Below are positions 1 through 63,923 of a stretch of DNA of 63,923 nucleotides, one piece after another (position 1 is the stretch's first letter; each line of letters starts with the position of its first letter). The position numbers were made by a program, and so were the translations under genes. The notes beneath the pieces are model-generated. The model did not search any database and was not told the DNA's origin. It was given only the letters and a program-made list of their open reading frames with translations. Origin of the DNA: an uncultured Clostridia bacterium (lineage in GTDB: Bacteria; Bacillota; Clostridia; Christensenellales; CAG-314); contig CANQNJ010000003.1 of assembly GCA_947625185.1 (NCBI GenBank), positions 1 to 63,923 of the forward strand. Reading direction: 5' to 3'.

Positions 1-389
1 GGCGTGATCGCTGACAACGAAAGACTCCACTTCGTATCCGTTATTAGGCGTGACGGTGACCGTGACGGACTCGCCCTCAACATATCCGTCTGCGCTTTCG
101 GGGGCAGAAACATCTACGCTGCCCATAGTTTCGTCGTATTCCGAAACAGTTACTGTATATGTAGAGGGAACATCTATATGAGTCTCGACAAACGTCACCG
201 TGATCGTTACGTTACCCGTAACTTGGAAGGTATAGCTACCCTCGGTCAATACGGCGTCGGCGTGATCGCTGACAACGAAAGACTCCACTTCGTATCCGTT
301 ATTAGGCGTGACGGTGACCGTGACGGACTCGCCCTCAACATATCCGTCTGCGCTTTCGGGGGCAGAAACATCTACGCTGCCCATAGTTT
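1..389. repeat. Tandem direct repeat, period 258 bp (86 codons), inside the partial lipoprotein gene
   Basis: Positions 1-131 and 259-389 are identical by eye. Similarity continues more weakly for about 40 nt further. Confidence 0.9.
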
Positions 390-534
390 TGTCATATTCC
401 GCAACGGTTATGGTATATGTGGCAGGTAGCGGACCGACAGGTTCATCGGGCGTGCAGGCAACAAACGCCGCAGCAACAGATGAAACCAACAAAAGGCAAA
501 CCAAATACATCCAAAATTTGTGCATACGTTTCAT
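1..534 (-). CDS. Surface lipoprotein with tandem InlB-B-repeat-like domains; 5' part only, gene runs off the left edge
   Basis: Hand translation of the minus strand from ATG 534 (second in-frame ATG at 525) gives MKRMHKFWMYLVCLLLVSSVAAAFVACTPDE, a signal peptide plus lipobox Cys. Two ~86-aa repeats follow (TV.EYD.TMGSVDVSAPESADGYVEGESVTVTVTPNNGYEVESFVVSDHA). It is absent from the ORF track because it has no stop inside the window. The listed + ORF 4..429 is its antisense shadow. Confidence 0.75.
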   Translation of the reverse strand, partial: MKRMHKFWMYLVCLLLVSSVAAAFVACTPDEPVGPLPATYTITVAEYDKTMGSVDVSAPESADGYVEGESVTVTVTPNNGYEVESFVVSDHADAVLTEGSYTFQVTGNVTITVTFVETHIDVPSTYTVTVSEYDETMGSVDVSAPESADGYVEGESVTVTVTPNNGYEVESFVVSDHA

Positions 535-666
535 AATTATTTACCTACTAAATCAGTTTATAATAATATCCCATTTTTTGACAAAATAGTCAAGTAAAAT
601 GTCGTATATATTTTGCAATGCGCAATATCTTGTTGCGCCATAGAACCTAACGATAGGTTATTTAAT

Positions 667-693
667 AGGGGGACACAGTAACCATGTCCCCCT
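667..693 (-). terminator. Hairpin downstream of the 1872-aa lipoprotein gene, possible terminator
   Basis: AGGGGGACA (667-675) pairs with TGTCCCCCT (685-693), 9-nt loop. On the minus strand it is followed by A/T-rich sequence but no clean U-run. Confidence 0.4.
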
Positions 694-792
694 AAATTCG
701 ACTTGAAGCCGAATGTCTTTTTGTTTACGCAACCGCTATCGCTTACTTTCGCAATGAGACGAGAATAGCAAGCGTTGTTCTTCACAAGACGG

Positions 793-3700
793 TTAAGCTG
801 CTTTTCTTACAAGGTCAGCCTCAATAGGTTCGTCGAAGAAAACTCTGACGATGTGAATCCCGTTGTCAGTCAACGTCAACGTATAATCGAAAGAGCCTAC
901 GCTGAAAGTGATCGTATTGCCATCGACATTGATATTTGTCGCATCTGTTCCGTTCACTTTGATACCGGTTTCACTAATGGACAGTTCGATATCAAGACTC
1001 AGATCCTCAAACGTGCCTTCCCAATCGCCGATGAAACCTGCGGGTATTCCGAGAGACTCCTCAACGCGATTGAGCGTTACCCTGACTGAATAGTCTGAAC
1101 TCATCATAAAAATCACACTTACGGATCCGTCGTCCGGCGCGTACGTCATATCTTGAATTGTATATACAATGCCTTTGACTTCTATTTCGATATAACCGTC
1201 TTCATCGGTACGGTAAGTCGCAGTAGCCATAACCGTGTCGCCGTCGTCAATGGTAAGATAGACCGCGTCGGCAGTGATCTCCAAGGCGTACTTAGTGCCG
1301 TCGCTTGCTGTTCCTTCATACTCGCCGACGAACTTGGAGGGCCACTCTGTCGAGCCTTGACCTTCTCTCTTGGTAAGGAAAGCTTCGTACCAATCCTCAT
1401 CATAAATACGAAGAGTACCTTGACCTGTCTCGGCAAGCGTATATCCCACTCCATCTACTGTGAATTCCAATTGAAGTCCGAGTTGAAGAGTCTTGACTGT
1501 GATATCAAGCGCCTTAAAAGGTCCGTCCTCTCCGCGGGTAACCCATACCTCATCTTCTGTAATCTGCACATAAATGTAGGTACCGTCGGTATCATCCAGA
1601 TTGCCTTCCCAATCGCCAATCATAGATTGCCATTGAGATACGGAACCCGATTGCTGTCTTTCAAGATAGACGTCAAAGTCGCTTGCGGAGCCGTAATAAA
1701 GCTTCAACTTACCATCAGATTCATCAAGATGCCACGTTTCACCGTTATAACTCCATATCCATCTCACAAGCGCCTTGTTATATTGCCATCTATCATTATC
1801 GGGAGTAACATCGAATTCCACGTCGCCGTAGCTTACATGGAGACTCTGTCTGTCAATAACCACTGTGTAGGTTACGCCGCTCTCGTCGGTAACGGACCAA
1901 GTTCCGAGATAGTCTTCCCATTCGCAAGGAAGTTCCGGTTCGGGGGCGTCTCCCGTCCTTTCAACTCTGACAAAGAAGTTGACTGCGTCGCTCAGATAGA
2001 AGTTTTCGAATGTATCATCCCAGAAGAAGAAATACAAATCCCCGTCGGCGCTCAAAGTGAGTCCTTCGTACATATCCAGGAACAGGACCTTCGCCTCAAA
2101 GCTTTGTCCGTCAATGGTTATAAAGACCTTCTCTTCCGTAATGGTAATTGCATAGTCGGTAAAGTTCTCTACATCGTATCCCTCGTAAACGCCTGCAACA
2201 CAGGACCAATCGAGTTCGTAATAATCAGGCACCAACGTAATACCCTCATCGATTACGCCGTCAATGTACAACGTCAAATAACCTTCACTACAACCAACGA
2301 TCATCTGTGCGTCGTTCTCGCCGAGCTTCATCGTTATCGTGCCGTAAGGAATCTCATAGAAGTAATCCATTGTCCTATAGATACTTTCTATGACGGCGAC
2401 CGTAGACTGAGTGCCGACTGTGACGGTGATGACTCCTTCTTCGGAAATTTCCACTTTGTAGGAAACGCCGTTGCTGTCTTCACCGAAAAACTCTGCGGGC
2501 AGATACGAGAAGATATCGTCAAGTTCAACGTCTTCCGAGTACTCTTTCCACAAATACGTCACACGGACCCTCGTTGCCATGTCGAACATTGCAATCGCCG
2601 TACCGTCGGAGTTGGCATACTGCAACTGATACAAAGCGGAATCGATCTGAATTCGCAAAATCAGCGTGTTATTGGATTCGCTTAATCCGTAATTATATAC
2701 CGAGCCAATCTGTTGTCCCTGAGCGGTGACAAGCACTACTTGTCCGTTTGCCGCAACAGCTAAAATGTGACTATGGGTAGCATAACCGTAGGCTGTGCCG
2801 CTGTTCCAAATACCGAGGTATTCGCCAAAATCGCAATGTACAAACTGCAACGGTTCTGAAAGCATTTCGCTTGCAAGAGTGAGAACGCCATCTTCCAAAG
2901 TGAGCGTGAAGTCTATACCGCCCCAAGTGAACGAGTATCCGGCGTCTGTCTTGGAAACATCTTCCGCAGCTAAATCGCTGATAACAATGTTGTCCGCATC
3001 AATCACCGCGACATACTCACCGAATACTGTATACCAAGTTCCTTGATACTCGGGAGTGATCAAACCGGATTTGTAAAGCGTTGCCAAGGAGTAACCCGTG
3101 GAACCGTACAAATGCACAAGTCCGTCTCTTGCAACCTGAATATAATAAATCTCACCGTTTACCGAGAGAGTAAATCCGTCTACGTCGTCATATACGAGAA
3201 CAATAGCCTCTACAGCCTCGCCCTCGCCGACAGCAAGAGTAACTTGGTCGGCGGTGATATTCACCGCATATTTGACGTTGGAGGTACTCGTTCCCGACCA
3301 TTCGCCGATAAACGAAGACCAATCTGCCGAATAACCTACTTTTCCGAGGTAAACGGGCGAACCGAGCGCGGCTGTGTTGTACACGATGAAACCGCCTTCG
3401 TAAGGAACGATCACGCCGAATACGCCGTCCACCGTGAACTCGAAGCGAACGAAGAATTCTTCATTATCAGTGTCCACAACCCACAGCAAGAGCGCGTCGA
3501 GAGACTGTTCGTCCTCGCCAATGGTAAGCGTTACCGATTTGTCGGCAGCGGAGATGACTATTGAATACTCAACTCCTTGCTCGTCAAAGCCGCGGAATGT
3601 TCCTTCGCAATCGCTCCAATCGGATACGACTTGTTGAAGAGCCACTATTTCTTCGGGAGTTTGATAATCTTCCGGAGCCAAGAACAGCATCTTGCCTTCG

Positions 3701-6411
3701 TAGCTGCCGTAAGTCTCCATCAAATAGCTCTTATTGTTATAGGTAAAGGAGAATGAGAAAACAACATCAAAAATCTCCCAATCAAGTCCCGTACCGAATT
3801 CAATATCCGTTACGGCAACAGGCTCACCGCCGTCAACGGTTATCATGATGCCCTTGAAGGTAATGTCTACAAGATAACTTTCGCCGCTATCCGCTTCACC
3901 GTAATAAGAACCAAAGAGGATGCCCCAATTGCACTGTGCAAGTTCTACGGGGATTATACCGCCTAAGTAACAATAGAACGTACCGTCTTCATCGAATGCA
4001 AATACAAATTCCGCATTGTCGAGGAAAACAGAGTAGCCGCCTTCGACCTCTTCGGATTCGGTCAACTTGCCGCTGTATTCTTCACCTTCGATATACGCGG
4101 TGACTGTGCCGTCAATGGTGATTTCAAATTCATATGCGCCGGTTTCATCCGTCCAGACGCCCACCATTTCCACAGGAACGGCTCCCTCGACCTCCGACGC
4201 GGGGATTTCGAAGGGCAACGTAGTGCTATTCCAACCGCTGAACGTTACTTCGACATGTTCGCCGTCGGACGTGTCAAATACCACCGTGGCGATATTGCCC
4301 TCTTCGTCAAGGGTTATCGTGAGGCTGCCTGCATAATCAAACAAACCTTGCAGAGCGAGTGGTACGGGGTAAGCCATATAGCAAACGCCGATATAATCGC
4401 CGTATTCATCCAGATAGGATGTGAGCATATAACTGTCTATGAAGCGATATCTGTATGTGTTGTCGTCAACCTTCTCCATCATGGAGAGATTGAAGTCACC
4501 AAACTGTGCCAGACACTCCGCAAAAGCGTAGTAATATTGTTCGCCCGTCGTAAATGTTTCGTCTTCGTAAGTAAACTCCCAACAGCTGCCGTCTGCGCGT
4601 TTAAATACGCCGGACGAGAGCATATCGTCATAGATTGCCTGGGCGGTTACAAGCTCATTGCCTTCGTCCGTCTGTTCGGAACCGTTCTCATCGTAATAGG
4701 TGTAGGAATAGCTTGCCTTGTAACTTGTGGCGGAAGCAGCTTTGTTGAATGCGGCTGCAAGATCCGCGTCGGCAATGTCTTCCGAATAGTCGTCCAACCA
4801 CTCAGCGGGGATAACGTCCGTACCGAGTGTGAATACATATGTAGAATTGAATACGACTCCGTCGTCCGATTCTTCATCGGCGGTGACAATTTCGAGTTTG
4901 ACAAAAGTTCCGTCCTCTTCATAGAGTCTGAGAGAAGCAATCTCCGCGTCGAAGCCCGTCAAACGGTAGAAGATATCCACCGCAGTCTCTTGGTCGGTTA
5001 TCTCCCAAACGCCGTCTTCCACAAATGTAAAGTCTGTCCCTAAAACGCCGTCAAAGGGATTGGTTACATCTTCAAAAGGAATAGGTGCATCGTCGATCGT
5101 GATGAAGAACCAAGTTATACTACCTTCAACGTCGTGCGTAACAGCAGCGACCGTGCCGTCATATTCTTCATAACCAGGAAAACCCGACGCGTCAAACGGA
5201 ACGGCAAGTAGCACATATGCCGGTTGTCCCTCATAGAGCATCTCCCAATAGACAGCTTCCTGATCGTCATCGAAGATAACGCGCAAAGAATACACGTCGT
5301 CGTCAAGTTCACCTGCTCTGTCGCTATCTGTTCTGCTGCCCGTCAAGCTGAGAGAGCCGCTTAATGATTGAAGCAGGTCGGCGCTGATAACCTTCTTGTT
5401 GGCATAGAGAACGACTTCGGTATCCTCAGTTGCCGTGAACGTATAGCTGCCCTCTACGATCTGTTCGGGGTCGACGTCATCGTCGTTGATCGCCAATGTC
5501 TCAAAGTCGTAGGCATCATCGACCTCAAAGGAGATCGTGACTTCGTCGCCGGCATAGTACTTGCCGTTGTGAGTGGGATCGCTGAGCGTGACGGTGCCGC
5601 TGCCCTCGGTGAATACGCTTGCGGTAACTTCTACCACTTTGCCGAGAGTTACGACAAACTCGGTGTTGCCGCTGACCGTGACTTCGTAATCGCCGTCGTC
5701 GTTAGCATTGACTGCCTGACCGCCCACCTTGACGCTTTCCAACACGTAGCCCTCTTTGACAGTAACGGACAGAGTGACCGTGTCGCCGTTCTTGGCAGAC
5801 GTGGAGCTTAACGAGAGTTCTGCGCCGTCCTCATAGTTGACGGACGCGCTTACCGCAAATACGGTCTGCTCGAACTCTACCGCAAGCGTTGTAGCCTCGG
5901 ATACGGTAAACTCGTACTTGCCGTCGCTATTGGGCGTGATATCGCTGCCGTTTGCCTTGACGGACTTGACGGCAAAGTTTGCTGCGGGAGTAACCGTCGC
6001 AACGACCTTGGTGTCCTCGAAATAAGCATCCTGCTGCGGATCGAGAGACACCGTGCCGCCTTCTTCGGGCGTCTTGGTGATGGTTACTGCATAAGTATTG
6101 ATTTGTTTCCACTGAGCAGTGAGCGTTGTGTCGGATTCGGGCATCTGATATTCCGAACCGGCTGCCAACTTGTCGCTGCCCCAACCGTCAAATTCCCAAC
6201 CGTCTTCGGCATCGGGAGCTTGCGGCAATGTGATTGTTTCGCCGGGCGCGAGAGTCTGCTTATCCGGGACTTGCGCACCGCTTGCTGCGTGATCGCCGAG
6301 AGCAAAAGTAAGCTCGTACTTGCTTTCGCACGCAGAAACAACCAACAAGGTACTTGCCACTAACAGCGCAATGCACAGTATGGCAACAATCAGCCTTCTT
6401 GTACGTTTCAT
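793..6411 (-). CDS. Giant acidic cell-surface lipoprotein (1872 aa): InlB-B/Listeria-Bacteroides repeats plus an array of uncharacterised modules
   Basis: N-terminus MKRTRRLIVAILCIALLVASTLLVVSAC is a signal peptide plus lipobox. One classical Listeria-Bacteroides repeat follows (YELTF..GWEFDGW..LTAQW), then three divergent InlB-B-type repeats and a ~400-aa unique region. After that come at least 10 degenerate 90-110-aa modules that open with hydrophobic-G-x-W/Y (MVGVWTDE, FIGEWSGT, YQGTWYTV, YLGTWSVT, MIGDWEGN, FVGEYEGT, FIGDWEGT). RBS GGAGGG lies 6 nt upstream of the ATG. Confidence 0.9.
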   Translation of the reverse strand: MKRTRRLIVAILCIALLVASTLLVVSACESKYELTFALGDHAASGAQVPDKQTLAPGETITLPQAPDAEDGWEFDGWGSDKLAAGSEYQMPESDTTLTAQWKQINTYAVTITKTPEEGGTVSLDPQQDAYFEDTKVVATVTPAANFAVKSVKANGSDITPNSDGKYEFTVSEATTLAVEFEQTVFAVSASVNYEDGAELSLSSTSAKNGDTVTLSVTVKEGYVLESVKVGGQAVNANDDGDYEVTVSGNTEFVVTLGKVVEVTASVFTEGSGTVTLSDPTHNGKYYAGDEVTISFEVDDAYDFETLAINDDDVDPEQIVEGSYTFTATEDTEVVLYANKKVISADLLQSLSGSLSLTGSRTDSDRAGELDDDVYSLRVIFDDDQEAVYWEMLYEGQPAYVLLAVPFDASGFPGYEEYDGTVAAVTHDVEGSITWFFITIDDAPIPFEDVTNPFDGVLGTDFTFVEDGVWEITDQETAVDIFYRLTGFDAEIASLRLYEEDGTFVKLEIVTADEESDDGVVFNSTYVFTLGTDVIPAEWLDDYSEDIADADLAAAFNKAASATSYKASYSYTYYDENGSEQTDEGNELVTAQAIYDDMLSSGVFKRADGSCWEFTYEDETFTTGEQYYYAFAECLAQFGDFNLSMMEKVDDNTYRYRFIDSYMLTSYLDEYGDYIGVCYMAYPVPLALQGLFDYAGSLTITLDEEGNIATVVFDTSDGEHVEVTFSGWNSTTLPFEIPASEVEGAVPVEMVGVWTDETGAYEFEITIDGTVTAYIEGEEYSGKLTESEEVEGGYSVFLDNAEFVFAFDEDGTFYCYLGGIIPVELAQCNWGILFGSYYGEADSGESYLVDITFKGIMITVDGGEPVAVTDIEFGTGLDWEIFDVVFSFSFTYNNKSYLMETYGSYEGKMLFLAPEDYQTPEEIVALQQVVSDWSDCEGTFRGFDEQGVEYSIVISAADKSVTLTIGEDEQSLDALLLWVVDTDNEEFFVRFEFTVDGVFGVIVPYEGGFIVYNTAALGSPVYLGKVGYSADWSSFIGEWSGTSTSNVKYAVNITADQVTLAVGEGEAVEAIVLVYDDVDGFTLSVNGEIYYIQVARDGLVHLYGSTGYSLATLYKSGLITPEYQGTWYTVFGEYVAVIDADNIVISDLAAEDVSKTDAGYSFTWGGIDFTLTLEDGVLTLASEMLSEPLQFVHCDFGEYLGIWNSGTAYGYATHSHILAVAANGQVVLVTAQGQQIGSVYNYGLSESNNTLILRIQIDSALYQLQYANSDGTAIAMFDMATRVRVTYLWKEYSEDVELDDIFSYLPAEFFGEDSNGVSYKVEISEEGVITVTVGTQSTVAVIESIYRTMDYFYEIPYGTITMKLGENDAQMIVGCSEGYLTLYIDGVIDEGITLVPDYYELDWSCVAGVYEGYDVENFTDYAITITEEKVFITIDGQSFEAKVLFLDMYEGLTLSADGDLYFFFWDDTFENFYLSDAVNFFVRVERTGDAPEPELPCEWEDYLGTWSVTDESGVTYTVVIDRQSLHVSYGDVEFDVTPDNDRWQYNKALVRWIWSYNGETWHLDESDGKLKLYYGSASDFDVYLERQQSGSVSQWQSMIGDWEGNLDDTDGTYIYVQITEDEVWVTRGEDGPFKALDITVKTLQLGLQLEFTVDGVGYTLAETGQGTLRIYDEDWYEAFLTKREGQGSTEWPSKFVGEYEGTASDGTKYALEITADAVYLTIDDGDTVMATATYRTDEDGYIEIEVKGIVYTIQDMTYAPDDGSVSVIFMMSSDYSVRVTLNRVEESLGIPAGFIGDWEGTFEDLSLDIELSISETGIKVNGTDATNINVDGNTITFSVGSFDYTLTLTDNGIHIVRVFFDEPIEADLVRKAA

Positions 6412-6514
6412 AATGTACCCTCCTGATAGGTATTTGTTTACAATTGACGTCTGGCGAATTCCGTTCCACCGCTTGTGGATAGAATTTCACTACTAAAAAT
6501 TGTAATTTAGAGAC

Positions 6515-6523
6515 ATTTTACCA
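6515..6523 (-). promoter_or_regulatory. Candidate extended -10 promoter (TGgTAAAAT) for the 1872-aa lipoprotein gene
   Basis: The minus strand reads gTGgTAAAATg about 100 nt upstream of the start. The paralog at 19753 has TGtTAAAAT at a similar distance and shares an AATTGT.AA.AAATAC leader block. Confidence 0.4.
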
Positions 6524-6603
6524 CTTTATATGGCATTTAGTAAAGCAAATAGAGCCAAAAAATGAAATTTTTACAAAAAAATAATGCAAATCAAAACAAA
6601 AAC

Positions 6604-7124
6604 CAGTCGCATCGGGCATTCCAAGCAAAAAGGAAGTCGCTCGTATGTCTCCTGCAAAAAGGCTTCACGTCGCGCATTATTAAAGGCGCCCCTTCAAGCG
6701 GAAGCGGAGCCTTTTATCACTGTTGTAGACTTTATTTCAATAAAAGACTGTCCCCGTCACGGGCAAACCGTTACGGGGAAAGTGGCGCCCAAAGGGCGAC
6801 GAAAGAGGGATATACAAAACAAGCTTATTCCTTGTAACCCTCTTCCACCGCAAGCGGTCCCCCTTCCCCGAAAGTCTCGCTAACGCTTTCGACTGTCGGG
6901 GACGGTTTTATAGATATATATATTTATCCTAAGGTAAGTACTGTTAAGAAACAAGCTGTTGTAACTAATGCTCGACCGCAACTTGCGACGCAGTCGCAAA
7001 CTTCACTTCGGCGTTAGCCGAAACTTCACTCACCGCAAGGTTAACTTCACTTGCACGTAGTGCAAACTTCACCTTTCTCCGCGGGCGGTCCCCGTCCCCG
7101 TCACGGGCAAGCCGTTACGGGGAC
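6604..7124. repeat. Intergenic mosaic A of hairpin-rich repeat modules
   Basis: Contains AGTCGCATCGGGCATTCCAAGCAAAAAGG (compare 25525 and 36396). CCCCGTCACGGGCAA(A/G)CCGTTACGGGG occurs twice (6752-6778 and 7098-7124). An inverted family-1 unit lies at 6838-6912 (TTCCACCGCAAGCGGTCCCCCTTCC..GGGGACGGTTTTATA). The ACTTCAC hairpin array lies at 6981-7072. Confidence 0.8.
6981..7072. repeat. Tandem array of four 21-23-nt units, each a short hairpin followed by AACTTCAC
   Basis: Units read TTGCGAC-gca-GTCGCAA-ACTTCAC, TTCGGC-gtta-GCCGAA-ACTTCAC, a degenerate unit, and TTGCAC-gta-GTGCAA-ACTTCAC. The AACTTCAC copies start at 6999, 7022, 7043 and 7065. Stems differ in sequence but stay paired. Confidence 0.85.
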
Positions 7125-7159
7125 AGTTGTTTATATAAAATCAATATAAACAGTGAATA

Positions 7160-8722
7160 CTACAAAACACCTTTTTTTACTTGGAGCAGTACCTTGCCCG
7201 TCATCTCCGCGGGAATGGGCTCTCCCATAACGTACAGCATCGTGGGCGCGATATCGCACAGATTGCCCTCGACGAGACTTGCCTTGCCGCGCAGATCCTC
7301 ATCCACCAAGATGAAAGGCACCTTGTTGGTGGTATGCGCGGTAAACGGCTTGCCGTCCTCGTCCAACATCTTCTCCGCGTTGCCGTGGTCGGCGGTTACG
7401 AACGCTCTGCCGCCGTTGGACAGAATACATTCCACCACCTTGCGCACGCACTCGTCTACGGTGGCAACAGCCTTCTCCGTGGCGGGGATAACGCCCGTGT
7501 GACCGACCATATCGCAGTTGGCATAGTTGAGGATCATCACGTCGTACTTGCCCTTCTCTATCTCCGCAACGGCGCGGCTGCACACTTCTTCGGCGGACAT
7601 CTCCGGTTGAAGATCGTACGTCGCCACCTTGGGAGAGGCAACGAGAATTCGGCTCTCGTTGTCGTTGGGAGCCTCGACGCCGCCGTTGAAGAAGAATGTG
7701 ACGTGAGCGTACTTCTCCGTCTCGGCGATACGCAGCTGAGTCTTGCCGAGCTTGGCAAGATATTCTCCGAGAGTGTTGACATAAGTCTCGGGGCGATAGG
7801 CTATATCTACCCCCGTAAACTTCTCGTCGTATTGCGTCATACATACCCAATGGACGTGACGCTGCTTTCCGTGCAGACCGAAGCCGTCGAAGCCGCTTTG
7901 CGTAAAGGCGCGGGTCATCTCGCGGGCGCGGTCGGGACGGAAATTGAAGAATATGACGCTGTCGCCGTTCTCTATCGTTGCAACGGGGCTGCCGTCGGCG
8001 TGTGTAATGACGCAGGGCAGGACAAATTCGTCCGTGACGCCCTGTTCGTAACTTGCTTGCAGCGCCGCAACGGGATCGACGGATCTGTTGTCGCAGTTGC
8101 CGAGCAACATATCGTACGCTTTCTCCACGCGGTCCCAACGGTTGTCGCGATCCATAGCATAGTATCTGCCGCATACCGTGGCGATCTCGCCGAAGTTAAG
8201 CTCCGACATCTTGCGTTGCAGCTGCTCCACAAAGCCCGCGCCGCTTGTCGGAGACACGTCTCTGCCGTCCATATAACAGTGGACATATACGTTATCCAAC
8301 CCCTCGCGCTTGGCAAGCTCTATCAGAGCGTACAAATGCGTGATGTGAGAGTGGACGCCGCCGTTGCTGCACAATCCCATAAGGTGCAACTTGCCGCCGT
8401 TCTTCTTGGCGGAGGCTATCGCGTCGATAAACGCGGGATTGGAGAAGAAATCTCCGTCCTCTATGGACTTGGTGATACGGGTAAGCTCCTGATAGATAAC
8501 CCGTCCCGCGCCGATATTGAGGTGCCCCACCTCGCTGTTGCCCATCTGTCCCTCGGGCAGACCGACCGCGAGACCGCTTGCATTGAGGGTCGTCGTGGGA
8601 TATGTGTGCATAAGATAACGCACATACGGGGAGCACTCCACGCCTATTGCGTTGCCTTTCGCTTCCTTGGACAGACCGTAGCCGTCCATTATGATGAGCG
8701 CAGTGATTTGTTTGTCGTTCAT
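7160..8722 (-). CDS. gpmI: 2,3-bisphosphoglycerate-independent phosphoglycerate mutase
   Basis: 520 aa with MDGYG..GNSEVGHLNIGAGR..GGVHSH..YMDGRD..ADHGNAE motifs typical of iPGM. Last gene of the pgk-tpiA-gpmI string. Confidence 0.95.
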   Translation of the reverse strand: MNDKQITALIIMDGYGLSKEAKGNAIGVECSPYVRYLMHTYPTTTLNASGLAVGLPEGQMGNSEVGHLNIGAGRVIYQELTRITKSIEDGDFFSNPAFIDAIASAKKNGGKLHLMGLCSNGGVHSHITHLYALIELAKREGLDNVYVHCYMDGRDVSPTSGAGFVEQLQRKMSELNFGEIATVCGRYYAMDRDNRWDRVEKAYDMLLGNCDNRSVDPVAALQASYEQGVTDEFVLPCVITHADGSPVATIENGDSVIFFNFRPDRAREMTRAFTQSGFDGFGLHGKQRHVHWVCMTQYDEKFTGVDIAYRPETYVNTLGEYLAKLGKTQLRIAETEKYAHVTFFFNGGVEAPNDNESRILVASPKVATYDLQPEMSAEEVCSRAVAEIEKGKYDVMILNYANCDMVGHTGVIPATEKAVATVDECVRKVVECILSNGGRAFVTADHGNAEKMLDEDGKPFTAHTTNKVPFILVDEDLRGKASLVEGNLCDIAPTMLYVMGEPIPAEMTGKVLLQVKKGVL

Positions 8723-8791
8723 AAATTAAATCCTTCTTGCGCCTGAGCGCAATTGCAACGGCTGCGCATATGCGCAACCGCAATAATGTTG

Positions 8792-9541
8792 TCAGTGAGC
8801 GTGTACTATCGCCGCAAATTTGCTTGCGACAAGGCTTGCGCCGCCTATAAGCCCGCCGTCCACATCGGACATTGCAAGCAATCCCGCCGCGTTGCCCTCG
8901 TTCATACTGCCGCCGTATTGGATATACAGCGCGTCCGCAGCCGCCTTGCCGTACTTGCGCGCAAATACGCCGCGTATGTATCCGATGGCTTCGTTGGCTT
9001 GTTCGTCCGTTGCCGTGACCCCTGTGCCGATAGCCCAGACGGGTTCGTAAGCGACGATCATACGAGACAATTCTTCCTCGGAGATATCCTTGAAGCCCTC
9101 CGTCACCTGACGGGTGAGTACCTCTTCCGTCCTGCCGTCGTTGCGCTCTTGGAGCGTCTCGCCTATGCAAACGATGGGTTTGAGCCCCGCGGCGAGGGCG
9201 GCTTTGGCGCGGGCAAGCACCGTTGCGTCCGTCTCTCCGAAATAGGTGCGGCGTTCGCTGTGTCCGATAACGACGTATTCGACGCCCGATTCTCTCAGCA
9301 TCGAGGGAGCTATCTCGCCGGTAAAGGCGCCCGACTCCTTCCAATGACAGTTCTGTGCGCCGACGTGTATGTTGGTGCCGCGCGTCAACTCCGCCGCGAC
9401 TTGCAGATCGGTATAGGGCACGCAGATTATCACCGTATTGCGCGTATCCGCCACAAGGGGGATAAGCTCCCTTATAAGGGTTTCCGCTTCGGCGCGGGTC
9501 TTGTTCATTTTCCAATTTCCTGCGATAATTTTGTTTTTCAT
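8792..9541 (-). CDS. tpiA: Triosephosphate isomerase
   Basis: 249 aa with AGNWKMN..GHSERR..AYEPVWAIGTG..YGGS motifs. Confidence 0.95.
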   Translation of the reverse strand: MKNKIIAGNWKMNKTRAEAETLIRELIPLVADTRNTVIICVPYTDLQVAAELTRGTNIHVGAQNCHWKESGAFTGEIAPSMLRESGVEYVVIGHSERRTYFGETDATVLARAKAALAAGLKPIVCIGETLQERNDGRTEEVLTRQVTEGFKDISEEELSRMIVAYEPVWAIGTGVTATDEQANEAIGYIRGVFARKYGKAAADALYIQYGGSMNEGNAAGLLAMSDVDGGLIGGASLVASKFAAIVHAH

Positions 9542-9551
9542 ATTTCTTCCG

Positions 9552-9761
9552 TCAAATTTTTGTATTTTGATTTTTTTCCGCTGCGATCTTGACGATCTGA
9601 CAGATCGGAATGATGATTTCTCTGACGCTGCCGCGCCCTTTCGTCTCCAAGACGAGAACGCTGTCCGTCACCTCTCGCAAAATGCCCTCGGAATAGCAGT
9701 CGCTGCCGTGGGTGTACACGGATATCTCCGCGTCTATATAATTACGAAGCGCCTCTTTCAT
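9552..9761 (-). CDS. Small hypothetical protein (69 aa) between pgk and tpiA
   Basis: The track ORF 9552..9863 overlaps the pgk 3' end. The internal ATG at 9761 lies 1 nt after the pgk stop (9763-9765) and gives [42 protein letters not shown]. No family recognised. Confidence 0.5.
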
Positions 9762-9762
9762 C

Positions 9763-11076
9763 TTACTTCTCGTTGAGGCAAGCAATACCGGGCAGCACCT
9801 TGCCCTCGAACAGTTCCAGACTTGCGCCGCCGCCCGTGGAAACGTGCGACATCCTGTCCGCATAGCCGAGTTGCGTCACCGCCGCCGCACTGTCGCCGCC
9901 GCCGATTATCGTCGTGGCGCTGCTGTTTGCCATTGCCTCGGCTACCGCGTTGGTGCCCTTGGCAAGAGTGGGATTCTCAAATACGCCCATGGGACCGTTC
10001 CAGATGACAGTCTTGGCTTGCTTGATGATATCTGCAAACAGCTTGCAGCTTTCGGGTCCGATATCCGCGCCCTCGCGGTCCGCGGGGATATGATTTACGT
10101 CCACCACCGACGTCTCTACGGGCGCGTCGATGGGATTGGGGAATTGCGGTATAGTTACCGTATCCACGGGGAGAACTATGCGCTTGCCCTCCGCTTCGGC
10201 TTTGGCGAGCATCTCGCGACAGTAATCGAGCTTTTCTTCGTCGAGCAGAGACTTGCCTATCTCGTGTCCCTGAGCTTTGAGGAACGTATAAGCCATTCCG
10301 CCGCCGATGATGAGCGTATCGCACTTGTCGAGCAGGTTGTTGATGACGTTGAGCTTGTCGCTGACCTTGGCGCCGCCGAGAATGGCGACAAACGGACGTA
10401 CGGGATGGTCGAGAGCGTCCGCCATAACGGAAAGTTCTTTCTCAATAAGGAAACCGCAAACGGCGTCCTTGACAAAGCCGTACTCTACTATCGCCGCAGT
10501 GCTGGCGTGAGAGCGGTGAGCGGTACCGAAAGCGTCGTTGACGTAAATGTCGGCAAATTGCGCAAGTTTGCGGCAGAATTCCTCGTCGCGTCCTTCCTCG
10601 CCCGCATCGAAACGGGTGTTTTCCAACAGCACGACCTCGCCTTCTTTGAGCGCGGCGACCTTCCGCTGCGCGTCCTCGCCCACAATGTCGGACGCAAACG
10701 TCACTTTGCCGTCCAACAGCGCGTTAAGTCTGTCCGCAACGGGACGAAGCGTAAACTTCTTTGCGTCGCCCTTCAAAGCCTTGGCAATCATTTCTTCCTT
10801 GGCGGCGGGGCGTTCGGATTCCGGCAGAGCTTCGAGCGCAGCCTTCTCCTTCTTGTTCAGCTTGAAGCCGGGAGTAAAAATATTGTGCGGCTTGCCGAGG
10901 TGAGAACAAAGGATTACCTTTGCGCCGTGTTCCATAAGATACTTGATGGTGGGAAGCGCGCCTTGGATACGGGTCTCGTCGGTGATAACGCCGTCCTTCA
11001 TAGGGACGTTGAAGTCCACGCGTACCAGACATCTTTTGCCTTTTACGTTTACGTCTTTGATGCTTTTTTTGTTCAT
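9763..11076 (-). CDS. pgk: Phosphoglycerate kinase, with an internal insertion of about 37 aa
   Basis: 437 aa with [26 protein letters not shown](D)[13 protein letters not shown] motifs. There is extra sequence between SHLGKP and PVADRL. Confidence 0.95.
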
Positions 11077-11138
11077 CGTTGTACTCCTTGAATTTATTTA
11101 GATGGTTGCGTGTCAAAGACGCAACTTTGTCCTCTACA

Positions 11139-11167
11139 ATTATAGTTTTTTATGTCAAGACTGTCAA
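11139..11167 (-). promoter_or_regulatory. Consensus sigma-A promoter of the pgk operon
   Basis: The minus strand reads TTGACA (11167-11162), a 17-nt spacer, then TATAAT (11144-11139), about 60 nt upstream of the pgk ATG. The leader contains hairpin GTTGCGT..ACGCAAC. Confidence 0.7.
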
Positions 11168-11221
11168 GTATAACGACGAATTTGCGATATTGCTAAAATT
11201 TATGGTATATATAAGTTTCTC

Positions 11222-12244
11222 CTATTTGAAAAAGACGTCGTTCGCCGTCACCGTGGGATGAGAGGGCGCGATGGCTCGGGCGGCATTGTGATAATCGCGC
11301 GCGGAAGCCGTGTCGCCGAGATTCCACATACATACGGACAGCTGCACATTGGGCAGAAATCCCGTATAGTACTCGTTGACAAACCCCGCGCCGCTGCGTG
11401 AAGCAAGCGCCAGACGGTACCACTCCGCGGCTTGAACATAGTTGCGCCTGTCGAAATATATCTGACCGAACATACAGCACACCTCTCCGCTCGGCGGCAT
11501 CAGACGCGTGGAACGGGACAGATACGCAAGAGCCTTGTCGCCGTCGTTAGCCGCGGCATATCGTGCCAACAACTTGTATGCGTCTGCGCGATCCACGGCG
11601 GAAGCGCGCGCATTGCCCGCAAATGCTCGCAACAGGGGCAGAGCCTCGTCGACGAGACCGTTCTCCAAGAGCGTCCGCGCAAAGTAGTATTTGTCTCTGA
11701 GACCGAGACGCTTGCCGTCGGCGACGGCGTGTCGGTAGATGGCAAGATTGCGTTTCTCGTGAGAACCGCTCGGACGGTGTACCACTTCGCAATCGAGAAA
11801 CGCCGTCTTGCCGAAGGGCGCAATGGCTTCGTGAATGAATCCGCGAAATCTGCAAGCGGAACAGTTGCGCACCACCCGCTCCCGCCAGAACCAGAACGGA
11901 AAGTCGCCGTCCATACGGTACCGAAGATAGTAGAAATCCGCCGTAGGGGAAGATTTTTTCCACCCCATTAGCGTTTTTTGCGTATTTACGGGCAATATGT
12001 CGTCGGCGTCCAACCACATTATATAATCACCCGAGGCGCGGGATATAGCATAGTTTCGGGCGGCGGAGAAATCCTCTTTCCACTTGTAATCGAATACAGC
12101 GCCGTACTTCTCCGCCACCGCGCGGGTGCCGTCGTCGGAGCCTGTATCCACCGTTATCACCTCGTCGGCAAATGAAAGTTGCGGCAGCAATCGGGCGAGA
12201 TTGCGTTCTTCGTTGCGCGCGATCAACGTTACGGATAATTTCAT
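11222..12244 (-). CDS. Family 2 glycosyltransferase with C-terminal TPR-like region
   Basis: MKLSVTLIARNEERNL..VDTGSDDGT..WLDADD is a GT2 (GT-A, DxD) N-terminus and the C-terminal half is helical-repeat-like. The ATG at 12244 is preferred over the track start at 12298 because it matches the usual GT2 N-terminus. Confidence 0.75.
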   Translation of the reverse strand: MKLSVTLIARNEERNLARLLPQLSFADEVITVDTGSDDGTRAVAEKYGAVFDYKWKEDFSAARNYAISRASGDYIMWLDADDILPVNTQKTLMGWKKSSPTADFYYLRYRMDGDFPFWFWRERVVRNCSACRFRGFIHEAIAPFGKTAFLDCEVVHRPSGSHEKRNLAIYRHAVADGKRLGLRDKYYFARTLLENGLVDEALPLLRAFAGNARASAVDRADAYKLLARYAAANDGDKALAYLSRSTRLMPPSGEVCCMFGQIYFDRRNYVQAAEWYRLALASRSGAGFVNEYYTGFLPNVQLSVCMWNLGDTASARDYHNAARAIAPSHPTVTANDVFFK

Positions 12245-12322
12245 ATCAACAGGATATGAACGGGCAAATTGTTTTGACACAATGCGCGGCGCCGTCATAC
12301 ATTGAACAAGGAGAAAATAAAT

Positions 12323-12844
12323 TTGAAACCGCTTATACTCGACCTGCCCTATCCCTCCGCCGCCGACCTTACTACCGACGTCAGAAGCGGCAACATAATA
12401 AGTTTCGGTTACGCCACGCTGAAAGGGGAAATTTCCGCCGTACTACAATATGTGTATCACCGCTTTTACTTCGGCATTATTAACAAAGAGGACGCCGACG
12501 CGCTGATGTCGATAGCCCTCGCCGAGATGAGGCACATAGATATATTGGGCGAAGCGATGCTGAGACTCGGCGTTTCGCCCCGATATGTGCAATGTCCCAA
12601 TACATACGCCTACTACAATACTTCTCAGGTAAGCAAAGCGACCTCGCCCGCTAAAATGCTGATGGACGACGTGGAAAGCGAGATGAACGCTATCGCGGAC
12701 TATCAAAAAATGCTCTTCGCACTGAAAAACGAGCAGGTCGCGGCGATCATTCAACGAATAATACTTGACGAACAACTGCATCTGGATACGTTCAAGAAAT
12801 TGTTGGAAAAGTATTCGGATAAAAACAACGGCAAAAATTCTTAG
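12323..12844 (+). CDS. Ferritin-like four-helix-bundle protein (Mn-catalase/CotJC-like family guess)
   Basis: EMRH and DEQLH metal-ligand-type motifs sit on separate helices. The track start at 12302 is TTG. A second in-frame TTG at 12323 sits 9 nt after RBS AAGGAG (12308-12313). Confidence 0.55.
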   Translation: MKPLILDLPYPSAADLTTDVRSGNIISFGYATLKGEISAVLQYVYHRFYFGIINKEDADALMSIALAEMRHIDILGEAMLRLGVSPRYVQCPNTYAYYNTSQVSKATSPAKMLMDDVESEMNAIADYQKMLFALKNEQVAAIIQRIILDEQLHLDTFKKLLEKYSDKNNGKNS

Positions 12845-12975
12845 GCGGGGATTTGCCTTCTATGCTCCGCGCAAAAAAATAACGGCGGTTGCGTGCCGCT
12901 CGTTTGTCAATAAGATTTTATCGGTTCTGTGAAAATATCTAGGTGCGGAAGCAGGCGAAATACAAAAGCCTGCTT

Positions 12976-13134
12976 CTGTATTAAAGCGGAATTCGCGCGC
13001 GTGGCGGGAAAAAGCAAAAATACCCTGTTGGCGCTTTGCCGCGACCGCGGAAGAGCGTGCTGTGTACTATGCGCGCCCGAGTACAACTATCAAAGATATG
13101 TGTGTCGCGCATAGTAGCAAGGAAAGCGAAAATT
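12976..13134. repeat. Intergenic repeat, family 4 copy B (with an internal insertion)
   Basis: CTGTATTAAAGCGGAATTCGCGCGC ... GTGTCGCGCATAGTAGCAAGGAAAGCGAAAATT matches 35937-36020, and in reverse 41318-41397. It is preceded by hairpin GAAGCAGGC..GCCTGCTTC. Confidence 0.75.
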
Positions 13135-13206
13135 GCGTTGCAAGCGGCGATCAGCGCATCACTTTACGATTTTCCTTTACTCAACATTCGGCATAGGGTC
13201 TTTTTA

Positions 13207-14259
13207 TTACAATCGTCTCATCAAAACGCTTGCCTCTACCGCAACGCCGTCGCCGTTGCCCAACGCGCCGAGACGTTCCGTAGTTGTTGCCGATATATTG
13301 ACGCAACAGGACGCAACTTTGAGTATATCGGCGAGACGAGCAGCCATTTTGTCGATATGGGGTGCGATTTTCGGCGCCTGACATATCACCACCGCCGAAG
13401 CGTTTACCGTCTCGAAGCCGCTCTGCTCGGCTATATGCACACAGCGCGCAAGCAAAACGGTGCTGTCTATGCCCTTGTATTGCGGGTCGGTATCGGGAAA
13501 GAAATGACCTATATCCTTGTTGCCGCTTGCAGACAATATCGCGTCGCAAAGCGCGTGGCACAGCGCGTCTGCGTCGGAGTGACCTTTGAGTTTCCTGTCA
13601 AACGGGATAGTCACGCCGCCCAGCGTTACGCCGCTGCCCTCTTCAAAAGGATGCACGTCGTATCCCGTACCCGTACGGAAATCGGGCAGATCCGACTCAA
13701 ACGTCAGCTTGACGTTGCTGCGCAATCCCTCCGTGAAGTGAACGTCGCCGTATACTGCCGTATACAGCGTGCTTTCGTCGGGATAATCCCCCTCTGCGCG
13801 TTCCGCCGCGGCAAGCAGCTTGGAGATATCGAAAACCTGCGGCGTTTGCACGGTAAAGAAGTTGTTTCTGTCCGCGGGCAGCAAATCTCCCTTGCCGTAC
13901 AGCGTATCCGTTACGGGCAAAGTCGGCACGGCGCTGCCGTACCGTTCCGCTTCCGCAAACAATCTCTCGGCAAATTCGCGCGTAACAAAGGGGCGCGCGC
14001 CGTCGTGAACGGCTACCGTTCCGCAAGCGCCGCGGTCTATCAGACGCAGTCCGTTTACGACGGACAGATGTCTCGTCGCTCCGCCCTCGGCAAATACGGC
14101 GCCGTCGATATGACGTCCCACGACTATCACCTCGTCGGCGACCGCCCTGAATACGTCCGCGCTGTGCTGTAACACAGTTTTGCCCAATAACAATTCGTCC
14201 AATTTGTCCTTGCCGAATCGGGAAGAACCGCCCGCGGCAACAATGATGGCGTATCTCAT
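13207..14259 (-). CDS. ispDF: Bifunctional IspD/IspF (MEP cytidylyltransferase fused to MEcPP synthase)
   Basis: The IspD N-terminus is MRYAIIVAAGGSSRFG. The IspF half has GYDVH..GHSDADAL.HA..DA and ATTTE.LG. The start ATG at 14259 overlaps the rqcP stop (ATGA). The track ORF is extended upstream through the neighbouring gene. Confidence 0.9.
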   Translation of the reverse strand: MRYAIIVAAGGSSRFGKDKLDELLLGKTVLQHSADVFRAVADEVIVVGRHIDGAVFAEGGATRHLSVVNGLRLIDRGACGTVAVHDGARPFVTREFAERLFAEAERYGSAVPTLPVTDTLYGKGDLLPADRNNFFTVQTPQVFDISKLLAAAERAEGDYPDESTLYTAVYGDVHFTEGLRSNVKLTFESDLPDFRTGTGYDVHPFEEGSGVTLGGVTIPFDRKLKGHSDADALCHALCDAILSASGNKDIGHFFPDTDPQYKGIDSTVLLARCVHIAEQSGFETVNASAVVICQAPKIAPHIDKMAARLADILKVASCCVNISATTTERLGALGNGDGVAVEASVLMRRL

Positions 14260-14504
14260 AAATCGGCGATTATCTCGTACATAAGCTCCGCTTCGTCCTT
14301 TTTGACGGACTCTTTGAGCATCTTTACGCGAAAAGTAAGCGCCCCTCCCGCAAAATGCACGACGACGATATCTCCCGTTTTCAATTTGCAGCCGGGTTTG
14401 GCGGGACGTCCGTTCACGTCCACCTTGCCTGCGTCGCACGCTTCCTGCGCGACGGAGCGGCGTTTGAGTATACGCGATACTTTCAAAAATTTATCAAGTC
14501 TCAT
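14256..14504 (-). CDS. rqcP: S4-domain RNA-binding protein RqcP/YabO
   Basis: MRLDKFLKVSRILKRRSVAQEACDAGKVDVNG closely resembles B. subtilis YabO as I remember it. The position after recR is conserved in Bacillota. Confidence 0.8.
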   Translation of the reverse strand: MRLDKFLKVSRILKRRSVAQEACDAGKVDVNGRPAKPGCKLKTGDIVVVHFAGGALTFRVKMLKESVKKDEAELMYEIIADL

Positions 14505-14571
14505 ATTTGTAGGCAGTCCGATACGCACAATGCTAAGGCCCCAACGGCGCAAAGCGCAACCGAAGGGCGTA

Positions 14572-15162
14572 TCAGATCTCTTTTCTGTTCAAAAACGCTC
14601 GCGACAGCGTTACTTCGTCGGCATATTGCAGTTCGCTGCCGATGCTGATGCCCTGCGCGAGGCGAGTAGTCTTGATACCGTATTGCTTGACGAAACGGGC
14701 AATGTACGTCGCGGTGGCTTCGCCCTCTGCCGACGTGTCGGTGGCGAGGATAACTTCGCGGACGTCTCCCGTCAATCGCTTGAACAGTTCGGCAAGGCGC
14801 AAATCGTCGCGTCCCACCCCTTTAAGCGGATTGAGAACGCCGCCGAGAACGTGGTAAACGCCCTTGTATTCGCCCAAACGCTCTATCGCCAACACGTCCT
14901 TGGCTTCCTGCACGACGCATATCGTCGAACGGTCGCGCGTGCGGCATATATGGCAGGGATCCGTATCGGTATAGTTGCCGCAAACGGAACAAACCGTAAC
15001 CTTGCTCTTGGCTTCGACTATGGCGTTGGCAAATATCTCCGCGTCCTCACGCGACATTGACAGCACGGTAAGCGCATAGCGCTGCGCGGTCTTGGAGCCG
15101 ACCCCCGGCAGGCGCGTAAATTGCCTTATAAGTTTCTCGATGGGTTCGATGTAATTTGCCAT
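14572..15162 (-). CDS. recR: Recombination protein RecR
   Basis: LPGVGSKTAQR HhH motif, C4 zinc finger CSVCGN..CHIC, and a Toprim region. Confidence 0.95.
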   Translation of the reverse strand: MANYIEPIEKLIRQFTRLPGVGSKTAQRYALTVLSMSREDAEIFANAIVEAKSKVTVCSVCGNYTDTDPCHICRTRDRSTICVVQEAKDVLAIERLGEYKGVYHVLGGVLNPLKGVGRDDLRLAELFKRLTGDVREVILATDTSAEGEATATYIARFVKQYGIKTTRLAQGISIGSELQYADEVTLSRAFLNRKEI

Positions 15163-15163
15163 A

Positions 15164-15523
15164 TCACATCAAACCTTTCATTGCGCCGAACGGCGCCATA
15201 ATACGGTCCTCTTCCGCCTGAGCCTTGGCATAAGCGTCGTTGATGGCGGCGAGAATAAGGTCTTCCAACATCTCCACGTCGTCGGGATCGCACGCCTGCG
15301 GCTGTACCTTTACCGAAAGCACGGTCTTCTTGCCGTTGCATACGACTTCGACCATTCCGCCGGACGCCGCGCCTACCACTTGAAGATCTTCCAATTCCTG
15401 CTGCGCTTCTTGAAGTTTTTGCTGCATTTGCTGCGCTTGCTTCATCAGACTCTGCATATTGTTGCCGCCGAAGCCGCCGCCGTGACCGCCGCCCGCTCCG
15501 TTGTATCCGTATTTGTTTCCCAT
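15164..15523 (-). CDS. ybaB: Nucleoid-associated protein YbaB/EbfC
   Basis: Gly-rich N-terminus followed by NMQSLMKQAQQMQQKLQEAQ. Classical dnaX-ybaB-recR order. Confidence 0.9.
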   Translation of the reverse strand: MGNKYGYNGAGGGHGGGFGGNNMQSLMKQAQQMQQKLQEAQQELEDLQVVGAASGGMVEVVCNGKKTVLSVKVQPQACDPDDVEMLEDLILAAINDAYAKAQAEEDRIMAPFGAMKGLM

Positions 15524-15546
15524 AACAGTCTCCTAAAATGTATTTG

Positions 15547-17037
15547 TCAATCGTCGAATTTGACGTCTTTGCCCAGGTCTCTCAATTGCTTGTCTATTTC
15601 GCTCTGAGAGGCGGTATTTTCCCGTTCTATGATAATTCTGCCCTTGCAGAACTGTCCTATCTCCGCTTGAAGTATCTTCTTATATTGATTCTCTATGAGC
15701 CAATAAGCCCCCTCGGAACATTTCAGCACGAAATTGCGCTGACTGTCGAAATCCACCTTGACGTCGCTCCACAATCCCGAAAGCAACGGTTCGCTGCGCT
15801 TGTCCAACGCAAGTTTGACTCCGCGCCAAATCGACTTGGGATCGGTGACGTCCACCACGTACAGCTCGCGCGTATCGGAATTGAGATTTTGCGACATATG
15901 CTCCAATCTGGTAACGCGTTTGTTGACGCCGTCCCAATCCACTTCGCCGCTGCTCGAAGCCACTTTAAGCGCGGTCGCCTCAAACAGCATCAACGGAGAC
16001 AGCGCGTATTTCAACCCCGCCTCCACATTTACGAATTGATCTATCGCATAAAGCAATTTCTTGACCGTTACGCCGTCGGCAAGCTCTTTGAGTTGTTCGT
16101 AAACGTCCTGCGGAAGCATAAGCATACCGTTTGCGTTGTCGCACACCTTTGCCGTAAGCACGTCTCTGATGTACAGCGACAGATCCTTGTTCAAACGCCC
16201 CACGTCCTTGCCTTCGGATACGAGTTTGTTTATCTCGGTGAGTATATCCGCAGTTGAATTGGAGAATATCGCCTTGGCAAGGGCAACTATGTTGTTTTTG
16301 GAAGATACTCCGAGAACGCCTAACACGTCGCCGTATTCCAGCTTGCCGCTCGATACGGAATAGCACCTGTCCGCAATGGATACGCTGTCGCGCACGCTGC
16401 CCTCTCCCGCCTGAGCGATCGCCGCAACCGCCTCTTTGGAATACTCCTTGCCCTCGGCGTCGTATATCCTCGATATATGCTCGGCAAGCAAGGGCGTAGG
16501 CACCAGACGGAAGTCGAAACGCATACAGCGTGACAAAATGGTCGCCGGTATCTTGTGAACCTCGGTAGTACACAGTATAAACAGCGCGTGCGCGGGCGGC
16601 TCTTCGAGAGTTTTGAGCAGGGCGTTGAAAGCCCCCACCGACAGCATATGCACCTCGTCGATGATGTACACCTTGTAACGTCCGTTTACGGGCGGATATT
16701 GCACTTTTTCGCGAATGTCGCGCGCGTAATCCACGCCGTTGTTGCTGGCGGCGTCCATCTCTATTATGTCAAGATTGGCGTTGCCGACCGTGTTGCATAC
16801 GGAACACTTGCCGCAGGGATTACCGTTATTCTCCTTGGCGTGCGGACAGTTAACGGCGCGGGCAAATATTTTCGCCGTGCTGGTCTTGCCCGTTCCCCGC
16901 GTTCCGCAAAACAGATAAGCGTGCGACACCTTGTCCTGCAATATCTGATTGCGCAAGGTATTGATGATGTGATCCTGCCCTATCACCTCGTCGAAGGTGG
17001 CAGGACGGTACTTTCTGTACAAAGCGACGTAACTCAT
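15547..17037 (-). CDS. dnaX: DNA polymerase III subunit gamma/tau
   Basis: YRKYRP..F.EV.GQ..GTRGTGKT..C..C..C..IDEVHMLS clamp-loader motifs. Confidence 0.95.
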   Translation of the reverse strand: MSYVALYRKYRPATFDEVIGQDHIINTLRNQILQDKVSHAYLFCGTRGTGKTSTAKIFARAVNCPHAKENNGNPCGKCSVCNTVGNANLDIIEMDAASNNGVDYARDIREKVQYPPVNGRYKVYIIDEVHMLSVGAFNALLKTLEEPPAHALFILCTTEVHKIPATILSRCMRFDFRLVPTPLLAEHISRIYDAEGKEYSKEAVAAIAQAGEGSVRDSVSIADRCYSVSSGKLEYGDVLGVLGVSSKNNIVALAKAIFSNSTADILTEINKLVSEGKDVGRLNKDLSLYIRDVLTAKVCDNANGMLMLPQDVYEQLKELADGVTVKKLLYAIDQFVNVEAGLKYALSPLMLFEATALKVASSSGEVDWDGVNKRVTRLEHMSQNLNSDTRELYVVDVTDPKSIWRGVKLALDKRSEPLLSGLWSDVKVDFDSQRNFVLKCSEGAYWLIENQYKKILQAEIGQFCKGRIIIERENTASQSEIDKQLRDLGKDVKFDD

Positions 17038-17058
17038 TTTGCCGTTTACTCCCTTGTC

Positions 17059-17631
17059 CTATCGATTTATGCTGTCCAACAGCTTCTTGCGCGCCCTTTG
17101 CAACGCGCCGTCCACCGACTTGACGCTGCGATTGAGCCGCATAGCTATATCGTCGTAACTGTACCCGTCCGCAAAGAGTCCGAGTATCTTCCGTTCCACG
17201 GGCGTAAGCCGTTCGTTGACGACGCTGACCACCCGTTCGTAATATTCCTTTTGCAGAAGATTCTCCAACGGGTTGTTGTCGCCGTCGGAAAAGTCCGCCA
17301 CCGCATCCAATTCCACATAGTTGGAAAGGGGCTTTTGTCTGACGCCGTTGCAGCGCTTGACGACGTTGAGTATCTGCCGCGAAATGCACAACTCGGCAAA
17401 CGCGGGAAAACTGCCCTTATTCTCGTCGTATCTGTTGATGGCGTATATCAAGCCCAACATACCTTCCTGCAAGAGGTCGTCCTTGTCCCCTCCCACCAGG
17501 TAGAATTTATTGGACAGCGAACGTATCAAGCCCTTGTACTCCGATACGATCTTCTCTATTGCCGCTTCGTCTCCCGACCGTGCTTTTATCAGTATCTCGT
17601 TCAAACTAACCTCTCTGCCGTACCACTTCAT
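17059..17631 (-). CDS. sigH: RNA polymerase sigma-H factor
   Basis: DLLQEGMLGLIYAI..F.AFAELCISRQI and C-terminal SVDGALQRARKKL resemble B. subtilis SigH. The ATG at 17631 overlaps the rlmB 3' end by 26 nt. An alternative TTG at 17604 follows GAGAGG just after the rlmB stop. Confidence 0.8.
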   Translation of the reverse strand: MKWYGREVSLNEILIKARSGDEAAIEKIVSEYKGLIRSLSNKFYLVGGDKDDLLQEGMLGLIYAINRYDENKGSFPAFAELCISRQILNVVKRCNGVRQKPLSNYVELDAVADFSDGDNNPLENLLQKEYYERVVSVVNERLTPVERKILGLFADGYSYDDIAMRLNRSVKSVDGALQRARKKLLDSINR

Positions 17632-18307
17632 ATAGCGCGATGCCGCATGCAACGGACGCGTTAAGCGAATTGACCTTGCCTTTAAGCCGAAGCGACACCA
17701 CACCGTCGCAACACTTCTTGGTATATGGGGATATGCCTTCGCCCTCGGCGCCGACGACTATCGCCACCGCGCCCGTAAGATCCGTTGCGGTAATTTCCTT
17801 GCCGTCCATATCCAGAGCGTACACCCATACGCCCCTGTCCTGCAACTTCTTTACGGCGTTGTTGATATTGGCGACGCGCGCTATCCTTACATGCGCAGCC
17901 GCACCCGCCGATATTCTCAACACGGTATCCGTGACGGCGACCTGACGGTTTCGGGCGATAATTATGCCGTCCACCCCCGCACATTCGCAGGAGCGTATTA
18001 TGCTGCCGAAATTGTGCGGATCGTTCAAGCCGTCCAACACCACCACAAAGGGCTGTTCGGACGCGGCAAGTATATCGTCAATGTCGCAATATTGAAAGTC
18101 CGTCACATCGGCAATGTACCCCTGATGTGCGGCGTTATTGCTCATCTTGTCCATAACCGCCCTGTCTACAAAGGTCACCTTGACGCCCTTCTGTCTGGCA
18201 AGAGCGATTATCCCGCCGTCGGCGCCTCTCTCGCAGATAAGGCTGTTGACGGTGACGTTATCCGATCTGAGCGCCTCGGCGACGCTGTTTCTTCCCTCTA
18301 TCCTCAT
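17606..18307 (-). CDS. rlmB: TrmH-family 23S rRNA 2'-O-methyltransferase (RlmB/YacO type)
   Basis: SpoU/TrmH motifs: LDGL.DPHNFG.IIRS, VVGAEG.G, LNASVA.GI.LYE. Confidence 0.85.
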   Translation of the reverse strand: MRIEGRNSVAEALRSDNVTVNSLICERGADGGIIALARQKGVKVTFVDRAVMDKMSNNAAHQGYIADVTDFQYCDIDDILAASEQPFVVVLDGLNDPHNFGSIIRSCECAGVDGIIIARNRQVAVTDTVLRISAGAAAHVRIARVANINNAVKKLQDRGVWVYALDMDGKEITATDLTGAVAIVVGAEGEGISPYTKKCCDGVVSLRLKGKVNSLNASVACGIALYEVVRQRG

Positions 18308-18693
18308 AACTTTGTTTCCAATATTTGCAGCAGTCTTTCCTTTTGTCCCGTCAGATACAGATATCCGAGTACCGCCTCGAACCCCGTCGCCTTGCGATAA
18401 TCCGAAGCCGACTGATTCTTCGCCTTGTGATGAGGACTGCCGTTGCGGCCGCGATGATATACGGAAAGCTCCGTTTCGGTAAGCTCCGACGACAGCTTCT
18501 CCGCCAATGCCGCCTGCGCAGACGCCTTGACGGTATCGGACGCCAATCTGTGCAGAACGTACGGCTTGACGTCCAATTCTCCCACCAACTTGCGGCGGAT
18601 ATACAAACTGTGTACCGCGTCTCCTATATACGCAAGCGTAAGCGCGTTGAGCGAAAGCGCCTCCTTGTCGCTCATAGTGTCGAAGAAATCCAT
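18304..18693 (-). CDS. mrnC: Mini-ribonuclease 3
   Basis: LAYIGDAV..LY.R and FEAVLGYLYL motifs. Conserved position upstream of rlmB. Confidence 0.85.
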   Translation of the reverse strand: MDFFDTMSDKEALSLNALTLAYIGDAVHSLYIRRKLVGELDVKPYVLHRLASDTVKASAQAALAEKLSSELTETELSVYHRGRNGSPHHKAKNQSASDYRKATGFEAVLGYLYLTGQKERLLQILETKL

Positions 18694-18697
18694 TTCG

Positions 18698-19270
18698 TCA
18701 ATCTTCCGTAAAGAGCTTCTTGCCGTATACTACGGAGCCGACAAGGTAATCTATATCTTCGTAGCCGTTCTTCTCGAAGAAAGCGCGCGCGGCGGTATCC
18801 TTCTGACCGACGATGACGTACAATCCCTCTACGAACATCTCTTGGAGCTTATTCTCCAACGCTTGAAGCAATTGAGTGCCCAAGCCTTGGCGCCGATAGT
18901 CGGACAAGACGCTAACGTACATATGCGCAGTATAACCTTGACGGACGTATCTGTCGCACACCTTGGTCTCGGCGACAAATCGGAAGTAATCGCCGCCGGA
19001 CACCTTGCGCACGAGGGGCAAATACAGCTCCTGCATGCTGTCCCGATAGTCGTCCAGATCCGCCACGCACAACGCGTAACCGACGGGCATTTCGTCGTCG
19101 TCCGCAGCGACGAAACAGTACTCCGACTGACGGTCTAAGTAGTAGTCGCAATACATCGAGCAAAGTATCGCGCGATTGGACGGAGAATCCTCTTCCGCGT
19201 ACTTGCTCGTGGCGACGCAGATATCCTGAACATAGCGAAAATCTTTCTTTTCATACGGTCTTACTGTCAT
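18698..19270 (-). CDS. GNAT family N-acetyltransferase
   Basis: R/Q-x-x-G-x-G/A-type motif YRRQGLGTQLL and C-terminal A..FFEKNGY. RBS AAGGAG lies 6 nt upstream of ATG 19270, which is preferred over the track start at 19318. Confidence 0.8.
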   Translation of the reverse strand: MTVRPYEKKDFRYVQDICVATSKYAEEDSPSNRAILCSMYCDYYLDRQSEYCFVAADDDEMPVGYALCVADLDDYRDSMQELYLPLVRKVSGGDYFRFVAETKVCDRYVRQGYTAHMYVSVLSDYRRQGLGTQLLQALENKLQEMFVEGLYVIVGQKDTAARAFFEKNGYEDIDYLVGSVVYGKKLFTED

Positions 19271-19651
19271 AATTTTCTCCTTACGGACATAGTAATCCAT
19301 TTTGTTATATGCTACCACTTTTGCGCTATATTGTCAAGTAGACAGTTATATATTACACAACCGCGGCAGCGAAAAAAGGATAGCGCGCAACGCTCCTCTT
19401 ATCGTAAATAATACGTAAGCGCGGCGGACTCGCCGACGATATCTGCCGTGCCGTCAGACCGTCAAAGGGCGCGCGCCGTGCAAATACCGTACTTATCCGC
19501 CTGTACCTGACCGCCTAAACGACGAAACAAATACATATAAATCATATCCGAACGTGTTATTGCACTGTACTTTAAGCGGATGACGAGTGGCGTTTTACCG
19601 AATTTTTACGATTTTTTTATTTTCATTTGCTTTACGCGATAATTGAAAAAA

Positions 19652-19660
19652 TGTTAAAAT
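19652..19660 (+). promoter_or_regulatory. Candidate extended -10 promoter (TGtTAAAAT) for the second giant lipoprotein gene
   Basis: Sequence read directly. About 95-nt leader ending in RBS AGGAGG (19739-19744). Confidence 0.4.
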
Positions 19661-19752
19661 ATTACTTATTATTTCAAATTCAATTTAAGGTAAATTGTCA
19701 AAAAAATACGAGGGTTTGCCGAAAATTGCAATAAAAACAGGAGGGAAAAGGT

Positions 19753-22700
19753 ATGAAACAAATCAAAAAGCTTGTGCTTGCCGCGCTGTGCGTCGCATTG
19801 GCGTTGACAAGCACCCTGTTGATTGTTGCCGCCTGCGATTCCGAAAAGGGATTTACGGTAACGGTGGCGCAATACAACACGGAACAAGGTTCCGTCTCCG
19901 TCAGCAAACCCGCAGAGGGCGAACTGTATGACGAGGGCGAAACAGTAACCGTTACGGTAACTCCCAAAGGCAATTATACCGTGCGTAGTTTAAAGGTCAA
20001 CGGTCAGGATGCGGAAATTCAAACGGGGGGGGTACATACTCCTTTGAAATAACCGGCGACACGACCGTTGAAGTGACGTTTGAAGAATTTGTGCCGACGG
20101 TATGCACTATTACCGTCAGCGCGGACCCTGCCGAAGACGGCACGGCATCGCTTAGCGCCCCCGAACACGACGGCGAATATTGGGCGGGCGACGAAGTGAC
20201 AGTCAACATCACGCCCAACGACGACAAAATGGTCGAGGCAGTCGAAGTCAACGGGACGGAGATCTCGCCGCAAAACGGCGTGTACAAGTTCACCGTCACC
20301 GAGGACAGCGCCGTCATCGTCTACTTTATGGTTCGCCAGATAGACCGCGCTCAACTTGACGCGCTCGGCGGAGACATCGCTTTCGAAGGCAGCAGAGTGG
20401 ACGTATTCGACAGCAGCAGGCGTCCCACCACTACATTCAGTATCCTCGGCATATTCGACGAGAAGCTCAACGCCGTGTACAACCTCGTCATTAACGAGAG
20501 CAACGGCCGCGTCTCGCTTGCCTCGCTCAAAACGGAAATAACGGGCATGACGGGCGAATATGCTTCCTACAATGGTTACGTAGGCAACGTAGCCCACTAC
20601 GCCGACGGTACGACTTACTTTATGCCCCTCGGCAACGAGAACGGCGAACTGTTCACTATGGACGATATTGCCAATCCGTTCAAAGCCATATTGCCCAACC
20701 AGATCGTATACGCCGACAAGGGCGTGTGGAAGTTCGAGGATATGTCCGTAGCCGCGCAGGTACTCAGCGCCATCACCGGCTTCAACGACAGTATCGAATC
20801 GGCAACGCTCATAGAGGGCGACGACGGACAAATCGAGACGATTTTGTTTGAAACCGCCACCCGCGCTTATTCAAGCTCCGATCCGCACACTTACAAGACC
20901 ACTTACACTCTCAACGTAAGCGACAAGCGTATAGACCCGGCTTGGCTAGGCGATTACACAGAGACCACCGCAAGTCAGCAAAAACTGCAAACGGCATTGG
21001 AAACCGCCGCAGCGACAACGTCCTACAAAGCTCATTACCAAAGTTTCCCCGCCGCCGGCTCGTCTTCATCTCCGGAAGAGTACGATGTGATAGCCACCAA
21101 CCAAGCTATCTACGAAGATCAATCGGGCGGCACTAACTTATATCGCCGCGAGGACGGCAGCGCCAACATTTTCTATCTGTACAACGGCGCCTTCTCCAAG
21201 GGTTCTCTTTATTGGGGCGGTTCAACCTTATATGAACTCAGCGCCAACTTTGCCGACTTCAACGTGCAACTGATGGAGGAAACGGAACCCAACGTTTACC
21301 AACTGCGTATGTTCGACGCTATGGTATTGACTACGACGGGATCCGGCTACGAGTCCTCCGGATTGTTGGAGGACAGCGCTCCCCTTGTGCCCGGCATCAG
21401 CCTGCACAACGAATGGAACAGAAGCTATCAACTTACAGTCCGTCTCGACGAACAGGGCGTTCTTCAATCGATTGATTTATCCACCGAATACGGCGACAGC
21501 TATACGATAACGTTCAGCGAATGGAACACCGCCGAACTGCCCTTTGAAATTCCGGAAGACGCCATTCCCGCGAATGTGCCTGTGGAAATGATCGGCTTCT
21601 GGATCGACAACGAGAAGAAATATACCGTTACCATACGCGTTGACGGCAGTACAAGCGGTCTTTCATATGGCACCATAACACAAGACGATGACGGCAACTA
21701 TTACATGACGGGTAGCAGTTGGCACGACGGCGCAAGCCACTCGTTGCGATACGGCTTCGAGATGCTCGAAAACGGCTGCCTGCAACTGTCTGTTTCCGAG
21801 GATGGCGGCGAGCCGATAATTGCGGAACTTTCTCACTGCTCCTATTCGGAAATAGATTTCGCCGATTACTATGCTCAATCTCAAAACGGCGACGTCTACA
21901 ACGTCCATATCTCCAACAAAGAATTTTCCGTTACAGTCAACGGAAACAAAAAGGTCGCTACCAACGTAACTCTGGAAGGAACATTTGAAAATTATGTACT
22001 GTTGATAGAGTTTGAGGACGGTAGCGAATACCTGATGTTGCAAAACGACACCAATTACAGAACCTGGGCGCTGTTCCTCGATTACGAGAACAGCATGGAT
22101 TACGTTATGCTCAATCGTATCGACTACGATTGGTCTCAGTATGTGGGCGAATATAACGGCAAAGACGCCGACGGCACCATATACAAAGTGGAAATACAGC
22201 AGCAAGACGGACTCAATCGGATAGTTATCACGACCACCGCTCCAGGTAAGGACGCCTCCACCGTCACAGTGGACGACGCTATGTTGCTGTGGTACTACGA
22301 TTATTCCAGCGACAGCTCCGCCGCGCGCTTTATGTTCGAAGCGGACGGCAAGCAGCAGATGGTCGTTCCGTTCCTGGATACCTTTGCTGCGTATAACAGA
22401 GAGGACTTCGACATGCCGCTGTTCCTCGCCAAGAAAGACGCTGCAATGGATTGGTCGGACAGCCCGTTGCTCGGCAAGCATTACGGAATATTGGACGGCA
22501 AGAATTACGAACTTGACGTTACCGCCGACGCGGTTTCCGTAACCATCGACGGCAAAGCCGCGGAAGTGACCGTGCTTAACTACAACATTCTCGCCGACTT
22601 CACATTGCTTGTGAACGGTCAGCTCACCACCATTGCCCGTGACGACGAGGAAGCGGAAGCAATCAACGTCATAGACGTAAACGGCAATCTCCTTTGCCAA

Positions 22701-25271
22701 CTGTTCGACGTACTCAATATCACAAATCCCGATTTGTGGCACAATTGGATAACGGACGACGGTTCGATATTGCTCGTCATCGACAACGAAGGCGTTTCCG
22801 CAAATTACAGTGAGGTTCTCGGCGTTACGCCCGCGTCCGACGGACGTTACAGCTTTGAGTGGAACGGCAATACGTATACATTCGGCTTGGCGGGCGACGG
22901 CACGCTGTCTCTCACAAGCGACGCTCTTACCGACGACGTTACGCTCGTAGTCGCTCCCGGTTGGTCGCTGTTCATAGGTCAATACAGGGGCATTTACGGT
23001 GCGGGTGAAGAACTTACGCTGGACATCACCGCGTCTCACATCGCATTTAACGGAGCGCTGGATATGGAGTTTACCGAGAATGACGATATTATGGTAGCTG
23101 CGGTAGGCGTACCTATTTCCTGGAACGAGAACGAATATTACTTCCTGTTGCAGGTATATATGGGCGGCACCTATTACCGTCTGCAAACGCCGCGATACAA
23201 CGAGGAGAAATACAGCTCTCTTACTCGCATCGACACGCTCTGTCTGATAGAATCAACTTATATGGACAGCCGTATGACGTTAATCGAGCCTGTCCTCACC
23301 GCGCTGACGGTCAATGAGTACCAAGGCGAAAGCAACCTCGACAGCCTGCGCGGCATATGGCGCTCGCAGTACAACGACGTTATACTCGAAGTAGCCGACG
23401 ACGGAGTGTATATCACTGCCGACGGCAAAAACTCCGTCCCCGCGATACTTTATTCCTACGAAAACGGCGCTTACACATTCATAACGCTCAATGACGACCT
23501 CTCCTTCGGCACGGAGTACACCTTTGCTCCCGAAGGATCGGACGTAATATACCATGGCGACAGCGACGTAACTCTCGGCAAATCAACCGCCATACCCTAC
23601 TCGCTGCACGGAACGTACGCTTCCGAATCGGGCGAATATGTGCTTATACTCAGCCACCGCGGCATTTACTTCAACGAGGACTTCGTAACGGATGTGACCG
23701 AAGCTGACGGCAAGTATTCCTTCTCGGTAGAGGACGCCGATTACACCCTGTCCGTCAATGCCGACGGCAGTATCGCTCTCGGCGGCGCCGCAAATGCAAC
23801 GCTTATCGCCTGCAAGTGGGCGGATCTCATCGGAACCTGGCGCAGCGGCAGCACGCAAGGCAAGATATACGGCGATTGCACCATCACCATCACGGCAAGC
23901 GGCTTGACGCTCACTACGGCGGACGGCAAGACATACACCGCGACAAATATCTCCTGGTATCTGTATACAACTGACAGCATTCAGAGTCAGGTGATTTCCT
24001 TTGTTGCGGGCGACGAGGGCTATCAGATACAGACCATAGATATGCAGAGTCTGCAACTGTGGATAGACGACGGCTCCGCCGTGACATACTATTGGTTGGA
24101 TTATAACGTAGACGTAACGGATGATTGGTCCGAATACATCGGCGGCGTATTCTCCGACGGCAAAGTATCCGTACAATTTGACGACAACGAACTTGTCGTA
24201 ACAGTCAACGGCGAACCGCTCAATATCACCGACGTCAAGGCGATAGCCTCGGCGGACTACTTCCGTTCTTCGATAAGCATAGCATTCACCTTTAATTGCG
24301 GCGAGACGTCTTACACCGTAACTTACGGCTTGATGACGGGCTATGTAATATTTGACGACGGCACAAGCGAAAGCAGATTGCTTTTTGCCGATTACCAAGC
24401 GGATTACTCCGAATATGTCGGCTTGTATGTATCCTACTACCCGACCAACGACTTCATCTACATCCTCAATATCGGCGAGGACGGCTCCATCGACCTTACG
24501 ATTGGCGGCTCCGAGGCGAATGTGGAAGTTCTTTCCTTCGACGCCGCCGAGGGCTTTGCGCTCAAAGTGGACGGCAAGGATATGTGGCTTATGTACCGTT
24601 ACGACAGCAACTACGACGAGCAGTTGTATCTGGTGGACGGCGACAGATGGAGTCTGCAAATGAACCATTGCAGATGGGAAGAATTTGTCGGCGGAGTATT
24701 TGTCGGCGAAAAAGACGGCGTAACTTACAAATTCACCGTCAAGGCAGACCGCGTCATCTTCGAGATGGGCGAGCAAGTCATTGAGTTGGATATCATAGAC
24801 GGCATAAATTACACGCGTAACCACAATCAGTACGACAATTTCAATTTGTATGTGAATATGACGTCTTACAATATTCTCATTCTCAACACCAACAAGTTGC
24901 GCTATCAATACTATGATTCGACAATATATCAAAATGTTTCGATAGACTTGATCCGCGAAGGTACGGACGGAACTCCGCCCGATCTCGGCGAACCCGACCT
25001 GACGCCTTACCGCGGCAAAACTTATAGAGGAACAGTTCGGCTTGCCACAGGACAAACGACGGTAACGTTCTCCGTCAGCGCCGACGGCAGCAAGATCACC
25101 CTCTCGATCGGCGATCAGACGGTAGAAGGAACCGTCGGTTTCAACGATTACGGCAATCTGCAATTCAGATTTGTATTCACCGACGATACCTACACGGTAG
25201 AACCGAGCGGCACGGGAATGCAAGTCGGAAATTCCATGACGCAGTGGTTCGTTTTTCTGTCGCTATCCTGA
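19753..25271 (+). pseudogene. Giant acidic surface lipoprotein, paralog of 793..6411, interrupted by a frameshift in a G8 tract
   Basis: ORF 19753..20052 encodes the signal peptide, lipobox (LLIVAAC) and first repeat, then stops 20 nt after the G8 tract. ORF 20073..25271 continues the same repeat in another frame. Adding one G gives ..EIQTGGGTYSFEITGDTTVEVTFEEFVPTVCTITVS, a seamless InlB-B-type repeat. The rest is collinear with the 1872-aa paralog (for example NPF..GVW.F.D, TSYKA.Y, FS.WN...LPFEIP...VPVEM.G.W). Confidence 0.85.
20025..20032 (+). repeat. Homopolymeric G8 tract at the frameshift site
   Basis: aaacGGGGGGGGtaca was counted directly. G9 or G6 would restore one ~1839-aa frame. 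Confidence 0.95.
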
Positions 25272-25315
25272 CGCAACCGATAAATAAAACTTTGCAAAAC
25301 AAAATAGTTTTTTTT

Positions 25316-25344
25316 ACCTCTCCCTTTGCGGAGAGGTTTTTTTT
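25316..25344 (+). terminator. Rho-independent terminator of the giant lipoprotein gene
   Basis: ACCTCTCC (25316-25323), a 6-nt loop, GGAGAGGT (25330-25337), then a T-run through 25344. Confidence 0.85.
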
Positions 25345-25380
25345 ATCCGACCAAACGCAGAGACAAGGTTGGAAACTGTG

Positions 25381-25730
25381 TATATAAAGCCGTCCCTTCG
25401 TCGTGCATAGATTGTATCGTGCAAGAAAATACATTACGACTAAGGGAAGGGGGACCGCGCTATGCGCGGTGAAAGGGACTGACGGGAATAAAGTGAAGTT
25501 TGCCGCAAAGCGGCAAGTGAGGTAAGTCGCATCGGGTGTTCCACGCAAAAAGGCTTTGCTTCGGGCTACGCCCTTGTTGCAGATTATTTTGCGTTGGAAT
25601 ACCCTCGCTCTCGGTGTTACAAGGTCGAAGTTAGTAAAATTCACCCTATCAAACCCCACCACCACCTATCGGTGGTCCCCCTCCCCTTATGCCCCTCAAA
25701 GGGGCAGAAAGGGAGGCTTTTGTAATATGA
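25381..25730. repeat. Intergenic mosaic C of hairpin-rich repeat modules
   Basis: A family-1 unit at 25381-25477 is the reverse complement of 36087-36178. A GTGAAGT-hairpin unit lies at 25493-25523. The family-2 long hairpin at 25525-25610 is the reverse complement of 36311-36396. A further ACCACC-tat-GGTGGTCCCCCTCCCC unit lies at 25653-25730. Confidence 0.8.
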
Positions 25731-25908
25731 TACGAGATTGATTCCTCTACATTCAGGGCGAATCACTACACACTGTTGTGATTGACTTTCCGCGCCACGC
25801 CCACTTCCGCTTGAAAGGGCGCCTTTTCGTGGTCCCAATGCTGCGCTTGCGCCCCGTCAGGGGTCGGTTGCGCAGTCAACCGTACAGACGTGCGTTTGGT
25901 CGGTGTGC

Positions 25909-25946
25909 AAAAAAATTCTCCCCGTTGCTGTTGTGCAACGGGGAGA
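25909..25946 (-). terminator. Rho-independent terminator of the NYN-domain gene
   Basis: Perfect 12-bp stem TCTCCCCGTTGC/GCAACGGGGAGA (25917-25928 and 25935-25946), followed on the minus strand by ATTTTTTT. Confidence 0.85.
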
Positions 25947-26068
25947 CTGCCCAAATGGGGTCAAATTGATATACATTTACAAACTTGCAATATAGCTCTG
26001 CGTCGGCAAGAGGGACTTACGTCCGTATTACCGCCGCTATGCGCGGGTATTGCGTTCGGGTTGCGGGA

Positions 26069-27112
26069 TCACTCCAAACCGTCGAGAAGTTTACGGATTT
26101 CCTCGACAAATTCGTCGTCGCCGTCCCGACTGTTGCGGCGGATCTCCTCTATGCGCTTGATGAGGTCGCCGTCGTTGGAGGACGCGTACGCCGCGCGCGG
26201 ACCCGATTGCTGCGATACGGGAGTTTCGTCGCGACGGGCAGATTCCGTCGGCTGTTCCGATACGTCGGGGGCTGCCGTCTGCGCTTGGGGTTGTTCTTGC
26301 TGCGGCGTCTCCTGCGAAGCGGGGCGTTCGCGAGAATTCTGTTCCTCGCGCATTTCCGCAATGCGTTCGAGAAGAGATTTCGCTTCGTCGACTATGCTTG
26401 CCATATTGCCGTCGGCGTCCGATGAGGACGTCTCTTCGACGGGAGCCGTCGTTTCCGGTTCCGCTGCTTGTTCGACATCTTCGGCGGAGTCCGTTTGCTC
26501 GTCGGAAACGGCAGTTTTAAGGCGGTCGATCTCTTTGAGCAGCTCGTCCGTACGCTCGGAACTTATGCCCTGTTCTGCATCCTCTTGCGCCTCTTCAACG
26601 GGTTGTTCCACCGTCGCCGCAGGCATATCCGCTATATTGAGCGAGCCGAAAGCGTCGATATCCGACAGTTTGAGTTCGAATACCACGCCGAGATCCACCA
26701 CTTCGTCCACAAACGAACAGCTTGCGTCGTCGGCGTTGTCGAGGGCGATGACCTTGATGCCGCGACTGCGCAGATAGCTGTACAGATACACGAGATCGGT
26801 GGGCTGCGCAACGATACATACGGCGTCGATAGCGGGAGTACGCGTCACGGCGTCCACCACGTCTACGAATATACGGGAGTCGAATTCCTTCCTTCCGCGG
26901 CGCTTGATACGCATCGGACGCTCCACTTTGTAGCCGTGAAGCTGTGCGTCGGCAAATATATCCTTGTGCTTGCGCTCTCCCGCGCCGTATATTTTGCCGC
27001 TGAGGATAGTCCCCATTCCGTTGAGCTGTTCGATGACGTTGAAATAATTGTCGCTTTTGAGTCCGACGTTATCCACATCGATGAAAAATGCAATATGCCT
27101 GTCTTTGAGCAT
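26069..27112 (-). CDS. NYN (LabA-like) domain protein with a long acidic, Q/E/P-rich low-complexity C-terminal half
   Basis: MLKDRHIAFFIDVDNV and VCIVAQPTDLVYL..L..RG..V match the NYN/LabA pattern. RBS GGAGG lies upstream of ATG 27112. The track ORF is extended upstream. Confidence 0.7.
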   Translation of the reverse strand: MLKDRHIAFFIDVDNVGLKSDNYFNVIEQLNGMGTILSGKIYGAGERKHKDIFADAQLHGYKVERPMRIKRRGRKEFDSRIFVDVVDAVTRTPAIDAVCIVAQPTDLVYLYSYLRSRGIKVIALDNADDASCSFVDEVVDLGVVFELKLSDIDAFGSLNIADMPAATVEQPVEEAQEDAEQGISSERTDELLKEIDRLKTAVSDEQTDSAEDVEQAAEPETTAPVEETSSSDADGNMASIVDEAKSLLERIAEMREEQNSRERPASQETPQQEQPQAQTAAPDVSEQPTESARRDETPVSQQSGPRAAYASSNDGDLIKRIEEIRRNSRDGDDEFVEEIRKLLDGLE

Positions 27113-27138
27113 TGAGTTACCTCCGCTGTTACTTCTTT

Positions 27139-27981
27139 TTATTGTACAGTATTTGGCGTTGTTTGTCCATACTTTCTTTGAAAATAAAACAAATATTGTT
27201 GACAAAGTCCCGCGTCATCGCCGAATAAATTGCAGAAAAAAGTCGATATCTCGCCGTCCTTGTGCCCCTGCTCGAAATATGTGTGATACACCTTTTTGAG
27301 CCAGGTGTCCACGGGAAATACGTCCCCTCTCCGCATACCGAACAACAGTATGCAGTCCGCCACCTTGGGACCCACCCCCATAAACGTCATCAGTTCTTTG
27401 CGAGCGGCGGCGCTGTCCAGCTTATCCAACGAGGCAAGATCGTATCCGACGAGTTTACGAGCCGACGCCACTATGTACTTGTCGCGATAGCCCGCTCCCA
27501 ACTCGGCAAATAACTCCGCGGAACTTGCGGCAATGACGTCCGCCGTGGGGAAAGCCTTGCCGTAAGGCGTATCCGCGCCCAATCGGTCGCATATGCGGTC
27601 GATTATCAGCTGTATGCGCTTGATATTGTTGTTGGCAGAGATGATGAAGCTGAATATCATCTCGGTAAGGTCCTGATGGAGTATACGGATACCTTTGCCG
27701 TACTCAGCCGCACGGCGCATAATGGGCGACAGCGCAGATATACGCTTCACCTTGGCTGCGTAATCGGTATCGAGATCGAAAAATCGCCGAAAATACTCTC
27801 CGTCGTCGGTGTACACCTCGACGGTATCCCCGACGGTCGCCGCCTCGGCATATTTGTCCAGCGAATACACGCCGTATCTGTCCTCCGCAAGACGTTTGTA
27901 TCTAAAAATTTGTCCGCATTCCAATGTGTCCTTTACATTGAAATATTCGGAATCGTATGTAAATGCAAGGGGTAAATTCAT
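27139..27981 (-). CDS. ogg: 8-oxoguanine DNA glycosylase (OGG1-type HhH-GPD)
   Basis: GVGPKVADCILLFG...FPVDTW matches the OGG1 catalytic Lys/Asp HhH-GPD motif. Start MNLPLAF at 27981. Confidence 0.8.
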   Translation of the reverse strand: MNLPLAFTYDSEYFNVKDTLECGQIFRYKRLAEDRYGVYSLDKYAEAATVGDTVEVYTDDGEYFRRFFDLDTDYAAKVKRISALSPIMRRAAEYGKGIRILHQDLTEMIFSFIISANNNIKRIQLIIDRICDRLGADTPYGKAFPTADVIAASSAELFAELGAGYRDKYIVASARKLVGYDLASLDKLDSAAARKELMTFMGVGPKVADCILLFGMRRGDVFPVDTWLKKVYHTYFEQGHKDGEISTFFCNLFGDDAGLCQQYLFYFQRKYGQTTPNTVQ

Positions 27982-28005
27982 AGTAAACGTCCGCCTTTGT
28001 AACTT

Positions 28006-28037
28006 AAAAAAGGAGATTGCGCACAGGCGCAATCCCC
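28006..28037 (-). terminator. Rho-independent terminator after rpmA
   Basis: On the minus strand GGGGATTGCGC-ctgt-GCGCAATCTCC is followed by TTTTT. Confidence 0.8.
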
Positions 28038-28053
28038 TTGACAGCAGATACTG

Positions 28054-28335
28054 TTATTCCGCAACGGGATAGACGGAAACTTGTCTTCTCGTCTTGGTTT
28101 GCTCGAACTTGACCACGCCGTCGATGAGTGCAAACAGGGTGTCGTCCTTGCCGATACCTACGTTGTTGCCGGGGTGGAAGTGCGTTCCGCGTTGTCTGAC
28201 GAGAATGTTTCCGGCGTTGGCAAACTGACCGTCTGCGCGCTTTGCGCCAAGGCGTTTGCTTTCGCTGTCACGTCCGTTCTTCGTGCTGCCCATTCCTTTC
28301 TTGTGGGCGAACAACTGTAACTTTATGAACATCAT
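28054..28335 (-). CDS. rpmA: 50S ribosomal protein L27, with the N-terminal propeptide typical of Bacillota
   Basis: [41 protein letters not shown]. Confidence 0.95.
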
Positions 28336-28336
28336 T

Positions 28337-28666
28337 TCAAATTACCTCCAAATTGATAAAGTCGGAATACTCCGTGTAGAAGTCCTGCAATCCGCACAGC
28401 ATTGTGTTGAGAATTACGTCGGCGTCGTGCCGCTCCTCTGCCGTGAGACGCTCGGGAAGAGTAAACCTCAGAAGTCCCTTTTCCTCGTTGACGTCGAACT
28501 TCACATTGATCTTTGCCACCTGCAACAAGCCCAACAACGCGGACTGTATCAAGGTGGAGACCCCCGCGCACACGATGTCCTCGCCGCTTACGCCGTAACC
28601 CGTGTGACCGCTTGCGCTCACTTCAACGATGGAATTGTCTTTGCGTGTGATGGTGATATCCGTCAT
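28337..28666 (-). CDS. prp: Ribosomal-processing cysteine protease Prp
   Basis: 109 aa, [35 protein letters not shown] (His/Cys dyad). It lies between rplU and rpmA, and its start overlaps the rplU stop (TAATG). The 215-aa track ORF is an upstream over-extension. Confidence 0.9.
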
Positions 28667-28974
28667 TAGCCGATAGTGATACTGTTGACTTTGAGCTTGG
28701 TATAAGGCTGTCTGTGACCTTGGCGATGACGAACGTTCTTCTTTGCCTTGTAGGTAAAGATGTTGATCTTCTTGCCCTTGCCATGCTCTACTACCGTTGC
28801 CGTAACTTTGCAGTTGGCTGCGTCGGGACCCGCGACTACTCTGTCGCCGTCGGCGGCAAACACAACTTCGAGTTCCACTGCGGAATTGACTTCGGCGTTG
28901 AGAAGTTCCGTCTCGAAAACAAGACCTTCCGTCACCTTGTATTGCTTTCCGCCGGTTTTTACGATTGCATACAT
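28666..28974 (-). CDS. rplU: 50S ribosomal protein L21
   Basis: MYAIVKTGGKQYKV..G......KV....HGKG.K...F.YK.KKN.R...GHRQ.YT. Confidence 0.95.
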   Translation of the reverse strand: MYAIVKTGGKQYKVTEGLVFETELLNAEVNSAVELEVVFAADGDRVVAGPDAANCKVTATVVEHGKGKKINIFTYKAKKNVRHRQGHRQPYTKLKVNSITIG

Positions 28975-29062
28975 TGTAACTCATAACCTCCTGATAAGAC
29001 TCGCTATCGGGGTGGCGGATCCGTAATCCGCGCTTGACAAAATGACCCTTTTTATGCGGCTG
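28975..29062 (-). promoter_or_regulatory. 5' leader of rplU-prp-rpmA, possible L21-type ribosomal-protein leader
   Basis: About 85-nt untranslated leader with hairpin GCGGAT-tacgg-ATCCGC and RBS AGGAGG. The identification as the Rfam L21 leader is only positional analogy. Confidence 0.3.
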
Positions 29063-29068
29063 ATATAT

Positions 29069-29097
29069 ATATTACAATAAAAGGCGCTTATTGTCAA
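29069..29097 (-). promoter_or_regulatory. Sigma-A promoter of the rplU operon
   Basis: The minus strand reads TTGACA (29097-29092), a 17-nt spacer, then TAATAT (29074-29069). Confidence 0.7.
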
Positions 29098-29279
29098 ACA
29101 AAAACGCGTCCTTTTCTCGCAAAATTTGCCCGTATCGGGCAATTGAGTAATTGCAGCGCAGGGGGACGCCGCTTTCTGCCCTGCCGATTGGAGGCGAGGG
29201 CTTTCCATACGACGTCTCCGACGGCTCGTAACGGCGCATTTCGCTGAACGCGTCGCAACTTCCGTCGCACAATAAATTG

Positions 29280-29308
29280 CCCCATATCACACAAAATGCG
29301 ATATGGGG
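29280..29308 (-). terminator. Hairpin downstream of the LRR protein gene, likely terminator
   Basis: CCCCATATC (29280-29288) pairs with GATATGGGG (29300-29308). On the minus strand it is followed by CAATTTATT. Confidence 0.5.
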
Positions 29309-29341
29309 TAAGGAAAACGTGTGTTATCAACATTGTCGATA

Positions 29342-31174
29342 CTACCGCTTGCGCCAATCATAGGAGCGATACGTCTCCGTAAGCAACGTGGCGTTATTTG
29401 ACGAACTGCTCACGTCTACGGGGACGTCAACGGGATGATAATCCGTCGAACTGTCCGACTTGACGATATTCCAATTTGACTTATCCTCAAAGTAAACGCT
29501 TGTAAGAACCGTACAGCCGTCAAAAGCATATGCGTAAATCAAATTTACGGCGGACGGTATCGTAACGCTTGTCAGCGTTTTTCCAAACGGAGTAAAAGCA
29601 TAATCTTCCAACCCCGTCACGCCTACGGGTATACGTCCCGAACTGTCGGATAAATACAAAAACCTGCCGTCGGCAGACACAATACAATTGCCGTCTGATT
29701 TAATGTAGGGATTTGACGGGCTGACGGTAATACTTGTTACCGAATCGGGCAGATAACGTCCTATGCCCGATACATATCTCGACTGCAATCCCGCGCCTAA
29801 GCTCAATTTGCGCAATGATCTGCAATTGTAGCACGGAGCGACAATGCCGTTATGTCTGCCCAACTCCGTTACGCTGTCCGGTATCGTCAATTCGGAAATG
29901 CCCGTAGAGTTGAAAGCACATTCGCCTATCTTTTTGAGCCCGTTGGGCAGCTTTATCGCCGTCACGCCGCTTACGCAGCCGAATGCGCCGTCGCGTATCT
30001 CCTCCGTATCGGAAAGAACCGTTACGTCGCCCGTCAACTTGTATGGGACAAATATCAATACTTTTGTCTGCTTGTTGTACAATATCCCGTATTCGTCCGT
30101 TCCGTACTTGGCATTGTCGGGTGAAACTTCGTAACGCTCGAAGGAAAATGTCGGGTGGATTTCGGCAAGAACAGGGTCAGAACCGTAAGTTGATGTCAGT
30201 GAGTATCCGCCGAACAGCTTCGTTTCCAAACTGTTCACCGCAGAACCGAGATAGACGGAGACGATTTTTTCGGAATTGTAGAAAGGATAGTCGGGGTAAT
30301 CCCAATACCAATAATGCTCCACTGTGGAAATTTTGCGTACGCCCTCGTCAAAACGCACCTCGATCAGACTGTGACAGTGGGAAAAGCACGCCTTGTCCAA
30401 CACCACGTTCTCATTGCGGAAAATTATCCGCTTGATTCGCGAGGAATAAAACGCCTTCTCTCCTATTACGGTCACGTCGGTGCCCTCGTGCGTTGCGGGG
30501 ATATCGACGTAGGTGGCGACGCCGCCGTTTGTCATACCCGTGACGGACCAACTGCCGTCGTCCAGAAGTTCAAATGTGAGTTCGGCGGCGGTTTCGGCAT
30601 TTTGATCGAAGTTGCAAAAGCTGCATTTGCCGTTTACAAATACGTGATTGCCCCGCTCCACTGCACGACCGCAACGAGAACACTCTTTCCAATGGAAGGA
30701 CTCGTCAAGTTGCCAATCGCCCGTTTGATGTCCCAATGCGGGGATATCCTCGGTGACGGTTTGTTGACACACCTCGCACTTGCCCGATTTCTGCCCCTTG
30801 TTGGTGCAATCGGCAGGCTTGGTCTCCGTCATTGTCGGTACACTGTGACCCTTGGCGGCTATTTCAGGGACGGATTGTATCTCGTTCTTGCCCTCGCCGT
30901 CGGAAAACATCTTGCCGCAACCGTCGCACTTCCAATACGCTTCGTTGCCCTTGTCGGTGCAGGTTGCGTCTTGCTTCGATACTGCCGTAAGCGTGTGCTT
31001 GTGAGAGGGCGTATCGGAACCGGGATTGGGATTAGGCTTGTACGGATCTTCGGGATTGTTATGGGGCAGACACAGCGCCAATATCAACACAAGCACAATG
31101 ACTGCCACCGCCGCCGCAACGACGGAAATGATAATTTTTTTCTTTTTGGAAGAATTCTTTTGTTCGTCGCTCAT
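29342..31174 (-). CDS. Membrane-anchored surface protein: Cys-rich module plus BspA-type leucine-rich repeats
   Basis: MSDEQKNSSKKKKIIISVVAAAVAVIVLVLILAL is a signal anchor. It is followed by the Cys-rich block HKHTLTAVSKQDATCTDKGNEAYWKCDGCGK...CEVCQ. LRR_5-like units follow (IRDGAFGCVSGVTAIKLPNGLKKIGECAF, LEDYAF..LTSVTIPSAV..IYAYAFDGC). RBS AAGGA precedes ATG 31174. Confidence 0.8.
   Translation of the reverse strand: MSDEQKNSSKKKKIIISVVAAAVAVIVLVLILALCLPHNNPEDPYKPNPNPGSDTPSHKHTLTAVSKQDATCTDKGNEAYWKCDGCGKMFSDGEGKNEIQSVPEIAAKGHSVPTMTETKPADCTNKGQKSGKCEVCQQTVTEDIPALGHQTGDWQLDESFHWKECSRCGRAVERGNHVFVNGKCSFCNFDQNAETAAELTFELLDDGSWSVTGMTNGGVATYVDIPATHEGTDVTVIGEKAFYSSRIKRIIFRNENVVLDKACFSHCHSLIEVRFDEGVRKISTVEHYWYWDYPDYPFYNSEKIVSVYLGSAVNSLETKLFGGYSLTSTYGSDPVLAEIHPTFSFERYEVSPDNAKYGTDEYGILYNKQTKVLIFVPYKLTGDVTVLSDTEEIRDGAFGCVSGVTAIKLPNGLKKIGECAFNSTGISELTIPDSVTELGRHNGIVAPCYNCRSLRKLSLGAGLQSRYVSGIGRYLPDSVTSITVSPSNPYIKSDGNCIVSADGRFLYLSDSSGRIPVGVTGLEDYAFTPFGKTLTSVTIPSAVNLIYAYAFDGCTVLTSVYFEDKSNWNIVKSDSSTDYHPVDVPVDVSSSSNNATLLTETYRSYDWRKR
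30730..31008. repeat. 279-bp near-identical segment shared with 32422..32700 (Cys-rich module)
   Basis: Hand alignment gives a constant offset of 1692 nt, no indels and 9 mismatches in 279 nt. Confidence 0.9.
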
Positions 31175-31354
31175 AATTTTTCCTTGGATAATCTTCAAAG
31201 CTGCATATACACACCGTTGACGACAAACGCAACAAAGCACGATAAATCGCAACGGTGTGTCTATTTTTATTATATTGCTTTTTTATCTTTTTTTATATAA
31301 TTTTATAAAATTTTTTTTACACTCGTTAGCGTTGACTGAATTTATCGGTAAACT

Positions 31355-32812
31355 TTACAACGTCAACCACAAAGCAGGGACAACGCCTATATAATAGACA
31401 TCAAGATTAGTCCCATCGATCATACCATCGCCATAAACATATGATGCCGCCATTGGGGTTTGATAGTCAGGGGAACGAAGCCACCACGGACCATACCCCT
31501 CTTCCGTTAATACGCCTTGGCATTGTGCATAATCTGTGTTTTTTCTGTGTCGTGCACTACAACTTGCAGAATTGTTTTCAAAACCGTACGCAACATCTTT
31601 TACATCCTTGTAACTAAGCAAAAAAATATAGTCATTTGTGTTTTCGCAAACATATCTATTATCGCTTCTGTTGGTTGTGCTTGCGCTGTTGTCCACTTCG
31701 GTTTGACATATGAATTCCTTGCTTAATTCGTCAAAAGCAGTGTCATAAAAATCTTCATTGAGCCAACCGCGTATCTCGCTTTCCTTGTAATTGTTAGCCT
31801 GTATAAAATAAGGTTCAACCTCAATATAACGATCTTCATCACTGTTATGATAGTATTGCTGACAGTCTATGATCCAATCTGTCATAACAAGCAATTTATT
31901 ATCCTCGGTAGTCAAGACTTGCCATTTAATAGGCGCCCATTTGAACCAATACACGTTACCCGTTTCATAACCGTTGTCGTACTGAGTACTCCACCAATCA
32001 GGATCACCTTCAAAATCCCAAGTATGAATCGGACGATAAAGCGTGAAGTACACTCCGCGATATCTTGCTCCTTGATAGTCTACATCAATATACCAAGTGT
32101 AGCTAGTTATTTGTCCGTTAACGTAGTACTCGTAGTCCGTCCAACCGTTAAAATTGTCGGCTGTCGGAGTTTTGTTTTGAATTGCTGCGTTGAGCATGGA
32201 CTGCAATGCGGTATCCTCCACTTTGCTCTGAGGATAACTGCCGAAAGTAAGCGTTTTGCCGTCTTCGGAAAGCGTGTAGGGCTTGATCGCCTTCTTTGCG
32301 CCGCAATCCGTACATTCGTCCCCGACAAAATTGTGCGGTTCGGCGTCGCCCTCCGTATACTCGCAACGGGTGCATTTCTTTATGTGGGTCTGTTCATCGA
32401 CGGCAGTCCACACGGCGTTGTGTCCCAATGCGGGGATATCCTCGGTAACGGTTTGTTGACACACCTCGCACTTGCCCGACTTCTGCCCCTTGTTGGTGCA
32501 ATCGGCAGGCTTGGTCTCCGTCATTGTCGGTACGCTGTGACCCTTGGCGGCTATTTCGGGAACGGATTGTATCTCGTTCTTGCCCTCGCCGTCGGAAAAC
32601 ATCTTGCCGCAGCCGTCGCACTTCCAATACGCCTCGTTGCCCTTCTCGGTGCAGGTTGCGTCTTGCTTCGATACTACCGTAAGCGTGTGCTTGTGAGAGG
32701 ATTCGTCCGGTTTGCATGCCGCAAGACCAAGCAACGATACCGCTATCGCCGCAAACATCGCAATACAAACAACTCTGATGAGTCGCCCGATATTTGTCTT
32801 TTGCTTTTTCAT
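31355..32812 (-). CDS. Lipoprotein: the same Cys-rich module fused to a DUF6273-like C-terminal domain
   Basis: MKKQKTNIGRLIRVVCIAMFAAIAVSLLGLAAC is a signal peptide plus lipobox. The Cys-rich block is about 97 percent identical to the neighbour at nucleotide level. The C-terminus has WWLRSP and GVVPALWL, motifs I associate with DUF6273. Confidence 0.8.
   Translation of the reverse strand: MKKQKTNIGRLIRVVCIAMFAAIAVSLLGLAACKPDESSHKHTLTVVSKQDATCTEKGNEAYWKCDGCGKMFSDGEGKNEIQSVPEIAAKGHSVPTMTETKPADCTNKGQKSGKCEVCQQTVTEDIPALGHNAVWTAVDEQTHIKKCTRCEYTEGDAEPHNFVGDECTDCGAKKAIKPYTLSEDGKTLTFGSYPQSKVEDTALQSMLNAAIQNKTPTADNFNGWTDYEYYVNGQITSYTWYIDVDYQGARYRGVYFTLYRPIHTWDFEGDPDWWSTQYDNGYETGNVYWFKWAPIKWQVLTTEDNKLLVMTDWIIDCQQYYHNSDEDRYIEVEPYFIQANNYKESEIRGWLNEDFYDTAFDELSKEFICQTEVDNSASTTNRSDNRYVCENTNDYIFLLSYKDVKDVAYGFENNSASCSARHRKNTDYAQCQGVLTEEGYGPWWLRSPDYQTPMAASYVYGDGMIDGTNLDVYYIGVVPALWLTL
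32422..32700. repeat. Second copy of the 279-bp Cys-rich module segment
   Basis: See 30730..31008. Confidence 0.9.
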
Positions 32813-32837
32813 TTTGATTTTCTCCTTTTATTTATTG

Positions 32838-32852
32838 TTAGGTTATGCCTAA
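32838..32852. promoter_or_regulatory. Palindrome TTAGG-N5-CCTAA (copy 1), candidate operator
   Basis: TTAGGttatgCCTAA, extendable to TGTTAGG..CCTAACA. It lies in the divergent region between the DUF6273 lipoprotein gene and the XRE gene. Confidence 0.45.
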
Positions 32853-32898
32853 CAATTCATATTATAATTAAGTGTCACCTAACTGTCAAGCATAAAAC

Positions 32899-32913
32899 TT
32901 AGGTATTGCCTAA
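32899..32913. promoter_or_regulatory. Palindrome TTAGG-N5-CCTAA (copy 2), candidate operator
   Basis: TTAGGtattgCCTAA lies 10 nt upstream of the XRE ATG at 32924. Confidence 0.45.
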
Positions 32914-32923
32914 TATTATTGGT

Positions 32924-33166
32924 ATGAAACAACTTGATGAAAATAAAGAAATTAAGTCTCTTGATGAACAAATAAGCGAAAATATTCGTAGGGAGATCGA
33001 AACGTCCGGCAAAAGCAAAACGGAAATCGCCAAGGCTATCGGCGTGTCCAAGCCGACGGTGTCGCAATACGTCTCCGGGCGGATACAGCCGACGTTGGCA
33101 ACGCTGTCCAAGCTGTGTAACTTTCTCGATTGCTCCGCAGACGATATATTGAATATAAACAAATAG
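32924..33166 (+). CDS. XRE-family helix-turn-helix transcriptional regulator
   Basis: SKTEIAKAIGVSKPTVSQYVSGR..P....L..L...L is a Cro/C1-type HTH. The ATG at 32924 is preferred because the track start at 32906 falls inside the palindrome. Confidence 0.75.
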   Translation: MKQLDENKEIKSLDEQISENIRREIETSGKSKTEIAKAIGVSKPTVSQYVSGRIQPTLATLSKLCNFLDCSADDILNINK

Positions 33167-33203
33167 TCCCGATACGGAATGATTCCGTCGGGACTTTATT
33201 TTA
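33165..33203. terminator. Bidirectional terminator between the convergent XRE and TetR genes
   Basis: AGTCCCGATACGGAAT-g-ATTCCGTCGGGACT is followed by TTTATTTTA. Confidence 0.7.
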
Positions 33204-33821
33204 TCTTGTCGTCCGACAGCCTGCCGACAGCAAACGCGTGGGGATGAAATCGGCAAAACACATACTGCAATAACGAGCCATCTGCTCGGGAGTTTCCTTG
33301 CAACCGCCCGTTATCCAATGCACAGTCGCATTGATGATACCGCCGCTCCACAGCAACGCAAGATATTTGTCCTCGTCGGCAAGGTTGGGAATGCGCCGCA
33401 CCATCGAATTGACAAGCCTCAGATACTTGTCGCTGTAACCCGCGGCAAAGATCGGTTTGAGGATATCGGATTTGCCCGCGACGAAACGGAACATTTCGCC
33501 GTACCAACTATCGGTGAACGCACGACGAAAAGGACTGCCGACAACGGAAATCATCTCGTGATGCAAATCGACTACAATGCGGTTGAAAATATCGTCCTTG
33601 CTCTGAAAATTGCCGTAAAAAGCCATGCGCGATACGCCCGCCTTGCGACAAAGTTCCGTTATCGTGATACTGTCGTAAGGTTTCTTGCCGATGAGTTGAA
33701 GCAACGCCCCTTGCAAACTCTCCACTACCAATTTGTTAACTTCCTCGCTGTGCCGACGCAAACCCGCAAGCCGTTCCTCGTTATTGACGGATCTGCGAGA
33801 ACCGTCCGTTTCGTAAGTCAT
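33201..33821 (-). CDS. TetR/AcrR family transcriptional regulator
   Basis: The N-terminal HTH is YDSITITELCRKAGVSRMAFYGNF. It is divergent from the hydrolase gene. The palindrome ATTACAtttGTAAT at about 33856-33869 is a possible operator. Confidence 0.8.
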   Translation of the reverse strand: MTYETDGSRRSVNNEERLAGLRRHSEEVNKLVVESLQGALLQLIGKKPYDSITITELCRKAGVSRMAFYGNFQSKDDIFNRIVVDLHHEMISVVGSPFRRAFTDSWYGEMFRFVAGKSDILKPIFAAGYSDKYLRLVNSMVRRIPNLADEDKYLALLWSGGIINATVHWITGGCKETPEQMARYCSMCFADFIPTRLLSAGCRTTR

Positions 33822-34065
33822 AGACGATATACTCCTTGTTGTAAAAATTTGCCATTATTACATTTGTAATTGACGTAAGTATATCATCGAAACGTCTTAT
33901 TGTCAATAATAATCGACGTTATAGGCAAATAAAATATACTTGCACGCTGCTCGGACAAAAGCGGTCGGAGACACTTTCGCGGCATAGGTCGGGATAAGCG
34001 ACGACGTGCCCAACGACATAATACAGCTTGACAAAACGCCCCTTTTAATGTAAATTGAATCTATT

Positions 34066-35022
34066 ATGATTTGGTTATATGTTGCATTGGCTGTAAACGG
34101 CTTGGTGCTGTTGTGCCTGACGGTGATTTTGTTAATTGCATATTTCAAGCCCTTTTATCAACGGCATCACAAGACGGAGGACCACTACCGCCTGCCCGAA
34201 GGCAGACACTTTCTGCAAAATCGCGACAAAATGCTGTCCCTCATTGCCGAGATGGAAGCCGTACCCTTTGAGAGAGTGTACGCAACGTCCTTCGACGGGC
34301 TGAAACTATCGGCGCGATACTATCACGTTGCCGACGGCGCGCCGTTGCAGATACAGGTCCCGGGGTACCGCGGTACAAGCGTGCGCGACTTCTGCGGCGG
34401 CAACAAACTTGCGCGGAAATACGGATTCAATACGCTGCTGATAGATCTGCGCGCACACGGCGAAAGCCAAGGGCACACGATAACTTTCGGCGTAAAAGAA
34501 CGCTTTGACGTGTTGAGTTGGATCCGTTACGCCCTGCAACGCTTCGGCAAGGATACGGAAATATGGCTTGTCGGCGTATCTATGGGCGCCGCGACGGTGC
34601 TTATGGCAAGCGAATTGGATCTGCCGGATAACGTACGGGGAATAATCGCCGACAGCCCCTACGCCTCTCCCGAGGACATCATCGCCGACAGCTGCAAGAA
34701 GATGCACCTCAGTCCGAAATTTATGATGCCTTTTATCCGCCTGAGCGCGGAGATTTTCGGGCGGTTCAGATTGAACTCCGCAAACGCGTTGCACGCCGTC
34801 GCCCATACGGATATACCCATATTGCTTATTCACGGCGAAGAAGACGAGATCGTCCCCTGCGAAATGAGCCGCAGGATATTTGCCGACTGCAAAGGCGACG
34901 CCCAACTTGAAATATTTCCTCGCGCGGGACACGGTTTGAGTTATATGCAGGACAACGCACGTTACGAACGAATAATCGCAGAATTCATAAGCGACGTAAG
35001 AACTCGCGCTTCTCGGGCATAA
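34066..35022 (+). CDS. Membrane-anchored alpha/beta hydrolase
   Basis: N-terminal TM helix, nucleophile elbow GVSMG, and later HGEEDEIVP and GHG. The promoter TTGACA-17 nt-TAAATT ends only 9 nt before the ATG, so the mRNA is possibly near-leaderless. Confidence 0.75.
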   Translation: MIWLYVALAVNGLVLLCLTVILLIAYFKPFYQRHHKTEDHYRLPEGRHFLQNRDKMLSLIAEMEAVPFERVYATSFDGLKLSARYYHVADGAPLQIQVPGYRGTSVRDFCGGNKLARKYGFNTLLIDLRAHGESQGHTITFGVKERFDVLSWIRYALQRFGKDTEIWLVGVSMGAATVLMASELDLPDNVRGIIADSPYASPEDIIADSCKKMHLSPKFMMPFIRLSAEIFGRFRLNSANALHAVAHTDIPILLIHGEEDEIVPCEMSRRIFADCKGDAQLEIFPRAGHGLSYMQDNARYERIIAEFISDVRTRASRA

Positions 35023-35182
35023 TCCGCAACTTAACAATACGGATCGTCGGTGCAACGCGGCAAACGCTCTGCTTGTGGGGCAATATTTATCACCGCAAAG
35101 CCGGGCGCAGCGGCAAACTTCACCGCAGCAAGCATATTTCTCGGAGCTATGCTCATACTATCTCCAAATACAGGAGGTAGTT

Positions 35183-35332
35183 ATGGCAAAAAGCAGACAA
35201 AACAATCACGAATACTATGCAAACTACGAGACTTGCCGCAACCGTTTGTTTGACGATTTCAATCCCGATTGGCTGCAAATCGAGGACGCGCATTTGAGTT
35301 GGGAGGAGGCATTTGAAGATGACGACGACTAA
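35183..35332 (+). CDS. Small acidic hypothetical protein (49 aa)
   Basis: Strong RBS AGGAGG lies 5 nt upstream of ATG 35183, giving MAKSRQNNHEYYANYETCRNRLFDDFNPDWLQIEDAHLSWEEAFEDDDD. It overlaps the next gene by 14 nt. Confidence 0.4.
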   Translation: MAKSRQNNHEYYANYETCRNRLFDDFNPDWLQIEDAHLSWEEAFEDDDD

Positions 35333-35828
35333 CGACAAGAAAAAAGCTCCCGAACAGCAGGAAACGCAACAGACGCCCGTTACCGAAAACAACTGCGACG
35401 TGGAAAAAACGCGTCAAGCGATGAGCGACTTGTACAAGAACGTAACGATGGCGCAAAGCTGTATCAAGACGCTGCTGCCCTATGTGGAGAAGCAGGACGT
35501 CACCAAGACGCTGCACAAGCAAGTGGAACAATACGATCACTACGTCGAACAATTGGACGAAATGTGCGAACAACTCAACTTCGACCCTACGCCCGCGCCG
35601 AAATTCGCCGTAACGATGGCGAATATGGGTATCAAGGCGAAGATGATGACGGACAAAAGCATAAGTCACGTTGCAAAGATAATGCTTCAAGGAACATTGA
35701 ACGGCATAATAGACCTTTACCGAATGATACGCGACAACGACGACGTAAATCCCGAAGTAACGCAGCTGCAAAAGCAAGTGCTTCGCTACGAAGAGGGAAA
35801 ATTTGAAAATCTCAAACAATATCTGTAA
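35319..35828 (+). CDS. Hypothetical helical protein
   Basis: RBS GGAGGAGG lies 9 nt upstream of ATG 35319. No family recognised. Confidence 0.55.
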   Translation: MTTTNDKKKAPEQQETQQTPVTENNCDVEKTRQAMSDLYKNVTMAQSCIKTLLPYVEKQDVTKTLHKQVEQYDHYVEQLDEMCEQLNFDPTPAPKFAVTMANMGIKAKMMTDKSISHVAKIMLQGTLNGIIDLYRMIRDNDDVNPEVTQLQKQVLRYEEGKFENLKQYL

Positions 35829-35936
35829 GCTTTGCCGCTTGCAAATTGCCATATAGGTATACGCGCGACTCGACTTTATCGGCGCGCTTTGTAGATGATT
35901 CTGTGAGAAATGTTGGAATGCAGAAGTAAATGAAAA

Positions 35937-36396
35937 ACAGAAGTCGACTTATAAATTAAAAAGGAATTTGAGCGCGCGGAGATGCGCGTGTCGCGCATAG
36001 CAGCGAACAAAGCGAAAATTCCGCCTGCAAACGGCGACCTGCGCGGCGCTTGTTATAAAGTATAAATTTAATATTCTTTCCGTCAATCCCTTCCACCGCA
36101 AGCGGTCCCCCTTCCCTTAGTCGTAATAGAATTTATTGCACGATACAATCTATGCACGACGAAGGGACGGCTTATATACGCAATTTCCGACATTATCCCT
36201 GCGGACAGGGCTGGGTGGTCGGGGACCTTATGGAAAGAGGAGCAGCCGCACGACAGTACTGCCCGCGCAATCAGCGCGGGCAGTACTGTCAAGGGCGAGC
36301 TGCGACGGCTGAGCGAGGGTATTCCAACGCAAAATAATCTGCAACGAGGGCATAGCCCGAAGTGAAGCCTTTTTGCGTGGAATACCCGAGCGACTG
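35937..36396. repeat. Intergenic mosaic D of hairpin-rich repeat modules
   Basis: Family 4 lies at 35937-36020. Family 1 at 36087-36178 is the reverse complement of 25381-25477. A 17-bp perfect hairpin lies at 36252-36290. Family 2 at 36311-36396 is the reverse complement of 25525-25610. Confidence 0.8.
36252..36290. repeat. Perfect 17-bp inverted repeat with a 5-nt loop
   Basis: GACAGTACTGCCCGCGC-aatca-GCGCGGGCAGTACTGTC, with no U-run on either side. Confidence 0.9.
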
Positions 36397-36500
36397 TCGG
36401 TGGCTCTGATGGCATAATGTTGGGGTAAGACAGACTTTTTTGTTTATAATTTGCTTTAACACCAACATTTGCCACAGAGCCATGTAGATTCGACAAATGA

Positions 36501-36534
36501 GGCTGCTCCCCGAGAGGAGCAGCCGATTTTTGTT
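36501..36534. terminator. Terminator hairpin at the 3' end of the membrane-protein gene; the U-run is on the plus strand
   Basis: GGCTGCTCC-ccgaga-GGAGCAGCC is followed by GATTTTTGTT on the plus strand. On the minus strand only TCATTTG follows. The nearest upstream plus-strand gene ends about 670 nt away. Confidence 0.6.
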
Positions 36535-37156
36535 ACCTGTCTGCGAACAATGCCGTAAGAGCATCGAATATGGCGCTTACGCAGGCGTCGATACCCGATT
36601 CGTCCACCAAACCGTCCAGCAGTTCGGCAAGCAGTTTCCGCTTGGTTTCCGCGTTGCAATCCTGCTTGCAGATGTCCTCCGCGCTTGCCGTCAATTGTTT
36701 GACTGTATCGATGAATTCCTGCATGGTAAGCTCGTTGTCTTTGATTCGCTCGCGTATACCGCCGATGTACAACAGCTGCGTGTAGAAAACTCCGAATACG
36801 TCGTTTTTCATCAAAGAGGAAAGGCTTTGCCCCGATACGGAATTGACAAATCTGAACCCCGTAGATGCCAGAGCGCCGATGGCAATAGCCGTCAACGCTA
36901 TGTGCATCAAGTCGGAGAACCCGAAACCGCGGGCGCCCTGCACCACATACACGTCTATCACCGCAAATACCGTCCCGAAGATAAAGGGCAGCAACGGCGT
37001 AGGATCGAACTTATGCAGTATTTCCACCTTGGCTCTGTCGATAAATAACTTCTTGACCGCCTGAGTCAGCAAACAAGTTGCAATTGCGTACAACAACAGG
37101 TACGCATTGTCGCAAGACAAACCGCCGAATTGCGACATAAAAGTTGCAAAATCCAT
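36533..37156 (-). CDS. Hypothetical membrane protein
   Basis: 207 aa with three or four hydrophobic segments and then an acidic helical tail. RBS AAGGAG precedes the start. Confidence 0.6.
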   Translation of the reverse strand: MDFATFMSQFGGLSCDNAYLLLYAIATCLLTQAVKKLFIDRAKVEILHKFDPTPLLPFIFGTVFAVIDVYVVQGARGFGFSDLMHIALTAIAIGALASTGFRFVNSVSGQSLSSLMKNDVFGVFYTQLLYIGGIRERIKDNELTMQEFIDTVKQLTASAEDICKQDCNAETKRKLLAELLDGLVDESGIDACVSAIFDALTALFADR

Positions 37157-37251
37157 AAAATTGTATTTCTCCTTATCGATTTAGGAAAAACACAGTCCCT
37201 CGGGATTTTCCTTGTTTCGGAGCGCATGTCCCCTTTGCACCCCACAATTAA

Positions 37252-37281
37252 ATTGTACCACTCGGCAGCACGCATTTGCAA
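37252..37281 (-). promoter_or_regulatory. Candidate promoter of the membrane-protein gene
   Basis: The minus strand reads TTGCAA, an 18-nt spacer, then TGgTACAAT (extended -10). The leader is about 90 nt. Confidence 0.45.
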
Positions 37282-37322
37282 GTTTAGCTGTCAAAATTTT
37301 TCATCGGACGACGCCGACGTGC

Positions 37323-37349
37323 AAAAAGGACAGGGTCTTTGCCCTGTCC
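37323..37349 (-). terminator. Rho-independent terminator after the anti-sigma gene
   Basis: On the minus strand GGACAGGG-caaaga-CCCTGTCC is followed by TTTTT. Confidence 0.75.
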
Positions 37350-37377
37350 CGATCAAATTCATATTGTATTTCGTTCG

Positions 37378-38937
37378 TCAATCGTCTATTTCTTTGTTGT
37401 AACGGAGAACTTCCGATGTGCGCACGTCCACTTCGCAATCGAATTCGTACACGCGCCCCGTGACGGGATCGCGCCACTTGAACTCCACCTCATATACGGC
37501 TTGACCGTGTTCGTTGTCCTTCTCAATCTCCCATTCAAAGGTATCTTCTTCCAATATGGTGAGATTTTCCCTCTTGGCAATGTAGTTGAATACCTTGCTC
37601 ATAATGTCGGAATATCCTTCGCTCGGCGCGTTGCCCGACCATTGCTCATCGGGAGGCAACTCCGGCGGGACCTGAACGGGTTTTTGAGAATAGTCCTTTA
37701 CTTCTCCGTAACGGTCAAATTCTATTTCGTACATTATTCCGTCGTACAGCATCTTTACTTCGTAATCGCCGTCCTCGCGATGGTAACTTACCTGCGGGTG
37801 ATAATCTCCGCGAATCTCCTCCGGCACTTTGATGGTATCGAAGAAGAGCGTTATTATCTCGCTTTCGTCAAGAATCTTTTCCGCGGGGGTTGTCGGACGC
37901 ACGTGTTCGTAATCCAACTTGACTATATCTCCCGTGATGGCGTGTACATCTATGTCGTATTCCTTATCGCCATAGACAAACTCAATTTCGTACACCATAA
38001 CGCCGTCCTCGTTGTCTATCTTGCACCTTATCTCACCCACGTCCTGCTCCGTAAGGTCTGCGTTTACAGCCACGAGCGCCGCGGCGATCGCCGCGTCCCG
38101 TCCGATATATCCCGATTGACTTGCCGAACCGCTGTGCGTCAGTTCGTCGCGCGGGATATTGAGTTGTTCGAGGATAATATTGAGTTCGTTTACGGTAAGA
38201 GCGGCAAGCTGTTCCGCAGTGTAAACGCCCTCCGGCGTATTGGACAGTATACCGTTGATAAGTTGCGCTTTACCTACGGAAATATTCAACCTATCGGCAA
38301 GCTGCTTGGCGTCGTCCCCTTCCCGTATCCACTGAGACAAGACGCTTGCGGCGATATTGCCCTCTTTGAGTTTAAGCGTGATTTCTTCCGTTACGAGTTC
38401 CACCAACGCGTCATAGTCGCTTTGCGCGGCGTCTACGCTTACCAATACCGAATTGGCGTCGGTACGCAGGTAGCCCAACCGCAGCATAGAGCCGATAAGC
38501 GCGTTCACTGCGACGTTGAGTTGTACTCCGCGCAGATCCATATCGCCGACGATCAACTTGCCGTCCTTGTTGAGAGCCTCCACCTCGACAACGCGCCGAG
38601 ATTCGTTTATCCTGACGGACACGCTCGGATTGACGTCCAACGTAATAGCGGACACGGCTTTATCCGAATCCATACCTGCCTGCAAACTTGCCTGCAATTT
38701 GTTTAACTGTTTACGTGTGCCGTCCAACTTGCCGAAGCCTATTCCACCGAATACCACCGCTATCACAAGTACTATCGACAGGGCGCATGTGGCAAATTTC
38801 CAACCCCATATGCCTGCTTTGCGGGTGTTGACCTTCGCCGTCCTTGCAGGACAATCGGCGGACACGCTGTCATAGACGTTCGGTTTCGTTCTGTTGAAAC
38901 TTTCGTTTACCTGATGTTCCGTTTGTTTGTCAGTCAT
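37378..38937 (-). CDS. Membrane anti-sigma-factor-like protein with extracellular PepSY-type repeats
   Basis: It has one TM segment (WKFATCALSIVLVIAVVFGGIGF). The block ITLDVNPSVSVRINESRRVVEVEALNKDG is RsgI-like, and the C-terminal PepSY-like units are YEIEF..G.EY.....A.TG.I. It overlaps the ECF sigma gene by 8 nt. Confidence 0.65.
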   Translation of the reverse strand: MTDKQTEHQVNESFNRTKPNVYDSVSADCPARTAKVNTRKAGIWGWKFATCALSIVLVIAVVFGGIGFGKLDGTRKQLNKLQASLQAGMDSDKAVSAITLDVNPSVSVRINESRRVVEVEALNKDGKLIVGDMDLRGVQLNVAVNALIGSMLRLGYLRTDANSVLVSVDAAQSDYDALVELVTEEITLKLKEGNIAASVLSQWIREGDDAKQLADRLNISVGKAQLINGILSNTPEGVYTAEQLAALTVNELNIILEQLNIPRDELTHSGSASQSGYIGRDAAIAAALVAVNADLTEQDVGEIRCKIDNEDGVMVYEIEFVYGDKEYDIDVHAITGDIVKLDYEHVRPTTPAEKILDESEIITLFFDTIKVPEEIRGDYHPQVSYHREDGDYEVKMLYDGIMYEIEFDRYGEVKDYSQKPVQVPPELPPDEQWSGNAPSEGYSDIMSKVFNYIAKRENLTILEEDTFEWEIEKDNEHGQAVYEVEFKWRDPVTGRVYEFDCEVDVRTSEVLRYNKEIDD

Positions 38938-39487
38938 AGTATTCTCCTTTCATAAATTCTCTGAGCTTGGCTATCGCTCGTTTGTACTTGGACAGTACCG
39001 TGTTTAACGGCAAGTCAAGTTCCTTTGCTATCTCGCGATGTTTCAATCCGCCCACGGCGCGCATAACGACTATCTTCCGTTCGTCTTCGCCGAGTTCGGT
39101 AAGACATTTGGTGATCACCAATCTGTCGATAGGCTCGGCGCCGCTTTCGACGAGTTGTCTTTCCAATTGCAATTCCGTCACGTCCGCCCTGCGGCTGTTG
39201 CTTCTGAATTTGTCGTAGCACAGATTCTTGACGATTCTCAATATCCAGGACATTGGTTTGCCCTTTGATATGTAGCTCGGCGCGGATTCGTATATCCTTA
39301 CAAAGGTATCGTGCATAATATCCTGCGCATCGTATAAGTTGCCCGTCACCGTCAACGCATATGCGTACACTGCGCCGCTTGCTTGCTCGTACAGATCCTT
39401 TAATGCGTCCTCCTCGCCGTTGGCTATTCCGTATATTGCCTCGTCAATCGCTCTCCGACGAGGACTTACATAAGATTCCGAAGCCAT
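38930..39487 (-). CDS. ECF-type sigma-70 family RNA polymerase sigma factor
   Basis: Region 2 is DIMHDTFVRIYE and region 4 is HREIAKELDLPLNTVLSKYKRAIAKLRE. Start MASESYV at 39487. Confidence 0.85.
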   Translation of the reverse strand: MASESYVSPRRRAIDEAIYGIANGEEDALKDLYEQASGAVYAYALTVTGNLYDAQDIMHDTFVRIYESAPSYISKGKPMSWILRIVKNLCYDKFRSNSRRADVTELQLERQLVESGAEPIDRLVITKCLTELGEDERKIVVMRAVGGLKHREIAKELDLPLNTVLSKYKRAIAKLREFMKGEYYD

Positions 39488-39597
39488 TTTCGTTCCTCTT
39501 GTCGTAATAATAACGCGCAAACGACGCATTTTATTGCATCGTCGCGCAAAAAATTTCCGAAAATATTTGTTGTGTGCAGACTATGACCGCGCGGCGA

Positions 39598-40377
39598 TCA
39601 GATAGTCAATTTGTATATTTCGTTCTTCGGCACGTTGCGATCCTTGGCGACCGCCTTGACGGCTTCCGACTTGCTCATGCCATCTTTCATATAGTATTCG
39701 AGATGTTGCTTGACGGGCAGCTCGCACAACGGATTGACGGCAACGCCGCGATCGACCACAAGCACGAATTCGCCCTTGTCGTCGTCGATAACGTCTCCGA
39801 GACGACAAAACCGCACCGTTTCGTGCGCCTTGGTGAGTTCCTTGACGAGACAGCACTCGCGGTTGCCCAATCGGTTGCAAAGATATTGCATATTTTCTTG
39901 AAGATCGTGTACCGACACATAGAATACGGCAACGCCGACGGAGCCGTCCAGAAGTTTGTCGCGATCCGACTTCTTGTCCGGCAGAAATCCGTAATAGGTA
40001 AACGGCGGCTCGTAACCGCTCAATACAAACGCATTGACAAACGCGCTTGCCCCGCTTACCACGGTGTACGGATATCCCTTTTCCTTCAACGCATTGACGA
40101 GTACCGCCCCCGGATCGTTTATGCCGGGCATACCGGCGTCGGATATGACCGCGACATCCTCGCCTCGCTCGCAAAAAGAGAGTACAAACTGCAACTGTTT
40201 GGTCTCGTTAAACTTGTGATAACTGTACGTCGGCTTGGATATGCCGAGGTGATTCAACAATATAAGACTGTGCCGCGTATCCTCGCAGAATATTGCGGAG
40301 ACGCTTTTAAGCGTTTCCACTGCGCGGAACGTGATCTCGCCTAAATTTCCTATGGGAGTTGCAATAAAATAAACCAT
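39598..40377 (-). CDS. rsmI: 16S rRNA (cytidine1402-2'-O)-methyltransferase
   Basis: VYFIATPIGNLGEIT.RA...L......CEDTRHS..LL and ISDAG.PGI.DPG. Confidence 0.9.
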   Translation of the reverse strand: MVYFIATPIGNLGEITFRAVETLKSVSAIFCEDTRHSLILLNHLGISKPTYSYHKFNETKQLQFVLSFCERGEDVAVISDAGMPGINDPGAVLVNALKEKGYPYTVVSGASAFVNAFVLSGYEPPFTYYGFLPDKKSDRDKLLDGSVGVAVFYVSVHDLQENMQYLCNRLGNRECCLVKELTKAHETVRFCRLGDVIDDDKGEFVLVVDRGVAVNPLCELPVKQHLEYYMKDGMSKSEAVKAVAKDRNVPKNEIYKLTI

Positions 40378-40456
40378 ATCGCCCAAACGTTCGTCGGTCG
40401 GATAGACTCGGCGCTCCTTTTATTTTTAATATGTTTTTGATTGTTCGGCGCCTTCG

Positions 40457-41188
40457 CTATCTTGACGCGCCGTTGTACCATATCGAGGCGCGTTCGGTGT
40501 AATTGCCGTTCTTGTCCGTTATATAAAGCGGAGCGTGCAGCTTGCAGTCGGCTTCTCCGCCCTTGACGGCTCGTATCAGAACGAGATTCGGCTCACGCTC
40601 AGGCGCGGGACATACGGGGAGAATTTCCTTGACGGCGAGAGCGCTGTCTTTGCAGAGAGAGACGATCTCGCACAGTCGGTCCGCCTGATGCACCAGGTAA
40701 AAACTGCCTCTGTTGTTCAATATTCGCGACGCGCTCCGCACCACATCGGACAGCGTTGCCGCTATCTCGTGACGGCACAAAGCGATATTCTCCTTCAACT
40801 GCCGCTCGCCGCTGCCTACTCGTCTGTACGGGGGATTGCATATCACCGCGTCAACGTCGCGCACAAGCTCCGCCGCGTTCTTTATATCGACATTGCAAAC
40901 CTCTATCAAACCGCCCAGATCGTTGAGACGGACGCTGCGTTCCATCATATCGCACAGTTGCGGTTGAAGCTCCATTGCGACGATACGCGCGGGATGTTTC
41001 TTGTAGGCGATGAGTATGCTGATAACGCCGCTGCCCGCGCCGAACTCCACGCAAGTCTTGCCGCGCATGTCCTTGCAGAAATTGGCAAGCAGCACTGCGT
41101 CCGTGGTAAAGCGATATTCCTCGCTCGACTGAATGATCTTCAATCCGCCGCATTGCAGATCTTCGATTTTTTCCGTAGGTTTCAACAT
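40457..41188 (-). CDS. SAM-dependent methyltransferase, tRNA (adenine-N6) YfiC/TrmN6-like
   Basis: It has EFGAGSGVISILIA (motif I) and CNPPY (N6-adenine motif IV). The start is uncertain: ATG 41188 (MLKPTEK) sits 10 nt after AAGGA, and 41197 and 41239 are alternatives. Confidence 0.75.
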   Translation of the reverse strand: MLKPTEKIEDLQCGGLKIIQSSEEYRFTTDAVLLANFCKDMRGKTCVEFGAGSGVISILIAYKKHPARIVAMELQPQLCDMMERSVRLNDLGGLIEVCNVDIKNAAELVRDVDAVICNPPYRRVGSGERQLKENIALCRHEIAATLSDVVRSASRILNNRGSFYLVHQADRLCEIVSLCKDSALAVKEILPVCPAPEREPNLVLIRAVKGGEADCKLHAPLYITDKNGNYTERASIWYNGASR

Positions 41189-41317
41189 TACTTGCATATC
41201 CTTATTGTACATCACAAAAAGCAAATAGTAAAGCCGCAACGCAAAATTGTTGCCGCCTCGTGCCGAAAATACCCTGTCCGATACGGAAGCGCCGCACAGG
41301 TCGCCGCTTACAATGGG

Positions 41318-41397
41318 TTTTCGCTTTGTTCGCCGCTATGCGCGACAAGCGCATTGCGCGCGAAAATTCCTCTTTAATACAGAATCGACTTCTGTAT
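41318..41397. repeat. Intergenic repeat, family 4 copy F (inverted relative to B and D)
   Basis: TTTTCGCTTTGTTCGCCGCTATGCGCGACAAGCGC...AATTCCTCTTTAATACAGAATCGACTTCTGTA is the reverse complement of the 35937-36020 unit, with a few substitutions. Confidence 0.8.
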
Positions 41398-41536
41398 TTT
41401 ATTTACTTCTGCACCCCGGCATTTGCCGCAGAGCCGAAAAAACCGACCTCGGTAACGAGATCGGTTTCTCAAACGATTTCGATATACGTCGATTGCGACG
41501 GCATCAAGCACGGGCAATCGAACGTCAGCGCATTGA

Positions 41537-41707
41537 TTACGCTTCCTCGATAGCGCCTACGGGGCACTGAGCGGCACAAGCGCCGCAATCTACGCAGAGA
41601 TCGGCGGCAATTTCAAATTTGCCGTCTCCCTCGCTGATAGCTTCGCACGGGCAAACACTTTGGCAGCCTCCGCAAGCGATGCATTCGTTACTTATTCTGT
41701 GAGCCAT
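41537..41707 (-). CDS. 2x[4Fe-4S] ferredoxin (56 aa); not in the supplied ORF track
   Basis: Hand translation gives MAHRISNECIACGGCQSVCPCEAISEGDGKFEIAADLCVDCGACAAQCPVGAIEEA* with two CxxCxxCxxxCP motifs. RBS GGAGAG lies 9 nt upstream. Confidence 0.85.
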   Translation of the reverse strand: MAHRISNECIACGGCQSVCPCEAISEGDGKFEIAADLCVDCGACAAQCPVGAIEEA

Positions 41708-41811
41708 AACCGTTTTCTCTCCTTTTCCTTTATTGGGATATAATAATTATACACAGCAATTTATGATTTGTCTAATATTTTGCATTGATTTGACAAAAAT
41801 TTTGGCAAAAG

Positions 41812-43437
41812 CTATTGCTCGGTCGGAGGAGCGGCGGATTCGTTTTCCGACGCGCTCGGTTGTGCGCCGAGTATCTCGGACAATTCTTTCTCCGTGGCGG
41901 CTCTGTCGTACGTCTGTGTGATAATGGTAATAACGTCGCCGACGTACATCTTCTTTTCTCCGTCGTCGTCCATACGGGTAACGTCCCCCGCGGCGATCTC
42001 GCTCACCTTGGTATTGGCGGGCCACAGCACGTCGCGGACGGCCTTGCCCACGGCAAATGCGCCCTGCTGCACGGTGTAGACCAGACGAACGATAACAGGT
42101 TCCTTGCCCTTGTTCTGCTTGTGGATCATACGCTCCAACAGCACGTCGTACAAAGGCTCCGTCTTGAAAATCTCGCACAGGAAGTAGCTCAAAAAGACCG
42201 TTATCGCCACATAAAACAAGTTGCTGAAACTCTGCGTACTCTCCACCATAAATACAAGCGCGGTAAGCGGGGCGCGCGTCGTTGCCCCCATAAACGACGA
42301 CATCGTAAGCATAACGACCGTCGGAAACAAGCCGCTATCCATACCCATAGCCACAAAAGCGTTGCCGAGCAATGCGCCGAGCAATGCGCCGATACTGAGC
42401 ATCGGAATGAATACTCCGCCCGTTGCGCCGCTGCCCGTGGAGAATGCTATCATAAAGAATCTGATAACCAGCAACACAAAAATTATCTTCCAGGAGAAAT
42501 CGGCGTTTGCAAGGCGAACGATCAATCCTCCGCCGCCGAACAGCGCGTCGGTACCGTCAAAATCGCCGAACGCAAGCAGACCGATAACAGCCGTCAGAAC
42601 GAATACGATGAGCAGCCGCGCCCATTGCGGTACGCGGGCGAGCTTGGTATCGTAGAATTTGCCTATCCAAAATACAAGATGATTGTACCCTATCGCAACC
42701 CCCGCGACAGCCAATCCGAGCAGCAGCGGAATCCATATTTCTTTGAGGGCGAACGCCTGCGTAAAAGTCACGTTAAACAGCGGTACGGAATGTTCTCCGA
42801 GCGCCAAAGTCCACAAATTGGACGCCGTAACGCCGAACAGGACGCTGCTCATTGCCATAAGGAAGATCATCGGCGTAAAACGCTTGTGCGTTTCTTCCAA
42901 CGCGAACAATATGCCCGTGACGGGCGCGGACGTCGCCACGGCAAAACCCGCGCATGCGCCTCCCGTCATTATGTAGCGATCCCAACTGTTGTGCGAAAGG
43001 GGCAGTTTGCAAGTGCCTCCGCCGATAGCCGTACCCAACAGCACGCTCGGACCTTCGCTTCCGAGCGGAAGTCCCGCAAAAAAGCTGATCCAGCTGTTGA
43101 CTATGACGGCGATACCCGTACGCAGCCATCGGAACGTCAACAAACCCCTGAGTACTCCTTCCGCGCGCGGTATTCCGCCGCCGGCAGTCTCGGGCGCCCA
43201 CTTTTGCAGGAAATAAGCGACAAACGCCAATGCCGCCGCTCCCGCCACCACCGCGACGGCGATCCAAGGACGGGTCTGTGCATAGCGATATATCTCCTTA
43301 GACCACTCGGTGAGATGTTCCGCGATCCATTTGAAGAAATACACCACGGTACCCACAAGCAATCCCGTAAACGCACCGTATACGAATACGGGTACGATAA
43401 CGTTCTTAAAGTAACTTTTGTAATCCGTTCTTTTCAT
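41812..43437 (-). CDS. ClC-family chloride channel/H+-Cl- antiporter with C-terminal RCK_C (TrkA-C)-like domain
   Basis: GSEGPSV and GGVFIPML selectivity motifs and about 10 TM helices. Start MKRTDYKSY at 43437, just after the stop of the upstream HAD gene. Confidence 0.85.
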   Translation of the reverse strand: MKRTDYKSYFKNVIVPVFVYGAFTGLLVGTVVYFFKWIAEHLTEWSKEIYRYAQTRPWIAVAVVAGAAALAFVAYFLQKWAPETAGGGIPRAEGVLRGLLTFRWLRTGIAVIVNSWISFFAGLPLGSEGPSVLLGTAIGGGTCKLPLSHNSWDRYIMTGGACAGFAVATSAPVTGILFALEETHKRFTPMIFLMAMSSVLFGVTASNLWTLALGEHSVPLFNVTFTQAFALKEIWIPLLLGLAVAGVAIGYNHLVFWIGKFYDTKLARVPQWARLLIVFVLTAVIGLLAFGDFDGTDALFGGGGLIVRLANADFSWKIIFVLLVIRFFMIAFSTGSGATGGVFIPMLSIGALLGALLGNAFVAMGMDSGLFPTVVMLTMSSFMGATTRAPLTALVFMVESTQSFSNLFYVAITVFLSYFLCEIFKTEPLYDVLLERMIHKQNKGKEPVIVRLVYTVQQGAFAVGKAVRDVLWPANTKVSEIAAGDVTRMDDDGEKKMYVGDVITIITQTYDRAATEKELSEILGAQPSASENESAAPPTEQ

Positions 43438-43438
43438 A

Positions 43439-44086
43439 CTAAATAAGCAACTCCGTAATCTCTCTCGGCGAAGAAACCAACGCAATGGGGTGCGAATTTC
43501 TCAATTCGCTTTCCTTGCCGAAACCGTAAGTAACGGCGACGACGTCTATGCCGCAAGCACGCGCGCCGTCGATATCGTGCAGCGTATCGCCTATCATCAG
43601 ACACAGGGACTTGTCCCATCCGTTGTCGCCGATAAGCTGCGCAAGCACGTCTTTCTTGAAACCGCGACGTTCCGTCTGCCCGTATACGCAGTCAAAGTAT
43701 TGCGTAAGATGATGATACGCGAGCGACTCCGCGACGTGAGGTTCATATTTGCTCGAAGCTATCGCAAGCACATATCTGCCGCTGTTTTTGAGGGCGGCAA
43801 GCACGTCGGTTATGCCGTCGTAAAGGTAACTGTTCTCTGCGGCACGAGTCTGCTCGAATATCTCCTTGTGAAGCCGGATAGCCTCCTCGCACAGCTTGTC
43901 CCCCAACAGCTTCGTGTAACTGTCGGCAAGCGGCGGTCCGATATGACGGGACAGATCCACCGACGAAGCGTCCACACCGAACTTGTCCAGCACCGCCGTA
44001 AACGTCGCGTAAATGCCCGGGGACGTATTGTTAACGGTGCCGTCGAAATCGAAAATTATATATTTGTAGTTTTTGGCAAGTTTCAT
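43439..44086 (-). CDS. HAD-superfamily hydrolase (phosphoglycolate phosphatase-like)
   Basis: Motif I is IIFDFDGT, with later GD..HD. Confidence 0.8.
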   Translation of the reverse strand: MKLAKNYKYIIFDFDGTVNNTSPGIYATFTAVLDKFGVDASSVDLSRHIGPPLADSYTKLLGDKLCEEAIRLHKEIFEQTRAAENSYLYDGITDVLAALKNSGRYVLAIASSKYEPHVAESLAYHHLTQYFDCVYGQTERRGFKKDVLAQLIGDNGWDKSLCLMIGDTLHDIDGARACGIDVVAVTYGFGKESELRNSHPIALVSSPREITELLI

Positions 44087-44646
44087 TCTTTCAATGCGTC
44101 AAAGAAGCGTTCCGACTTGGGTCTGCTCTGTCTGACGACTACTCCGTATGTGTAAGTAAGGTAATTCTTCAATCCTTCAAGCTCGTTGACGTCGTCGTTC
44201 TCACATTCCAATTCGTAGTCCTGACGTCCGAGATATACGTTTCTGTCCAATTCCAACGTCCATCTGTCTATGACGAACTTGACGCGATATGTGTCCAACT
44301 TGCCGTACAATTTAAGCGCAAAATCCATCCGTACGTCCAGAAGTCTGCGCATTTCGTCCTTGGTAACGCCGCGCTCGATAATGTATCGCGCGTGTTCTTC
44401 GGTAAGAGGGCACTCCCTTTCGTCGCACACGACCACCTGCGCGACGTCCGACATACGACGCTTGTAACACAACGTATAGCTGTCTCCCTTTTGCCTGACG
44501 CGCACCATGGAGTCGCGAGGCATACCGCCGCAACCGAAGTAGTAATTGGTCTGTAACTGCGGTTCGCCGCCGGACGCTTCAAGAAGGATACGGTATTCTC
44601 TCTCGGTAAGTTGCAGTTTGAGTTCCTGTTCGATATTCTTCATCAA
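44083..44646 (-). CDS. CYTH-domain protein (triphosphate tunnel metalloenzyme)
   Basis: N-terminal EQELKL (ExExK motif), about 185 aa. It overlaps its neighbours by 4 nt on both sides. Confidence 0.65.
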   Translation of the reverse strand: MMKNIEQELKLQLTEREYRILLEASGGEPQLQTNYYFGCGGMPRDSMVRVRQKGDSYTLCYKRRMSDVAQVVVCDERECPLTEEHARYIIERGVTKDEMRRLLDVRMDFALKLYGKLDTYRVKFVIDRWTLELDRNVYLGRQDYELECENDDVNELEGLKNYLTYTYGVVVRQSRPKSERFFDALKE

Positions 44647-45116
44647 CGTTTTTTCTTACCCTTGCCGGTATTGAAAATTTTGCTCATCTCTTCGAAGAAC
44701 GTTGCGCTGTCCTTAAACTGACGGTATACCGCCGCAAAACGTATATACGCCACCTCGTCGAGGTCTTTGAGCTGCTCCATAACCAAATCGCCGATCTTTT
44801 GCGAGGTGATCTCCTCGTCGAGACTGTTGTACAACGTCTTTTCTATGGTATCGACGATACCGTCTATCTGCGCCATAGATATGGGACGCTTCTCGCAAGC
44901 ACGGAGTACGCCGTTCTTGATCTTGGAACGGTCGTATATTTGTCGGGTGCCGTCCCGCTTTATTACGAGGAAAGGCACCGTCTCGATGGTCTCGAACGTG
45001 GTAAACCGTTTGCCGCAAGCTATACACTCGCGACGGCGGCGAATACTCTTGCCGTCGTCGGTAGAGCGCGAATCGATAACTTTGCTGTCCTCGCAGCCGC
45101 AGTACATACATTTCAT
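44643..45116 (-). CDS. nrdR: Transcriptional repressor NrdR
   Basis: MKCMYCG....VIDSR.......IRRRREC..C..RFTTFE zinc ribbon plus an ATP-cone. Confidence 0.95.
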   Translation of the reverse strand: MKCMYCGCEDSKVIDSRSTDDGKSIRRRRECIACGKRFTTFETIETVPFLVIKRDGTRQIYDRSKIKNGVLRACEKRPISMAQIDGIVDTIEKTLYNSLDEEITSQKIGDLVMEQLKDLDEVAYIRFAAVYRQFKDSATFFEEMSKIFNTGKGKKKR

Positions 45117-45120
45117 TATC

Positions 45121-45840
45121 TTACTCCTTCGATCCGTAATCGGTGATACGGTTCAACAGCGTCAGCAGTTTCTGATATTCCTGCTCGGGATTTTTGCCTT
45201 CATTGTCCATACGTCTCAGCGTATTCTTATCCCAGAAACGGGCGACGTTGGGGGATATCTCATCGGCGACGACGAGCCGCTTGTTTACCCGTCCGAACTC
45301 CACCTTGAAATCGGCAACGATAATGCCAACCTCTTTCATAAGATCGCACAGCACCTTGTTGATACGCATTGCGTTGTAGCACATAGAGGTCATCTCTTCC
45401 TGCGTACACAGCTCCATTGCAAAAGCGTGATATTCGTTTATTACGGGGTCGCCCAATTCGTCGTTCTTGTAGCAGAACTCCAACACGGGAAATTTGAGTT
45501 TCTTGTGATATTCCAAGCCGAGCCTGTCGCACATCGTCCCCGCGGAATAGTTACGCACGACCACCTCTATCGGCAGCATCTCCGCAAGTTTGACCACCAT
45601 AGAGTTGTCGGAATACTTGCCGACGAAAGCCGTCGGGATATTGTTGTCTTCGAGTACCTGCATAAGTATCACGTTGATAGCGTTGGTAAGCGCGCCCTTT
45701 CCGTCGAAGTACAGCTTGCGCTTGCCGTGATACATCATCGCGTCGTCGTAAAACTCCGCAATTGCAAGTTTCGGGTCCTCCGTGGACCACAGCCGTTTTG
45801 TCTTTCCTTCCGAGATAAGATTGAGTTTTGTCAGATTCAT
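45121..45840 (-). CDS. purC: Phosphoribosylaminoimidazole-succinocarboxamide synthase
   Basis: SEGKTK, IP.E.VVRN...G and ADEISP...R.WD motifs. Confidence 0.9.
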   Translation of the reverse strand: MNLTKLNLISEGKTKRLWSTEDPKLAIAEFYDDAMMYHGKRKLYFDGKGALTNAINVILMQVLEDNNIPTAFVGKYSDNSMVVKLAEMLPIEVVVRNYSAGTMCDRLGLEYHKKLKFPVLEFCYKNDELGDPVINEYHAFAMELCTQEEMTSMCYNAMRINKVLCDLMKEVGIIVADFKVEFGRVNKRLVVADEISPNVARFWDKNTLRRMDNEGKNPEQEYQKLLTLLNRITDYGSKE

Positions 45841-45846
45841 AATAAC

Positions 45847-48204
45847 CTACTTTGTTCTGTAATGAAGTTCCAACGCCTTGCCCGCGGGTACGGTCAGGAC
45901 GTCGTTGCCGAGCGTTTTGACCGAGTCGGATTTAATTTGCTTCTTGACAAAGTCCGGCAGATACAGCCGGATATCCGTCTCCTTTTTGCTTTCCAACCTG
46001 ACGGAGAGCGTTTTTTTGTCGCAATCGTATGACGCGCTTACCGTAACGCCGTTTTCCGCGACGAAGTCCTTGAATTCGGCGCACCCCCAACACTTGGGCA
46101 AAGCGGGAAAGACAGCAATCATATCCCCCTTGGAATACATCAGCATTTGCTGTACGGCGTGAGCGAATACCATATTGACGTTGAGTTGGACGGGCGTCCA
46201 GACGCCGCTGCCGCATATGCCCATACCGCGCCAATCCTTGTCGAGGAAGGCGAGATTGTTGATAATACAACCCCTTACCGCGTTGGTAAGACAGTTGTTG
46301 GCTTTGTCGCTTTCGCCGAGACGGGCGTAAACCGCCGCAAGCACCGTCATATTGTAACTGTTTTGCCGAGCCGTCTCGCTGCGTTTCTTATCCGCGGTGG
46401 CTATGTAATGACTCTTTACTTCCGGGTCGGAAAGGAAATCTATTTCCTCACCGAAATACGCCGGATACAGCGTTCCGTCGGATATGCCCGTGTAGTCTAC
46501 CGAAATGAGCGAGTTGACAAACTCTCTGAACGTCCCGTCGCTGGCGCATTGTCTGTCGGGAAATTGCTCCGACAAACTTTGCCATACGGCAAGACGTCCC
46601 TTGACATTATTGGTCTTGCAGGCTTCCACCAGATTGGCAAGCAGATCCTTGGCAAGGGACAGATCCAGCGCGCTGTTCTTGGCGACGAGCGGACGGTCGG
46701 TTATGGAATACTCGTCGTCGATACGCATAGGCAATGCCGACGGGCTGATCTCCGCCGATCCGTTATTTACCGTCAGAAAATCTTCGTAAAACTGCGCCGT
46801 TTCCTTCATAAACGGTATAAGGCGATTTTTGAGGAACTTGACGTTGCCGCTGTACTTGGCGTATTTATAGTACAGATTTGCCACCCAGGCGGCGCACCCC
46901 GAGAAATGTATCGCAAATACGTCGGTACTGCCCAATCTGCCCGTATTGGGCGCCGCGATGACGGGAACGGCAATGCCGCGACAGCCGAATATACGCTGAG
47001 CGTTGTTGCGGTAATCGCCAATGTTGTTCCAGAAATATTCAAACGACTGCTCGAAATTGCCGAACATATTGCCTTGCAGCATATGCAGCATACTCATCTG
47101 CTGCGGACCGCTCATACACTTAAAGGCGCGATAAGGCTTGTAACAACCGTTCCACAGTCCGCACGGCTCGAACAAGCCGTCGTCGGGAGTGCCTGCCACC
47201 GTAAGATAACGCGCGTATCGCCACAGCTTGGTTATCAGTTGCGGATGCAATACGCCGTTGTCCGACTGCAACAGCATATCTTCTATGCTTGCGCCGTCGT
47301 TTTTGCCTATGTTAAGCTCCGCCGTGGCATACAATCTGGAATGTAACGCCGTATGCGCTTTGAGCATCTTCTCATAGCCGTCTTTGTATGTGAGCAAACG
47401 CGCTTTGAGATTGCTCCACTCCCTTTCGCGGGAGCTGCCCTGAAATGTCTTTATGAGTATCAATACCGACTGCGCGTGCAGAACGTCCACATGGTCTGCT
47501 TCCGCGCGCACGCTTCCGCCGAGGACATGCAGCCGCGCCACCGCGCCGAAATCGGTTCCGTTGTCGTCGTTGCGCGCCGCAAAGCACATATTCTGCCTGT
47601 CGTACGCGACGGATACGCCCTCGGGCATATCGCACAAGCCTTCGTATGTGTGAGAATTGACTCTGTGCATAAGCTGAAAGCTCAACCGTACGCTGATGGT
47701 TCCGTTGCCCTGCTTGGTAATGCGGTAGGCGACGAGATTGTCCGCGCGCGACACAAAAGCGCACCGCTTGTAACGCGTGTCGGCTACGGTATAGGTAACG
47801 GTCGCTTCTCCCTTTGCCATATCCAAAGAGCGCTCGAAGCGGTCGGTAACGTCGGTCTGGTCGAATATCAGGTTCAATTCGCACAGCGGCAGCGGATATG
47901 CCGCCTGCGGACGGAAGCTCTTTTGCCTGAGCGCGGTAGGAATGACGTTTTGCGCGCCGATGAAGTCTCCTTCCTCGATACGGCGCTTGGTCTCTTCTAT
48001 TCTGTCGGATACGTCGGGTACCACAGTCGTACGACCGCGCCAACTGAGAGACGCGTCGTTAAGCAGTATTTTTTCTTCCGAAGCGCCTCCGTAAACGTTT
48101 GCGCCTATTTTGCCATTGCCGAGGAACAAGCCCTCGCGCCATTTCTCACCCCACCAACGGGCAGGCGTGCTGAATTTCAAAATGTCGGCAAATTTATCTG
48201 CCAT
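45847..48204 (-). CDS. Glycoside hydrolase, GH95-like (alpha-L-fucosidase family)
   Basis: The N-terminus W.EGLFLGNGKIGANVYGG..EEKILLND.SLW matches the GH95 N-domain signature and the protein is about 785 aa. ATG 48204 is preceded by AGGGGG. The track start at 48330 lies upstream of the promoter. Confidence 0.65.
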   Translation of the reverse strand: MADKFADILKFSTPARWWGEKWREGLFLGNGKIGANVYGGASEEKILLNDASLSWRGRTTVVPDVSDRIEETKRRIEEGDFIGAQNVIPTALRQKSFRPQAAYPLPLCELNLIFDQTDVTDRFERSLDMAKGEATVTYTVADTRYKRCAFVSRADNLVAYRITKQGNGTISVRLSFQLMHRVNSHTYEGLCDMPEGVSVAYDRQNMCFAARNDDNGTDFGAVARLHVLGGSVRAEADHVDVLHAQSVLILIKTFQGSSREREWSNLKARLLTYKDGYEKMLKAHTALHSRLYATAELNIGKNDGASIEDMLLQSDNGVLHPQLITKLWRYARYLTVAGTPDDGLFEPCGLWNGCYKPYRAFKCMSGPQQMSMLHMLQGNMFGNFEQSFEYFWNNIGDYRNNAQRIFGCRGIAVPVIAAPNTGRLGSTDVFAIHFSGCAAWVANLYYKYAKYSGNVKFLKNRLIPFMKETAQFYEDFLTVNNGSAEISPSALPMRIDDEYSITDRPLVAKNSALDLSLAKDLLANLVEACKTNNVKGRLAVWQSLSEQFPDRQCASDGTFREFVNSLISVDYTGISDGTLYPAYFGEEIDFLSDPEVKSHYIATADKKRSETARQNSYNMTVLAAVYARLGESDKANNCLTNAVRGCIINNLAFLDKDWRGMGICGSGVWTPVQLNVNMVFAHAVQQMLMYSKGDMIAVFPALPKCWGCAEFKDFVAENGVTVSASYDCDKKTLSVRLESKKETDIRLYLPDFVKKQIKSDSVKTLGNDVLTVPAGKALELHYRTK

Positions 48205-48241
48205 ATCCGCCCCCTGAAAGTGCATAATACTACAATTTATT

Positions 48242-48270
48242 ATTATAATCAAACTTGGCTTAAATGTCAA
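48242..48270 (-). promoter_or_regulatory. Consensus sigma-A promoter of the GH95-like gene
   Basis: The minus strand reads TTGACA (48270-48265), a 17-nt spacer, then TATAAT (48247-48242). Confidence 0.7.
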
Positions 48271-48315
48271 TGTCGGACGAACAACTTTTGACGAGGATTG
48301 CATACGTCGGGCAAC

Positions 48316-48340
48316 AAAAAAGGACTGCACGAGCAGTCCT
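48316..48340 (-). terminator. Rho-independent terminator after the S51 peptidase gene
   Basis: On the minus strand AGGACTGC-tcgt-GCAGTCCT is followed by TTTTTTG. Confidence 0.8.
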
Positions 48341-48369
48341 GTCGCAACTCGACGCGGGTCGCCGACGTA

Positions 48370-49032
48370 TTATCGCTTTACGCAGTCCACTCTGCCCATA
48401 GCCGTCACCTTGCCGTCCGCAACGAGCAGACCGCCCTCGTGCCACATTTTGTAAACAGGCAAGCCGTGTTCTCGCGCGGCGCGCAGCGCGCAACGGTTCT
48501 GCAACTCGGTATCGAGATAATGAACTTCCAGATCCAATCCCTTGACAAGTCCCAAGCCTTGCCACAGTCCGTACGCGTCGTAATCGTCGTCCGGCGTTAT
48601 GTGATATGTCTCCAATTGAAGCATAGCGCCTGCGGACGCGCCTGCCACTATGCCGTCGAAACGCAATACCGCTTCCGTCAAGCCCAACTCTTCCAGACGC
48701 GCCAAGGCCTTCTCCGGCATTCCTCCCGTAAAGAACAACATTTCGGCGTTCCGTATCTGCCCGAGGTGATCCGTTTCGTCGTACGGATTGAGCCACTCGA
48801 TATCCTCTTGACGATAACCGTATGAGAGGAACGGGCTTACGATATTGTCGTATTTCTCGCCGCCGCAGCCGTAAATTTTCAGCCAGGAGGCGTTATCCGT
48901 CGCTTGGATCTCGCGGTACGCCAGGGGCAAAATGAGTACATGGGGTCTGTTTTTCAAATATTCCGCAAGATACGGTCGCGCCCAATCGCCGTCGAAATTG
49001 TAGTAATTGACAAGTATGTTGATCTGCGACAT
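48370..49032 (-). CDS. Peptidase E-like (S51) / type 1 glutamine amidotransferase-like protein
   Basis: FFTGG...L, a GASAGA nucleophile motif, and a later His-containing block. Confidence 0.6.
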   Translation of the reverse strand: MSQINILVNYYNFDGDWARPYLAEYLKNRPHVLILPLAYREIQATDNASWLKIYGCGGEKYDNIVSPFLSYGYRQEDIEWLNPYDETDHLGQIRNAEMLFFTGGMPEKALARLEELGLTEAVLRFDGIVAGASAGAMLQLETYHITPDDDYDAYGLWQGLGLVKGLDLEVHYLDTELQNRCALRAAREHGLPVYKMWHEGGLLVADGKVTAMGRVDCVKR

Positions 49033-50345
49033 CAGTACAGTTCCACTCCGTCCTTGCCCACATAGGCGTAAGCTATCTTGTGTTCGGCGGGCTTGTCGTT
49101 GCCTATCGTAATGGCGTTACTGATAAGTTCTTCAGCTTCTTGCAGACCCTTGCCGTTGTGGAACACTTCGCACAGAACGTCGCCCTTCTTCACCTCGGAG
49201 CCTATCGCAACGTGCATTATTACGCCCACGGAGAAGTCGATCGCGTCGCTCTTGGTCATACGTCCGCCGCCGAGATGCGTGACGGCTCTGCCTATATCGG
49301 CGGCAACCATATGGGTCACATACCCGTCCGATTGCGCAACTACGACGTCGCGCTTGCCTATGACGAATTTTTCGGGGTGCAGGATATAACTCGGATCGCC
49401 GTGTTGAGCCTCTACCATTTCCGCAAATTTATTCAAAGCTCTGCCGCTGTCTATCGCATTGTCGAAGGCGGCTTCGGCTGTGGCAAGCGTGTACTTGCCC
49501 GTCAACGCCAACAGTCTCAGCGCCACTTCGCGAATTTCATAATACAGACGGTTCTTCTTGCCTTTAAGCACGTCCACAATGCCTATTATCTCCAAGCTGT
49601 TGCCGACGTGATCCGAAAGAGGTTGCTGCATATCGGTGATCAACGCGCCAATCCTCTTGCCGGCGATCGTCCCGATAGTTACCATTTTTGTCGCAAGTTC
49701 CAATGCGCTTTCCGGGTCGGGCATAAATGCACCGCTGCCGTACTTGACGTCCAACAATATCGTATCCGAACCGCTTGCAAGCTTCTTGCTCATTATGCTT
49801 GCGCAGATGAGAGGTATGGAATTGACCGTCCCCGTCACATCGCGTAACGCGTATATTTTCTTATCGGCGGGGGCAAGATTGGCGGTCTGACCGATAACGG
49901 CGCAACCGACGCGTTTGACCGCGTCAAAGAACTCCTCTTCCGATAGCGCCGTATCGAAGCCGGGGATACTCTCCAACTTGTCTATCGTGCCGCCCGTAAA
50001 GCCCAAGCCTCTGCCGCTCATCTTGGCGACATATACACCGCAGCAAGCCAATATGGGCGCAAGAGCAAGCGTCGTGCTGTCTCCTATGCCGCCCGTAGAG
50101 TGCTTGTCTACCACAATGCCGCCCAAAGCCGACATATCCACCACGTCGCCGCTATGCAGCATTGCGTCCGTCATATCGAAGGTTTCTCTGTCGGTCATAC
50201 CGTTCAGAAGTATTGCCATAAGCAACGCCGACATCTGATAATCGGGTATGCTGCCGTCGGTAAAACCGTTGACAAAAAATCGTATCTCCTCTCGGGTCAA
50301 TTCCTGCTTGGTCTTTTTCTTTTCGATAATATCCAATATCGTCAT
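49032..50345 (-). CDS. pdp: Pyrimidine-nucleoside phosphorylase
   Basis: KHSTGG(I)GD, SGRGLGFTGGT.DKLESIPGF. Confidence 0.9.
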   Translation of the reverse strand: MTILDIIEKKKTKQELTREEIRFFVNGFTDGSIPDYQMSALLMAILLNGMTDRETFDMTDAMLHSGDVVDMSALGGIVVDKHSTGGIGDSTTLALAPILACCGVYVAKMSGRGLGFTGGTIDKLESIPGFDTALSEEEFFDAVKRVGCAVIGQTANLAPADKKIYALRDVTGTVNSIPLICASIMSKKLASGSDTILLDVKYGSGAFMPDPESALELATKMVTIGTIAGKRIGALITDMQQPLSDHVGNSLEIIGIVDVLKGKKNRLYYEIREVALRLLALTGKYTLATAEAAFDNAIDSGRALNKFAEMVEAQHGDPSYILHPEKFVIGKRDVVVAQSDGYVTHMVAADIGRAVTHLGGGRMTKSDAIDFSVGVIMHVAIGSEVKKGDVLCEVFHNGKGLQEAEELISNAITIGNDKPAEHKIAYAYVGKDGVELY

Positions 50346-50516
50346 AGATTATCTCCTTGTGCGCACATTTCTCTTTATACAGTATATCATATTTTTTACT
50401 TGCATTCAATAGCAATAATATAATTTAAGCCAAAAAACGCCGCAAAAGGGTGTATTTCATAGGGAATCGAAAAAAACAAAATTTTTTATCGGAATACACC
50501 TTCAAGCGAGTCAAAT

Positions 50517-50549
50517 AAAGAGGTCGAGGATTTTACTCTCGACTTCTTT
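50517..50549 (-). terminator. Hairpin downstream of rhuM: possible operon terminator and island edge
   Basis: AAAGAGGTCGAG (50517-50528) pairs with CTCGACTTCTTT (50538-50549) with one G-T pair. An imperfect inverted repeat GGTGTATTTC/GGAATACACC lies at 50449-50458 and 50491-50500 just beside it. Confidence 0.45.
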
Positions 50550-50599
50550 ATTTATATTTGTGGCGATATTATATAGCCGATTTATCTTGATGTCCGAAA

Positions 50600-51598
50600 C
50601 TACTTCTTGTCTTTTTTTGAAAGTTCTTCAATACAATCAAGATATGCTTTTTCTACATCGCTTAAAGTTTTTGCTTGATATTTTTTGTATTCTCTTTTTG
50701 CTTTGTCAATTGCCTGCTCGTGCGTGACGGTGCCTGCACCAAGCAAGAGTTGTTCACCGCTCATTGTGAGGATTCTATCAAGATGGTCTGCCCAATCCGC
50801 CATAGTCATGGGTTGTTCGCGCTCGGCTTGCCGCTCGGCAAAATCAAGATATCCTGAAACAATTTGACCAAGCGAGCGCAATTCCTTTTCGCTGAGATAG
50901 TTTTTTGCCACCGTCACATCGCTCAAATGAGGCCTATCTCCCTTGAATGTTGTTAGTCCCATAAAATCTTTTTCGGCATCTGCGCGAGAATAAATCACCT
51001 CAGCCGCAGTATGACCGTGTACGGCATAATGAATTTTGTTTTGAACCTTTTTGAAGAACTCAACCGAAATCTCAGCATTCGGATCATAGTCTATACTTGT
51101 GGCATAGATGTCAAGTATTTGGCGATAGAATACTTTCTCCGAGGCACGAATATCGCGGATTCGCTCTAACAATTCTTTGAAATATCCGCCACCACCAAGT
51201 TCTTTCAGTCGGTCGTCATCAAGTGTAAACCCTTTGCGGATATATTCATTGAGTCGTTTTGTCGCCCACTGACGGAATTGCGTTCCGCGCAAAGATTTCA
51301 CACGATATCCGACCGAAATTATCACGTCAAGGTTGTAATAGTCCACCCGATATGTTTTGCCGTCCGAAGCAGTTGTTGCAAAATTTGCAACAACTGCCCC
51401 GCGATCAAGCTCGCCTTCTTCAAAAATATTCTTGATATGGCGGGAAATCGTAGATTTATCTCTGTCAAACAGCATCGCCATTTGGTCAAGTGTAAGCCAC
51501 ACCGTTTCCCCGTGAAACAATACATCAACCGCCACATTATTATCTTCGGTCTTGAAAATTATAAAATGTTGATTGCCATCGAACGAATTCTTATCCAT
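50600..51598 (-). CDS. rhuM: RhuM-family protein
   Basis: EKVFYRQILDIYATSIDYD..FFKKVQNKIHYAVHGHTAAEVIYSRAD..VAKNYL...EL..L..IVS.YLDFAE.QA matches the RhuM family as I remember it. It starts 13 nt after the hsdR stop. Confidence 0.8.
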   Translation of the reverse strand: MDKNSFDGNQHFIIFKTEDNNVAVDVLFHGETVWLTLDQMAMLFDRDKSTISRHIKNIFEEGELDRGAVVANFATTASDGKTYRVDYYNLDVIISVGYRVKSLRGTQFRQWATKRLNEYIRKGFTLDDDRLKELGGGGYFKELLERIRDIRASEKVFYRQILDIYATSIDYDPNAEISVEFFKKVQNKIHYAVHGHTAAEVIYSRADAEKDFMGLTTFKGDRPHLSDVTVAKNYLSEKELRSLGQIVSGYLDFAERQAEREQPMTMADWADHLDRILTMSGEQLLLGAGTVTHEQAIDKAKREYKKYQAKTLSDVEKAYLDCIEELSKKDKK

Positions 51599-51611
51599 AA
51601 TTTTTCCTCCC

Positions 51612-54587
51612 TCAATCGCCTTTTCTCAATTCTTTATAGATCTCACTTGCAAAAATTCCCAATACTTCCCTCTTGATCTCGTCGTTATTCAAAAGCAAGG
51701 AGAAGAAATCTTGATTTTGAGCGAGGCCTTCAATCAGCGCGTCGTCTATATCGTCGAAATAAGTAAATTCAAAGTCCTTTTCGGAATTGTTCCTCGCGCT
51801 TGTACGCAGCTTGTCGGACTTCAAAAGCAGATCTCTGATCTGCAACATTGCTTTGATCACCACGTCGCTATCATACGATTTGCCCGTTCTGCTATTGATC
51901 TCCGCAATTATAACAGACAGCCTCTCTTGCTTATCTTCCGGCAAAGTTATGGTATCTGCCATGGGCAATTTTATCACAGGATCGGAATGGAGTTTTTCTT
52001 TCACGTGAGTTTCACCCTTCTTCTGTACGAATTGAGAGGCTTTTATTTTGCCATCCAAATTGTAGCCGCCGCCCGGCTGTTTTATATCGATGTACGAAAG
52101 CAAATATGACACAAACAAATACTTCTTGTGCAGTTCGACGTCCTCAAAGCAAGACACTTGAATTAGAAACTCATAAAACCTCACAAAATGACGCATGACG
52201 GCAACTATTTCAAGTTGTTTCGACACATCGCCGGATTGCTCCAAACGAGCCTGCGCGCGCTTAAAATAGTACGTCAACTTTTGTTTGTCCCGCGGCGTCA
52301 CCTCTTTATACAAGAGTGCAACGGCGCAGTCGATATCCGATGGATCAAGGATATAATATCCATCGAGTTTCGCCTCCAAATCATAAACAGCCGTAGGCGT
52401 TACGGAATTGGCAAGCAGCGTCGTGGTGTAATATGGCTTGAACGCATCCACAATCTCGTCATATGTATTGACAAAATCAAGCACGAAGGTCTTTTTGTCA
52501 AATGGCGGGCAGATGCGATTCAAGCGAGAGAGCGTTTGCACGGCATTGACGCCGCGCAATTTTTTGAGGACATACATGGCGCACAGCTTTGGCTGGTCGA
52601 AACCCGTTTGATATTTGTTTGCAACAAGCAAGACTTTGTTCTCATCCTTTTCAAACTCTCGCGGGAGCCGTTCTTCCGAAAACCCGTTGATAAAACCTTC
52701 CGTATACTCGGTCTCTTCATCGGGGAGCTTAACCTTTCCCGAAAATGCCACAAGGGATCTGATGTCGGTATATCCTTTCTTTTCAATATATTCTTCAAAT
52801 GCGCGATGATATTTTACAGCGCCTGCGCGGGAAGCGGTGATAACCATTGCTTTCGCCATGCCGCCGAGTTCGGGCATAACCGTGGTGCGAAAGTGTTCGA
52901 TGATCACTTCGATACGTTGCGCAATATTGGTTTCGTGCAATTCCACAAAACGAGCGATCTGCCGTTTCGCTTCAACCGTTTTGCACCGAGGATCTTCTTC
53001 GATTTCTTTGTTGATTTGATAATAGGTTTTATATTCGGTGAAATTTTGCAAAACGTCGAGAATAAAGCCTTCTTCAATTGCCTGTTTCATCGAATAGATA
53101 TGGAACGCTTGCTTTTGGCCCTTTGGATTTTGTCTGCCGAAAAGTTCCAGAGTCGTCGCTTTGGGCGTTGCGGTAAATGCAAATATGGATATATTGGGCT
53201 GTTTCCCATTGCGTGCGATCTCGTCTACTATCAAATCTTCCGCGTCAATCGCGTCGACGTCCACATCTCCCTTTCCCAACGCCATTGTGATTGCCGCCAT
53301 ATCTTTGCCTGCCGTTGAGGAATGGGCCTCGTCAATGATAACCGCAAAGGTTTTGTTTTTTAATCCCGCAACCGTATCAACGATATACGGGAACTTTTGA
53401 ATTGTCGTAGCAATGATTTTTGTATTGCCTGTCAGAGCGATCGCAAGATCGGCGGATGTGCATTTGTCGTCCATAACGCGGATAAGTCCCGTCTTATGTT
53501 CCATGCCGAGGATAGCCGCTTGCAGTTGCCTGTCCACAACAACTCTGTCCGTGACGATGACTATGTTGTCAAAGATTATCTTATCATCGCTGTCATGCAA
53601 AGACGCCAGGCGATGAGCAAGCCATGCGATAGAATTGGTTTTGCCCGAGCCTGCGCTGTGCTGGATAAGATAATTTTGCGAGGTTTTATTTGCTTTCACA
53701 TCGGCAAGCAGACGACGAATGACGTCAAGTTGATGATATCTTGGAAAAATGATATTTTCTTTCACCTTCTTTTTGCCTGTCAACTCATCTGTTTCCTCTT
53801 TTATTTCGATGAACATAAACTTTGTGATAAGCTCAACAAGCATATCCTTTTTCAAAATGTCCGCCCACATATAATAGACGCTGTATTTGTCATCATATGC
53901 GGGATTGCCCTTGCCTGCGTCTATGCCCTCGCCGCTGCCCATATTGAATGGCAAAAAGAAGGTGTCTTCGCCATTCAATTTTGTCGTCATATAAACTTCG
54001 TTGAGATCCATGGCAAAGTTGACAAGGCACCCCGCCTTAAAACGGAACAGCCGCGTTTTCGGGTTGCGTTGAGTGCGATATTGATAGATCGCGTCCATAT
54101 AGGATTGTCCCGCAAAGTTGCATTTAAGCTCAAATGAAATGACGGCAAGTCCGTTGATGAACACAACAAGATCGACGCGCTCATCATCGCTCGCCCACAC
54201 CTCCTCCATGACAGAAAAGATGTTCTTATTGTATTTTGCGAGCAAATCGGCATTGAATGTCGTGGCAGGTTTGGTATAGAGCAGATCCAGTTTGTAATTT
54301 GCGATCTCTACGCCGTGCTTGAGGACGGACAAAAGGCTTCCCCGCGCTTTTGTGATCTCCGCATTGAGAAAGTTGATGATGGTCTCTTCTGCCTTGTCCT
54401 TGAATATCTTGACAAGCGCCGCCATTGTATCGGGCTGGGTGTCGTTGAGAAACCGAAACAGCATTTCGCGGTCAATGGCAAACGCGCGGTCGAAATGCGC
54501 CGCCTTGCGTTCGATATAGCCGTTTTCTGTCACAAGCCTTTCAATGATATATTTTTGATATTCTTTTTCGGACACGATATTGTTCAT
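51612..54587 (-). CDS. hsdR: Type I restriction enzyme, R subunit
   Basis: 991 aa with an N-terminal nuclease region, helicase motif I HSAGSGKT and motif II VIIDEAHSS, and later SF2 motifs. Confidence 0.9.
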   Translation of the reverse strand: MNNIVSEKEYQKYIIERLVTENGYIERKAAHFDRAFAIDREMLFRFLNDTQPDTMAALVKIFKDKAEETIINFLNAEITKARGSLLSVLKHGVEIANYKLDLLYTKPATTFNADLLAKYNKNIFSVMEEVWASDDERVDLVVFINGLAVISFELKCNFAGQSYMDAIYQYRTQRNPKTRLFRFKAGCLVNFAMDLNEVYMTTKLNGEDTFFLPFNMGSGEGIDAGKGNPAYDDKYSVYYMWADILKKDMLVELITKFMFIEIKEETDELTGKKKVKENIIFPRYHQLDVIRRLLADVKANKTSQNYLIQHSAGSGKTNSIAWLAHRLASLHDSDDKIIFDNIVIVTDRVVVDRQLQAAILGMEHKTGLIRVMDDKCTSADLAIALTGNTKIIATTIQKFPYIVDTVAGLKNKTFAVIIDEAHSSTAGKDMAAITMALGKGDVDVDAIDAEDLIVDEIARNGKQPNISIFAFTATPKATTLELFGRQNPKGQKQAFHIYSMKQAIEEGFILDVLQNFTEYKTYYQINKEIEEDPRCKTVEAKRQIARFVELHETNIAQRIEVIIEHFRTTVMPELGGMAKAMVITASRAGAVKYHRAFEEYIEKKGYTDIRSLVAFSGKVKLPDEETEYTEGFINGFSEERLPREFEKDENKVLLVANKYQTGFDQPKLCAMYVLKKLRGVNAVQTLSRLNRICPPFDKKTFVLDFVNTYDEIVDAFKPYYTTTLLANSVTPTAVYDLEAKLDGYYILDPSDIDCAVALLYKEVTPRDKQKLTYYFKRAQARLEQSGDVSKQLEIVAVMRHFVRFYEFLIQVSCFEDVELHKKYLFVSYLLSYIDIKQPGGGYNLDGKIKASQFVQKKGETHVKEKLHSDPVIKLPMADTITLPEDKQERLSVIIAEINSRTGKSYDSDVVIKAMLQIRDLLLKSDKLRTSARNNSEKDFEFTYFDDIDDALIEGLAQNQDFFSLLLNNDEIKREVLGIFASEIYKELRKGD

Positions 54588-54590
54588 AAG

Positions 54591-55571
54591 TCACCTCACA
54601 TAGGATCTAATTCTCTTGATTAAACGCTCGGCAAACATTAGAGCAATTTCATCTGTCGATTGCCCTTGCGAACTAATGTATTGGATTTCCGCAATTTCAG
54701 GATATTTTTCTTCTAATTGACTCATCGTAACATTATGTAAAATTGGAAGAATAATTCTCTGCCCATCGCTATTTTGTCGTGCCAATAGTTCATAAAGTTC
54801 TCGCTCAGTCCATTCACGCCCAAAAAAGTTCTCGGAAATAACAATGATTGCAAATTCAGTTTTTTGCACGCCTTCTAAAATTTTCTCTTTCCAATGATCT
54901 CCCCATTTAAGCGTGTCTTTATCATAGAAAATGGATATACCAAGCCTATCAAGCGATTTTTTCAATTCATCGACATAATCTATCTTATCTTTATTTGCAT
55001 GGGACAAAAACAAATCGTATTCTACAAATGGTTCTATTGCACTATGTTCTACTTGTTTACCTCGTTGATTCTCATCAAAATAATGAATCCCCTCATAAGT
55101 TATAATAAAACTTACATGGTTTCGTCCAACTGATTTTAGCTTTTCGATCAAACCTTCATTCTGCAATTTCTTAAATGTTTCAATGCCAAAAGGTGCTAGC
55201 GGATAAGACAAAACCAGCGGGTCACTACAATCAACTTTGCTTAAAAGCACACTTAACAACTCTTCATATTCTTTAAGACTATCAGACACTCCATGCTCAA
55301 GCCAAAACTCATTGTCCTTTTTTATACTACGCAAACATGCTACAAGTGAACTTATTGTATCCTTCTCCCTATGCGCAATAATTTCTTGTATTCTTTTATA
55401 CAAAGGATGTGATACCAAATATTTATGGCTATAAATATCAACATCGTTTATCCATTCGTCCAATGTTGTTTTGCCCTCTACAGAGAGAAAATAGTTAGCA
55501 TTGGTATTGACAATAGCCTTAAACTTCCTTTCACGTTGAAGTAGTTCGTCAATCTGTATTCTTTGAGACAT
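54591..55571 (-). CDS. TIR-domain protein with an uncharacterised ~185-aa N-terminal domain, embedded between hsdS and hsdR
   Basis: The C-terminal ~135 aa are YDLFLSHANKDK..VDELKKSLDRLGISIFYDKDTLKWGD......I..G......AIIVISENFFGREWTERELYELL...ILPILH, a TIR_2-type pattern that includes W-x3-E (the Glu codon is at 54798-54800). RBS AGGAGG lies 9 nt upstream of ATG 55571, and the ATG lies 1 nt after the hsdS stop. The stop lies 3 nt before the hsdR ATG. Confidence 0.8.
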   Translation of the reverse strand: MSQRIQIDELLQRERKFKAIVNTNANYFLSVEGKTTLDEWINDVDIYSHKYLVSHPLYKRIQEIIAHREKDTISSLVACLRSIKKDNEFWLEHGVSDSLKEYEELLSVLLSKVDCSDPLVLSYPLAPFGIETFKKLQNEGLIEKLKSVGRNHVSFIITYEGIHYFDENQRGKQVEHSAIEPFVEYDLFLSHANKDKIDYVDELKKSLDRLGISIFYDKDTLKWGDHWKEKILEGVQKTEFAIIVISENFFGREWTERELYELLARQNSDGQRIILPILHNVTMSQLEEKYPEIAEIQYISSQGQSTDEIALMFAERLIKRIRSYVR

Positions 55572-55572
55572 T

Positions 55573-56832
55573 TTACACAACCTCCTTTTTGCCGGTGACA
55601 TATTCAAAGATAAGGGACTTTTTGTAGGTTTCGAGGGTTTCGATCTGCGACTGTTTTTGCGAGATCAATTCGTCGATTTGCGCGCACTTTTCGTCGAGAT
55701 AGTCAGCGATTGCTTGTTGCTCGGGAAGAGGCGGAATTAAAATTAAAGTATTTCCAAGTGCCTCAGCGGGTAAATCCCACTGTCCCTCTCTAATCCCGCC
55801 TGATAACCTTCTAAATTCCGTCGTATATGTACGATTTCTCATTAAAAAGTGAAAATAGCGTTTATCTATCAATGCGTCTGAAAATTCATAGACATAATAT
55901 GCCGGACTGACTATGCCTTCGTAGTTGGAAACCGCGACAGAACCCTGCCACGCTTTCATTTTGTTCACGACAAAATCGCCAACTCGAACATAACGATAAT
56001 TTGATGTGTCCTCCGAAGTGACATTGAAATTATCGTCCCTGCTGTCCTTGGGAACTACTCCATAATCGCGATACAAAGACAATACTTGTTTCTCTGCTTG
56101 ATTTTTAATACCGCGCAATTGCAAATGATATTTAAATTTATGCACTTGCCAATGGGCGGGAACTTGAGGCATCCACCCAGCCCCGCTATCCTTCATGGGG
56201 ACATTCGGATCAAGGCCATGTGTGACGGCTTCGGTGATGACGGAACGCTTGTATTTCTCCAACGTGTCTATCTGCGCTTCAATATCCGCTTTCAAACCGT
56301 CAATTTTCTCGCACTCCTTATCCAAAAAATCCGCAATGCGCTGCTGCTCGTCAATCAGCGGAATCGGCATTCTCACATCAAACAAATCATCTTTTCCCAA
56401 ATTACTTCTTACACCGTCATCTCCAAGCGCATTGAAAATTTGATTTTTCCAAAGCACATAAAAGTACTTTTCGGCATAGCGGGGAGACATACCCTTCTCT
56501 GCTCGCAAAATAATGTATGTGGGCGAAACAATTCCCGTAAAGGGGGACAAGCCCACACGACTCGTCGAAACGTTCTGTAAATCTATCAATTTGAAAACCA
56601 ATTCATCTTTGCGGAGAATTTGGTATGTTTCAAATTTATCGGGTTGTAAACCTGTATTGTCGTCTTTCGAGCGCTTCACCACATTTTGCATCGTCAAAGC
56701 AAGCCGGTCATAATCATCACAATAACAGCCGACGATTTCCTTTTTATAGCGGAATTTATGCTTGACTTTTACGACTTCCCACGTTTCGGGAATCTCGCCC
56801 ACCCATTCAATTTTGCTGTCTTTCATATTCAA
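55573..56832 (-). CDS. hsdS: Type I restriction-modification specificity subunit
   Basis: Two target-recognition domains are each followed by a conserved helix (LIDEQQRIADFLDKECEKIDGL...LEKYKRSVITEAVT and LPEQQAIADYLDEKCAQIDEL...LETYKKSLIFEYVTGK). Confidence 0.9.
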   Translation of the reverse strand: MNMKDSKIEWVGEIPETWEVVKVKHKFRYKKEIVGCYCDDYDRLALTMQNVVKRSKDDNTGLQPDKFETYQILRKDELVFKLIDLQNVSTSRVGLSPFTGIVSPTYIILRAEKGMSPRYAEKYFYVLWKNQIFNALGDDGVRSNLGKDDLFDVRMPIPLIDEQQRIADFLDKECEKIDGLKADIEAQIDTLEKYKRSVITEAVTHGLDPNVPMKDSGAGWMPQVPAHWQVHKFKYHLQLRGIKNQAEKQVLSLYRDYGVVPKDSRDDNFNVTSEDTSNYRYVRVGDFVVNKMKAWQGSVAVSNYEGIVSPAYYVYEFSDALIDKRYFHFLMRNRTYTTEFRRLSGGIREGQWDLPAEALGNTLILIPPLPEQQAIADYLDEKCAQIDELISQKQSQIETLETYKKSLIFEYVTGKKEVV

Positions 56833-56841
56833 AATCTATCC

Positions 56842-58404
56842 TTAATCAAACAAACTTATCATTTCCTCAAGTAGTAGTTTGAGATTCTCAAAGACAACTT
56901 CCAACGTCTGCGACTCTAAACTACATAAATAGTCACAGCACCCCATCTTATCAAATTCTTCAAACTCTTGCTTCTCTCCATACTTACCCTTTTTTGCTTT
57001 TTTGTTATAGAAATGAGAAATATCTATATCATCTAAAATAAGAGCATTCTCTATTCCTACATCTATCCCCTTAGAATTTTTTTGTTCTGCTATATGGCGA
57101 ATATAAAGGTTGCCCACATTTTCATCTTTTTTGTTTGTATCACTATCATATAACAATATTATTTTTATTTGCAAGTCCTGCGAAAGTAAAAATTGATATG
57201 CTTGATTCAATGCAGTACAACCTGTATTTTCTTCTTGTCCATTTTTATTAAAATGACCTATCCATTTCACTTCAAAGGGCAAATTCAATCCATATACTTC
57301 AGCCGCACGTTTAATATATTTTTCATCTGTTCTTCCTTCTACATATAAAATTGGTGTAGTGGTTGAAAAATCATATACATTGAACGCGTCCTCAACGGCC
57401 TTTGTGCTTTCACAGGAATAATATTCCGGATTGTCTTCAACCACAATTCTTCCGTCATCACTTTTCTTCAAAACGATAACCTTGTCATTGTATCGATTAT
57501 TGCTATGAATGATAAACGGCGAATGCGTTACGGCAAAAATTTGCGAAGTTTGCTGACCTTTTTCATTCGTAAAAATTTTCTTATAGTAATTCAATATCTT
57601 CTTTTGCCACTCGGGATGCAAGCTGATTTCGGGCTCATCAAGTAACACCAATGCGCCCATCAATGCATTTTTATCTTTAAGTAAATAGCCCCCGCGATAT
57701 ACTATTTGTTTTTCGCCCGAGCTTAGCATGTTCAAATAAATCTTGTGTCCATATATGTCATTAAAATAAACTGATTTTTGCGCTGAGTTATTATCAACGC
57801 CACCCCAAGTTAGTTTTTTACCAAACATATAATCATAAGCACTTATGAATCTTAATATCCTTTTATCAGTAGGGATTTTGTCTATCGGTCGACCTACACG
57901 TCTTGCTTCCCTTACCTCAGATGTAAACTCATTTGAATCCATATTTTGAATGTCTATAAGCAACTGTTCAATTTCTCTCGCCAAATTCGCGTTTGATTTA
58001 CGAGACTCATTATTTTGATCTATATCTAATGCGGTCACGGTATTTATCATACGATCTTTTCTATAATTAATATCTACATCGGAAAAGATAGCATTGGGTA
58101 TATACTGAAACCCTCCAAAATCTATTGTACTGCCGCCATGTATATTGATTTCTTTACAGAATGTGCCCCTCTGAGAATCTATTAGTATGTCCGCTTCATA
58201 TCGCCCGGCCGATATAGGATCATAGTCTCCGAAAACCGCATAAATCATGTTTAATAGTGTTGATTTCCCAGCGCCATTTTCTCCTGCTATGATTATAGTA
58301 TCAACAGGATTTCCGTTCTTGTCAGTAAAGTCAAACTCCATGTCTCCAAAAAGATAATGATTATTGCATCTTAATTTCAATAATCTTGCGCCAAGTACCT
58401 CCAT
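56842..58404 (-). CDS. ABC-type ATPase fused to a TOPRIM/DUF4435-like nuclease domain (OLD-family, fused RloA-RloB or PARIS-like), embedded between hsdM and hsdS
   Basis: It has Walker A GENGAGKST, signature-like LSSGEKQ, Walker B LVLLDEPE and H-loop VTHSP. The C-terminal ILYVEGRTDEKY and LLYDSDT are TOPRIM-type acidic motifs. RBS GGAGG lies 8 nt upstream of ATG 58404, inside the hsdM 3' end. Confidence 0.75.
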   Translation of the reverse strand: MEVLGARLLKLRCNNHYLFGDMEFDFTDKNGNPVDTIIIAGENGAGKSTLLNMIYAVFGDYDPISAGRYEADILIDSQRGTFCKEINIHGGSTIDFGGFQYIPNAIFSDVDINYRKDRMINTVTALDIDQNNESRKSNANLAREIEQLLIDIQNMDSNEFTSEVREARRVGRPIDKIPTDKRILRFISAYDYMFGKKLTWGGVDNNSAQKSVYFNDIYGHKIYLNMLSSGEKQIVYRGGYLLKDKNALMGALVLLDEPEISLHPEWQKKILNYYKKIFTNEKGQQTSQIFAVTHSPFIIHSNNRYNDKVIVLKKSDDGRIVVEDNPEYYSCESTKAVEDAFNVYDFSTTTPILYVEGRTDEKYIKRAAEVYGLNLPFEVKWIGHFNKNGQEENTGCTALNQAYQFLLSQDLQIKIILLYDSDTNKKDENVGNLYIRHIAEQKNSKGIDVGIENALILDDIDISHFYNKKAKKGKYGEKQEFEEFDKMGCCDYLCSLESQTLEVVFENLKLLLEEMISLFD

Positions 58405-58405
58405 T

Positions 58406-60494
58406 TTATTTACCTCCGAACAGTTTTTCGATCCCTTCGCTGACGCTTCTTTCAAGCTCCATGAATTTTGCGGCAAGCTCGTCGCTCGGTTGCGGCTTTT
58501 GATATTTGTAGAAATAACGTGTGAACGGGATTTCCGCGCCGACCTTTATCACAGGCTTCTTTGCGCTCAAGTTCTCCTCAAAAAACGCCACCGCGTCCGG
58601 GACATATGGCAACACTTCACGCGCCATATAATCGTCAATATCTTCCTCGTATTTAACAATTTCGGTGTTCTTTGTTTCTTTGTCGTAAATGACGTTGCCC
58701 TTCTTGTCCTTTTGGATCTCGGCAGACTTGTCCATAATGGAAAGTCCGTTGGCTATTTTCTCAAGCAACTTTTTATCTACATCCAAAATAGTGGCAAGGT
58801 ATTCGAGGAAAGGTGCAGGAGAAAAAAAACACCTTGTCTGAAATATTGGCGCGGAGTTTTGCCAAAATCGCGTCGTACAACGGTTTGTTGTCGGAAAACT
58901 TTTCGAGCGTCTTTTTGTCCTTGTCGGTGATGGCTACGCCCATATTTTCAAGTTCTGCGACCTTCCCCTCATCATAAATCGAATTCAGCGCGCCTTTCAT
59001 CAACATTTGCTCGATGCGCTCCTCGGTGATTGCATAGCTGCGTTGCAATGGCTGATATACCGCATATTCGCGATAGAGGAATTTTTCATTCTTGAATATC
59101 TTGCAATATTCGTTTTCAACAAAATCGGCATAGAGATGCGTCACCGACTTTCTGTCTTCGGGCGCGATCTCATTCTTTTTGTTGCCGACTGCCTTGCGGA
59201 GCTTGTGATAAAATGTTTCGGCATTGATGAGTTGGATCTTGCCCCTCCTCTCTGCGCGTTTATTCTTTGATATTATCCACACATAGGTCTGAATGCCTGT
59301 GTTGTAGAAAAGGTCGGTGGGCAGCGCAATGATCGCCTCGATAAGATCGCTTTCCAAAAGCCAACGACGAATCTGACTCTCTCCCGATCCCGTATCTCCG
59401 TTGAACAGCGGCGACCCGTTTTCAATGATAGCCGCTCTGCCGTTCTTTTCGTCCAACTTATCGACAGCCGATTGCAAAAAGATCATTTGCGAATCGCCGC
59501 CGCTCGGAAGTCCATGTCCCCAACGTCCTATTTCTCCGCGTTCGTATTCGTCGCGGACCGCTTTTTCCTGCCCCTCTTTTACATGCTCGCCAGACCACGG
59601 CGTGCCAAAAGGAGGATTTTCAATCACAAAGCGCATGCGAATATCGCTGAAACAGTCCGTCTTGAAGGTGTCAATGTGCATGAAGTTTTCCGCATTCTGC
59701 CCTTTTATCAACATCTCCGCAAGCCCAACCGCATAGGAAACACCCATCAGTTCTTGCCCGAACAACCTTACATCTGCCGTAGGATTGTAGTGTTTGATAT
59801 AGTTGTAAGCGGTTGAAAGCATGCCGCCCGTTCCGCAAGCCTGATCGCATACGGTTATGACCTTCCCATCGGCGAAAATGTCGTCGCACCCTTCCGCCAT
59901 GAGGATCTCGACAAGCAGCTTTATAATGTCCCTGCCCGTATAATATTGTCCAGCGTCAACATTTTGGAAAAATCTGCCGATAAGATTTTCAAATATGTAG
60001 CCCATGCGGATGCTGTCAAACTTTTCAATGCTCACATCAAGCTCCGAAAACGCTTTGACAACAGTATATAGACACCCGTCTTTGTTCATTTTGTCAATAT
60101 GCTTTGTGAGTTCAAGTTCATTCAAAATGCTTTGCACATTTGAAGAAAAACCATTGATATAGGACTTGAAATTTTCGGCAATGTTGTCGGAATCATTGCA
60201 TAGCTCCGCAAGCGTATAATTACTTGTACAATAAAATTGATACCCCGATTTGCGACAAAGCGCTTTGGGAGGAAGACTCGGATTCTTATTATACTCAGAA
60301 ACAACTTTTGCCTTTGTCTTTTCAAGAGCGCACTCAAAACGCCGAATGATAGTCATCGGAATAATTACATCGCCATACTTATCGGGCATATATGAGCCGC
60401 GCAACTTGTTTGCGATGGACCAAATAAAGTTGGCTTCCTGCGTTATGTCGATGGGACTGTCATCCCACATTGTGTCTAAAATCTTGTTTGGCAT
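58406..60494 (-). pseudogene. hsdM: Type I R-M methyltransferase subunit, interrupted by a frameshift in a T8 tract
   Basis: ORF 58773..60494 carries the HsdM N-domain, DQACGTGGML (motif I) and ENPPFG (motif IV), and ends in out-of-frame junk (FFFSCTFPRIPCHYFGCR*). ORF 58406..58786 encodes the typical C-terminal EIPFTRYFYKY tail. Removing one T from the T8 run joins them (..ISDKVFFSPAPFLEYLATILDVDKKLLEK..) into about 695 aa. Confidence 0.85.
58822..58829 (-). repeat. Homopolymeric tract at the hsdM frameshift (A8 on plus, T8 on the coding strand)
   Basis: gagAAAAAAAAcacc was counted directly. Confidence 0.95.
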
Positions 60495-60540
60495 ATTCGC
60501 TCCTGCAATGAGATTTTTCGCTTATAATAAACCATTTTGA

Positions 60541-60569
60541 ATTTTATCATTTTTTCGCATAAAAGTCAA
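60541..60569 (-). promoter_or_regulatory. Candidate promoter of the hsdM operon
   Basis: The minus strand reads TTGACT (60569-60564), a 17-nt spacer ending in TGa, then TAAAAT (60546-60541). RBS AGGAG precedes ATG 60494. Confidence 0.55.
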
Positions 60570-60890
60570 TTATTAAACATAATGCGACAAGACTCAAGCA
60601 AGTAATCTATGAACGCTACAACGAATATGATCTTACGCTTCTAACTCTGACATAAAATTATCTGTTGACCTAATTTTTGCTATTAAGAATACGATCACTT
60701 TCTATCATTAACTATACCCATTCGCCTCGTCTTGAAATAGCTCCATTCACGATTATTTTTGCAACAAAATAATCTCTTCCCTCCCAAAGCGGGTTTCCCG
60801 CTTGTAGAGTGTCGAAAGTGCGTTGTGGCACTTTCCTTATCCTGCCTCCCCATTTTTGGCAATTTGCCACAGATTTTGCATGTATTAAAT

Positions 60891-61200
60891 AAAATTTTTT
60901 TTATTTTAGACCCTTCGGTTTTGCCTCAAAATCGCTCTTCTTATTAGAGGGGTGTTGAACGGCAGAATTCTCGACGGAGGAGTCGCTGGAGCGCGGCAAA
61001 AAAATTTTTTTGAAGAATTTTGCGTTTAGCCCCTTCGGTTTTGCCCGAAAAACGCCCCTTTAAGTGAGGGGTATGTACGACAGCAAGCATGGCGCGGTGG
61101 CACTTACAACCTTCGAAGAAAAATTTTTTGAAAAATTTTCAATTTAGGGGGTACGATTTTGCCAAAAAATCGCCCTTTTAAGTGAAGGGATATAAAGGAG
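60891..61200 (+). repeat. Three tandem degenerate ~110-120-nt direct repeats (leader-like units)
   Basis: The three units start at about 60891, 60999 and 61119. Each reads A/T-run, TTTAG(A/C/G)CCC.., TTTTGCC..AAAA.CGC(C)C.T.TTAAGTGA(G/A)GGG. The third ends in AAAGGAGG and a 4-codon ORF (MNTS*). Confidence 0.7.
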
Positions 61201-61319
61201 GAAATGTTATGAACACATCGTAATAACGTAAGCAAAGACGACCAACGAGGCAATCCTGTAGCGAGCAAACGGAAAGCAAAAGTGGGACGATTTTCGGAAA
61301 AGTAAGAGGCAGGATAAGG

Positions 61320-61350
61320 GAATTGCATTTTTTGGTGCAAAATGCAATTC
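61320..61350. repeat. Perfect 12-bp inverted repeat
   Basis: GAATTGCATTTT (61320-61331), a 7-nt loop, then AAAATGCAATTC (61339-61350). Confidence 0.85.
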
Positions 61351-61512
61351 CGCGTCCTCCCCGCCGAGCGGGGAAATGGGAAGCTGGAAACACGCCTCCC
61401 CGTGTGTTCTCATTCGGACTTAATTTTGCCTGTAGCCCTTGACTCTTTGGCTGAAATGGAGTAAAATGTATGTGTCGTATGAATACGATTGATATATTTT
61501 ACGGAGGTTATT

Positions 61513-61800
61513 ATGGAAAAGAAACCGAGATCTGTCAAGGACAAGCGTTATGAGGAAAAGCACAAAGCAGAACGCAAAGCGAAAAACGCCACTTGGGGGA
61601 CAAGCGTTCCCCGCGAGAAGGCAGAACAGATAAACGCTTTTCTCGAAAGATATGGCTATACCAAAGTCCAACTCATAGAAGCAGGCTATAAGGCTTTGTT
61701 GGACGATGCCGCCGAACATAATCTTTCGCTCGGTAGGATTATGGACGGCTATGATGACTTCTTCCCTTCTGAATTGGAGGCGATGAAGAAAACCGAGTAA
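61513..61800 (+). CDS. Small basic hypothetical protein (95 aa), mobile-element associated
   Basis: RBS GGAGG lies 5 nt upstream of ATG 61513, giving MEKKPRSVKDKRYEEKHKAERKAKNATWGTSVPREKAEQINAFLERYGYTKVQLIEAGY. I recall similar small proteins next to large serine recombinases but cannot name the family with confidence. Confidence 0.55.
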   Translation: MEKKPRSVKDKRYEEKHKAERKAKNATWGTSVPREKAEQINAFLERYGYTKVQLIEAGYKALLDDAAEHNLSLGRIMDGYDDFFPSELEAMKKTE

Positions 61801-62138
61801 CGAAACAGGGTTCCCGAAAAAGATTTGCGTAGCAAAGATTTTTTGGGAAGAGGAGCGGCAAGTCGAAAATAGCAGCCGCGAAATGAAAATGAGCGGCGGG
61901 TGCAAAGACTTTGCAGCGACGAAAGGAGGAAATGCGATGGAAAGAGGACATAGTATTCAGCGCTATAAGGGCGAGGGATATTCCAAGCGCTCGAATAAGA
62001 ATACTTGAACAACAAACAATTCAGTTATCAAAAAGAAATCGGAAACATAATTTACACAATAATTGTAAGAGAAAGCGAAACCGCAAAGGAAACGGTTTTG
62101 AAGAAGCTCGAAAGAGCGATCATTAGGGACTCGCTTGA

Positions 62139-63824
<1,686 letters not shown>

Positions 63825-63923
63825 CCTTCGGAAATGCCAACAAATAGGTTCTATAATAAATGTTGGGGTGTGAGTAAAAAAAGATAGAGCAAAGACTCTT
63901 TTTCAGTGTATAATTGAATTGCG

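Follow-up and report, generated by a model that had tools for sequence, protein, structure and literature searches.

The stretch of DNA analysed here (the window, 63,923 nucleotides) carries, on the minus strand of positions 50600-60569, a type I restriction-modification (R-M) operon of the family with an HsdM of ~695 and an HsdR of ~990 residues. Its six genes run in the order hsdM (frameshifted), ABC-ATPase/TOPRIM, hsdS, N-domain+TIR, hsdR and rhuM (Table 1). We read the locus, with a probability of about 0.6, as a type I R-M operon that sits on a low-GC mobile island and carries three independently acquired single-gene defence cassettes, one per cargo slot. The reason for considering it a carrier with swappable abortive-infection cassettes is that operons of the same family are mostly without them, and their slots hold other cargo. 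As such, the locus illustrates a known embedding pattern well and is not a new kind of system. The first-pass annotation had presented the arrangement of the two embedded genes as undescribed, but the phenomenon has already been catalogued: most of the genes that lie inside Hma, BREX, DISARM and type I R-M systems have been shown to be defence systems in their own right (Payne et al. 2024, bioRxiv 10.1101/2024.01.29.577857), and multi-level loci comprising R-M, PrrC-like and RhuM/DOC components have been proposed (Anantharaman et al. 2013, PMC3710099).

Table 1. Features of the operon and its surroundings, with positions counted from the first nucleotide of the window.
Feature	Position	Strand	Details
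Large serine recombinase	62166..63824	+	Resolvase, Recombinase, Zn_ribbon_recom, DUF4368; at contig end
Candidate sigma-70-type operon promoter	60541..60569	-	TTGACT, 17 nt spacer, TAAAAT with TG extension
hsdM, type I methyltransferase subunit	58406..60494	-	HsdM_N and N6_Mtase domains
Single-chain ABC ATPase with C-terminal TOPRIM-type domain	56842..58404	-	520 aa; OLD/PARIS/Gabija-like architecture
hsdS, specificity subunit	55573..56832	-	Methylase_S twice (two target-recognition domains)
N-domain+TIR protein	54591..55571	-	326 aa; TIR_2 2.6e-19
hsdR, restriction/translocase subunit, intact	51612..54587	-	991 aa
rhuM, RhuM-family protein, position after hsdR	50600..51598	-	Virulence_RhuM 4e-112
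Palindromic hairpin	50513..50553		17-bp stem, A/T runs on both sides; beyond rhuM

The placement of the six genes in the first-pass annotation was borne out at all positions, and the anatomy of the locus is indeed that of one operon, with tight junctions, a good promoter ahead of hsdM and a hairpin terminator behind rhuM. The hsdM/ATPase and hsdS/TIR junctions measure 1 nt each, TIR/hsdR 3 nt and hsdR/rhuM 13 nt. The ATPase/hsdS junction is 9 nt if hsdS starts from TTG and 15 nt if the start is ATG. The true starts of the ATPase and TIR genes are the ATG codons at 58404 and 55571, respectively. As had been claimed, both have a strong ribosome-binding site, a GGAGG located 8-9 nt upstream within the 3' end of the preceding hsd gene. 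The candidate promoter is found 47 nt upstream of the hsdM ATG and, by consensus match only, is the joint best on the minus strand (10 of 12 matches). The hairpin, the sole strong one within 50300-61000, is likely a bidirectional terminator that closes the operon. Judged by its promoter, junctions and terminator, the six-gene set appears to be co-transcribed.

The G+C content is 0.38-0.45 over 50.4-62 kb versus 0.526 in the flank, and it rises stepwise to the host level just beyond the hairpin. The large serine recombinase marks this low-GC island as a probable mobile element. Within it, the ATPase and TIR genes have a G+C content of 0.348 and 0.349, respectively, whereas that of the hsd genes is 0.43-0.45.

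HsdS matches the PADLOC Specificity_I profile across its full length (1.1e-88), and HsdR contains HSDR_N, ResIII/SWI2_SNF2 and T1R_D3-like domains (TIGR00348, 3.7e-55). The PADLOC profile MTase_I PDLC03029 matches hsdM at positions 6-500 (1.7e-193) and 548-659 (8.7e-29). A +1 frameshift within the T8 run at 58822-58829 splits the gene into open reading frames of 573 and 126 residues. With T7 in place of T8, a 695-residue frame is restored, which can be aligned end to end to intact homologues (695-698 residues). This lesion could mean that the operon is the dead remnant of an R-M system on a mobile element, in which the embedded genes are functionless passengers in this strain. Such decay would agree with the lack of a T run at the corresponding site of the intact homologues and with the foreign composition of the island next to a recombinase at the contig end. 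However, the damage is limited to hsdM. The hsdS, hsdR and rhuM genes and the two cassettes all have their full length, with every catalytic residue intact, and as single-base homopolymer errors are a common assembly artefact, the T8 run is possibly not real. We consider decay of the whole operon quite improbable. If the frameshift is real, the R-M layer would be off, and the cassettes may still function.

The protein encoded in the hsdM-hsdS slot belongs to its own large family with a length of ~520 residues. Its Pfam domains are AAA_21 and AAA_15, and its profile matches are PtuA, AriA and AriAB, with PADLOC E-values of 5.7e-25 for AriA and 6e-25 for AriAB and a value of 1.6e-13 for AriA in the PDB. 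The Walker A motif, the signature LSSGEKQ, the Walker B motif DEPE and the H-loop are invariant across the family, and so are the TOPRIM residues E356 after the predicted beta-1, D420xD422 after beta-3, and E452. With these residues intact, the protein is predicted to be catalytically competent in both its ATPase and TOPRIM parts. The TOPRIM-type domain alone gave no sequence match in Pfam or the PDB, and its assignment is derived from the invariant acidic residues and from full-length Foldseek alignments with OLD (6p74), GajA (8u7i) and the retron Eco8 effector (9lpa), which have low TM-scores (0.28-0.32) owing to a different arrangement of the domains. The AF2 model has a pLDDT of 80.6, and Foldseek also matched the PtuA and retron Ec83 ATPases. 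OLD, GajA and the Eco8 effector, too, are single chains in which an N-terminal ABC ATPase is followed by a C-terminal TOPRIM domain whose metal site has an acidic E and DxD. Unlike in OLD, the present TOPRIM domain has no match to Pfam OLD-like_TOPRIM, and unlike Gabija and retrons, the locus contains no UvrD/GajB or retron partner. The same single-chain fusion architecture is found in HEC-04, an ABC-ATPase-TOPRIM protein validated by Payne et al. 2024 (bioRxiv 10.1101/2024.01.29.577857); the present protein is not among the top PADLOC matches for any HEC model.

In the protein of the hsdS-hsdR slot, residues 1-95 form a helical module, residues 100-165 a winged-helix-like module and residues 185-326 an AbTir-type TIR domain; the AF2 model has a pLDDT of 76.6. 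The best structure and sequence matches are the AbTIR NAD+ hydrolase (1.3e-35), BtpA/TcpB, PdTIR and BtTir. The TIR domain is 35-39% identical to the AbTir/BtpA/PdTIR NADases, and the invariant motif REWTE(K/R)EL aligns with DWTNYEL of AbTir. The conserved catalytic-Glu motif and its alignment to AbTIR suggest that the domain is catalytically competent. An N-terminal non-TIR module fused to a C-terminal TIR domain is also found in these NADases and in single-protein TIR defences such as SpbK. The module of the present protein differs from theirs in being fast-evolving and rare, with 32 clusters in a set of 1.84 billion representatives. Its only partners are TIR domains of the TIR_2 or CAP12/Pycsar type, and it often lies in an operon with hsdS and hsdR.

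A match to the PADLOC ThsB profile (2.9e-25) raises the question of Thoeris-like signalling, in which the TIR protein would make a cyclic ADPR isomer for an effector encoded elsewhere in the genome. AbTir and BtTir, its closest solved relatives, reportedly produce such isomers (Manik et al. 2022). However, the operon contains no ThsA-like gene (SIR2, Macro or SLOG) and no partner gene is conserved across the sampled TIR loci, and we give this scheme only the slightest chance.

A TIR gene in the hsdS-hsdR slot, together with an ATPase-TOPRIM gene in the hsdM-hsdS slot, had been thought undescribed. Both the TIR and RhuM types are already PADLOC candidates, members of a class that was compiled from genes located inside BREX, DISARM or type I R-M systems, and a TIR gene in this slot recurs. 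The RhuM match to PDC-S05 is full-length (3.5e-179, profile positions 5-327 of 330), whereas the PDC-S66 match (2e-41) covers only the TIR part and leaves the N-terminal 185 residues unmatched. As extra same-strand genes within an hsd operon, they resemble the embedded genes of Payne et al. 2024.

The genomic survey had a modest sample, consisting partly of metagenome contigs with short flanks, and some of its hsd-negative calls could be misses because hsd genes were detected by single-sequence phmmer with four query sets. About half of the sampled ATPase relatives reside within hsd operons of four hsd families, usually directly upstream of hsdS; four of the seven clusters looked up occupy the hsdM-hsdS slot, to which four hsd-linked metagenome loci can be added. 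Among close relatives of the TIR protein in species-representative genomes, 16 of 35 are hsd-linked, almost always directly after hsdS, and 11 are in the exact hsdS-hsdR slot. At least 11 such genomes, e.g. Ruminococcus albus 8 and [Ruminococcus] faecis JCM 15917, have this arrangement. The enrichment in hsd loci that the first-pass annotation expected is strong for both families.

Both families are also found without a nearby hsd gene. ATPase relatives at 44-49% identity include a standalone copy with housekeeping neighbours (L185), one on a small integrase/Rep element (L184) and one in a defence island outside hsd (L186), and more distant ones are found on prophage contigs and a C. perfringens plasmid. 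Relatives of the TIR protein lie beside type III R-M and AbiG (L010), beside C5 methylases and on MobL elements, and the cassette also accompanies type II R-M genes. The TIR domain is 57-67% identical across operons whose HsdR proteins are only ~23% identical. Of ~20 operons sampled without bias among those whose HsdR shares 50% identity or more, 3 have the TIR gene and none has the ATPase gene.

Within the same hsd family, the slot between hsdM and hsdS is empty (L081, L189) or holds a KAP NTPase (L082-87) or a 275-residue unknown ORF (L088). That between hsdS and hsdR contains TIR, TIR with a 434-residue ORF, a 133-residue unknown ORF (L189) or nothing, and the points at which homology is lost coincide with the stop of hsdS and the start of hsdR. 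The position after hsdR is taken by RhuM, DUF2971 or a Gabija-like pair, and more distant hsd relatives have GmrSD, Abi_2, DUF4357 or DUF4268 in the same slots. The cassettes are independently mobile and the slots swappable. Among the sampled loci, there was no second one with the ATPase and TIR genes together, and no other with two embedded cassettes and RhuM in one operon.

On the other side, the embedding rate is above what generic defence-island clustering would predict, which speaks against the carrier reading. Such a high rate may point to a functional tie with type I R-M.

One such tie was proposed in the first-pass annotation, according to which one or both embedded proteins guard type I R-M and trigger abortive infection once a phage neutralises restriction. 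The enrichment of both families in hsd operons upholds part of this proposal, and the tight junctions and shared ribosome-binding context fit stoichiometric co-expression. The ATPase is akin to AriA of PARIS in sequence and structure, and the TIR gene is in the hsdS-hsdR slot, which we take to be that of prrC in EcoprrI. Furthermore, the concept of guardian systems has found acceptance (EcoSal Plus review PMC12707154). In one version of the model, the protein is kept latent by binding to the R-M complex, like PrrC with EcoprrI. PrrC, too, is an abortive-infection effector that contains an ABC ATPase and is encoded within a type I R-M operon, but its ATPase is combined with a HEPN anticodon nuclease, whereas the present one carries a TOPRIM-type domain and lies in the hsdM-hsdS slot. 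Moreover, nearly all PrrC genes are embedded ones (Payne et al. 2024, bioRxiv 10.1101/2024.01.29.577857), whereas both families here have free-standing copies. A PrrC-like latency is also at odds with the same TIR domain serving hsd families that are ~23% identical and type II/III R-M, with the G+C content of the embedded genes being foreign to that of the hsd genes, with the absence of TIR from 17 of ~20 close hsd relatives and of the ATPase from all, and, if the frameshift is real, with two intact cassettes next to a broken hsdM. A dedicated guard that has co-evolved with its R-M enzyme is not supported, given the free-standing copies, the divergent HsdR proteins, the foreign G+C content, the lack of a second sampled locus with both genes and the other cargo in the slots.

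The second version assumes direct sensing of anti-restriction proteins (Ocr, ArdA, Stp), as in PARIS. PARIS consists of the AriA ABC ATPase and the DUF4435 TOPRIM protein AriB, and a single-gene fusion is also known. The present protein similarly joins an AAA_15/AAA_21 ABC ATPase and a TOPRIM-type nuclease in one defence unit, has significant sequence similarity to AriA and carries the TOPRIM beta-1 motif VEGxxD. However, it is 520 residues long, whereas the fused AriAB profile has 694 positions, and its C-terminal domain is not DUF4435 (no Pfam match at E up to 10; 1.2% probability in hhalign with a DUF4435 protein). PARIS-like sensing by the ATPase-TOPRIM protein without contact with the R-M enzyme is possible. 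Taken as a whole, the guard model appears unlikely to us.

In the carrier with swappable cassettes that we favour, the hsdM-hsdS slot would house an OLD/PARIS-like ABC-ATPase-TOPRIM nuclease, the hsdS-hsdR slot an AbTir-like TIR NADase and the slot after hsdR the RhuM protein. The cassettes would be expressed from the hsd promoter, each with its own GGAGG ribosome-binding site, and each would be a self-contained sensor-effector that requires no physical contact with the R-M enzyme. The ATPase may detect a phage cue, plausibly an anti-restriction protein, and release the TOPRIM nuclease, and the N-terminal module of the TIR protein may govern TIR domain assembly, which would lead to NAD+ breakdown. 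Immunity would then be layered, with restriction acting first and growth arrest or cell death as a back-up. Variable accessory ORFs between hsd genes are also known from the restriction-linked rlo genes of Campylobacter and from the multi-level loci that Anantharaman et al. described (PMC3710099). Their gene families are not those of the present locus, but for the latter set RhuM-like proteins were proposed to be toxins that act alongside R-M and an ABC-ATPase effector.

The minus-strand gene order proposed in the first-pass annotation, with an ABC-ATPase/TOPRIM gene and a TIR gene (the cassettes) embedded in a type I restriction-modification (R-M) operon that ends in rhuM, was borne out by the ORF map and domain scans. 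The junctions, in gene order, measure 1, 9 or 15, 1, 3 and 13 nt. Among the sites upstream of hsdM, the candidate promoter at 60569-60541 scores joint best against the consensus, and the hairpin at 50513-50553, 3' of rhuM, is the only strong one found; from this layout we infer that co-transcription of the six genes is plausible. The GGAGG ribosome-binding sites of both embedded genes lie within the 3' ends of hsdM and hsdS.

Table. Genes and repeats of the operon and its upstream region.
Feature	Coordinates	Strand	Remarks
hsdM	58406-60494	minus	frameshifted; ORF map and domain scans
ABC ATPase with C-terminal extension	56842-58404	minus	true ATG 58404, 520 aa
hsdS	55573-56832	minus	ORF map and domain scans
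N-domain + TIR	54591-55571	minus	true ATG 55571, 326 aa; same call in public protein collection
hsdR	51612-54587	minus	ORF map and domain scans
rhuM	50600-51598	minus	ORF map and domain scans
Three direct repeats	60878-61189		~74 nt core, spaced 118-120 nt; between hsdM promoter and small upstream ORFs
Large serine recombinase, C-terminal DUF4368	62166-63824		99 bp from contig end; ends low-GC island

The hsd products have the domains of a type I enzyme. HsdM matches N6_Mtase (3.9e-52), HsdM_N (1e-22) and PADLOC MTase_I (1.7e-193), which identifies it as a type I methyltransferase; HsdS, the specificity subunit, contains Methylase_S twice, corresponding to two target-recognition domains; and HsdR combines a nuclease and a helicase (HSDR_N, ResIII/SWI2_SNF2, T1R_D3-like, TIGR00348 at 3.7e-55). 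As assembled, the three subunits are not all intact, hsdM carrying a +1 frameshift in a T8 run at 58822-58829. Read with T7 instead, it encodes 695 aa that align end to end with intact homologues. Since this T run is missing from all intact homologues aligned, the extra T reflects either an error of assembly or a mutation specific to the lineage and possibly prone to slippage, and for the same reason phase variation at the tract was judged unlikely. If the mutation is real, it would turn off both methylation and restriction.

Three parts make up the TIR protein: residues 1-95 form a helical module, residues 100-165 a winged-helix-like module and residues 185-326 the TIR domain. The last of these is nearest to the AbTIR NAD+ hydrolase (1.3e-35), BtpA/TcpB, PdTIR and BtTir, and its REWTE(K/R)EL motif aligns with DWTNYEL of AbTir. 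The Glu of this motif, which by analogy with AbTir E208 we take to be the catalytic residue, is invariant in 23 homologues. The protein thus has both the fold and the conserved Glu of an AbTir-like NADase, and is predicted to have this activity. The PADLOC profile PDC-S66 matches it (2e-41) over profile positions 139-277 of 282 only, those of the TIR domain. For the N-terminal 185 residues there was no match among the families of Pfam and PADLOC, and a Foldseek search with the model of the whole protein returned TIR domains only, with no match for the N-terminal module. Among 1.84 billion representatives, only 32 clusters have this rare module, and its partner, where identified, is always a TIR domain of either the TIR_2 or the CAP12/Pycsar type. 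In two sampled proteins, P0253 and P0263, the helical part is fused to the CAP12/Pycsar effector TIR (PF10137), a different TIR family, which suggests for it a role in control or assembly that is specific to TIR proteins. Assignment of the protein to Thoeris was rejected because there is no ThsA-like partner: the six genes of the operon encode no SIR2 or Macro/SLOG domain and related loci have no conserved partner. A TIR-like stretch about 37% identical to the window TIR domain was also found in 15 matches (H1-H15) on enterobacterial conjugative plasmids, in a protein annotated as DUF1883-domain-containing that is possibly a plasmid-borne relative.

A scan of one genome per species gave 35 close relatives of the TIR protein, and hsd genes around them were detected with four query sets. 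Sixteen of the 35 are hsd-linked, and 11 of these, all in the same hsd family as the window, have the exact order hsdS-TIR-hsdR; Ruminococcus albus 8 and [Ruminococcus] faecis JCM 15917 are among the genomes. The remaining relatives have no hsd gene within 10 kb, and their neighbours are type III R-M with AbiGi/AbiGii, C5 methylases or MobL-relaxase elements. On metagenome contigs, full-length homologues occur in three arrangements: hsdM-hsdS-TIR-hsdR, hsdM-KAP_NTPase-hsdS-TIR-hsdR-DUF2971, and GmrSD-hsdM-(275 aa)-hsdS-TIR-(434 aa)-hsdR-OLD-like ATPase-UvrD. Even with HsdR identity down to about 23%, the TIR domain keeps 57-67% identity to the window copy, whereas the identity of the N-terminal module varies from 34% to 55%. 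The first-pass annotation held a TIR gene in this position, together with an ATPase-TOPRIM between hsdM and hsdS, to be undescribed. Literature searches found no published description of a TIR gene between hsdS and hsdR and no paper that dissects the arrangement, although it occurs commonly among public genomes and PADLOC already includes a related TIR type. Combining a predicted NADase domain with a rare N-terminal module and found repeatedly between hsdS and hsdR, this protein represents an uncharacterised family that Clostridia of the gut and rumen have in abundance and that merits testing. At one sampled TIR-carrying locus, L088 (15719-18408), an OLD-like ATPase-TOPRIM and a UvrD-like helicase, a Gabija-like pair, lie directly 3' of the hsd operon and GmrSD lies 5' of it, so that four defence modules form one co-oriented block.

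With full-length identities of 43-89% in the best 120 clusters (clustered at 90% identity), the ATPase represents a large and well conserved family of about 520-530 aa. Invariant throughout this family are the ATPase motifs (Walker A, signature, Walker B and H-loop) and a C-terminal acidic set made up of E356, D420xD422 and E452. In the AlphaFold model (pLDDT 80.6), which has strands at 352-355 and 415-419, the conserved acidic residues come after the predicted beta-1 and beta-3 of a beta-alpha-beta domain, as they do in TOPRIM. The best Foldseek matches of the model are PtuA and the ATPases of retrons Ec83/Ec78; full-length alignments were obtained with the OLD nuclease (6p74, E 2e-11 over 499 columns), GajA and the retron Eco8 effector, and AriA scores too.

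Comparison with the known systems shows where these similarities end. Like the OLD-family nucleases, the window protein is a single-chain ABC ATPase plus TOPRIM with a Glu after beta-1 and DxD after beta-3, but it matches neither the Pfam family OLD-like_TOPRIM (PF20469) nor any other TOPRIM family. Like PARIS, it has an ABC ATPase (AAA_21 4e-18, AAA_15 3e-15, AriA matches), but the PADLOC AriAB profile covers only its residues 243-453. The PARIS detection rule includes the TOPRIM domain DUF4435 (PF14491) (Rousset et al. 2022), to which the window ATPase has no match at E up to 10. Alignment of its C-terminal domain with a DUF4435 protein by hhalign gave a probability of 1.2% and paired only the VEGxxD motif, and membership in PARIS, which responds to the anti-restriction protein Ocr by cleaving tRNA, is therefore not claimed. 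When the C-terminal TOPRIM-like domain was searched by itself, neither Pfam and PADLOC nor the solved structures of the PDB gave a significant sequence match. Hence, with DUF4435 likewise unmatched, the ATPase is OLD/PARIS-like in architecture but not a demonstrable member of either family. PrrC has a C-terminal HEPN nuclease fused to its ABC ATPase; the window protein has no HEPN or PrrC match, and its invariant residues are acidic and of the TOPRIM type. An hhalign comparison of the whole ATPase family with the Gabija-like OLD protein of L088 paired the ATPase core only.

We also looked up the genomic context of the ATPase in seven clusters, a metagenome scan and a viral-contig scan. In four of the seven clusters (46-59% identical) the gene lies between hsdM and hsdS, in operons of different hsd families (HsdM of 510-591 aa, HsdR of 1024-1050 aa); in the other three it was found in a defence island beside and not inside hsd, in a small integrase/Rep element, and alone among housekeeping genes. 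The metagenome scan returned four hsd-linked members and five others, the latter with AAA_14/DUF4143, C5 methylase and NACHT/STAND proteins as neighbours. The viral contigs yielded one full-length relative, the rest being distant standalone ATPases only, and distant relatives on prophage contigs and a C. perfringens plasmid are standalone as well. About half of the sampled family is thus embedded in hsd operons and about half has no hsd neighbour, in contrast to the near-exclusive type I embedding of PrrC. Operons of hsd that carry the ATPase (L095 9422-11807, L101 10924-12730, L097 6336-7985) often have further small unknown genes between hsdS and hsdR, namely ORFs of 190, 177, 158 or 267 aa, or ORF6N with a 298-aa ORF. 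Bro-N-domain genes adjoin the ATPase in such operons and, like these extras, are candidate embedded defence genes.

The converse view was obtained from 36 loci sampled by HsdR, blind to cargo, about 20 of which, with HsdR identities of at least 50%, fall into the same family. Among these, the position between hsdS and hsdR holds a TIR gene in three, an unrelated ORF of 130-150 aa in about nine and nothing in about seven; the ATPase is found in none. The closest locus, L189 (HsdR 76% identical), is collinear with the window minus both cassettes, and homology breaks at the hsdM end, the hsdS stop and the hsdR start. More distant hsd relatives have GmrSD, Abi_2, DUF4357 or DUF4268/NucS-like genes at the same positions. 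Both cassettes occur together in no sampled locus besides the window. The 130-150 aa ORF, which replaces TIR in L189 (8603-9001), L247, L253 and about six more IMG/VR loci, has no Pfam match and is itself a recurrent, uncharacterised embedded gene.

These findings are consistent with a type I R-M operon that works as a carrier and offers three cargo slots, between hsdM and hsdS, between hsdS and hsdR, and after hsdR, each occupied by an independently mobile single-gene sensor-effector. Restriction would be the first line of defence; the ATPase-TOPRIM would act as an OLD/PARIS-like ATP-gated nuclease and the TIR protein as an NADase under the control of the variable N-terminal module, each firing on a phage cue. 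The first-pass annotation had favoured embedded proteins that monitor the R-M complex. A dedicated PrrC-like guard, held latent by that complex, is disfavoured because the cassettes occur in unrelated hsd families and wholly outside hsd, because most close hsd relatives lack them, and because their base composition is foreign to the hsd genes (34.8% and 34.9% G+C in the window, against 43-45% in the hsd genes and rhuM and 52.6% in the chromosomal flank). A guard of the PARIS kind, with direct sensing of anti-restriction proteins, would agree with all data and is mildly favoured by the unusual frequency with which the ATPase family is embedded.

We regard it as rather unlikely that the hsd-embedded sublineages of one or both cassettes are true R-M guardians in the sense of the guardian-system concept (PMC12707154). 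If they were, the ATPase, directly upstream of hsdS in half of the sampled family, may be a sensor of the PARIS kind that has specialised in detecting inhibitors of type I enzymes. Instead of this, or in addition, the N-terminal module of the TIR protein, in the slot of prrC, may read the state of HsdS/HsdR and trigger NAD+ depletion, which would make it the first TIR-output restriction guardian. A response of either family to anti-restriction proteins would lengthen the short list of R-M guardians (PrrC, PARIS). Should the cassettes instead act autonomously, as the comparative data suggest, they would enlarge the catalogue of embedded defence genes, and guilt-by-embedding would gain support as a means of discovery.

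The combination of genes at the window is unusual, but the kind of system is already known. Loci with multi-level R-M, PrrC-like and RhuM/DOC genes were discussed by Anantharaman et al. 2013 (PMC3710099), and Payne et al. 2024 (bioRxiv 10.1101/2024.01.29.577857) formalised the pattern as 'guilt-by-embedding' and defined the PADLOC PDC candidates, including PDC-S66 (TIR) and PDC-S05 (RhuM), on neither of which their supplements contain text. The window RhuM matches PDC-S05 over its full length (3.5e-179, residues 9-331 on profile positions 5-327 of 330). The same authors validated an ABC-ATPase-TOPRIM fusion, HEC-04; no HEC model is among the best 25 of 126 PADLOC matches of the window ATPase. 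The family of about 520 aa to which the latter belongs is uncharacterised and without a dedicated Pfam or PADLOC model; it is plentiful in Clostridia of the gut and rumen and deserves testing. As a whole, the locus illustrates cleanly and compactly how type I R-M operons serve as docking platforms for swappable abortive-infection cassettes.

The low-G+C island extends over 50.4-62 kb with the recombinase beside it, and genes for TnpV, MobL relaxase and excisionase-like proteins occur in related hsd loci; this suggests that such R-M operons are spread by mobilisable, transposon-like elements of Clostridia. Rfam matched nothing in 50-63.9 kb, the direct repeats upstream of hsdM included. These repeats have no further copy in the window and, taken at about 118 nt each, fold no better than shuffled sequence (z = -0.9). 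Each consists of an A/T-rich stretch followed by short GC hairpins.

Follow-up and report, generated by a model that had tools for sequence, protein, structure and literature searches.

Gene X lies between hsdM and hsdS in a type I restriction-modification operon

The window analysed here is a stretch of 63,923 nucleotides from an uncultured Clostridia bacterium (contig CANQNJ010000003.1, assembly GCA_947625185.1). It contains a type I restriction-modification (R-M) operon with the gene order hsdM-X-hsdS-TIR-hsdR-rhuM. The gene under study, gene X, and the subunit genes of the operon are the following:

51612..54587, minus strand: hsdR, same operon (Pfam HSDR_N, ResIII, SWI2_SNF2, T1R_D3-like)
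55573..56832, minus strand: hsdS, starting 9 nt past the stop codon of gene X (Pfam Methylase_S, 2e-15, two stretches)
56842..58404, minus strand, stop codon included: gene X, encoding a 520-aa protein with an ABC-type ATPase and a predicted TOPRIM domain (ORF list, full-length homologues)
58406..60494, minus strand: hsdM, immediately upstream of gene X (Pfam N6_Mtase, 4e-52; HsdM_N, 1e-22)

The position of the gene between hsdM and hsdS, as given by the initial annotation, agreed with the ORF list and with the Pfam matches of the neighbours. Gene X begins 1 nt after hsdM and ends 9 nt before hsdS. The ORF, which ends at 56842, encodes 520 aa if read from the ATG at 58404 and 544 aa if read from a TTG further upstream, at 58476. 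A GGAGG ribosome-binding site is located 6-10 nt 5' of the ATG. The ATG was preferred over the TTG because of the spacing of the GGAGG, the hsdM stop codon at 58406-58408 and the start position common to all homologues. Gene X is a real, intact and complete gene.

An additional base in the homopolymer at 58822-58829 breaks hsdM into two ORFs (573 aa and 126 aa). The change of frame was seen by tblastn. One base at 58822 is absent in related strains, and taking out one T restores the frame. Gene X is located in a low-GC island, with the TIR gene, the RhuM gene and a serine recombinase nearby. Neither a UvrD-type helicase gene nor an HNH gene was found among the genes flanking X in the window.

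The N-terminal half is an ABC-type ATPase with intact motifs

The ATPase half of protein X carries all of the motifs that were first noticed in it. Their conservation was assessed in an alignment of 30 homologues at 45-60% identity (alignment A1).

57415..58404, minus strand: ABC-type ATPase domain, residues 1-330 (Pfam, PADLOC, PDB sequence matches, Foldseek)
58261..58284, minus strand: Walker A/P-loop GENGAGKS, residues 41-48, invariant in the 30 homologues
57706..57726, minus strand: ABC signature LSSGEKQ, residues 227-233, with SSGEKQ (228-233) invariant and L227 at least 90% conserved
57634..57651, minus strand: Walker B LVLLDE, residues 252-257, with D256 and E257 invariant in the 30 homologues
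57523-57525, minus strand: H-loop histidine H294, invariant in the 30 homologues

The Walker B motif is followed by a D-loop, PEISLH. Both Pfam models that matched this domain were well above their cut-offs (AAA_21, 3.5e-18, 67 bits, cut-off 27; AAA_15, 2.1e-15, 58 bits, cut-off 32). In the AF2 model, the two lobes of the ATPase are separated by a two-helix insert at about residues 141-197. PADLOC gave PtuA as the best-scoring model (8e-34), together with AriA (6e-25), and sequence and profile searches of the PDB returned AriA, PtuA and OLD. By structure, the ATPase part was matched to PtuA, Rad50, OLD, GajA and AriA with Foldseek. These sequence comparisons indicate that PtuA, AriA and OLD are the closest ATPase relatives of protein X.

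The C-terminal half is predicted to be a divergent TOPRIM-type nuclease

When the full-length model was compared with Foldseek, matches of the ATPase prevailed and nothing could be learned about the C-terminus, so the C-terminal domain was folded alone. The features of this half are listed below, where invariance refers to alignment A1.

56842..57372, minus strand: TOPRIM-like nuclease domain with helical tail, residues about 345-520 (AF2, Foldseek, hhalign)
57322..57339, minus strand: TOPRIM motif 1, E356-G-R-T-D360-E361, with E356, G357, T359, D360 and E361 invariant
57139..57147, minus strand: TOPRIM motif 2 (DxD), D420-S-D422, with D420 and D422 invariant
57046..57057, minus strand: third conserved motif, G450-I-E452-N453, with G450, E452 and N453 invariant

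The isolated domain was modelled by AF2 with a pLDDT of 87.6 and a pTM of 0.84. Its best Foldseek match was the RT-TOPRIM protein of retron Eco2 (E 2.9e-4, probability 1.0, with a moderate TM score of 0.52), followed by AriB (E 8e-3, probability 0.98). The C-terminal regions of OLD proteins were matched more weakly (E 0.1-0.3), and nothing significant was found among viral structures (BFVD). The TOPRIM domain was reportedly defined by Aravind, Leipe and Koonin in 1998 as a small α/β domain in which a conserved Glu closes strand β1 and a DxD closes strand β3. In the model of protein X, strand β1 comprises residues 352-355 and motif 1 begins right after it; strand β3 comprises residues 415-419 and the DxD comes directly after. 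Both acidic motifs are thus at the positions that the fold demands. In the third motif, E452 and N453 were still at least 90% conserved in a broad alignment (A3, 34% mean identity), and G-I-E-N is a candidate for an additional metal or substrate ligand.

Profile comparisons pointed in the same direction. With hhalign, the C-terminal profile was in register with the Pfam-defined TOPRIM of P2 Old (residues 374-457, P=0.0016), and the DSD motif of protein X was paired with the 'DCD' of P2 Old. One family member (P0244) matched six retron RT-Toprim_I-C models across both halves of the domain (3e-5), and in PADLOC the C-terminal half of protein X itself gave weak matches to RT-Toprim_I-C (0.0046) and PDC-M38B (0.0015). 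The initial annotation had expected this half to match TOPRIM or DUF4435 profiles, and this expectation failed: a Pfam scan of residues 333-520 at E<=10 returned only noise, with no TOPRIM, DUF4435 or RloB model. Likewise, HMM searches of the PDB with the narrow (A2) and broad (A3) C-terminal profiles matched no TOPRIM protein. Because no Pfam model matches the domain, the TOPRIM assignment was made from fold, motif and profile evidence. Taken together, the predicted fold, the motif positions and the profile alignment suggest that the C-terminal domain is a divergent TOPRIM-type nuclease. Its nearest TOPRIM in the structural comparison appears to be that of retron Eco2, rather than DUF4435 or RloB. 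The proposed architecture of a single-chain ABC ATPase joined to a TOPRIM-type nuclease is therefore upheld, by Pfam for the ATPase and by predicted fold and motif positions for the TOPRIM, and the EGRTDE and DSD motifs, like those of the ATPase, are invariant in the 30 homologues.

The same C-terminal domain was found elsewhere joined to other sensor NTPases, namely an SF2 helicase and STAND/NB-ARC proteins. Such an occurrence on varied sensors would be typical of a swappable effector.

Comparison with known ABC-ATPase and TOPRIM systems

Protein X belongs to the broad OLD/PARIS/Rlo assemblage, as the initial annotation had proposed. Class 1 OLD is similar in architecture. Like protein X, P2 Old (586 aa) and the Thermus scotoductus OLD (PDB 6p74, 528 aa) consist of one chain of roughly 520-590 aa, in which an ABC ATPase (AAA_15/AAA_21) with a helical insert precedes a C-terminal TOPRIM, and none of them has an obligate partner. 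Protein X is indeed shorter than P2 Old, as was noted initially, but its size equals that of the Thermus protein. The class-1 OLD-like label holds for the ATPase, the architecture and the single gene without a partner, but not for the OLD-like TOPRIM model (PF20469), which was not matched by protein X at E<=10 and reached only 0.093 in its relative P0244. Motif 1 reads E-G-x-T-D-E in protein X and E-G-K-T-E in P2 Old. Furthermore, class 1 OLD genes are described as isolated single genes (PMC10568477), whereas gene X is often nested in type I operons. P2 Old is reported to cleave the anticodon arms of tRNA (PMC12445682).

The catalytic pattern E-x3-D ... D-x-D of retron Eco2 (type I-C; PDB 9i2f, 9lm3) is the same as that of protein X. 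In Eco2, the catalytic residues are E374/D378/D460/D462, and the enzyme cleaves tRNA (PMC12916289). In Eco2 the TOPRIM shares a chain with a reverse transcriptase and is caged by msDNA, whereas protein X has an ABC ATPase as regulator, with no RT and no ncRNA. Consistently, protein X, whose first 330 residues form the ABC ATPase, gave no RVT match, and this sets it apart from type I-C retrons.

PARIS (AriA + AriB, or merged AriAB) shares an ABC ATPase of the same clade and a TOPRIM-type effector with protein X, and single-gene fusions are known; AriB cuts tRNA (PMC11464382). Protein X differs in that it has 520 aa and a much shorter ATPase insert. DUF4435 (PF14491) was not matched by protein X, and hhalign of the family profile against a DUF4435-annotated Planktothrix protein aligned only 28 columns (P=0.021). 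The PADLOC AriAB model matched at positions 302-504 of 694 only (86 bits) and not over its full length, and the C-terminal half alone matched neither AriAB nor AriB. For the RloA-RloB (AbiL) pair, RloB (PF13707) was not matched by protein X. Among its relatives, P0148 (0.013) and a C. perfringens homologue (0.004) gave RloB matches that were both under the 31.5-bit cut-off, and hhalign against a true RloB protein covered 25 columns (P=0.042). The proposed identity as a fused RloA-RloB or PARIS family member is not supported, since neither RloB, DUF4435 nor full AriAB was matched.

PrrC (prr, EcoprrI), the classical embedded back-up defence and a precedent that the initial annotation had overlooked, also consists of an ABC-type NTPase and a C-terminal nuclease inside a type I operon. 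However, its nuclease domain is not TOPRIM, and no PrrC model was matched by the C-terminal half of protein X in PADLOC at E<=10. PrrC has its place between hsdS and hsdR and hardly ever occurs outside R-M operons, whereas gene X mostly does. A precedent for an embedded protein of this architecture is HEC-04, an ABC-ATPase-TOPRIM fusion identified through 'guilt by embedding', which is anti-phage and needs both Walker A and TOPRIM (Payne et al. 2024, bioRxiv 10.1101/2024.01.29.577857). It is a different sequence family from protein X and is embedded in Hma systems rather than type I R-M. Its PADLOC model was absent from the matches of the C-terminal domain, and from the 25 best matches of the whole protein or the N-terminal half.

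The PtuA proteins of Septu and retron I-A were the best-scoring ATPase relatives of protein X in PADLOC, the PDB profile search and Foldseek. PtuA partners a separate HNH nuclease, PtuB, whereas protein X carries its own predicted TOPRIM and has no HNH gene beside it; the NCBIfam PtuA model reached 54 bits against a cut-off of 500. Gabija (class 2 OLD, GajA) was correctly set aside at the outset, because no UvrD-type helicase follows: no GajB helicase is adjacent to gene X, and none was conserved in the 30 homologue loci. The model TIGR04435 (restriction system-associated AAA ATPase) reached 66.7 bits versus 300, over residues 220-328 only.

The family is widespread and recurrently nested in type I operons

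The homologue search (E<=1e-5) returned 1,368 protein clusters at 90% identity, and the 120 best clusters listed were about 513-537 aa long and covered nearly the whole query, which chance alone would not produce. The family reaches five or more phyla, and its members are annotated merely as 'AAA family ATPase'. Among the curated families of Pfam, NCBIfam and PADLOC, none was matched above its threshold by the protein as a whole. The family is unnamed, yet it represents no new principle. In 50,697 phage records, tblastn found no homologue of protein X. A search for RNA-seq data returned no run that contains the gene.

Nesting in type I R-M operons was observed in about 11 of the 38 loci examined (~30%), with arrangements like that of the window also in L001, L008, L013, L015, L017, L019, L021, L096 and L098. 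In nine of 12 embedded or R-M-adjacent cases the homologue is directly upstream of hsdS, and it is often translationally coupled. In the remaining ~70% of the loci examined, the gene is solitary or in a defence island, with no adjacent R-M system. Members also occur on plasmids and on integrase or mobile elements, and the patchy, cross-phylum distribution looks like horizontal transfer. The suggestion that the type I placement is functionally meaningful thus holds in so far as the placement recurs, but most members lie outside R-M operons.

Two type I lineages carry gene X, and between them HsdM is only about 26% identical. Between operons in which HsdM and HsdR are merely 25-30% identical, protein X is 45-50% identical, and in the tree of X embedded and solitary members interleave, the embedded ones being spread over four clades or more. 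The scenario of one ancestral embedding event, passed on together with the R-M operon, was therefore rejected, because X is more alike than HsdM and HsdR between operons and its embedded members fall into these several clades.

When the neighbours within 4 kb were clustered for 30 homologue loci, no conserved partner gene was found other than HsdS, HsdM and HsdR and lineage-specific synteny. Type I R-M subunits were the sole neighbours conserved across lineages, in a minority of these loci. The broad C-terminal HMM gave no match at E<=10 among all ORFs of 51 related-ATPase loci (L042-L092), thus the partner nucleases of those ATPases are not detectably of the same family. Other variable inserts were seen in such operons, including TIR in the window and DUF4145, DpnII-MboI-like, YhcG and SLFN_AlbA_2 elsewhere.

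The recurrent nesting across unlike R-M lineages appears to fit a mobile embedded cargo better than a dedicated restriction partner. At the same time, a nesting frequency of ~30%, nearly always right before hsdS, is far above that of a random cargo gene, which would allow for a functional tie to R-M.

Discussion

We consider it most probable (probability about 0.6) that protein X is an autonomous single-chain OLD-like anti-phage abortive-infection nuclease, carried as embedded cargo of a type I operon, as judged from comparisons of sequence, predicted fold and gene neighbourhood. Its autonomy is suggested by the lack of any conserved partner gene and by the many members that are solitary or in defence islands and mobile elements.

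By analogy with TsOLD, AriA and PtuA, the ABC ATPase with its intact motifs would probably self-associate through the helical insert and hold the nuclease off. The ATPase module may sense a phage-derived cue, and an ATP-dependent rearrangement would then uncover the active site of the TOPRIM domain. We infer from the structures of OLD and Eco2 that E356, D360, D420, D422 and perhaps E452 would form this site, with two Mg2+ bound. The activated nuclease would cleave host nucleic acid, and the infection would be aborted. Since the three closest TOPRIMs (Eco2, AriB and P2 Old) are all tRNases, tRNA or another RNA is the somewhat favoured substrate; DNA, as for GajA and Eco8, is the less probable but serious candidate. 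The position between hsdM and hsdS would provide co-transcription and co-transfer with the R-M system. Protein X may serve as a back-up defence layer there, whose action would not need the R-M enzyme.

The placement could also mean that protein X is a guard like PrrC or PARIS, which monitors the type I enzyme or directly binds its inhibitors (DNA mimics such as Ocr or ArdA, or peptides such as Stp) and frees a TOPRIM tRNase only while restriction is being blocked. PrrC, an ABC-type NTPase with a nuclease, does reside in type I operons and is triggered by Stp, and PARIS is triggered by Ocr (PMC9122126; PMC11464382). The recurrence of nesting in at least four X clades and two unrelated type I lineages, together with the preferred and often coupled position before hsdS, agrees with such a role. 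However, some 70% of the examined loci lack a neighbouring R-M system, many unrelated genes are embedded in the same operons too, and the sharing of X by R-M lineages with so distant HsdM proteins argues against a specific protein-protein fit. In addition, the C-terminal domain matched neither DUF4435 nor PrrC, and in the window it is hsdM that is frameshifted while gene X is intact. We regard the guard role as plausible though unlikely, at perhaps one chance in several. A composite picture, in which an Eco2-like tRNA-cutting TOPRIM on an ABC sensor is both an R-M-embedded tripwire and a portable effector (SF2 helicase, STAND), is slightly less likely still. The tripwire in it would concern the R-M-embedded clades and fire, in a PrrC- or PARIS-like manner, when phage anti-restriction proteins disable the surrounding type I enzyme.

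Less probable by a wide step is that protein X contributes a further nuclease or ATPase function to the type I complex. Gene X is packed tightly with hsdM and hsdS, and weak matches to mad3 of MADS were seen (PADLOC 6e-16; NCBIfam MADS3, 25.5 bits), but the latter score is to be read against a family cut-off of 420, the operon already has a full set of hsdM, hsdS and hsdR, and most X homologues have no methylase neighbour. That protein X has no part in defence, and is a housekeeping or repair ABC or SMC-like ATPase (RecF, SbcC or Rad50 type) or the product of a decaying gene, is very improbable. Although sub-threshold matches to SMC_N, SbcC and Rad50 were present, the top matches are all defence ATPases (PtuA, AriA, OLD) and the catalytic residues are all intact and invariant. 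The HGT-like spread over phyla, on plasmids, integrase elements and defence islands, and the low-GC setting beside the TIR gene, the RhuM gene and the serine recombinase, also speak against it. We therefore retain the autonomous OLD-like nuclease as the best explanation.

Old, Gabija, PARIS, retron Eco8 and HEC-04 all belong to the ABC-ATPase-TOPRIM proteins, one of the main branches of bacterial immunity and one that is still little understood. The field has yet to settle if a 'class 1' member encoded by a single cellular gene can protect its host unaided (PMC10568477). For this question protein X, with 520 aa, is a compact candidate, from a family with many members in gut bacteria. With its C-terminal domain, the known TOPRIMs would gain a variant that current sequence models miss. 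The repeated nesting beside hsdS in unrelated type I systems provides a natural setting for the question of anti-restriction sensing.

Reading frame and motifs of X

The ORF of X, the ATPase-TOPRIM protein encoded between hsdM and hsdS, has its stop end at 56842 on the minus strand, and the ORF list offers two starts, ATG at 58404 (520 aa) and TTG at 58476 (544 aa). The ATG is likely the start, because a GGAGG lies just 5' of it, the hsdM stop codon (58406-58408) is adjacent, 1 nt ahead, and the homologues all begin there. The TTG was rejected on the same grounds. Each motif was checked by translation.

Motifs of X (residues, motif)
41-48, Walker A, GENGAGKS
227-233, ABC signature, LSSGEKQ
252-257, Walker B, LVLLDE
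H294, H-loop
356-361, EGRTDE
420-422, DSD
450-453, G450-I-E452-N453

None of the seven varied among 30 aligned homologues with 45-60% identity to X. The ORF list, translation and alignment bore out the location of X and every motif named in the initial annotation, which had not listed the last one. At E<=1e-5, 1,368 protein clusters match X, and the best 120 of them (about 513-537 aa) span nearly all of it. This conservation indicates that X is a real gene under strong constraint.

An ABC-type ATPase joined to a divergent TOPRIM domain

Sequence comparison assigns residues 1-330 to the ABC-type ATPases (Pfam AAA_21, 3.5e-18; AAA_15, 2.1e-15). The top PADLOC matches of this part were Septu PtuA (8e-34) and AriAB and AriA (about 5e-25). 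PDB sequence and profile searches returned AriA, retron PtuA and TsOLD, the class 1 OLD of Thermus scotoductus, and Foldseek with the full model returned PtuA, Rad50, OLD, GajA and AriA. X reached no curated family cut-off, scoring 54 bits against 500 for NCBIfam PtuA and 67 against 300 for TIGR04435.

The initial annotation expected the C-terminal domain to match TOPRIM or DUF4435 profiles, and it is weakest here. No Pfam model matched residues 333-520 even at E<=10, and neither the narrow nor the broad family profile of this domain (the latter with 34% mean identity) found a TOPRIM protein in the PDB. The AlphaFold model of the domain alone was confident (pLDDT 87.6, pTM 0.84). Its top PDB match was the RT-TOPRIM of the type I-C retron Eco2 (E 2.9e-4, probability 1.0, TM 0.52). 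PARIS AriB (E 8e-3, probability 0.98) ranked next, ahead of class 2 OLD nucleases, which matched over their C-terminal regions (E 0.1-0.3). A TOPRIM domain is defined by a Glu after β1 and a DxD after β3; in the model and alignment, β1 ends just before the invariant Glu356, and D420-x-D422 comes right after β3. The resulting E-x3-D ... D-x-D pattern is also that of the Eco2 residues shown by experiment to be catalytic, E374/D378/D460/D462 (PMC12916289). By hhalign, the broad profile aligned in register with P2 Old residues 374-457 (P=0.0016), the stretch that Pfam calls OLD-like_TOPRIM (389-455), and the matches (3e-5 to 0.013) of a 231-aa family member, P0244, to six PADLOC RT-Toprim_I-C models took in both halves of the domain. 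The fold model, the placement of E and DxD, the Eco2 residue pattern and these alignments are four independent lines that identify the domain as a TOPRIM. It is a divergent one, nearest to that of type I-C retrons. The single-chain ABC ATPase plus TOPRIM architecture proposed initially was right.

A DUF4435 or RloB domain was rejected. True DUF4435 and RloB proteins aligned with the family by hhalign over the E-G motif alone, and RloB matches of relatives were sub-threshold (0.004-0.013), as was OLD-like_TOPRIM (0.09).

The operon of X

Six closely spaced minus-strand genes include X.

Genes of the operon (position, strand, product)
58406-60494, -, hsdM
56842-58404, -, X
55573-56832, -, hsdS
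54591-55607, -, TIR-domain protein
51612-54587, -, hsdR
50600-51598, -, RhuM family, last in the operon, directly 3' of hsdR

A promoter-like site (60569-60541) lies 5' of hsdM and a 17-bp hairpin (50513-50553) lies 3' of rhuM; no convincing terminator was seen between them. The R-M block (50400-63923) has 38-45% GC versus 50-56% in most other parts of the window, and a large serine recombinase gene adjoins it (62166-63824; Resolvase, Recombinase, Zn_ribbon_recom and DUF4368 domains). Possibly the block is an integrative element extending past the window end.

One surplus base in a run of eight (A8 on the plus strand, 58822-58829) splits hsdM into ORFs of 573 and 126 aa. Homologous HsdM proteins align to it in two frames, and removal of one T restores a continuous frame. 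In other gut metagenomes, related strains have contigs with one base fewer at 58822 that encode a single long HsdM, whereas contigs of the same sample carry the window version. Phase variation, pseudogene formation or an error in the consensus or assembly could account for the split. X is intact, with its own ribosome-binding site, despite the split.

The 338-aa TIR protein has a C-terminal TIR domain (TIR_2, 2.6e-19) behind 185 residues without annotation. It matched the PADLOC candidate PDC-S66 (2e-41) and ThsB-like proteins (3e-25), making it a second embedded defence candidate, and the RhuM gene (Pfam, 4e-112) matched candidate PDC-S05 (3.5e-179). The operon therefore holds several embedded defence candidates.

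Repeated embedding in type I operons

X homologues lay inside type I R-M operons at 6 of 29 species-representative loci; in metagenomic look-ups, 4 of 9 were embedded and 1 of 9 was beside hsdS. Counting the window, 12 cases were embedded or R-M-adjacent; in 9 of them hsdS directly followed X, and in one more a single small gene intervened. X often overlapped or abutted adjacent genes. Only HsdS, HsdM and HsdR were conserved as neighbours across lineages. In the tree, embedded members formed at least 4 clades interleaved with solitary members, and X kept 45-50% identity across operons in which HsdM and HsdR share only 25-30%. These two results show that X has been embedded repeatedly, into unrelated type I lineages.

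X-bearing operons also contained other variable inserts, and the gaps among hsdM, hsdS and hsdR act as cargo hotspots. Inserts at three loci (L096 8562-13067; L098 6199-6885 and 9775-11577; L001 9422-11807) included DpnII-MboI-like, DUF4145, YhcG/DUF1016 and SLFN_AlbA_2-HATPase genes and several unannotated small genes. One X-bearing operon lineage has a half-size (about 200 aa) HsdS-like ORF directly 5' of hsdM, as well as a full-length hsdS 3' of X.

Half-size HsdS-like ORFs (locus, position)
L008, 4130-4732
L013, 4985-5581
L017, 4971-5621
L019, 2189-2788
L021, 4839-5432

In Collinsella (L028 11001-12957), about 1.5-3 kb downstream of a solitary X homologue, a separate AAA ATPase gene precedes a true RloB gene (Pfam RloB, 2.3e-27), and likewise at L029, L030 and L037. 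With this AbiL/RloAB-type pair nearby, the four loci are therefore small defence islands.

Distribution of the family

Full-length homologues, publicly named 'AAA family ATPase' alone, span Spirochaetota, Bacillota, Actinomycetota, Verrucomicrobiota and Bacteroidota. Mobilizable plasmids of Clostridium perfringens also carry them, and none was found in phage records. On one such plasmid (NZ_CP148635.1, L095 5293-7821), a 607-aa relative with 35% identity over 82% of X directly follows a HicA/HicB toxin-antitoxin pair, with type I CRISPR-Cas genes near.

The C-terminal profile collected 618 clusters at 50% identity, mostly 510-620-aa proteins built like X. Elsewhere the domain is joined to an SF2 helicase (P0148, 831 aa), a STAND NTPase (P0183, 1085 aa) or an Mrr_cat-NB-ARC protein (P0231, 1352 aa), which is the pattern of a portable effector module. 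The helicase part of P0148 matches PADLOC PDC-S28. P0212 (1,078 aa) carries an X-type domain at its end.

Proposed function and relation to known systems

In a single chain, X has intact ABC ATPase motifs and an unbroken set of TOPRIM acidic residues; it has no partner gene, and its contexts are mobile and defence-island-like. By analogy with TsOLD, GajA, AriAB, Eco2 and HEC-04 (a validated ABC-ATPase-TOPRIM fusion embedded in other host systems), the ATPase module would self-associate, hold the nuclease in check and sense a phage cue. An ATP-dependent rearrangement would then free the two-metal TOPRIM site, and tRNA cleavage would stop translation and abort infection. DNA is the alternative substrate; we favour tRNA by analogy, because Eco2 (PMC12916289), AriB (PMC11464382) and P2 Old are all tRNases.

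The most interesting rival is that X guards restriction as PrrC, with which it shares its location, or PARIS does. The strong enrichment of X beside hsdS speaks for this. The majority of solitary members and the use of X in two unrelated R-M lineages speak against it, and we give a guard role a low probability. X is unlikely to be either a MADS-like integral subunit or a housekeeping ATPase.

The initial annotation offered fused RloA-RloB, PARIS-like or class 1 OLD-like as labels and took the type I placement as a functional hint; the labels and the hint both find partial support at most. X shares a common logic with class 1 OLD nucleases and HEC-04, but it falls outside PF20469 of OLD, PF13707 of RloAB, and the DUF4435 and AriAB model coverage of PARIS. 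It has no GajB beside it, as had been noted in setting Gabija aside, no PtuB and too low a PtuA score for Septu, and no RT for retron I-C. Since membership in all six fails, the family of X is best described as an unnamed ABC-ATPase-TOPRIM family, whose Eco2-like TOPRIM has been overlooked by current curated models.
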